From Candidatus Nanopusillus sp. (GTDB lineage Archaea > Nanobdellota > Nanobdellia > Nanobdellales > Nanobdellaceae): a stretch of DNA of 32,000 nt. The stretch is taken from contig JAWDOO010000004.1 in assembly GCA_046533775.1 (NCBI GenBank), positions 15,822-47,821 on the forward strand. The letters are read 5' to 3'. The notes under the pieces were generated by a model. That model searched no databases and was not told the origin of the DNA. It was given only the letters and a program-made list of their open reading frames with translations. The position numbers were made by a program, and so were the translations under genes. The number at the start of each line of letters is the position of its first letter. Within the stretch, counting starts at the first letter, position 1. Positions 1 to 32,000 of this stretch are shown in pieces.

Positions 1-1
1 T

Positions 2-1270
2 TTTATAACAGAAAATTATGACCAAATTAAAGGATGGTTTTATTCTTTAGCAATGATAGGTGAATTATATTATAATGATATACCATATAAAAATGTGTAT
101 GTTGGTGGATATGTTTTAGATATATATGGAAGGAAAATGTCAAAATCTTTAGGAAATGTTGTTTCTCCATATGATATAATTAATAAATATGGAGCAGATA
201 CAATGAGATTATATTTAGGATCTATTGTAGAGGCATATGAAGATATAAAATTAAAATGGGAAGATATAAAAGTTAAATATCAAGTATTAAATACATTATT
301 AAACATTTCAACATATTTAGAAGAATATTCCAAATATTATAATATAAATCCTGCAAAAATAAATGTAGAAAATTTGAGATGGGAAGATAGATATATGTTA
401 CATTTCATAGAAAAAAGTAAAAAAGAAATATATAATGCATTAGATAACTATTTAATATGGAAGGCAGGAAGAATATTACAAGATATGATATTAGAATTAT
501 CAAGATTCTATATAAAAGCTACAAGAGAAAGAATAAAAAGAGAACCTGATAAAGTATTATTTGTAATATATAAATCATTATATAATATAATAAATGTTGG
601 ATCTATTATAATTCCATTTATATCAGAATATATTTATCAAAAATTAAGAAATTTATATGGATTAAATGAAGAATCAATAATTTTAGAAGACTTACCAAAA
701 GTTGAAGAACAATATATAGATGAAAAAATAGAGAAAGAATATGAATTATTTAATATAATTGTTGAAAATGCATTAAAATTAAGAAATATGTTAAATATAA
801 ATATAAGAAAACCATTAAAAACATTATATTTATATAAAGATGATGGGGGTATTTTATTTGAAATAATAAATAATAATGATATTGTAGAATTATTAAAAGA
901 TTATTTAAATGTAAAAGAAATAAAGATTGATAATTTAGAAAAGGATTATGTAACTGCACAAACTGATTATGGAATTATAAAAATAGGGTTTGATACAAAA
1001 TATTATCCAGAATTAGAGGAGGAATGGTTATATAGGGAAATAAGAAGGAGATTACAAGATATAAGAAAAGAAAACAAATTAAGAAAAGGTCAGAAGGCAA
1101 ATATAGAAATATACGCTGATGAAAAGCTATTAAATATAATAAGAAAATATAAAGATACCTTAGAAAAGGATACAGATACTGTAATAATAATAAAAGACTC
1201 AAATGAAGGTCTAAATAATGTAGAAAAAATATATGAAATGAACATATTTTATAGGCTAAATATTTTATAA
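2..1270 (+). CDS. ileS: Isoleucyl-tRNA synthetase, C-terminal portion (5' end outside the window)
   Basis: The frame is open from nt 2 ([16 protein letters not shown]...), so the ATG at 53 is internal. The class-I KMSKS loop is present ([12 protein letters not shown]). The DQxKGWFYS block before KMSKS is IleRS-type rather than ValRS or LeuRS. A long helical C-terminal region follows. Confidence 0.8.
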
Positions 1271-1294
1271 ATTTTTATTAAAAATTTATTAAAA

Positions 1295-1888
1295 ATGGTT
1301 AAATGGGAGATTTCCAATGCTGTTGTTACAATATATTTTAATGTAAAGTTACCATTAGATAAAATTGCAAATCTAATTCCTTATGCTCAATACGATCCAG
1401 AAACATTTCCTGGATTAATTATACCACTAAAAGAAGGTGGAAGTAAAGAAGAAAATGTTAAAGCATTAGTATTTAATAGTGGAACAATAAATATATCTGG
1501 AATAAAAAGATTAGAAGATATAGAATACGTTGTGGAAAAATTAAGAGAATTATTTAAACAGATTGATATAGAACTTCCAAAAGATTATAAAATAAAGGTA
1601 CAGAATATTGTTGTAAATGGAAAATTCGATTATGATAATATAGATATAGTAAGACTGGCAGATGAGATACCAGATTCCCAATACAATCCAGAAGCTTTTC
1701 CAGCTGTTACTGTTGTATTTGATGTATCAGAAAATTATAGAGTAAAATTTAATGTATTTAAAAATGGAAAATTCGTATGTCCTGGATTGAAAGGTGAATT
1801 TAATAGTTTTGATGCAATTAAACAACATGTAGATTATGTATTGAATTCATTCCAAGAAAAAGTAATAAAAAAATATGTAAAAAAATAG
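1295..1888 (+). CDS. tbp: TATA-box binding protein
   Basis: Two tandem TBP repeats are present (...YDPETFPGLIIPL...ALVFNSGTINISG... and ...YNPEAFPAVTVVF...FNVFKNGKFVCPG...). The length of 197 aa is typical. Confidence 0.9.
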   Translation: MVKWEISNAVVTIYFNVKLPLDKIANLIPYAQYDPETFPGLIIPLKEGGSKEENVKALVFNSGTINISGIKRLEDIEYVVEKLRELFKQIDIELPKDYKIKVQNIVVNGKFDYDNIDIVRLADEIPDSQYNPEAFPAVTVVFDVSENYRVKFNVFKNGKFVCPGLKGEFNSFDAIKQHVDYVLNSFQEKVIKKYVKK

Positions 1889-1918
1889 CTTATAAATATA
1901 TTTCATTATAATAGAACT

Positions 1919-2536
1919 ATGAAAGAATCATCTGGAACAACAATTGTTGCAATAAAATTTAAGGATGGAGTATTAATTGCATCTGATAGACAAACAACAG
2001 CAGGAATGATGGTATATCATAAGAAAACACAGAAATTACATCAAATTACTGATAACATATTAATGGGTGCTGCTGGTTTGGTTGGTGATATTCAAGCTTT
2101 AGTAAAGATATTACAAGCAAATCTAAAATTAAAGTATTTAAGATCGAAAAATGAACCAACTGCAGAAGAGGCTGCAAATTTTCTATCAACATTAATGAAC
2201 TATTATAAATGGTTTCCATTCTTTTCAGAAGTTATAATTGTTGGAAAAGACAATGATGATTACAATATATATTCAATAGATGAGGCTGGAGGATTAGAAA
2301 AGTTTGATAACTTTACATCCACAGGTTCTGGAATGGTATTTGCTTTGGGTGTATTAGAAACAGAATATAAAGAAAATATGAGTGAAGAAGAAGCAAAAGA
2401 ATTAGCAAAAAAAGCAATATTAGCTGCTATAAAAAGAGATTTGGGATCTGGATATGGTATTGAAATATGGACATTAACAAAAGAGGGATTTAAGAAAGAA
2501 CTTTATGAAGTAAAAGAGGAATTACAGAAAAAATAA
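1919..2536 (+). CDS. psmB: Proteasome beta subunit
   Basis: A short propeptide MKESSG is followed by the catalytic Thr (TTIVAIKFKDGVLIASDRQ). The pattern and length (205 aa) fit an Ntn-hydrolase beta subunit. Confidence 0.9.
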   Translation: MKESSGTTIVAIKFKDGVLIASDRQTTAGMMVYHKKTQKLHQITDNILMGAAGLVGDIQALVKILQANLKLKYLRSKNEPTAEEAANFLSTLMNYYKWFPFFSEVIIVGKDNDDYNIYSIDEAGGLEKFDNFTSTGSGMVFALGVLETEYKENMSEEEAKELAKKAILAAIKRDLGSGYGIEIWTLTKEGFKKELYEVKEELQKK

Positions 2537-2580
2537 TTTTTAAATTTTATAATTAATTATAAAAGGTATTTAAATTATTT

Positions 2581-4434
2581 ATGATGAATATTAAGGAAGA
2601 ATTATTAAAGGAATTTCAATCAAAGGATATAAATAAGATAATATTTGAAGGACCAAAGATAGTGATATATGTAAATAATATAGATCTATTTATAAGAGGG
2701 ATTGAAATAGGAAAAAATCTAGCACAGAAGTATAAAAAAAGAATTGAAATAAGAATAAATCCAAGATTATTGAAGGATGAAGAATACATTAAGGAAAAGG
2801 CAAAAGAAATATTAAATGGAATAAAAATAAAGGATATATATCTTGAAAGACATAGATCTATATTATATATTGAGACATATGAACCAGAAAAAATTGATTT
2901 AAATTTAATTAACAAATTGAGAGAAGAAACACTATGTAATATTATAATACAGAGGGCACCATTAAAATCTTCAAAAATAATAAATGTTATCAGGTCATAT
3001 TTACATAAAAATTCTTTATATAAATCTGAATTTTTAAATAGGATTGGAGAAAAAATATTGGAAAGAAAACCACAAAGATTAGATCATTATAGAATTGTTT
3101 TTTTAGGTGCCGGAAGGGAAGTTGGAAGATCTTCGTTTTTATTACAAACAAAGGAAAGCAATATTTTATTAGATTGTGGCCTAGGTGCAGGAAATTATTC
3201 AGAAGATAAATATCCAATATTAAATATCCCAGAATTCGATATACAAAATCTAGATGCTGTAATTATTTCACATGCCCATTTAGATCATGTTGGATTTGTC
3301 CCATATTTATTTAGAATTGGATGGAGGGGGCCTGTATATTTAACAGAACCAACAAGAGATATTGCAGCTCTAGTTTTGTTAGATTATTTAAAAGTAAGCA
3401 ATAAACAAAGTAAAAATCCAATATTTACAACAAAAGAAATTAAACTATTTTTAAAACATTCTATTACATTAAATTATTCTGAAGTAACTGATATAACTGG
3501 TGATATAAAAATATCATTCCACAATGCAAATCATATAATAGGATCTTCAATGGTTCATATAAATATTGAAGGAAAACATAATATATTATATACTGGAGAT
3601 TATAGATTTAATAAAATGCCTTTATTAGAAAGACCAAATACAATATATCAAAGATTGGAAACATTAATAATTGAAAGTACATATGGTGGATTTAATGACA
3701 AACATCCATCAAGGGAAGAAACTGAAGCATTATTCATTCATGATATAAAGGAAACAATTGAAAGGGGTGGAAAAGTATTAATACCAGTATTAGCAGTTGG
3801 AAGAGGACAGGATGTTTTATTAACATTACTAAATGCAATTGAAAATAAAATATTGCCAGAAGTAAATATATATTTAGAAGGAATTGTCTGGGAAACATCA
3901 ATGATTCATACAGCATATCCAGAATTTTTAAGTAAAGAAATTAGGGAAAAGATAGAATCTGGAAAAAACCCTTTTGAAAGAGAAAATGTAATAAGAGCAA
4001 GTAAAAAAGAAAGAGAACAAATTGTAACATCAAAAGAACCTTCAATAATAATTGCAACATCTGGTATGATGCAAGGTGGTCCTATATTAGATTATTTTAG
4101 TTATGCTGCAGAAGATGAAAAGAATTTATTAGCTTTTGTTTCATATCAAGCACAAGGTACTTTGGGTAGAACAATATTAGATGGACAAAGAGAAATTATA
4201 TTGAATGATAGAAAAATAAATATAAAAATGAAGATAAATAAATATGAGGGCTTTTCTGGTCATGCAGATCATTTTGAATCAATATCTTTTATCAAATATC
4301 TAAGACCAAAACCAAAACAGGTTATTACAGTACATGGTGAAATACCAAAACCATATGAACTAGCATCAAAAATATATAGAAAATTTGGGATATATTCTTA
4401 TGCGCCAAAGAATGGTGATATAATTAAATTATAA
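2581..4434 (+). CDS. aCPSF1/FttA-type beta-CASP ribonuclease (KH domains + metallo-beta-lactamase)
   Basis: An N-terminal KH-like region of ~170 aa precedes the metallo-beta-lactamase motif ISHAHLDHVG and a beta-CASP region. C-terminal GFSGHADH and TVHGE motifs are present. At 617 aa it matches the archaeal CPSF1 architecture. Confidence 0.9.
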   Translation: MMNIKEELLKEFQSKDINKIIFEGPKIVIYVNNIDLFIRGIEIGKNLAQKYKKRIEIRINPRLLKDEEYIKEKAKEILNGIKIKDIYLERHRSILYIETYEPEKIDLNLINKLREETLCNIIIQRAPLKSSKIINVIRSYLHKNSLYKSEFLNRIGEKILERKPQRLDHYRIVFLGAGREVGRSSFLLQTKESNILLDCGLGAGNYSEDKYPILNIPEFDIQNLDAVIISHAHLDHVGFVPYLFRIGWRGPVYLTEPTRDIAALVLLDYLKVSNKQSKNPIFTTKEIKLFLKHSITLNYSEVTDITGDIKISFHNANHIIGSSMVHINIEGKHNILYTGDYRFNKMPLLERPNTIYQRLETLIIESTYGGFNDKHPSREETEALFIHDIKETIERGGKVLIPVLAVGRGQDVLLTLLNAIENKILPEVNIYLEGIVWETSMIHTAYPEFLSKEIREKIESGKNPFERENVIRASKKEREQIVTSKEPSIIIATSGMMQGGPILDYFSYAAEDEKNLLAFVSYQAQGTLGRTILDGQREIILNDRKINIKMKINKYEGFSGHADHFESISFIKYLRPKPKQVITVHGEIPKPYELASKIYRKFGIYSYAPKNGDIIKL

Positions 4435-4456
4435 AAATTTTTTAAAAGAAAAATAA

Positions 4457-5071
4457 ATGATTAAAAAATATAGATATATTGCAATTGATGGGATAGATGG
4501 TTCTGGAAAAACAACAATTGCAAATTTACTATATAATGAATTATCTAAAAGGTATAATAAGATAATATTAATGAAAGAACCATATGATAATGATTTATCC
4601 AAAAAAATAAAAGAAATAATTTTAAAAGAACATGAAAAAAATTTCGATAATGGATATTTATTAGCACTATTATTTACTGCTGATAGAAGTATAAAAAATA
4701 TTGATTTAAAGAAATATTTAAATAACAATTATATTGTTATTTCTGATAGAAGTATTTACTCCACATTTTCTTATCAAATTTTATATGAAGGTATAAGTAT
4801 TGAATGGTTAAAATGCGTATCAAAATATATAATTAGACCCGACATTACTTTTATATTAGATGTTGATCCAAAAATTGCAGTAGAGAGAATAAATTCAAGG
4901 GGTAAAAATATTACAAGTTATGAAAATATTGAAGTTTTAAGAAAAGTAAGAGAAAATTTCTTAAAATTAAAGGAAATATTTCCCAATGATAATATAATTT
5001 ATATTGACGGAGAAGAAAAACCAGAAAAAATATTGGAAAAAATATTAAATATAATTGAAAACCATATTTAA
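4457..5071 (+). CDS. tmk: Thymidylate kinase
   Basis: The N-terminal P-loop IAIDGIDGSGKTT, the DR motif (VISDRSIYS) and a length of ~200 aa all fit. Confidence 0.85.
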   Translation: MIKKYRYIAIDGIDGSGKTTIANLLYNELSKRYNKIILMKEPYDNDLSKKIKEIILKEHEKNFDNGYLLALLFTADRSIKNIDLKKYLNNNYIVISDRSIYSTFSYQILYEGISIEWLKCVSKYIIRPDITFILDVDPKIAVERINSRGKNITSYENIEVLRKVRENFLKLKEIFPNDNIIYIDGEEKPEKILEKILNIIENHI

Positions 5072-5159
5072 ACATTCTTCTATATTTAACCACATCTAAA
5101 CTTTACCATAATCTCTAAATTAAAAACCTGAACACTTAAATTATTTTTAGTATTTGATA

Positions 5160-5654
5160 TTATGGATTCAATAATCCATAAAAATTAGTCATAGAACTGA
5201 AAAAATAGTAAAAGATAAAAGATAAAATTATAGAAAATACTGCATCTGATAACCAATGTTTTAAAGTAATAATTCTCAGTATTGGCGTTATCAATACTAA
5301 AATATTTCCAGTTATTATAAAAGATAAAATTGCAATAATAGTATGCCCGCTTGGGAAAGAATGATTCTCATAAACTAATATAGCAAATCTTTTGTCAAAG
5401 AAATAATATGGTCTCTTCCTATTAAATATTAATTTTAACAAATAAATTATTGTAGCAGATATAATAAAAAGGAAAATATAACTAAAATTGATGAAAAATA
5501 TTATATATGAAATGAAAAATAAATTTATTAAATATGAGATTGCATCAATTATATAAATAATAGCTAATCTATCCATTAATTTTTTATAAAAAAATTCAGA
5601 TATTTTATAATCAATCATAAACATTTTATTAAAGAATGTTTGATCATTTATCAT
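5160..5654 (-). CDS. PAP2-family membrane (lipid/polyprenyl-diphosphate) phosphatase
   Basis: The three PAP2 motifs occur in order (RKRPY, SFPSGH, KHWLSD) within a polytopic hydrophobic protein. Confidence 0.7.
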   Translation of the reverse strand: MINDQTFFNKMFMIDYKISEFFYKKLMDRLAIIYIIDAISYLINLFFISYIIFFINFSYIFLFIISATIIYLLKLIFNRKRPYYFFDKRFAILVYENHSFPSGHTIIAILSFIITGNILVLITPILRIITLKHWLSDAVFSIILSFIFYYFFSSMTNFYGLLNP

Positions 5655-5758
5655 AAAACTTCTATATGAATTGAAATTTTTTAATATTCTTTATTATGAT
5701 TATACTTCAATGAGAATTTGAACATAATGAAGGTTCATACTTTATAAGCATCATCTAT

Positions 5759-5860
5759 ATTTAAAATTTATAAATTTCAAAGTAGATATAATAAAACCTT
5801 TTCAAAATTTGGATTTTATGTGCTTTATATATACTACTTTGAAATTTATAAATTTTAAAT
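5759..5860. repeat. Perfect 27-bp inverted repeat (arms 5759-5785 and 5834-5860) with a 48-nt spacer
   Basis: The left arm atttaaaatttataaatttcaaagtag is the exact reverse complement of the right arm ctactttgaaatttataaattttaaat, which I verified base by base. Each arm contains GAAA-TTTATAAA, a BRE/TATA-like sequence. Confidence 0.9.
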
Positions 5861-6022
5861 TAGTTAAATATATAAGAGTTTTATTTTTAATTTATAAGAA
5901 TTTGCTTATATTAATGAGAAATATTTATATTAGTAGTTACCTATGAAAAAATAAATTCCAAAGATGAAACAACTATTCAGAGGTTATATTACACTTTTTA
6001 TATATTCAAAATAGGATGCTTG

Positions 6023-6066
6023 TTATACCAAATTTTTATAAAAATGGTATATTTATTATACCAAAT
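6023..6066. repeat. 11-nt direct repeat ttataccaaat (6023-6033, 6056-6066) with an imperfect inverted copy between them (6042-6051)
   Basis: Read directly from the sequence. The inverted middle copy aaatggtata matches with 2 mismatches. Confidence 0.7.
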
Positions 6067-6135
6067 ATTCAAGATTTTGTTATATATATAAAACAATATC
6101 GACGGATTTTGTTTCATAAATTATAAAAAATTATA

Positions 6136-6546
6136 TCACAGTTCCAAAACTTTTATATTGTATTTTTTAGCTATTTTTTTCAAATCTTCATCATAAGTAA
6201 TAAATGGACAATTTAATCTTTTAACAATAGATAATAAAATAAAATCATTTAAATTACTTTTGTTTAATTTTTTATTATTTTCTCTCATCATCTTTAAAGC
6301 TTCTTTAACATCTTTAATTTTTATATTTTCTATTTCAAATAATTCTAAGTTATTTATTACTCTATAAATAGTATCAATATCATCTACATATTCTATTAAA
6401 ATCCCTAAAAATTCATAAACAACTATTTCTGGCAATATAATATCATAACTAGTTAATATGTCTAGACTTTTTTGATGATCTTCATAATCTTCAAATGTTG
6501 CCCTAACTAAAACATTCGTATCAACGACTATTCTTTCTTTTTCCAT
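6136..6546 (-). CDS. vapC: PIN-domain toxin (VapC family)
   Basis: The four PIN acidic positions are in context (VVDTNVL, YEFLG, NDFILLS, TYDEDL). The protein is 136 aa and overlaps the upstream antitoxin gene by 19 nt. Confidence 0.85.
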   Translation of the reverse strand: MEKERIVVDTNVLVRATFEDYEDHQKSLDILTSYDIILPEIVVYEFLGILIEYVDDIDTIYRVINNLELFEIENIKIKDVKEALKMMRENNKKLNKSNLNDFILLSIVKRLNCPFITYDEDLKKIAKKYNIKVLEL

Positions 6547-6791
6547 CTTTTTATTTCTGGATATTCTTCTTCAATAATATCTTTATCATATTTTTCTATA
6601 GCTTTATTTATATCTTCTTGAGTTAATTTTTTACCTAATCTTAATTTTACCCATTCTATTGGTTTAATAATTATAGCATTATTTTTTTCATCTTCTTCTA
6701 CTATTAAATATTGACCCTCTCTTATATTTAACTTTTTCCTAATTTTTGCTGGTATAGTTATTTGATAATTTCTAGTAACTTTTACTTTCAT
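6528..6791 (-). CDS. vapB: AbrB/SpoVT-fold antitoxin (VapB family)
   Basis: The N-terminal swapped-hairpin signature is present (KVTRNYQITIPAKIRKKLNIREGQYLIV). The protein is small and sits immediately upstream of, and overlapping, the PIN gene. Confidence 0.8.
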   Translation of the reverse strand: MKVKVTRNYQITIPAKIRKKLNIREGQYLIVEEDEKNNAIIIKPIEWVKLRLGKKLTQEDINKAIEKYDKDIIEEEYPEIKRWKKKE

Positions 6792-6925
6792 ACTATATTA
6801 ATATATACCCTTACCTATAAATTTTATATTCATATAATATTCTTCCTATTTACCTATTTCAACTTAAATAATTGTAATGATTTGATTTTTAAAATATTAA
6901 AAATAAATAATTGGCAAATTAAAAA

Positions 6926-7327
6926 TTATATTCTAAATTGGCCTCCCTGACCTCCTGGATAATTTGGATATCCTGGATATTGCTGCGGTAACATTCTCTG
7001 TCTCATCATTTGTTGTCTACTATAATTCCTTGCTATTCGATTTAAATCCCTTTGTACTAAATATGGCATAATTATACCTACAAATAAAAATATTATAAAG
7101 TATATTAATATACTATCTTTTTTAGTAACATAAGCCCACCCTTCTGTATACTTATATAGCCAAAATATATTCAATATTGGTATAAATGCTAGTATAAACG
7201 ATGGTATATTTGCTCCCAATTCATTCAATTCATTTTTTGTCTCATACATCCAATATAAAAAGTATATCCCAAGTGTTACAAAACCAAATATATAAATAAG
7301 AAGTATATTTCTTTCTTGTGGAGGCAT
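6926..7327 (-). CDS. DUF4234-like small membrane protein with a Q/G/P/Y-rich tail
   Basis: The GIYFLYWMY...L...IP..N motif is typical of DUF4234 as I recall it. There are 3-4 TM segments and a low-complexity C-terminus (QQYPGYPNYPGGQGGQ). Confidence 0.6.
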   Translation of the reverse strand: MPPQERNILLIYIFGFVTLGIYFLYWMYETKNELNELGANIPSFILAFIPILNIFWLYKYTEGWAYVTKKDSILIYFIIFLFVGIIMPYLVQRDLNRIARNYSRQQMMRQRMLPQQYPGYPNYPGGQGGQFRI

Positions 7328-7363
7328 TTAATTTTATTTTTTACTTTATTTATAAATGTTTTG

Positions 7364-9142
7364 CTAATTGATCTTATATTTTTTTATATTTAAATAATCT
7401 TTAATAAAATTATACAACTCTTTACCAATCTTTTTCTCATTTTCCTTCATAACTTTAGACAGATCTTTTATTATTTCAATATTTTCTTCAATTATTTTTT
7501 CCTTTAAATTTATATCTGGTTTGATTTCTAATTTCTCTAAATTTTCTTCCATTTTTCTTGTAAAGTTTATATCTAAAATATCTGGATAATATTTCTCAAA
7601 TATTTCAACAATTTTTTTACCTAATTCAGTGATTTTTATTGATTTACCTTCTACATATCTTCTTTTAAATAATATTTCAACAATGTCTGCCCTTGTACTT
7701 TTTGTTCCTAGATTCAATTCTTCCATTTTTTTAACTAAGGAAGCTTTATTGTATCTTGCTGGTGGTTTTGTTTTTTTCTTTAATATATAAACTTTATCTA
7801 TAAACAACTTTTCTCCAACATTAAATTTTAAAGAAATAAAATTATCCTTATATTTTTCCCAATAAATATCCAACCATCCTTTATATTTTATATCATAATA
7901 ATCATAAACAAAATTTTCTTTTGTAATAACATTTATTTTATATACTATTGCTGGATCATAAAATGTAGCAATAAATCTTCTAACTACTAAATCGTAAATT
8001 AATTTTTCCTTATATTCTAAATATTCTGGAATATTTCCTGTAGGGTGTATTGCTGGATGTACATCATCTTTAGATCCATTGTTTGGTTTTAAAATTTGTT
8101 TTTCCAATAAAAGAACAATATACTTTTTATAAGAATTTATTAATGATAAATTTGATAATATTTCTTTAAAATTAATTGTTTCTGGTAATCTTTGAGAGGA
8201 TGTTCTTGGATAAGAAACATAACCCTTTTCATATAAAGATTGTAAAATATCTAAAGTTCTTTTTGGACTAATTTTATAATATTTATATGCATCCATCTGT
8301 ATATCTGTTAAATTATATGGATGTGGTGAATTTATTTTTTCCTCTTTTTTATCTACATTATTAACAATTAAGTATTTTTCTAAATTATTTTTTATTTTGT
8401 TTGCTTCATCTTTATCCTTTATTTTGTCTTTTATATATGAGAATTTTAATTTTTTATTATCTTTTATAACCAAAGCTTCAACTTTGTAATATTCTTCAGG
8501 TTTAAAATTTTCAATTTCTCTTTCTCTATTAAATACTAACATTAATGTTGGGCCTTGAACCCTTCCAATGCTTAAAACAAACTTTCTAGTATAATAAAAT
8601 AAAGACCTTGTTAATGCTCTAGATAGATTTATACCATATAACCAATCAATTATATGTCTTGTCTCTCCAGCATATATATATCCAAAATTTAAACTTTCTT
8701 TCCTATTATTAAAAGCTCTTACAATATCTTTATATGTTATTGCAGAAAATATCATTCTATTTGCATTTTCTTTATTTAATATATATCTTAAAATATTATA
8801 ACCTATTAATTCTCCTTCTATATCGTAATCTGTTGCAATTATTATATTATTTTCATTTCTAAATTTACTGAACATTTCAATATAATATTTCTTTGCAATA
8901 ATTCTATCCTCAAAATATGATGGAACCCATCTATAATTGAACGTAGGATAGTCATATTTTTTATCTAAATCTGATAATGTAAATAAATGACCGATTGACG
9001 GAACAACATATACATTTTTTCCCTCCAGATTGAAATAATAATAGTATATATATTTTGAAAATTTTATTGTTTTATATTTATTATTTGATAAAAACGATGA
9101 AATCTTTCTAGCTACAGAAGGTTTTTCTGCAATTATTAACAT
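7364..9142 (-). CDS. topA: DNA topoisomerase, type IA (TopA/Topo III-like)
   Basis: The Toprim N-terminus is MLIIAEKPSVARKI, the acidic cluster is IIATDYDIEGE, and the active-site Tyr motif is GYVSYPRTSSQ. No helicase domain and no Zn-finger tail are present. Confidence 0.85.
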   Translation of the reverse strand: MLIIAEKPSVARKISSFLSNNKYKTIKFSKYIYYYYFNLEGKNVYVVPSIGHLFTLSDLDKKYDYPTFNYRWVPSYFEDRIIAKKYYIEMFSKFRNENNIIIATDYDIEGELIGYNILRYILNKENANRMIFSAITYKDIVRAFNNRKESLNFGYIYAGETRHIIDWLYGINLSRALTRSLFYYTRKFVLSIGRVQGPTLMLVFNREREIENFKPEEYYKVEALVIKDNKKLKFSYIKDKIKDKDEANKIKNNLEKYLIVNNVDKKEEKINSPHPYNLTDIQMDAYKYYKISPKRTLDILQSLYEKGYVSYPRTSSQRLPETINFKEILSNLSLINSYKKYIVLLLEKQILKPNNGSKDDVHPAIHPTGNIPEYLEYKEKLIYDLVVRRFIATFYDPAIVYKINVITKENFVYDYYDIKYKGWLDIYWEKYKDNFISLKFNVGEKLFIDKVYILKKKTKPPARYNKASLVKKMEELNLGTKSTRADIVEILFKRRYVEGKSIKITELGKKIVEIFEKYYPDILDINFTRKMEENLEKLEIKPDINLKEKIIEENIEIIKDLSKVMKENEKKIGKELYNFIKDYLNIKKYKIN

Positions 9143-10221
9143 TAATTATATTTCTTAAATAATTCTATATAATTTTCGCATATTTTCTTTTTAATAATAT
9201 TTCCATCATAACAAATACCAAATCCTCCGCCAGGTTCTTTTTTCCATTCATTTACAATATCTCCAAATGTCCAAATAAATACTGGAATATTTGAATAAAT
9301 CTTTTTTATATATTTTATTACTTCTTCAATATATTTATATCTAGTTTTTTCTTCTTCATAATTTTTAGCATATAGACCTGTTTCTGTTATCCAAATATCA
9401 TTAACTCCAGATAATTTTTTATAGTGAAATATTACATTCTGAATATCTTTTGGATTATATGAATTTATTATCCTTAGTAATTTGCTTCCAAGATAATTTT
9501 TTCCATGCAAATTAAATCCAAAAATTCCATAATAATTTATATCTAATACATTATAATAATTTCTCAATTTTTTAATTTGATCTTCAGAAGATTTCAAGAA
9601 TTTATTAAGTATTATTCCTATATTTGTTGGATAGAGAGAATAAACGTCAAAATGTATTATCTTTTCTCCTTTTAATTCATCATAAATATATTCTTGTATT
9701 TCTTCTACATTTTTTAAAAATCTGTTTAGATAAAAGATTCCTTTTGGATTTATTTGGGTATTTATCAAATATGTATTTATTGGCTCATTTATAGGAGATA
9801 TATGTTTCACATAGCTAAATATTTCTTTTACATTTTCTATATGATTTATAAAATACTTGGGAAAATCTTTATCAAAAATACTTACCCAATTTCTTGGATA
9901 TGTAAAATGTAATAATACCAATAATATGTCAATCCCCTGATCTCTATATTGTTCTAATAAATATAAAATATTTCTTAATTTATTTTTATCTATTTTTCCA
10001 TCTGAATTTTCTACGTATGATGGTAAATAAGATAGTCTAATATTTTTTATATTATATTGTAATGTTGAGAGTTCTATTAATTTATCTAAATCTAATTTAT
10101 TATCTAAATCTATATTAACTTTTCTATTATCTAAAAAACTATATTTTTTATAGATTATATCATTCTCCAGATTTGATTCTCTAGCAACCTGAACTAAACT
10201 ATAGGATATACCTATAGTCAT
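9142..10221 (-). CDS. Clan GH-A (GH1/GH5-like) TIM-barrel glycoside hydrolase, short form
   Basis: It has an LLHFTYPRNW block, a candidate acid/base Glu in SPINEP, a candidate nucleophile Glu in IWITETG, and a C-terminal W..GD...EW...GFG block. At 359 aa it is shorter than a typical GH1. Its stop overlaps the topA start (TAATG). Confidence 0.6.
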   Translation of the reverse strand: MTIGISYSLVQVARESNLENDIIYKKYSFLDNRKVNIDLDNKLDLDKLIELSTLQYNIKNIRLSYLPSYVENSDGKIDKNKLRNILYLLEQYRDQGIDILLVLLHFTYPRNWVSIFDKDFPKYFINHIENVKEIFSYVKHISPINEPINTYLINTQINPKGIFYLNRFLKNVEEIQEYIYDELKGEKIIHFDVYSLYPTNIGIILNKFLKSSEDQIKKLRNYYNVLDINYYGIFGFNLHGKNYLGSKLLRIINSYNPKDIQNVIFHYKKLSGVNDIWITETGLYAKNYEEEKTRYKYIEEVIKYIKKIYSNIPVFIWTFGDIVNEWKKEPGGGFGICYDGNIIKKKICENYIELFKKYN

Positions 10222-10325
10222 TGATATATATTATTTTTACTACTTATATAGGATACGGAATATTTATTATAAATTTTATATTTCCAACTTTTATTCCTAT
10301 ATTTATCAATGTAGTCATTATATAA

Positions 10326-12053
10326 ATGAAAAAGCTATCTTACTATATAATATTATTCTTATCCTCTGTTATAGTTCCTGAAATACCTTTTCTTATATTA
10401 TTAATAAATACTCAATATATAAGTATCCAATATTTTTTAATATCTTCAATTCCAATCATTATAGCATTTATTTTATTATCATATTTATTTAGAGATTCAA
10501 TTACAAGAGATCCAAATCCAATGGGTATTTTTTACTATATATATAAATTATCTAAATATTTATTACCAATCTTTGGATTTTTTTATTATCTATCAATAAT
10601 ATCTTTTATTTCTTCGGAATTACTATTGATAAATGATTATTTCAAAATTATAAATCCATTTTTATTTTTAATACCATATATAGTAATATTTTCTTTTATA
10701 ATACTTAATTTATTTAACATGGATATTGAAAGCAAAATACAGGAAATCATTTCATATACATCTATTATACCTTCTATTATTTTAATTTTGCTTTTTATAT
10801 TTCCAATAAATATGAATATCCAATATAGTTCTATAAATCCTTTTTTATTTACAATAGAATATAATACAACAATATTTTCTGGTCTAGATATACTTACATA
10901 CTATTCTAATTATTCAAACAATAGAAAAACTGGAAACTCTACTTTTTATGGTACAATACTTCTATCAATACTTTCTATATTATTATATATAAGTCTGTTA
11001 AATATTAAAATAGAAAATATTGGCAATATAATTTTTTTAATATTTTTACCAATTAGTATATATTCTACATATATATGGTTTTATACTGCAAATAAAATAT
11101 TAGAAAATATATCGGAAAACAAATTATTACCATATTTCTTTAGAATAAAAAATAATAGAGATTCTCCAATTTTTAATATATTTCTATCCTCATCTATTAT
11201 TTTAATATTTCTGTTTTTAAATAATTTTAATTATTTATTATCTTTTTTCTCATCCCTTACAATTATTATATATATATTATATATAATATCTTATATAAAG
11301 ATTAAAGTAGAAGGAAAAAACTTACATAAATGGAGATTGATAAAGATATTTATTGCTGTTTTTTCAATGACAGCTTTATCTTATCTATTATTATATGACT
11401 TTCTAAGTAATATATATTCAATTATACTAACTTTTTCAATATCTATTATTATATTAATATTAACATTAAATATAACGTGGAAGAAAAATACAAAATTTAT
11501 AAGATTCTACTTTTCTAAATTATATTTTATCCCATATTTAATTAGAAAAGCAAGATATAAAGAAGATATAAAGATAGTTGAATATTATATAAAAGACGGA
11601 TATAAAATATTAGATTTTGGCCCTTTTCTTGGTGATATATCTATAAATATTGCAAAAAAATATAATGTAAAAGTTTATGCTCTAGATATATCTAAAAAAA
11701 TTGTAAGAAAATTACAGAAAAGAACAAAAGATATGAAAAATTTTTTTGTATATATTGCAAAAAAGGATGAAATTCCAAAAATCTTCTATAAGGACATTGA
11801 TTTAATAATTATATATGAAACATTAAAATTCATTATAGATAAGCATAAATTTGTAAAAAATATATATAGAACATTGAAAAATAATGGATATTTAATATCA
11901 ATAACTTATGCAAGCTTTCTAGAAAGAAAAGATATAGAAGATGAAATTAAAAAAATGAGAGAATTACTTGAATACCATAATATAAAGACTTTTTTAATAA
12001 AATCTCATAAAAGATTGTATACTAAATATATATTAATAGGTAAAAAAATTTAA
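10326..12053 (+). CDS. Fusion protein: polytopic (APC-permease-like) membrane domain + C-terminal class-I methyltransferase-like domain
   Basis: The first ~390 aa are almost entirely hydrophobic helices (about 10-12 TM). The last ~170 aa show the Rossmann MTase order: ILDFGPFLGD (degenerate motif I), VYALDIS (acidic post-I), DLIIIYETLKF, and LKNNGYLI. Confidence 0.6.
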   Translation: MKKLSYYIILFLSSVIVPEIPFLILLINTQYISIQYFLISSIPIIIAFILLSYLFRDSITRDPNPMGIFYYIYKLSKYLLPIFGFFYYLSIISFISSELLLINDYFKIINPFLFLIPYIVIFSFIILNLFNMDIESKIQEIISYTSIIPSIILILLFIFPINMNIQYSSINPFLFTIEYNTTIFSGLDILTYYSNYSNNRKTGNSTFYGTILLSILSILLYISLLNIKIENIGNIIFLIFLPISIYSTYIWFYTANKILENISENKLLPYFFRIKNNRDSPIFNIFLSSSIILIFLFLNNFNYLLSFFSSLTIIIYILYIISYIKIKVEGKNLHKWRLIKIFIAVFSMTALSYLLLYDFLSNIYSIILTFSISIIILILTLNITWKKNTKFIRFYFSKLYFIPYLIRKARYKEDIKIVEYYIKDGYKILDFGPFLGDISINIAKKYNVKVYALDISKKIVRKLQKRTKDMKNFFVYIAKKDEIPKIFYKDIDLIIIYETLKFIIDKHKFVKNIYRTLKNNGYLISITYASFLERKDIEDEIKKMRELLEYHNIKTFLIKSHKRLYTKYILIGKKI

Positions 12054-12057
12054 TATA

Positions 12058-13068
12058 ATGATAAATTATTTTGAATTAAAGAAATGGTATAATGATAATG
12101 CTGAAAAAATAAATAATTCAATAGTAAAAAATATATATAATATTGAAGATGGAATTGTTTTTGAATTATATAAACCTGGTTTAGAAAATAGATTTTTATA
12201 TATAATACCAGGAAAAATTATTTTTCTATATAATGTTAAAGAAAGAGAAGAAATAAATAATTTTACACTAAAATTAAGAAAAGATTTTAATGAAACAAAA
12301 ATAAATATTGAAATTGATAATAGCGATAAAATTATTATAATAAAAAATAATGAAAAAAAATTATATATAGAGCTTTTTCCAAATGGATTATTAATTGTAA
12401 CTGATTATAATGATATAATTTTATATGCAAACCAATATAAGAACTTTGGAGTAAGAAAGATATTTAGAAATGAAAAATATATAAAACCACCAGGTTCTGT
12501 AAATATTATAAATAATATAAATGAATTTTTTGAAAAAGTAAATAATACAAATAAAAAAGATGTTGTAAGATTTTTAGCAGTAGATCTATCTTTAGGAGGA
12601 AAGTATTCTGAATATATAATAAAAAAAGTAAATATTGAAAAAAATAAAAGTCCAAAAGAATTAAATAAAGAAGAAATAGAAAAAATATATAACATTTATA
12701 ATGAAATAGTAAACTTAAAGATACTAATAGATGAAAATGGAAATATTATTGAAGATATTAATAAATATTTCATAAATCTTTATTTAAATAGTAGAGAAAA
12801 TAAAAGAATAAGGAAATTAAATGAAGAAAAGGAAAAAATAAAAAGAATAATTGATGAACAGAAAAAATATTTAGAAGAAATTAATAATGAAATTAATAAA
12901 TTAGAGAAAATTGGTGAATTTTTAAACATATATTCATGGATATTTAAAGACTATAATGAAAATAGTATAATAAAAAATTTTAGAGAAATTAATATTAATA
13001 TAGATATTAAAAGGGATAATAAATATTTAATTATTAATATAGACGATAAATATTTAGAGAATAAATAA
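12058..13068 (+). CDS. NFACT-N domain protein (RqcH/Rqc2/FbpA-like), N-terminal half only
   Basis: The NFACT-N pattern is present (F.LKLRKDF, LYIELFPNGLLIVTD, RKIFRNEKYIKPPG), followed by an HhH-like segment (FLAVDLSLGGKYSEYI) and one coiled-coil helix. No NFACT-R/DUF814 part follows. Confidence 0.7.
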   Translation: MINYFELKKWYNDNAEKINNSIVKNIYNIEDGIVFELYKPGLENRFLYIIPGKIIFLYNVKEREEINNFTLKLRKDFNETKINIEIDNSDKIIIIKNNEKKLYIELFPNGLLIVTDYNDIILYANQYKNFGVRKIFRNEKYIKPPGSVNIINNINEFFEKVNNTNKKDVVRFLAVDLSLGGKYSEYIIKKVNIEKNKSPKELNKEEIEKIYNIYNEIVNLKILIDENGNIIEDINKYFINLYLNSRENKRIRKLNEEKEKIKRIIDEQKKYLEEINNEINKLEKIGEFLNIYSWIFKDYNENSIIKNFREININIDIKRDNKYLIINIDDKYLENK

Positions 13069-13161
13069 ATTCTTTTTTCTTTTATTTTTTATAAAATTTC
13101 ATCTTTTAAAATTTATATATTTACCCAATAAATATATAAATTTTTTCAGTAAAAATTATTA

Positions 13162-13317
13162 ATGGCAGAACAATATATGGCATATTGTGTCAGATGTAAG
13201 AAAAAGGTACCAGTACAGAATCCTCAAAAGATTACATTAAAGAATGGAAGAACAGCAATAAAGGGAACATGTCCATATTGTAAGGGAACAGTATATGTAT
13301 TCGTTAAGTCTGAATAG
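13162..13317 (+). CDS. Small zinc-ribbon protein (51 aa, DUF5679-like), absent from the ORF track
   Basis: My manual translation is MAEQYMAYCVRCKKKVPVQNPQKITLKNGRTAIKGTCPYCKGTVYVFVKSE. It has CxxC...CxxC spacing, is less A+T-biased than its surroundings, and has a TATA-like aatatataaa ~25 nt upstream of the ATG. Confidence 0.6.
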   Translation: MAEQYMAYCVRCKKKVPVQNPQKITLKNGRTAIKGTCPYCKGTVYVFVKSE

Positions 13318-13318
13318 G

Positions 13319-15076
13319 TTATTCATAATATATTCCTTTTTGTTTTTGTATAATATCTAATCTACTATTTTGTTTATTAATTCTTGGTCTTTTTGTTTCT
13401 TTATCAGTTCTCATTGTTATATCTAATTGTTTTAAAAATATATTTAATCCTTCCTTATTTTCATATATACCCAGGGCTTTTCCATATTTGCCAGGTTCTC
13501 CTATAAATACTAAAATCCTATCAGAAATCCAATTCAAAAATATTAAATCATGATCTACAACTAAACATGCTTTTCCCCTAATTTTTATTATATCTCTTAT
13601 AAATTTTGATAGAACTAATCTTTGTTCTATATCTAAATTTGCAAATGGCTCATCTATTAAATATAAATCTGCATCTTTTATCAATGTACCAAAGGTATAT
13701 ACTGTTTGCAATTCTCCTCCAGATAATGTATTAACCTCTCTATCTAATAGATCAGAAATATTTAACATTGATAAATATTCTTTATAATTTTCTTTATACT
13801 TTTCATTAAAACTCTTCAAAAATTGATCTACAGTTATATTATAATTAGAAAAATCATAAAATTGTGGTTTATATGATATTGTTAAATTTTTTGATATATT
13901 TCCTTCATATTTTATTTCTCCAGCTAAGGTTTTTACAAAAGTACTTTTTCCAATCCCATTTCTTCCTAATATTCCTATTATTTCATTTTCCCTTATATAT
14001 CCGGGATTTGCTTCAAGTCTAAAACCATCTAAATTTACTATAACATTTTCCCATTCAATAATCTTTTTTCCAAATTTTACATCAGTATAACTTTTTACAT
14101 CCAACCTTATCGGTTTATCCCTTATCTTTAAATTTTCTCTCTTTATAAATCCATCCAAATAATCATTTATACCTTCTTTTGCTCCAATAGGATATGAAAA
14201 AGCACCATATGCCTTTTGTACTCCATAAACAATATGTATTATATCAGAAATTGAATCTAAAAATAATAAATCATGATCTATTATTAATATTGTATCTTTT
14301 TCCTTTATTTCATTTAAATTATTTAATATTCTTAATCTTTCATATATATCTAAATAATTTGTAACTTCATCAATTAATAATAAATTATGTTCCTTATATA
14401 CTGAATATATATATAATACTTTCTGAAATTCTCCTCCCGATAGATCTCCAATTTTTCTATCTAAAATATTTTCTATTTCAAATTTTTTTGATATTTCATC
14501 TAAATTATTTATAACTTTTGATAAAAATTCTCTAACTGTTTTTTCCTTTAACATATTTTTTATTTGAGTAATATTTTGAGGCTTATATGAAATTATTACT
14601 TTATTACTATATAATTTTTCAAAATATGATTGAAGTTCCGAACCTCTAAACTCTCTTATAATTTCTTTATCATCATATTTTTTACTAAAATCACCAAAAT
14701 TTGGCTTTAATAAACCAGCTATTATATTTATTGCTGTACTTTTTCCCATTCCATTTCTTCCAATTATTCCAATAACTTTTCCTTCCTTAATTATTGGTAA
14801 TCTATACAATCTAAATGTGTTTGGACCATATTGAAATACTGGTTTTTCATCAGGTTCTTTTGTTAAATTTATAATTATTATTGCATTAAATGGACATTTC
14901 TTTACACATATTCCACATCCAATACATAAAGATTCATCAATAGTTGGTTTTTTATCCTGTAAAATATTAAATATTTTTAAATTATTTTTTTGAACAGGAC
15001 ATACTTTCATACATATGTAATCACATTTTTCAGGAGCCTTACATCTATCCCTATCAATTACAGCAATTCTTTTCAT
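13319..15076 (-). CDS. abce1: ABCE1 / RNase L inhibitor-type ribosome recycling ATPase
   Basis: Two N-terminal 4Fe-4S Cys clusters (CKAPEKCDYICMKVCP, CIGCGICVKKCP) precede two ABC cassettes (GRNGMGKST/LSGGEFQ/LLLIDE and GRNGIGKST/LSGGELQ/LYLIDEP). Confidence 0.95.
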   Translation of the reverse strand: MKRIAVIDRDRCKAPEKCDYICMKVCPVQKNNLKIFNILQDKKPTIDESLCIGCGICVKKCPFNAIIIINLTKEPDEKPVFQYGPNTFRLYRLPIIKEGKVIGIIGRNGMGKSTAINIIAGLLKPNFGDFSKKYDDKEIIREFRGSELQSYFEKLYSNKVIISYKPQNITQIKNMLKEKTVREFLSKVINNLDEISKKFEIENILDRKIGDLSGGEFQKVLYIYSVYKEHNLLLIDEVTNYLDIYERLRILNNLNEIKEKDTILIIDHDLLFLDSISDIIHIVYGVQKAYGAFSYPIGAKEGINDYLDGFIKRENLKIRDKPIRLDVKSYTDVKFGKKIIEWENVIVNLDGFRLEANPGYIRENEIIGILGRNGIGKSTFVKTLAGEIKYEGNISKNLTISYKPQFYDFSNYNITVDQFLKSFNEKYKENYKEYLSMLNISDLLDREVNTLSGGELQTVYTFGTLIKDADLYLIDEPFANLDIEQRLVLSKFIRDIIKIRGKACLVVDHDLIFLNWISDRILVFIGEPGKYGKALGIYENKEGLNIFLKQLDITMRTDKETKRPRINKQNSRLDIIQKQKGIYYE

Positions 15077-16875
15077 ACTAATTTAAATTCTATTTTACTT
15101 TTATTATTTATGGCTTCTAATATTTCTTTTCCTATTTCAGAATTTAGATCTAAAACAATTTTTCCCTTTTTATTTATCTTAAATTTTCCAATTAATTTCC
15201 CATTTATATATAATTCTACCTCCCTTTTCTTAAATAAATTATTAAACATTATTGTAAGATAATCTTTCGATATTTCATAATCAAAATTTATGATTTCATT
15301 TAATTTTTCAGCATTTTTTATTTCAATTCTTAAATTGTATTTATCCCTTATACTCATCAGATACCTTTTTTCATTTCTAATAAATTTTCTTTTAAGTTCT
15401 CTTGGAATATAAAATATTATTCTATCATCCATAACTTCTAAATAAATATTATTATATTTTCTTTTATATTCTATATTTAATAAATCTTCTAAAAATCTTT
15501 GAATTCCAGATTTTAGTCTATATTTTTTAATTGGAACAACCATTATCTCTTCTCCAAAAGTATATATTTCATATTCCAAATCATTTGTTAGAAAATCCCT
15601 TACTTCAACAACTGGCCTTGCCAGGTCTTCTTCCTTTAAACCATGTGGAATCTTAACAGTTAGATTTAAATAATATACCTTTTCTATTTGTCCTTTATTT
15701 ATATATATTATTGTATCAATTATTTGGGGAATCAAACCAAGCTCTGTCCTTGATAATAACCTATGAACAATATCTATTGGCCTTTCAGCATGAGCGACAC
15801 CAATCATTCCAATCCCTGCTAATCTTAAATCTATATATAATTTAAAGTCTCTAGTATCTCTCATCTCATCAAATATTACATAATCTGGTCTTGATAATAA
15901 TAATATATTATGTATTTCTTCATCTGTAGAATAATTTTTTGAATATTGAATAATATCTGGAGATAATATTAAATCTCTTGGAGATTCCACTGTTTTAACA
16001 ATCTTTTTCATACTTAAATAATATTCTGCTAGAGCCTGAGCAAATGTTGTTTTTCCAGAACCTGGTTTTCCAACAATTATAATTCCTTCCGATTTTTCTT
16101 TTAGCCTTTCAATTATTTTTTCATTCAAATTGTAATCTTCTATTCTTAATATTTTTGATGGTTTAACAATTGTTATTTCATAAGCATCAGATAATGGTGG
16201 TTTTACAATTACAATTCTAAAAATTCCTAATTGAATAATTAAACTACTTTTTCTTTCTTCTTCTATAAATGAATCCCTCCTATTTCTAGCAATATATATT
16301 ATTTTATCAATTAAATCTTCTATATCTTTATTTTCATATATTTTATCTAATTCTTCCAAATACCACTCACCAGGTTTTCCTCTTTTTCTTTTTACTTTTG
16401 TATTTTCAATAATATGAACGGATATTGTATCATCAGTAAATAGATCTAAAAAAGGTGGATTTTCTATTGAAACACCTTCCTTTTCAATTAATAAACAATC
16501 AACATTATATACTTTAGCAGTTTCATATAATATCCTATCAGATGTTAATAATGTAGATCCAGTATCTCTTGCAATTTTAATAATTAAATAATCTATATAT
16601 CCATGCTTTGCCAATTTTATTTGTTCTAATGTTGGTTTCTCACCCAATATTGTTATTTTATAATTATATTTTTCTGACAATTCTCTAATTTTTTGTAATT
16701 CTCTTAAACCAATTAATCCTTTTTCAAGACCTTTGTTTGCCTGTGCCTGCAATTCATCAATTACTGGTACAGGTATTATTACTTCATTAAAAGAAATACT
16801 ATTATTTAACAATGATTTTGATATATATTCATCAATTACTACAGATGTATCTAATGTTATTTTATTTAATTTCAT
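15073..16875 (-). CDS. PIN domain + PilT-like P-loop ATPase + KH-like domain protein (COG1855-type)
   Basis: The N-terminal PIN is ITLDTSVVIDEYI, Walker A is GKPGSGKTT, Walker B is VIFDEMRD, and a C-terminal nucleic-acid-binding-like tail follows. It overlaps ABCE1 by 4 nt and rpoL by 14 nt. Confidence 0.8.
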   Translation of the reverse strand: MKLNKITLDTSVVIDEYISKSLLNNSISFNEVIIPVPVIDELQAQANKGLEKGLIGLRELQKIRELSEKYNYKITILGEKPTLEQIKLAKHGYIDYLIIKIARDTGSTLLTSDRILYETAKVYNVDCLLIEKEGVSIENPPFLDLFTDDTISVHIIENTKVKRKRGKPGEWYLEELDKIYENKDIEDLIDKIIYIARNRRDSFIEEERKSSLIIQLGIFRIVIVKPPLSDAYEITIVKPSKILRIEDYNLNEKIIERLKEKSEGIIIVGKPGSGKTTFAQALAEYYLSMKKIVKTVESPRDLILSPDIIQYSKNYSTDEEIHNILLLSRPDYVIFDEMRDTRDFKLYIDLRLAGIGMIGVAHAERPIDIVHRLLSRTELGLIPQIIDTIIYINKGQIEKVYYLNLTVKIPHGLKEEDLARPVVEVRDFLTNDLEYEIYTFGEEIMVVPIKKYRLKSGIQRFLEDLLNIEYKRKYNNIYLEVMDDRIIFYIPRELKRKFIRNEKRYLMSIRDKYNLRIEIKNAEKLNEIINFDYEISKDYLTIMFNNLFKKREVELYINGKLIGKFKINKKGKIVLDLNSEIGKEILEAINNKSKIEFKLV

Positions 16876-17143
16876 TAATTATTTTATTATATTCCTTTTC
16901 AAAACTATTTAACCTATCTAAAGCCCTCTTTATTGCATCTATTAATACTTCTCTTGGTTTTTTCTTTCCATCAGTCTTTATATATAAATAAATATCTTTT
17001 ATTAATGGATGATTTTCCTTCCAAGCAGCGATTATTACATTTGGATCTTTATCCAACTCTTCTTTTAATAACATAGATATTGTTGCCTTATCATTTTCAA
17101 ATATTATTTCCATTTCTGTTTCACTTTCCTTATTTATTTTCAT
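16862..17143 (-). CDS. rpoL: RNA polymerase subunit Rpo11 (RpoL)
   Basis: At 93 aa it fits the Rpo11 pattern: EIIFENDKATISMLLKEEL (the ED-HTLGNLL position), V..AAWKENHPL, and IKTDGKKKPREVLIDAI. Confidence 0.7.
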   Translation of the reverse strand: MKINKESETEMEIIFENDKATISMLLKEELDKDPNVIIAAWKENHPLIKDIYLYIKTDGKKKPREVLIDAIKRALDRLNSFEKEYNKIINEIK

Positions 17144-17166
17144 TCCTATTATATTATATAAATATT

Positions 17167-18819
17167 TTATATAACTTTATCTCTTAACTTTCTTATTTCA
17201 AAATTAAATAAATTAACACTCAAAACTTCTCCATTTTTTATATTTCTCAAAAATAGAATACCTGGTTCTGGTTTATGACCCAATTCTCTTTGATATGGAG
17301 TTATATCTTGAAAAGTAGATGAATTAATTAGATCTATTCCTCTATATTCATCATAAGATGCTCTATGTATATGACCTGTATGAAAAAAATCTGGTACAAT
17401 TTCTATTACAGAAGAATCTTCATTTATATATGGAACATATGGATTTGATCCATGAGATGGGAATATCAACCTTAACATTAACATAAACTTCATTAATTCT
17501 CCAGGTTTTTCATATCCTCCCCTTTCTCTTAAAAAAGAAATATTTGATACCAACCAATCTAAAACATATCCATGATATAATAAACCAATAATTGAATTAT
17601 GTATTTTTACATATGATGGATTTGATAAATAATATATATTTTCCATTGAATAAGATTCCCTTAACAATGATCTTGGTAATTCTGGTTGTGGTTCTGCTAA
17701 TCTTGGAATATCATGATTTCCTGGTATAATAATTGTCTTTATACTTTCAGGTATTTTTAATATATAATCTTCAAAGTTTTTATATTGATCTTCATATGTT
17801 TTTAAAATTAATTCCTCCTTTTGTTCTGGATAAACACCAACCCCATCCGCAACATCTCCTATAATTATAATATAACCAATTTTTCTTGCAATTTCATCTA
17901 TTTTTTCATTTCCTGTTTTTCCATTTACAAATTGTAAAAACCTATCAAATAGTTCATAAAATGTATATTTATTTCCTATCTGCCAATCACCAGTAAATAA
18001 TATATATACATCATCTTCTCCATAGGTTTTTGGTCTCCTTATTGGAACATCTGGTAATATTACATTATTTACAAAAAACATCTTATTTTTATATGTACCA
18101 ACTAAACCAATAACAGAATCTAATGGTATATCTTTAACTATTTTAAAATCTATATTTTCGTTATCCTTGCTTATAAAAGCTTTTACAACATCATTTCCAT
18201 CTTCTATAACAAAAGTTATTCCTTTTTCAGTTATTTTTTTATCATATACCAATCCAACAATTGCAACTTCCTCATTTTCTGGTATTTTATTTAATGGATA
18301 TATACTCCTCATTTCAGAATGCTCCTTTAATATTTTTCTTATCTTATTTAATCTTTGTTTATAATATGATATCCAAGATATTATATCTGGCTTATTCTTT
18401 TGTATTTCAAATTTTTTAAGAATATTTATTTCTCTTGTTTCCTTCATTTCCTTTACCGATAATTCAATTTCTTCTCCAACATGTTTTTTTGTACTTTCTA
18501 TAAGAACAACATTATTACTTTCTTTTTCTATGCTTTGTTTGTTTTCTTTTATATTAAAAAAATCTTTTATACTTATTTTATTTTGTTTTTTATTTAAATT
18601 ATTTTCCTTCTTTTCAATATTTTCTTTATTATTATTAATATTTTTCCCAATTATTCTATTAATGAATTCTTCATCTATTATCTTTATATTATTTTTTATT
18701 GCTTCTTTAAATATAATATCTAAATCTTCCTCTTTTAAAGAATCTAAAAGATCAACTGCCTTTTTTTGAGGTATTATATTATTTTTCCATAATAAATTTA
18801 TGAAATCATCTTTTTTCAT
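17167..18819 (-). CDS. DNA polymerase D (Pol II) small subunit DP1
   Basis: Calcineurin-like phosphoesterase motifs occur in order (FTGDWQIG, IIGDVADG, IPGNHD, YHGY, FHTGHIH) after an OB-like region. The N-terminal helical domain and low-complexity linker are typical of DP1. Confidence 0.85.
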   Translation of the reverse strand: MKKDDFINLLWKNNIIPQKKAVDLLDSLKEEDLDIIFKEAIKNNIKIIDEEFINRIIGKNINNNKENIEKKENNLNKKQNKISIKDFFNIKENKQSIEKESNNVVLIESTKKHVGEEIELSVKEMKETREINILKKFEIQKNKPDIISWISYYKQRLNKIRKILKEHSEMRSIYPLNKIPENEEVAIVGLVYDKKITEKGITFVIEDGNDVVKAFISKDNENIDFKIVKDIPLDSVIGLVGTYKNKMFFVNNVILPDVPIRRPKTYGEDDVYILFTGDWQIGNKYTFYELFDRFLQFVNGKTGNEKIDEIARKIGYIIIIGDVADGVGVYPEQKEELILKTYEDQYKNFEDYILKIPESIKTIIIPGNHDIPRLAEPQPELPRSLLRESYSMENIYYLSNPSYVKIHNSIIGLLYHGYVLDWLVSNISFLRERGGYEKPGELMKFMLMLRLIFPSHGSNPYVPYINEDSSVIEIVPDFFHTGHIHRASYDEYRGIDLINSSTFQDITPYQRELGHKPEPGILFLRNIKNGEVLSVNLFNFEIRKLRDKVI

Positions 18820-20048
18820 ATATCTTTTTTTATTTTTTCATATATTTTTTTAAGATTATCAATATCCGATATTATCTTTAATACTTTGTTTACACCTTTT
18901 TTTCCATTAGATATTATTTTTGTTTCCATCAATTCTCCAAATATACTTTCTATTTTCTTTAAATTTTTATATACTACTGTTTTATCTAAAATAGATATTC
19001 CAAAATTATTGGATAAATTTACATATTCTTCATAAAGACTATTAAAAGTTACAAAATCTTCATTTTTTATTTGTTCTTTTATTAAAGCTAATAATATTAA
19101 TTTTTGTGTTTTATTTAAAGTACTTACTATAGATTCTAATATATTTAAATCAACACTTGAAAATGCTTCATCTATATCTTCTCTATCTATTTTTTCCTTA
19201 TTTTTATTATATGCAATTGTTGCTGATAATCTTAATACATTTATTGCAATCCTTGCATCTCCAGAAAATTCTTTAGAAACTCTTGCAGATATATAATTTA
19301 TATCTTCCTCAGATATTGAACCTGGTTTTAAAGCTCTTATAGCTCTATCTTTTAAAATTTCTTTAAGTTCATAATAATTATATGGGGAAAACTTTACCTG
19401 AATTATTGATGAAAAAGAAGATTTTACTCTTTGATCTAATTGAGATATAAAAGATGGAGAATTAGAAATTAGTATTAGTCTTATTCTATTTAAAAAATTT
19501 ATATCATAATTTCTTAATAATAGATATAATATTTCTGTATTTTCAGATTTTCTGAATATATTATCTACCTCATCTAATATTATTATTAATTTATAATCAT
19601 TATTAATTATAAATTTATATATATTTTCATATATATCATTCTTTCTAAATCCGCTTTTTATATTTATATTTGCTAATTCTTCATATATTCTCTTAAATAT
19701 ATAATAATCCACATCATCCGATAATATTTGTTTACAATTTATATATGCAACCTTCACTTTTAATTTGTTTTTTGCTGAATAAAAAGATATACCTTTGTTT
19801 AAATATCTAGCTATTAATGTTTTTCCAGTACCTGTAGTTCCATACAAAAATAAGTTACTTCCAGTGTTTCTATTTAAAAATAGGTTTATATTTGATAATA
19901 TAATTTCTTTTTCCCTATCTCTAAATTTTATTTCACATGGAATAAAATCTTCTTCAAAATATCTTCCATCTACAATAATATTTTTGTTTTTGTTTGATAT
20001 TTTTTCAAAATCTGCTAAAAAATAATCTATTATTGAATTTGTTATCAT
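18816..20048 (-). CDS. cdc6: Orc1/Cdc6 replication initiator
   Basis: AAA+ Walker A is YGTTGTGKT and Walker B is IIILDEVD. A lid domain and a C-terminal winged-helix-like region are present. The protein is 410 aa and overlaps DP1 by 4 nt. Confidence 0.9.
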   Translation of the reverse strand: MITNSIIDYFLADFEKISNKNKNIIVDGRYFEEDFIPCEIKFRDREKEIILSNINLFLNRNTGSNLFLYGTTGTGKTLIARYLNKGISFYSAKNKLKVKVAYINCKQILSDDVDYYIFKRIYEELANINIKSGFRKNDIYENIYKFIINNDYKLIIILDEVDNIFRKSENTEILYLLLRNYDINFLNRIRLILISNSPSFISQLDQRVKSSFSSIIQVKFSPYNYYELKEILKDRAIRALKPGSISEEDINYISARVSKEFSGDARIAINVLRLSATIAYNKNKEKIDREDIDEAFSSVDLNILESIVSTLNKTQKLILLALIKEQIKNEDFVTFNSLYEEYVNLSNNFGISILDKTVVYKNLKKIESIFGELMETKIISNGKKGVNKVLKIISDIDNLKKIYEKIKKDI

Positions 20049-20375
20049 AATATCTTATATTATAAAAAATTTTATAAAATATTTTTGCAATCGATTTAAA
20101 AATATCAGAACGTCCTTTTTATCCTTTAAAATAATAATTTTTCAATTGATTTTTAAAAAATCGCCCCTAAATTTTTTCCATAATTGATTTTTCCTTCTAA
20201 ATATATCTTTATATTTCCTGTTTAAAAATATTGCTTATCAAAAAATTTATAAAAGATATTTATAAAATTTTTGGTACACCATTATCAAAATGCAAATCTA
20301 TTATATTATATTTGCCAAACTTATGTATACTACTAATTAGTAATTAATTATTTTATTTATTTATTTCCAAAGTTA
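20049..20375. other. Candidate replication origin region (oriC) upstream of orc1/cdc6
   Basis: This is a 327-bp non-coding gap directly upstream of orc1/cdc6. Three same-orientation copies of AAT(C/T)GATTT(T)+A-run occur at 20088-20102, 20143-20160 and 20181-20194. Two are centred on 8-bp palindromes (AATCGATT, TCAATTGA). A CCCC/GGGG string at 20164-20167 abuts the second copy. Confidence 0.4.
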
Positions 20376-21389
20376 TTATAATAGATTTTGAAGACGGTGT
20401 TCCCTATAATTTTTTAAAATTTTCTTCAATCTTTCTTCATCAATATCCTTTTCTATTATATTAGACTTTTCTTCATGAAACTTCTTAACAATAATAAAAT
20501 TTTTTAATTCTTTAAATTCATCTACAACATAAAATTTTGGAAAAATATTTTTAGCTTCTATAAAGTTTTCTTTTTTTACAAAGAATTTTGTATCTTTACT
20601 TTTATAATATACAATATATTCTTCTTTAAATTCATCTACAAATATTTTATTATAATAAATTTTATTTAAATATAAAAAAGAAATTTTTGGTATAATATTA
20701 TCATCATTTTTTAATCTTTCAGTTAAAATCTTAGATAAAATATTATAATCGTTTAATAATTCAATATATTTTATATTTAATTCTTTTATCTTTTCTTCTT
20801 TTTCTTTCTTATCTTTTTTATTCTTTATAATAACTTTTATTATTTCAATATCTTTTTTATCTATTTTTGTTTTTCTTCTTTTCTTCTTTTCTTTTATCTC
20901 TTTTTCCTTTTCTCTTAAATTATTTTTTGCTGAGATAGCTTCTACCTTTCTATTCTTTAATATATATCTTAATATTTTAATATACTCTTCCTGGTTTTCA
21001 GAAACTTTCCTTGCTTTTTCAAATATTTCTTTTAACTTTTTTAATGCTTCTATTGCAGATATATATGCATCAAATTCATGATTGTTTTCAAATATCTTCT
21101 TCAAATTATCATCTTTATAATATTTGTTTTTTATTTCTAAACTAATATCTTCTTTTGGATTATATACACCAATATTTAGTTTTGATGCTATATCTAATAT
21201 TGTCTTTGGTATTTCCTTTTTATCTGTAGTAATAAGTACAACATATTTTAAATCACTTATATATTTAATAATATCTTCATTTTGTATATTTTTTCCACTT
21301 AATTTATCAACTATATTTCCATTATCATCTATCACTACTAATCCTAAATTTGTACCTGGATCTATCCCAACAATTAAAGATTTTAGCAT
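20376..21389 (-). CDS. DUF460/COG2433-type protein with an N-terminal RNase H-fold (RuvC/YqgF-like) nuclease domain
   Basis: The N-terminus is LIVGIDPGTNLGLVVIDDNGN (first-Asp motif of the RNase H-like fold). A central K/E-rich coiled-coil segment is followed by a C-terminal domain. Confidence 0.65.
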   Translation of the reverse strand: MLKSLIVGIDPGTNLGLVVIDDNGNIVDKLSGKNIQNEDIIKYISDLKYVVLITTDKKEIPKTILDIASKLNIGVYNPKEDISLEIKNKYYKDDNLKKIFENNHEFDAYISAIEALKKLKEIFEKARKVSENQEEYIKILRYILKNRKVEAISAKNNLREKEKEIKEKKKRRKTKIDKKDIEIIKVIIKNKKDKKEKEEKIKELNIKYIELLNDYNILSKILTERLKNDDNIIPKISFLYLNKIYYNKIFVDEFKEEYIVYYKSKDTKFFVKKENFIEAKNIFPKFYVVDEFKELKNFIIVKKFHEEKSNIIEKDIDEERLKKILKNYREHRLQNLL

Positions 21390-21461
21390 TATTATATTTA
21401 TTTTAATTTTTTCCTTAAAAATATATACTTCTTTTAAATCTTACTAATATATTAATAATAA

Positions 21462-21824
21462 ATGCCAAATGACTGGTCATATTTAGTAGAATTACAGAAA
21501 AACAAACCAGGTACTTTAGCAAAGATACTTAAAAATAATGCACCAAAATATGTAAAGGAAGAAGTTAAAAGATTAATTAAAGAAGGTAAAATAAAAAATA
21601 TACAAGAATTAATACAAAAAGCAGTAAGTGAAAATAAGAGTTTAATAAAAGTATTAGAAGAATATGGAATAAAAAATAAAGAAAGAAAATTTGGAAAAGG
21701 AAGTGTAAGATGTATAATATGTGGTTCTCATGATAGAGTTATTAGAAGATATAAAATATATATATGTGGAAGATGTTTTAGAGAAATGGCAAAAGAATTA
21801 GGATTTAAAGTAATGGGAGAATAA
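21462..21824 (+). CDS. rps14: Ribosomal protein uS14 (zinc-ribbon type) with a ~70-aa N-terminal extension
   Basis: The C-terminal 50 aa (KERKFGKGSVRCIICGSHDRVIRRYKIYICGRCFREMAKELGFKVMGE) make a full-length archaeal uS14. No in-frame ATG/GTG/TTG lies near the start of that domain. The stop overlaps the uS8 start (TAATG). Confidence 0.8.
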   Translation: MPNDWSYLVELQKNKPGTLAKILKNNAPKYVKEEVKRLIKEGKIKNIQELIQKAVSENKSLIKVLEEYGIKNKERKFGKGSVRCIICGSHDRVIRRYKIYICGRCFREMAKELGFKVMGE

Positions 21825-22198
21825 TGGTAGATATAATTAATGATTTCTTTTCTCATGCTACAAATTGTATAAATATTGGAAGAAGAGAAGTAGAATTTAA
21901 TTACTATAATAAATTATTATTGAATATTTTAGAAAAATTAAAGGAATATAAATATGTTGAAGAATATAAAACTGAAGGAAGAAAAATAATTGCTAGATTT
22001 TCCGAATATTTTAATTTTGGAAAAGCAATTCATCCAAGATTTCCCGTATCATATAAAGAATTAGAAAAGTATGAAAAAAGATATTTACCTGCAAGTGGTT
22101 TTGGAATATTATTAGTATCTACTAATAAAGGAATTAAAACAAACGAAGAATGTAAAAAGGAAAAAATAGGAGGTGTTTTAGTTGCTGTAGTTTATTAA
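21824..22198 (+). CDS. rps8: Ribosomal protein uS8
   Basis: The uS8 pattern is present (D..S...N....RR.EV, L..L...KY..EY, ...GILLVSTNKGI....EC.....GG.L.A.VY). The protein is 124 aa and follows uS14 as in the conserved cluster. Confidence 0.85.
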   Translation: MVDIINDFFSHATNCINIGRREVEFNYYNKLLLNILEKLKEYKYVEEYKTEGRKIIARFSEYFNFGKAIHPRFPVSYKELEKYEKRYLPASGFGILLVSTNKGIKTNEECKKEKIGGVLVAVVY

Positions 22199-22446
22199 AG
22201 CTTTTTAAGATATTCTTCTAATTTTTCCTTTAATTCCTTATTATTTAATATAGACTCTATTTCAGATAATTTTCCTTCTATAGATAATAATTTTCTATAT
22301 AATATACCTAATGCAATCCATATTTGAACTCTTGATGGATTATCAGAATTTTCATATATATCTTTATATTTCTTTGTTTCTTCTATTAAAGATTTTACAA
22401 AATCTCTAAATACAGGATCTAAGCTATCTTTCCAATCAGAGGCCAT
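22195..22446 (-). CDS. Hypothetical 83-aa helical protein, co-oriented with and overlapping the 3' end of rpl18
   Basis: The ORF overlaps the rpl18 stop by 11 nt, which suggests coupling. It has a non-random helical/amphipathic sequence with Trp and Pro positions unlike the antisense-artefact ORFs. I recognise no family. Confidence 0.4.
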
Positions 22447-23032
22447 ATTCTTTTAATATTTTATTTTTAACTTCTTCAAAATGCTCTACTATTTTTTCAG
22501 GTTCTAATCCATTCTTTAAATATCTTGAAAATTGTTTATTATATTTTTCAGGTTCTTTTTCTTTTAACATTAATGCATAATTTTTTATATGTTCTCCCTT
22601 TATTCTATCTTCAGAAGGTAAAATTTCCTCATTATATGGAATCTTTAATCCTGCATCAATTGCACCTTTTAGTGCAGCATATAATGAATTTCCCTTTGTG
22701 GATCTAAATCTTCCAATATCTAATATTGCTTCTTCAATTCCTCTTTTCTTTGCTTCTAAGCCTGCTAATAAGCCAACTAAATATGCTGTTGGTAAATTTC
22801 CTCTATGACCTTTCCATCCATATTTCTTTTCTAATATTTTTGAATGTATTGTTAATAATGTTTGATCTCCTTTTTCATTATATATTGTTATTTGAGCTAA
22901 TATATTATTTAAAAATCTTCTAACAACCAATCTTGGTTTCCTTGATTTTAATAACTTTAATCTTTTTCTATAATCTGTAATATTTTTTCTTCTTCTTCTA
23001 AATTTTACTATGTAAGTAGGACCTGTAGCCAT
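22436..23032 (-). CDS. rpl18: Ribosomal protein uL18
   Basis: The N-terminus [39 protein letters not shown] is the archaeal L18/L5e signature. The protein is 198 aa. Confidence 0.9.
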
Positions 23033-23107
23033 TAAAGATATTTTTATAAGTAATTTTTTAAATTTAATTTAATTTAAATTTTAAATTCTTTTTATATTTG
23101 AAATAAA

Positions 23108-24607
23108 TTATAATATTAAAAATAATTCTTTTGGCATATATAATATATTATCTTTAAATTCCAATTCATAATCTCCAATAATAATTCCAAAATTTGATTT
23201 ATATCTTTTCATACTATTTTCTATTTGTTTTTCTGCATTTTTATCTTTTCCAAATTTAACTTCTATAGGTATTATTTTATTTTCAAAGGTTTTTATTAAA
23301 AAATCTGCACTATTTTTATTAGGATCATAAAAAATTTTTATATTTAACATATTATGAGTTACTTGTATTTTATATAATGTTGAAGCTATGTATTCTTCAA
23401 GTAGAAAACCAATATCACTTTCCCTAAATGTTCCTAAATAATCTTTTATCATAAATCTTATTGTTGGTGTTATAAAGTAATATTTCCATGATTTTTTTAT
23501 TATTTTTTCTTCACTTCCTAATGGTTTAACAGAAAATATTAAAGAAGACATTTCTAAAAGTCTTAAAATGTTTTGTACAGAATATTTATTAATTTTTAAA
23601 TCGTTTGAAATATTTTCTATACTTGTTTTTTCAGAACCTGCTAAGTAGTATATAAGTTTTAGAGCATTTTCTATGCTTGAATAATATATATCTTTTATTT
23701 TTGAAATATCAGAATAAGTAATCTTTTTAATTGTCTCCAATAACAAATCTTCAGAATCTTTTTTATATAATGCTGTAAAAGGAAAACCTCCAAATTTTAG
23801 AAAATCTTCAATTTCAAAAGAAAACAATTTTATTTTTTTATATATTTCTATAATTTCGTTATTAGTAAAAAATTCACTAGCAAATTTAGGAATAAAATTT
23901 GCATTATTTAATAATTTTAGTATTTTTTCCCTAATTATTGAGGTTCTATAATATTTATCTATCTTTTTTGATATTTTTAAATATTCAATAAAGTTTAAAG
24001 GAAATAAATATTCTTTTTTAGCCCTTCTAGCTAAATCTGCATTGGTTTCTTTTTCTAATTCTAATGTAGAGGAACCTGTAGCAATTATAAATATATTTGG
24101 ATACTCATCATAAATAACTTTTAATGTTAGAGCCCAATTTGGATCATGATTTATCTCATCTAATAATAAAAATACGGGTTCTTTTGAGTTTACTAAATCT
24201 TCAAACAAAATTTTAGATTCGTAAATTTCTATACTGGATCTTAAATCATAATTAAGACTTTTTAAGTCATCTACAGATATAAACAATATCCTTTCTCTAG
24301 GCATATTCTTTTCTTTAATTAGATACAAATATATTTGATATAACAATGTTGTTTTACCAGTTCCTCTTAATCCAGGTATGATAATTAATCTATTAATTTT
24401 TTCATTTTTTTCAAGAAAATTATTTATATGGTTTTTTATTCTGGAAAAAATATGTCTTTTTGGAAGTGGTTTATTATTATCATCTGTAGTATATTTTAAG
24501 GCCAACTTTTCTGTATATTGAATTCTTCTTTCTAGGTAAGTCTTTAGTATATCAATGTCCATAATATTGTAATAATGTTTAATATTATAAATATTATTTT
24601 TTATCAT
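23108..24607 (-). CDS. AAA+ ATPase of the COG1373/DUF4143 type with a C-terminal PD-(D/E)xK-like module
   Basis: Walker A is PGLRGTGKTT and Walker B is FLLLDEINH. A middle wHTH-like region is followed by the C-terminal ADFLI...IPIEVKFG motif. Confidence 0.8.
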   Translation of the reverse strand: MIKNNIYNIKHYYNIMDIDILKTYLERRIQYTEKLALKYTTDDNNKPLPKRHIFSRIKNHINNFLEKNEKINRLIIIPGLRGTGKTTLLYQIYLYLIKEKNMPRERILFISVDDLKSLNYDLRSSIEIYESKILFEDLVNSKEPVFLLLDEINHDPNWALTLKVIYDEYPNIFIIATGSSTLELEKETNADLARRAKKEYLFPLNFIEYLKISKKIDKYYRTSIIREKILKLLNNANFIPKFASEFFTNNEIIEIYKKIKLFSFEIEDFLKFGGFPFTALYKKDSEDLLLETIKKITYSDISKIKDIYYSSIENALKLIYYLAGSEKTSIENISNDLKINKYSVQNILRLLEMSSLIFSVKPLGSEEKIIKKSWKYYFITPTIRFMIKDYLGTFRESDIGFLLEEYIASTLYKIQVTHNMLNIKIFYDPNKNSADFLIKTFENKIIPIEVKFGKDKNAEKQIENSMKRYKSNFGIIIGDYELEFKDNILYMPKELFLIL

Positions 24608-24769
24608 AGTAATTAGTATATATGACTTTATAATATTATACTAATATTTGGTATTAAATATATATAATTTTTATCATAATTGTTGGTATATAAGTATCAT
24701 GTTTATATCCTAAAAATTGAGATGAAAATATAAATTATTATTGTACAAAATTATGTGATAATGAGAAAA

Positions 24770-27343
24770 CTATATTATCTTATTTAACTCTTTTAAACTC
24801 TTTTTATCTAAATCTTTTAATATTAGTTGATATAAATTATCATTTTCATCAATAAACAAAATTTTATCTTCAAAAACAAAAAGATTTTCTGGAGAAATTA
24901 TTTTTATCTCTAATTCTTTACTATTTATAAAAGCATTTAATAATATTGTTTCTCCTTCAACATCTATTTTTCTTATTTTCTCTATTTTATATATTATAGA
25001 ATTATATTTTATGACATTTTCTAATATTTTTTTAGAATTTTCATCTAAAATTGTATAATCTTCTAATAAAAATATTTCGTTGGAATTATCATCATAAAAT
25101 CCTAAAAATTTTGGGTTTGATATTGGGAATAATAATTTAGGCATAAGATTTTCATATTTTATACCATTATATATAATATTTACTCTACTTGGTCTATTAG
25201 AAGGTTCTATTTTTATATTTTTATCTTTTATTATATTTAAATTAACTAATTCTGGTTTTTGATTAACCTTTTCTATATTATTTATATTTTCTATTTGATT
25301 CTTAAATAATTCGTAGAATTTTCCCTTTTTATTTATTAATTCATTAGGTTTTCCTTCTTCTATAATCTTTCCATCTTCTATAACAATAACTCTATCCATA
25401 CTTAATATTTCCGATAAATTGTGTGAAATATATATTAAAGTTTTGTCTTTTGAAATATTTAATATAGAAGAAAATATTTGTTCTCTACTTTTAGCATCAA
25501 TATTTGATGTTAATTCATCAAATATAAATATATCAGGATTTCTTATTATATTTCTTGCAATTGCTATTTTTTGTCTTTGACCTCCAGATAATTTTGTTCC
25601 TTCTTCCCCTGCTGGAGTATCATATGCAAAGGGTAATTTAATTATATCATCATGTATATTTACAATTTTACAAACTTTAATTATTTCTATTTCATTTACA
25701 TTTTGATTTCCATAAGATATATTGTATCTAATAGTATCATCAAAGATTTCTGGATTCTGAGATAAATAAGAAATCCTTTCTCTGAGATATTTTAAATCTA
25801 TATCTTTTATATTTGTATTTCCAATTAATATTTCTCCATCATTTACATCATAGAATCTTAATAATAATTTCGCAATTGTTGTTTTCCCAGCACCATTTTT
25901 TCCAACAATTGCAACTTTTTCTTTTGGATTTATTGTAAAAGAAATGTTTTTTAATACAGGAAAACCTGGTTCATATTCAAATGTAACATTAACAAATTTT
26001 ATTTCATCAATCATATTTGTTTTTAAAGCATCTTCTTTATTTAATATTTTTGGTTTTTCTTCTAATAATTCTAAAATTCTTTCGGCGGAAACTAAAGCTT
26101 CTGGAAGATCATTGAAAAATCTTTCATATGTTTGGAGTGGACTATAAATATTTAATATATAAGTTACAAAAGCAACCAATATACCTAATTTGATTAAACT
26201 ATTAGTTACAAAAATTCCACCCATATACCATATAAAAACAGTAATTAAATCTATTATAAGGAATATTAATTCACCTCTTGTTGAAATAAGTTTGTCCACT
26301 TTAATATCTATTGTATACCAAGAGCTCATTATATTTTTTATTTTTTCATATTCTTCTTTTTCTTTTGAGAATAGCTTAATAGTGTAAAAATTCTTTAAAA
26401 TATTATTCACTTGTGTTTCAACGTCTACTGACTTTATTCTTGCTTTTTTACTCATTGTTTCTATTCTCCTTTCATAAATTATAAAAAGAACAAAGATAAC
26501 TGTTGCAGAAATTATTACAGGTATTGCTAAAAAGGGCAACAATAGAAAAAGTATAATAAGGGTTCCAATAAGTGTTAGAGTATCTATAATTATAAAGGTC
26601 AAATCAGCTACAAGAAATCTGTTTATTTCTCCTATATCAGATGAATATCTAGCTATTAATCTAGAAGGGGAATATTTTTCTATAAAAGAAATATCATTAA
26701 AAATTATATGTTCTAATAATAACTCTCTTATTTCTTTTGTAATTTTTGTTTCTACAATGTTTAATAAAATATTTCCCATTAAATATGAAAACCTAGAAGT
26801 AATATAAGAAATTAACATTAAGAAAATTATTGTAAGAAATACTCCAAATGATGGTGTTTTTGATATAAGAACTTTATTTATTAATAAAGCTATTAAATAA
26901 GGAGGAATTAGACTTATTATAGTACCTATAATAAAGATAATAGTAACTAAGGCAAATTCTTTCTTATATTTTTTAATAATTTGTATTAAAAATCCATATA
27001 TTTCTTTTTTAGATTTTTTCTTTTCTTCTTTTTCAATTATTTCAGTTTTTACTTTTAAATTAAATTCATCTACAATTTTTTGTATATTATCTGCCTTTTT
27101 CTTTGTAAAATATGCAACTTCAAAAAATTTTCCATTTTTATCTATTGCAATTAATTTACATATACTTATTCCATACTCTATATCTAACTTTTCTACATTA
27201 TCAATTTCTAATATTTTATTTTTATTATTATCGTATACAGAAATTTTGTTATCTAAAATTTCAATAGTTTCTTCATTAAAATTAAGATTCCTATCAAGAT
27301 CTGTTTTAAATACTGCTTTAAAATGATCTGTCATAAAAAACAT
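24770..27343 (-). CDS. ABC exporter (6-TM domain + NBD, MsbA/ABCB-like) with extra soluble N-terminal (~125 aa) and C-terminal (~170 aa, DUF1854-like) domains
   Basis: The NBD has Walker A GKNGAGKTT, signature LSGGQRQKIAIARN, Walker B IFIFDELTSNID and H-loop YISHN, and six TM helices precede it. The C-terminal tail has LLFPISNP...EIFLLED...LDE.SKK.LE...Y...I.KI..I...GE, which matches my recollection of DUF1854. Confidence 0.85.
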   Translation of the reverse strand: MFFMTDHFKAVFKTDLDRNLNFNEETIEILDNKISVYDNNKNKILEIDNVEKLDIEYGISICKLIAIDKNGKFFEVAYFTKKKADNIQKIVDEFNLKVKTEIIEKEEKKKSKKEIYGFLIQIIKKYKKEFALVTIIFIIGTIISLIPPYLIALLINKVLISKTPSFGVFLTIIFLMLISYITSRFSYLMGNILLNIVETKITKEIRELLLEHIIFNDISFIEKYSPSRLIARYSSDIGEINRFLVADLTFIIIDTLTLIGTLIILFLLLPFLAIPVIISATVIFVLFIIYERRIETMSKKARIKSVDVETQVNNILKNFYTIKLFSKEKEEYEKIKNIMSSWYTIDIKVDKLISTRGELIFLIIDLITVFIWYMGGIFVTNSLIKLGILVAFVTYILNIYSPLQTYERFFNDLPEALVSAERILELLEEKPKILNKEDALKTNMIDEIKFVNVTFEYEPGFPVLKNISFTINPKEKVAIVGKNGAGKTTIAKLLLRFYDVNDGEILIGNTNIKDIDLKYLRERISYLSQNPEIFDDTIRYNISYGNQNVNEIEIIKVCKIVNIHDDIIKLPFAYDTPAGEEGTKLSGGQRQKIAIARNIIRNPDIFIFDELTSNIDAKSREQIFSSILNISKDKTLIYISHNLSEILSMDRVIVIEDGKIIEEGKPNELINKKGKFYELFKNQIENINNIEKVNQKPELVNLNIIKDKNIKIEPSNRPSRVNIIYNGIKYENLMPKLLFPISNPKFLGFYDDNSNEIFLLEDYTILDENSKKILENVIKYNSIIYKIEKIRKIDVEGETILLNAFINSKELEIKIISPENLFVFEDKILFIDENDNLYQLILKDLDKKSLKELNKII

Positions 27344-27479
27344 ATTATTGTAAATTTACTTAAAAATAAAAATTATGGCAAAGATTTTCCTAAAATTATT
27401 GTGTTTAATATTTAAATATTACAATATATTATATGATTTTATAGATAAATTTATATAGATAAAGATATATCTATAATTT

Positions 27480-27719
27480 ATGCCTAAAAGATGGAAAACA
27501 ATTTCAACGCAAATAAGAGAGGAAGAATATAAAAAGGCAAAAGAGTTGGGTATTAACATTTCTGAAGTATTAAGGAAAGCATTAAGAGAAGAAATTAAAA
27601 GAAAAGAAGAAGAGAAAATATTAGAAGCAATAAAAAGGTTAGGAGAATTACTGGAAAAAACAGGTGCTACTCCTGAAGAAAATATAAAAATAATAAGAGA
27701 AATTAGAGAGGAAAATTAG
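27480..27719 (+). CDS. vapB: Ribbon-helix-helix-type antitoxin (VapB-like)
   Basis: The protein is small (79 aa). An N-terminal strand and helices (KTISTQIREEEYKKAKELGINISEVLRKALREEI) fit the fold. Its stop lies 1 nt before the PIN gene start. Confidence 0.7.
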   Translation: MPKRWKTISTQIREEEYKKAKELGINISEVLRKALREEIKRKEEEKILEAIKRLGELLEKTGATPEENIKIIREIREEN

Positions 27720-27720
27720 A

Positions 27721-28128
27721 ATGAAATATGTGATCGATGCTTCTGCTCTAATAAATATTGTTTTGAAGTTCTATAAAAAAGATCTAAATTTTATAAATAG
27801 ATTGATTGAAGAAAGTATTTTTCCAGATTTAATATTTTATGAAGTTGGAAGCTATTTAAGAAAGTATAAGGAAATAAAGAAAGTTTCCAATAATGAAATA
27901 AGAGAAATGACGGAATTATTTAATTATATAATCAGAAAAGCAAAAATAGAGGAGGTAAGATTAAATTATGAAATTCTAGATTTATCAATAAAAGAAAATT
28001 TATCTTATTATGATTCTGTATATTTATATTTAGCTGGGAAATATAATTTAATTTTAATTAGTGATGATAAAGATTTAATTAAAGAAGGAGCTATAAGTTC
28101 TGATAATCTTCTAAGAAATTTTAAGTAA
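27721..28128 (+). CDS. vapC: PIN-domain toxin (VapC family)
   Basis: PIN acidic residues are in context (YVIDASALI, FYEVGSYL, YYDSVYLYLA, LISDDKDL). The protein is 135 aa. Confidence 0.8.
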   Translation: MKYVIDASALINIVLKFYKKDLNFINRLIEESIFPDLIFYEVGSYLRKYKEIKKVSNNEIREMTELFNYIIRKAKIEEVRLNYEILDLSIKENLSYYDSVYLYLAGKYNLILISDDKDLIKEGAISSDNLLRNFK

Positions 28129-28224
28129 TCTAAGAGCTTTTATTACTTAATTAATTTTTGAAGGTATTGAAGCTTAGAAAGACATTTGAATGTGACGATC
28201 TATAATCTAGATTTAAATTAAATT

Positions 28225-28308
28225 CGCCGCGGGTGGGATTTGAACCCACGCCCCCTTTCGGGGATATGGTCTCCAGCCATACCCCTTGGTCCACTCGGGC
28301 ACCGCGGC
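28225..28308 (-). tRNA. tRNA-Ser (anticodon GGA), class II with a long variable arm, no encoded CCA
   Basis: I folded it manually. The acceptor stem is GCCGCGG/CCGCGGC and the D arm is CCC..GGG. The anticodon stem UAUGG/CCAUA carries loop CUGGAGA. The variable arm is CCCC-GAAA-GGGG and the T arm is GUGGG-UUCAAAU-CCCAC. The discriminator is G. Confidence 0.95.
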
Positions 28309-28313
28309 ATAAG

Positions 28314-28372
28314 TGTTCCCCGCCCATCGTTACCAATACTCATTTTTTCATATTGGTTCGTCTAAGCGGGGA
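28314..28372 (-). ncRNA. Candidate single-hairpin H/ACA box guide sRNA (K-loop type), 5 nt upstream of tRNA-Ser
   Basis: The minus strand reads 5'-UCCCCGC UUAGACGA ACCAAUA UGAAAAAAUGAG UAUUGGU AACGAUGG GCGGGGA ACA-3'. This gives a 7-bp lower stem, an 8+8 internal loop (pocket) and a 7-bp upper stem. The apical loop is closed by potential sheared G.A/A.G pairs (5' UGA...GAG 3'), i.e. a K-loop. ACA follows the lower stem directly, 15 nt from the upper-stem base. The G+C-rich stems are conspicuous in this A+T-rich DNA. Confidence 0.55.
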
Positions 28373-28391
28373 TACATATTTAATATAATTT

Positions 28392-28399
28392 AATATAAA
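28392..28399 (-). promoter_or_regulatory. TATA-like box (TTTATATT on the minus strand) ~20-27 nt upstream of the hairpin 5' end
   Basis: The spacing suits a transcript starting at about the first nucleotide of the hairpin. The signal is weak because the background is A+T-rich. The same 36-bp spacer also precedes the divergent NurA-like gene. Confidence 0.3.
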
Positions 28400-28408
28400 A
28401 ATATTTTT

Positions 28409-29341
28409 ATGTTAACAAAAAATTTATTAGAAAAAATAAGTCAAAAAATAAATCAAATAAAAAAAGATGAAGAAAATAATAATGAAGAAAAAATTAATAT
28501 TGAAAAATTGAATTTAGATAATATTGAAGTAAAAGAAAAGAAAAAATATGGATTTATAGATTCTTCTCATGTAAATGGAATTGTTGGACCTTATAGTTAT
28601 ATATATTCAAGGGCAGTAATTGTTTCTGATGATATATATGAAAGTATAGAGGATATAGAATTTTTTGAAACATCTTTTATAAGATCAATGAATAATGAAA
28701 ATTTTGATATCCAAGATATTTCAGAATTATTATCAAAAAATTTAGAATATAAATTGGCAAGAAAATATTCTGATAGATATATATTTATAGATGGATCAAT
28801 AATATCAGATTCTATATTATATTCAAAATTTTTAGATAATTTTTATAATGAAAATATTGAAAATAGAAGGAAAGAATTTTTAGAAAATTTCGAATATTTA
28901 ATAAATAATGGGAATTTACTAGCAGTTGCAAAAAGAATATTAAATTTAGATATAATAAAGCCAGGTAGATCTGATTTATTAACATTGATGAAAATTTTTC
29001 CATCAGAAATATTTTATACAGATATTAATGAAAAACAATTAAAAGAATTTTTAAGTTCAAAAATTCCAAACTGTTCATTTTGTAACAAAAAAATATATAT
29101 AATATATTTTAGAGCGAGATATAATGATCATATATATAGATTAGAAGGAATGGAAAAGGTTGAAAAAGAAAAGTTTAAAGAAATAATAAAAGAGGTTATT
29201 TATGATCAAAAAGCATATCCAAGAGGATTAAAAATGGCCCATAATTTATGTAAAATAACAAATAAAGAAAAACTATTGTTAGAAAGTTATATTAAAAAAA
29301 TTTTGGGATTTGAAAAAACTGTTGGTTGGGAAACTCATTAG
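28409..29341 (+). CDS. nurA: NurA-like 5'-3' nuclease (RNase H-like fold)
   Basis: Candidate catalytic positions follow NurA order: GFIDSS (Asp), NLEYKLA (Glu), IFIDGSI (Asp), and the C-terminal YPRGLKMAHNLCKI (His). The protein is 310 aa. Confidence 0.55.
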   Translation: MLTKNLLEKISQKINQIKKDEENNNEEKINIEKLNLDNIEVKEKKKYGFIDSSHVNGIVGPYSYIYSRAVIVSDDIYESIEDIEFFETSFIRSMNNENFDIQDISELLSKNLEYKLARKYSDRYIFIDGSIISDSILYSKFLDNFYNENIENRRKEFLENFEYLINNGNLLAVAKRILNLDIIKPGRSDLLTLMKIFPSEIFYTDINEKQLKEFLSSKIPNCSFCNKKIYIIYFRARYNDHIYRLEGMEKVEKEKFKEIIKEVIYDQKAYPRGLKMAHNLCKITNKEKLLLESYIKKILGFEKTVGWETH

Positions 29342-29414
29342 GGTCCGGGGCGGGATTTGAACCCGCGATCTTCGGGTCCACAGCCCGACGCCTTACCACT
29401 AGGCTACCCGGACC
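29342..29414 (-). tRNA. tRNA-His (anticodon GUG) with genome-encoded G-1, no encoded CCA
   Basis: I folded it manually. G-1 precedes the acceptor stem GUCCGGG/CCCGGAC and the D arm is GCCU-AGUGGUA-AGGC. The anticodon stem UCGGG/CCCGA carries loop CUGUGGA. The T arm is GCGGG-UUCAAAU-CCCGC. The discriminator C73 lies opposite G-1. Confidence 0.95.
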
Positions 29415-29431
29415 ATAAGAAATTATTATTC

Positions 29432-29443
29432 ATTTATATTTTT
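29432..29443 (-). promoter_or_regulatory. TATA-like element (AAAAATATAAAT on the minus strand) 18-29 nt upstream of tRNA-His G-1
   Basis: The position fits transcription starting at or very near G-1. It overlaps the stop codon of the upstream pilin-like gene. Specificity is low in an A+T-rich context. Confidence 0.3.
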
Positions 29444-31055
29444 AACCAATATAAATTGAAGGCATTACACCATTTGGAGGATATGCTCTAGCAACTACCC
29501 ATTGGATATATTGATATGAAGCAGTTCCACCAGTTCCTGCACTTATTTCTAATGTTGGATATTGATAAGGATTATAATTTAAATTAGAATATGTATATTC
29601 ATTATTATTTATATTATATGTATCTAATAATGTTAATGGAGCCCATACCTGATTAGAATTATAGTAATAATATCCTGTTTGTGCATAAGATGAATTGACT
29701 ATTAAATATGAATAAAATGTTCCACCAGATGTTGGGAAAGATGTTTGATTTAAATATTGGTCTGTTACTGCAGATTTTAACATAGTTGCTTGAGAATTTG
29801 GAGGCGAATTACCGGGCCAATATTCAGACTGTACATATGTGGATAGATTAGATGAGGGTGTAGAACCACCATCAGTAGATCCAACACTACCTGCATAAAT
29901 TTGTTGACTTGTATTTCCAAATAATGCTATTACATTTGCATCTGCATTTGGGCTTCCTCCTCCATAATACCAAGCTTCTTCAACAATTAGAGGTATTTCA
30001 AATATATTCCAATTATTTGGAGGTAAAATATATGTACCTTCCCAGGTTTGATTATTTAACATTTCAATACCATATGAAGTTGCCTGGGGTACATAATTAG
30101 TCTGTGCTGTAGAAGAGGACATATATCCATTCCATCCATCAAATGTATTATTAAAATATCCATATGCTATAAATGTATAATTTCCATTATCATATTGCAT
30201 AGTTCCTATAACTTGCTCATTAGTTCCTACATATGGATAATATTGTGAATAATAATTAGCACTATTAGGTCCTACATACATATATATTGTTATCTCTGAA
30301 CTAGCATTAATTCCTTGAGATATATTTATCCACCATACATCACATGTTACTCCATTATAATTTAATTGACCTTCATACCATGAATATATGTTTGGATTAC
30401 TGTTATTAGTTGTAGTAAAGTATATATTTTGACCATTTGGATTTATACACATAAATAATGTTGCATCATTTATATATGCAAAATTTGGACCTATATTTAT
30501 ATTCCCATTACATATTGCTATATCTTGTTGAAATGGGGATGGGGTAGGAATAGATTGAGCATTATATATTATTAAAGGTAAATATGATAATTGACATGGA
30601 GGTTGAAAATAATTAATTAATGTATTTGAAACATATTTTATGTCAAATATTCCAATTATATCATTCTCTAATCCGACTTCTAATTCATAATTTCCATTTT
30701 GATCTGGAGGAATTTGAGATAAATTTGCAACAATAATTAATAAACCATTATTATATGGATTTACAATTGATCCATTTGGATTATAAGGATAAACATTAAC
30801 TAATCTATTATTTAAAATTGCGAATACTTGATAATAATTAACAGGTTCTGAAGGTTTTACATATGCATATAATGTATTATTTACTATATAATAATCTAAT
30901 AATTGAAAATTTAATTTTAAAGATCTTGAAATTTCCTGTCCAGATGGATTTATTATATTTAAATTTGGATAAATTATATTGTATATTATTACAGTAGCAA
31001 GAGCCCCTACTATTAATAATATTAATGCTATAATAATTTCAGATTGTAATCTCAT
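29442..31055 (-). CDS. Large surface protein: pilin-like N-terminal hydrophobic helix + DUF2341-like (ConA-like lectin/glucanase) domain
   Basis: The N-terminus is MRLQSEIIIALILLIVGALATVIIY. The block NIYFTT...IYSWYEG......CDVWWINIS.......ITIYMYVG resembles DUF2341. I count only about 4 Lys in 537 aa and at least a dozen N-x-S/T sequons. The protein is N/Y/S/T/G/Q/P-rich. Confidence 0.6.
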   Translation of the reverse strand: MRLQSEIIIALILLIVGALATVIIYNIIYPNLNIINPSGQEISRSLKLNFQLLDYYIVNNTLYAYVKPSEPVNYYQVFAILNNRLVNVYPYNPNGSIVNPYNNGLLIIVANLSQIPPDQNGNYELEVGLENDIIGIFDIKYVSNTLINYFQPPCQLSYLPLIIYNAQSIPTPSPFQQDIAICNGNINIGPNFAYINDATLFMCINPNGQNIYFTTTNNSNPNIYSWYEGQLNYNGVTCDVWWINISQGINASSEITIYMYVGPNSANYYSQYYPYVGTNEQVIGTMQYDNGNYTFIAYGYFNNTFDGWNGYMSSSTAQTNYVPQATSYGIEMLNNQTWEGTYILPPNNWNIFEIPLIVEEAWYYGGGSPNADANVIALFGNTSQQIYAGSVGSTDGGSTPSSNLSTYVQSEYWPGNSPPNSQATMLKSAVTDQYLNQTSFPTSGGTFYSYLIVNSSYAQTGYYYYNSNQVWAPLTLLDTYNINNNEYTYSNLNYNPYQYPTLEISAGTGGTASYQYIQWVVARAYPPNGVMPSIYIG

Positions 31056-31065
31056 ATTATATTAA

Positions 31066-31524
31066 TCAATTAGTATATATTAAAGTTTGAAACTTAACCC
31101 CATAACATGATACCAATATTATATAATTCCATGAATTATTTACTAAATAATTATTATTAAAATATATTGTTGCATTTTCTCCTGGTAATAATAGATTTGA
31201 TGAATATAAATAATTTATAGAATAATTGAATGAAGAAAAATAACCATTAACATATAATTGAAAACATGATAAATCTAATGCCTTATTTCCATTATTATAT
31301 ATAATTAAATAAGGATTTGAATAGCTTGTTTGATTATTTAAAAATTCTATACTTTCTCCAACAATATTTTCTATTTGATTATCTATTGAATTTGCTGTAT
31401 AATAAAAATTTTTATAATAATTATTTAAAATTAAATATAAAACAGATGATGAAATAATAAAAATAACAAATCCGATAATTGCTCCAATAATAGATCCTAA
31501 ATCTGATCTCATTCTATTGTACAT
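31066..31524 (-). CDS. Archaellum/pilus accessory protein, ArlF/ArlG (FlaF/FlaG)-like
   Basis: A short charged N-terminus and hydrophobic helix (RSDLGSIIGAIIGFVIFII) precede a beta-rich domain with the FlaF/G-like pattern LIIYNNGNKALDLSCFQLYVNGY and LLPGENATIYF. Lys is nearly absent. Confidence 0.55.
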   Translation of the reverse strand: MYNRMRSDLGSIIGAIIGFVIFIISSSVLYLILNNYYKNFYYTANSIDNQIENIVGESIEFLNNQTSYSNPYLIIYNNGNKALDLSCFQLYVNGYFSSFNYSINYLYSSNLLLPGENATIYFNNNYLVNNSWNYIILVSCYGVKFQTLIYTN

Positions 31525-31988
31525 GTACTTGCTGTTGTATTAATATATATTGTATCCTGTGTATATGCTCCAGTAGATGCTACAATTCTTACTTGATAAA
31601 AGTTTGTTGTTACAGAAATATTTGCAACAATTGCAATTGTATCATAAGGACCCCATACAGAGGTACCAGTATAACTATTTGCAATATATATTTGTACATT
31701 ATTTATCAATTCTCCATTGATAAATAATAATGTTAAATTTTGATTTAGTACAACATTTCCTCTATTTGTTACATAGAAATATAATAAATTTGTAGTACTA
31801 TTATATGCACAAGAATCTAATGTAATATAAGTATTTAATTGATTTTCTAATGATTGGGAATTTGCAATTGCAGCATTACTTATTCCATTTAAATTATTAT
31901 ATGCAGTAGAAACAAATATATAAGCAGCAATACCGGCAACTATAAATAATATAATTTCTACAAGAATTGTTCCAAATTGAGTTTTCAT
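31509..31988 (-). CDS. Archaellum/pilus accessory or pilin-like protein, ArlG/ArlF (FlaG/FlaF)-like
   Basis: The N-terminus MKTQFG/TILVEIILFIVAG looks like a class III signal, with Glu at +5 after Gly. The pattern FYVTNRGNVVLNQNLTLLFINGELI follows. The protein has a single Lys and several sequons, and it overlaps the next gene by 16 nt. Confidence 0.55.
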   Translation of the reverse strand: MKTQFGTILVEIILFIVAGIAAYIFVSTAYNNLNGISNAAIANSQSLENQLNTYITLDSCAYNSTTNLLYFYVTNRGNVVLNQNLTLLFINGELINNVQIYIANSYTGTSVWGPYDTIAIVANISVTTNFYQVRIVASTGAYTQDTIYINTTASTCTIE

Positions 31989-32000
31989 TAAGAATTATGA

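Follow-up and report, generated by a model that had tools for sequence, protein, structure and literature searches.

In the 32,000 nt of nanoarchaeal DNA analyzed here (referred to as the window), a short hairpin lies directly in front of a tRNA-Ser gene, and the question raised by this locus is whether it is a mere appendage of the tRNA transcript or an RNA gene in its own right. Pfam matches on the window (TBP, proteasome, FttA, Cdc6, the small subunit of PolD, ribosomal proteins S8/S14/L18, archaellin-like genes and NurA) are those of a nanoarchaeal chromosome segment, belonging to a Nanopusillus-like nanoarchaeon. The preliminary description of this DNA had pointed to a G+C-rich island as a sign of structural RNA. 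Indeed, the window has a G+C content of 22% with two strong G+C islands holding two tRNAs and the hairpin. On the minus strand, the 59 nt from 28372 to 28314 read UCCCCGC UUAGACGA ACCAAUA UGAAAAAAUGAG UAUUGGU AACGAUGG GCGGGGA ACA, with lower stem, internal loop, upper stem, K-loop and ACA in this order, followed by CUUAU and tRNA-Ser(GGA). On re-reading the sequence, the stems, the loop, the ACA, its 15-nt distance and the 5-nt spacer proved exact to the base, and the TATA-like box about 20–27 nt 5' of the hairpin was found as described (TTTATATT, 28399..28392). The calculated minimum free energy of −26.2 kcal/mol corresponds to z = −6.4, and none of 200 shuffled sequences folds as well. Because of its G.U pairs, the minus strand folds about 6 kcal/mol better than the plus strand (−26.2 vs. 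−19.9 kcal/mol).

Table 1 Features of the hairpin locus in window coordinates. "Six genomes" are the window genome and the five relatives named in the text.
Feature	Sequence	Position	Strand	Remarks
TATA-like box	TTTATATT	28392..28399	-	20–27 nt 5' of hairpin; putative sRNA(-tRNA) promoter
Lower stem, 5' strand	UCCCCGC + U8, U9 (wobble extension)	28364..28372	-	partner 28317..28325
Pocket, 5' strand (5' guide)	AGACGA	28358..28363	-	same in 5/6 genomes; CGAAGA in MAG L101
Upper stem, 5' strand	ACCAAUA	28351..28357	-	invariant in 6/6 genomes; partner 28332..28338
K-loop	UGAAAAAAUGAG	28339..28350	-	closing U.G, tandem sheared G.A / A.G, 6-nt loop with final U
Upper stem, 3' strand	UAUUGGU	28332..28338	-	invariant in 6/6 genomes
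Pocket, 3' strand (3' guide)	AACGAU	28326..28331	-	same in 5/6 genomes; AUCGA in Nanobdella
Lower stem, 3' strand	GG GCGGGGA	28317..28325	-	partner 28364..28372
ACA box	ACA	28314..28316	-	invariant in 6/6 genomes, including Nanobdella (no tRNA 3' of it)
Spacer, ACA to tRNA G1	CUUAU	28309..28313	-	too short for a promoter
tRNA-Ser(GGA)		28225..28308	-	Rfam RF00005 56.2 bits; ARAGORN 28309..28224; probable 3' part of same transcript

For archaeal box H/ACA guide RNAs, rules of productive folding have been derived from 23 tested P. abyssi guide-target pairs (Muller et al. 2008; Toffano-Nioche et al. 2015). The GA stem, which a K-turn or K-loop closes, has ten pairs, with two sheared G.A counted, in 14 of 15 productive P. 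abyssi motifs (Toffano-Nioche 2015), and productive folds show a 3' guide of 5–6 nt and a lower stem of about 9 bp (Muller 2008; Toffano-Nioche 2015). In general, the internal loop has 5–11 nt per strand and the lower stem at least 7, typically 9 bp, ending at the ANA box. [quoted passage not shown]

The hairpin follows this architecture with a GA stem of ten pairs (seven Watson-Crick pairs, U.G, G.A and A.G), a 6 + 6 pocket (AGACGA / AACGAU; 6 + 5 in Nanobdella) and a 9-bp lower stem (UCCCCGCUU / GGGCGGGGA) that includes two G.U pairs (U8.G49, U9.G48) and directly precedes the ACA; 3' guide and lower stem together place the ACA 15 nt from the GA stem. With these lengths, the hairpin matches exactly the '10/6/9' productive fold, subfamily 66 of Toffano-Nioche 2015. 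Because G49 and G48 are available as partners for U8 and U9, a 9-bp stem with a 6 + 6 pocket is the canonical reading, and not a 7-bp stem with an 8 + 8 pocket. In the symmetric internal loop of the preliminary description, the two outermost nucleotides on either side are thus probably part of the lower stem. A descriptor combining the H/ACA rules of Muller 2008 with a K-loop requirement gave a single match on both strands of the 32 kb window, namely the hairpin site, and detected only the homologous hairpin on another 73 kb of nanoarchaeal DNA (~105 kb in total); in simulated windows, one chance match was obtained in 8 of 60.

Relatives carry the same element. A genome collection was scanned with a pattern fixing the pocket and the GA dinucleotides of the K-loop and leaving the stems free. 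Nine of the 12 resulting matches were bacterial chance matches without complementary stems; the three others, all from Nanoarchaeota (Ca. Nanopusillus acidilobi, Ca. Nanobsidianus stetteri and strain YN1), showed perfect stems. Two more distant relatives, a Nanopusillaceae MAG (L101) and Nanobdella aerobiophila, were reached via the divergent NurA gene (51% and 57% NurA identity, respectively), which always adjoins the hairpin. In all five relatives, the hairpin is found at the syntenic NurA/tRNA-Ser locus; scans of viral contigs revealed no structured homologue. A covariance model built on the first four copies recovered all six at 60–95 bits (E 1e-12 to 2e-21), with no other match in 211 kb. 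Identity to the window hairpin ranges from 78 to 97% among the homologues. In the three distant relatives, the 40 nt 5' of the hairpin are 35–57% identical (ungapped) and the NurA proteins 51–64%.

All six copies retain the 10-pair GA stem, the 15 nt to the ACA, a 3' guide of 5–6 nt and a lower stem of 8–9 bp. The GA...AUGA of the K-loop is invariant (6/6), with the closing U.G replaced by A.A in Nanobdella. Nanobdella also has a remodelled lower stem (CCCUGUC/GACAGGG plus U-A extensions) and a 3' guide of 5 nt; a single U before the ACA brings the distance back to 15 nt despite the 1-nt shorter 3' guide. Such a length compensation is of the kind that the H/ACA rule would permit. The earlier proposal had made conservation of stems and ACA in relatives one of its tests, and both, together with the K-loop, are kept. 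Together with the fold rules, this bears out the proposed H/ACA geometry.

In addition, we examined covariation in a model-fitted alignment of the six sequences. Standard pairs occupy 96.7% of the pair cells, compared with 37–50% when the partners are slid by 1–3 columns, and RNAalifold returned the same structure. Two lower-stem pairs carry double compensatory changes (C-G to U-A in YN1 and Nanobdella), and the terminal pair of this stem varies between U-A, U.G and C-G. Column shuffles reached the observed values in 31–44 of 500 cases. With six sequences and an alignment leaning towards the model, we regard the covariation support as real but modest. Compensatory changes, which the preliminary description had proposed to look for, are seen in the lower stem, whereas the upper stem is invariant and for this reason uninformative.

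The second question is how the hairpin relates to the tRNA. In five of the six genomes, tRNA-Ser follows the ACA after a very short spacer, namely CUUAU (window), UUUAU (N. acidilobi, N. stetteri), GAU (MAG) or U (YN1), and the G+C-rich 3' half of the hairpin takes up the 25 nt before the tRNA +1. YN1 and the MAG have a TTTAAA/TTTATA-type box at a comparable distance 5' of the hairpin; in N. equitans, tRNA and H/ACA promoters carry box A 26 nt 5' of the transcription start. Spacers of 1–5 nt in five genomes are too small to accommodate a promoter for the tRNA alone, which makes an sRNA-tRNA precursor likely, and since the box 5' of the hairpin is the sole candidate promoter, co-transcription of hairpin and tRNA-Ser is the simplest reading and a plausible one. 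RNase P is present in Nst1, where its RNA is unusually short, and in N. acidilobi, whose gene table lists two RNase P protein subunits; it is absent from N. equitans.

In Nanobdella, the linkage is broken. An ORF of 1320 aa without Pfam domains lies between the hairpin and tRNA-Ser, which are ~4 kb apart; the tRNA has its own TTTAAA box at −32..−27, and the hairpin also has its own A+T box. As this hairpin keeps its ACA without an adjacent tRNA, it is a functional module by itself and more than a leader of the tRNA. The single sRNA-tRNA precursor suggested earlier is plausible where short spacers and one box occur in a clade with RNase P, but does not extend to Nanobdella. The precedent invoked for it, a dicistronic unit in N. 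equitans, does exist, but in mirror order: the tRNA comes first and a C/D sRNA is released by RNase Z.

More generally, tRNA-guide units are known as plant tRNA-Gly-snoR43, N. equitans tRNA-Val-sRNA8 and T. kodakarensis tRNA-Arg-sR44. The arrangement proposed here would share with tRNA-snoRNA units the common transcript and the use of a tRNA-processing endonuclease to set one end of the guide. However, those units carry a C/D RNA 3' of the tRNA that is released by RNase Z, whereas here an H/ACA-type RNA stands 5' of the tRNA. In the literature searched, we found no description of an H/ACA RNA 5' of a tRNA with a 3' end made by RNase P.

Database searches placed the hairpin close to known H/ACA RNAs in architecture only. 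At gathering thresholds, Rfam found nothing but tRNAs on the window. A permissive scan of 351 nt gave HgcG/Pab40 with 23.5 bits (gathering score 77; E 9e-5), a match that needs the A+T-rich leader and a misplaced tRNA standing in for the third hairpin of the model, and we treat it as architectural resemblance and not as evidence of homology. The Rfam H/ACA families did not match the hairpin alone, which weighs little because these models are genus-specific. With the '10/6/9' sRNAs of the Afu46 type (PDB 3HAX), Pab91 and Pab40 motif 1 / HgcG (RF00064), the hairpin shares the 9-bp lower stem, the 6 + 6 pocket, the 10-pair GA stem, the K-loop and the ACA at 15 nt, and with Pab40 motif 1 also the AAUGA end of the K-loop. 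Unlike them, its gene is fused to a tRNA gene, its guides are unrelated and no significant sequence or covariance-model match exists. Homology to Pab40 motif 1 was rejected, as the guides differ, its 23S target UUGC-UA-CCUCG is not matched and the Rfam match is gone for the hairpin alone. The H/ACA sRNA of N. equitans, 159 nt with two hairpins between NEQ389 and NEQ392 (Randau 2012), comes from the same phylum and resembles the hairpin in its own box A promoter, its K-turn-type GA pairs and the ACA closing each hairpin; it differs in being double, with internal K-turn bulges, other guides, another locus and no tRNA neighbour. Here, too, homology was rejected because the guides are unrelated.

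We then asked which RNA the pocket might recognize. The rRNA searched comprised the complete 16S and 23S of N. equitans together with a consensus of seven archaea, both assembled from the alignments of Dennis et al. 2015. As a positive control, the consensus guide of Pab40 motif 1 retrieved its known site, P. abyssi 23S position 2588 in the context UUGC-UA-CCUCG, as top match. The predicted bipartite target CCAUCGUU-UN-UCGUCUAA and its G.U-relaxed forms are absent from the N. equitans 16S/23S and from the consensus, all of which lie outside the clade of the hairpin; since N. equitans, whose sole H/ACA RNA is the unrelated 159-nt double hairpin, apparently lacks the hairpin sRNA, the missing site in its rRNA is uninformative and not negative. 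The best 6 + 6 matches in these rRNAs reach 7–8 of 12 pairs, no more than shuffled guides do, and the guides in their MAG and Nanobdella versions likewise reach 7–8 of 12. The search was also negative for seven local tRNAs, for tRNA-Ser, tRNA-His and tRNA-Ala, for ~100 kb of local DNA and for eight other archaeal 23S genes.

Two individual rRNA candidates were tried and rejected. For helix 89, a 5' half-site CCAUCG resembles the archaeal H89 loop, but a metagenome scan with CCATCGTTT-N(5-20)-CCTCGATGTCGG returned chance matches only, in G+C-rich bacterial genes, and the N. equitans sequence at this position is CCAUCGACCCCGCGG. In 23S, GCAGCCUGUCGUU|G at the L1 stalk base can form all 8 of 8 pairs with the 3' strand, yet a conserved G follows directly and there is no 3' half; chance alone would supply about one half-site of this sort in each 23S. 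A third, tentative candidate in the peptidyl-transferase centre, CAUCG-AUG-UCGUCU, would need a non-canonical gap and two substitutions not seen together. Searching for 'ORFs' antisense to 23S yielded 32 pseudo-proteins and nine archaeal 23S loci, one from an N. equitans-like nanoarchaeon (L090), and none of the nine has flanks with 22% G+C. A Nanopusillus 16S qPCR primer gave only a chance match, in the viral contig collection.

Two observations speak against a guide function. The changes within the pocket between lineages (AGACGA vs. CGAAGA, AACGAU vs. AUCGA) are not G.U-neutral for a fixed target, and, contrary to what guide families usually show, conservation is higher in the upper stem than in the pocket. 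This leaves two possibilities: a target in a variable or lineage-specific part of an RNA, evolving together with the guide, or a different role for the RNA. H/ACA sRNAs of Sulfolobales and Aeropyrum guide Psi35 in pre-tRNA-Tyr (Muller 2009, PMC2651775), and by this example a target outside rRNA is conceivable for the hairpin as well. In contrast to the Psi35 guides, its predicted pocket could not pair with the CUG-UA-A context of the anticodon loop, as position −1 must be U and not G.

Candidates for the protein partners are encoded by N. acidilobi. According to its gene and proteome table, it has a pseudouridine synthase assigned to arCOG00987 (Nps_01225), detected by mass spectrometry, an arCOG00906 Zn-ribbon RNA-binding protein (Nps_02055) that adjoins the eIF2-alpha gene, and L7Ae (Nps_02695), detected in the proteome. 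We take arCOG00987 to be Cbf5 and arCOG00906 to be of the Nop10 type. By name, Gar1 was not found in the gene list of N. acidilobi. The same organism has a gene of the TruD/Pus7 type.

Altogether, we consider the hairpin to be probably the gene of a single-hairpin archaeal box H/ACA guide sRNA of the Nanopusillaceae/Nanobdellaceae that has escaped annotation. Transcription would start a few nucleotides 5' of the lower stem, from the TATA-like box. Judging from the fit to solved H/ACA RNPs, L7Ae would bind the K-loop, and Cbf5-Nop10 would clamp the lower stem and the ACA. The pocket would thereby come to lie under the catalytic site, 15 nt from the ACA and ten pairs from the sheared G.A. The expected substrate, 5'-(A)UCGUU-U-N-UCGUCU-3', would base-pair with the two strands of the pocket and have its unpaired U converted to pseudouridine. 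In most members, the candidate sRNA is probably made from an sRNA-tRNA-Ser precursor: in the window genome and four relatives, it would be transcribed together with the tRNA, which starts 1–5 nt after the ACA, and RNase P, by cutting at the 5' end of the tRNA, would define the 3' end of the sRNA, leaving a tail of 1–5 nt past the ACA. Nanobdella would express the same sRNA from a stand-alone gene. A more specific version, in which the RNA belongs to an orphan H/ACA RNP that combines a guide 3' end made by RNase P with a substrate beyond the conserved core of the rRNA (in an rRNA segment particular to the lineage, or in a non-ribosomal RNA), is possible but tentative.

The alternative that survives best assumes a conserved L7Ae-binding K-loop hairpin that guides no pseudouridylation, acting as a structural or regulatory sRNA or as a cis element that brings L7Ae to pre-tRNA-Ser. 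L7Ae is also a subunit of archaeal RNase P, and the cis-element version invokes the degenerate RNase P RNA of this lineage. Such a role would agree with K-loop and upper stem being the most conserved parts, with the varying pocket and the lack of a target in the rRNAs and tRNAs searched, and with the unusually short RNase P RNA of Nst1; the authors of the T. kodakarensis study likewise noted that K-turn elements near 5' ends may be cis-regulatory and not snoRNAs. It leaves unexplained, however, the invariant ACA and the exact 15-nt and 10-pair spacings, which are compensated in Nanobdella, where the hairpin is moreover ~4 kb away from a tRNA-Ser with its own TTTAAA box. We therefore consider it unlikely.

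Far less credit is due to the idea that the hairpin is a mere structured 5' leader of pre-tRNA-Ser, serving processing or stability. Five of the six genomes do place it directly before the tRNA, with a spacer of 1–5 nt and one promoter, as would be expected of a leader. Yet the Nanobdella copy keeps stems, K-loop and ACA although the 1320-aa ORF parts it from tRNA-Ser, the tRNA-His of the same loci has no such leader, and the hairpin remains unchanged while the anticodon arm of the downstream tRNA switches between GGA and GCU.

It is equally improbable that the inverted repeats act in DNA, as a palindromic operator in the divergent promoter region of NurA and the sRNA with its 36-nt spacing. 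ACCAATA-N12-TATTGGT is indeed a perfect, sequence-invariant inverted repeat and always adjoins the NurA start. However, the changes in the lower stem are compensatory and do not preserve half-sites, the U.G pairs (closing, terminal and U8/U9) become C.A mismatches on the opposite strand, so that the minus strand folds 6 kcal/mol better, and neither the ACA nor the GA dinucleotides of the K-loop, both asymmetric, are needed by a palindrome. A chance hairpin in A+T-rich DNA is effectively refuted, since, although the bare descriptor finds one match in 8 of 60 simulated windows, this hairpin is G+C-rich with z = −6.4 and is kept in six genomes with randomised flanks. Each of these alternatives is much less likely than an H/ACA guide.

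Nanopusillaceae and Nanobdellaceae encode H/ACA proteins, and we found no published H/ACA guide RNA for either family; if our reading is true, the hairpin would be their first H/ACA guide, absent from Rfam. An sRNA 5' of a tRNA would represent a new maturation route for archaeal H/ACA RNAs, in a lineage whose own RNase P RNA is reduced. Two host-symbiont co-cultures (N. acidilobi with Acidilobus, and Nanobdella aerobiophila with its host) make the RNA ends, the RNP and the modified site accessible to experiment. Should the orphan version hold, the divergent pockets of the MAG (CGAAGA) and of Nanobdella (AUCGA) would follow changes in a co-evolving target, and the RNase P-cut sRNA-tRNA unit would mirror the RNase Z-cut tRNA-snoRNA units. 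If the guide has no rRNA target, it would be an orphan or non-rRNA archaeal H/ACA guide kept in a genome of ~0.6 Mb, which would imply an important function.

The tRNA-Ser lying directly downstream of the candidate H/ACA guide hairpin occupies a syntenic position in the relatives, and its anticodon differs between them: GGA is carried by the window, N. acidilobi, N. stetteri and strain YN1; GCU is carried by the Nanopusillaceae MAG (locus L101) and Nanobdella aerobiophila (locus L099). Comparing the window with the MAG, we found that the anticodon arm is the only arm that has changed, with the acceptor, D, variable and T arms being identical save for one D-loop base. The pattern suggests that an anticodon arm was exchanged between serine isoacceptors.

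The surroundings of this tRNA also vary. In Nanobdella aerobiophila, a 1320-aa ORF without any Pfam domain lies between the hairpin and tRNA-Ser and breaks up what the other genomes keep as one unit. On the other side of the tRNA, three gene sets separate it from the L18 gene in the window. The block has the look of an accessory insertion, given that the tRNA is directly followed by L18 both in the MAG and in YN1.

Locations of features in the window and at the related loci
Feature	Location	Strand	Content
Syntenic tRNA-Ser	window 28225-28308; L101 8832-8916; L099 2669-2754	all (-)	
NurA stop codon/tRNA-His 3' end junction	window 29341/29342; L099 7868; L101 9975	opposite strands	
NurA start codon to hairpin	window 28373-28408		A+T-rich
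ORF between hairpin and tRNA-Ser	L099 2822-6784	(-)	1320 aa
Block between tRNA-Ser and L18 gene	window 23108-28128		AAA_14/DUF4143 ATPase; ABC transporter with DUF1854 at C-terminus; CcdA/RHH-PIN pair, VapBC-like
First ORF, class I aminoacyl-tRNA synthetase, C-terminal end only	window 53-1270	(+)	tRNA-synt_1 C-terminus, Anticodon_1
Toprim/Topoisom_bac ORF adjoining 359-aa ORF	window 7364-10221	(-)	

Just 36 nt lie between the NurA start codon and the hairpin; therefore, the two divergent promoters must overlap, and the NurA mRNA is probably leaderless. At its other end, the NurA stop codon touches the 3' end of tRNA-His or overlaps it by one base, an arrangement kept in three genera. NurA is solitary here, with no HerA, Mre11 or Rad50 among its neighbours.

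Regarding possible rRNA targets, some archaeal 23S rRNAs (L092 and L093, covering the peptidyl-transferase region, and the Pca/Tte rows in the alignment of Dennis 2015) carry GUCGUCUC at E. coli positions 2506-2512, where GUCGGCUC is the usual reading. This G2509U change in the peptidyl-transferase ring yields UCGUCU, matching the 5' guide of the hairpin (AGACGA), but the site's geometry is unsuitable for an H/ACA target. The rRNA-bearing contigs (loci L090-L098) were retrieved using antisense translations of archaeal 23S rRNA as handles, many of which (P0001-P0052; 180-390 aa) are listed as 'proteins' in public protein collections. Among these loci, L090 represents an N. equitans-like nanoarchaeal MAG with a 23S rRNA that shares 84% identity with the N. 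equitans sequence.

Split genes, for example reverse gyrase, are known from Nanoarchaeota. Two regions of the window look like such genes, namely the synthetase fragment, which is preceded by a stop, and the Toprim/Topoisom_bac ORF with its 359-aa neighbour, for which no Pfam match was found.
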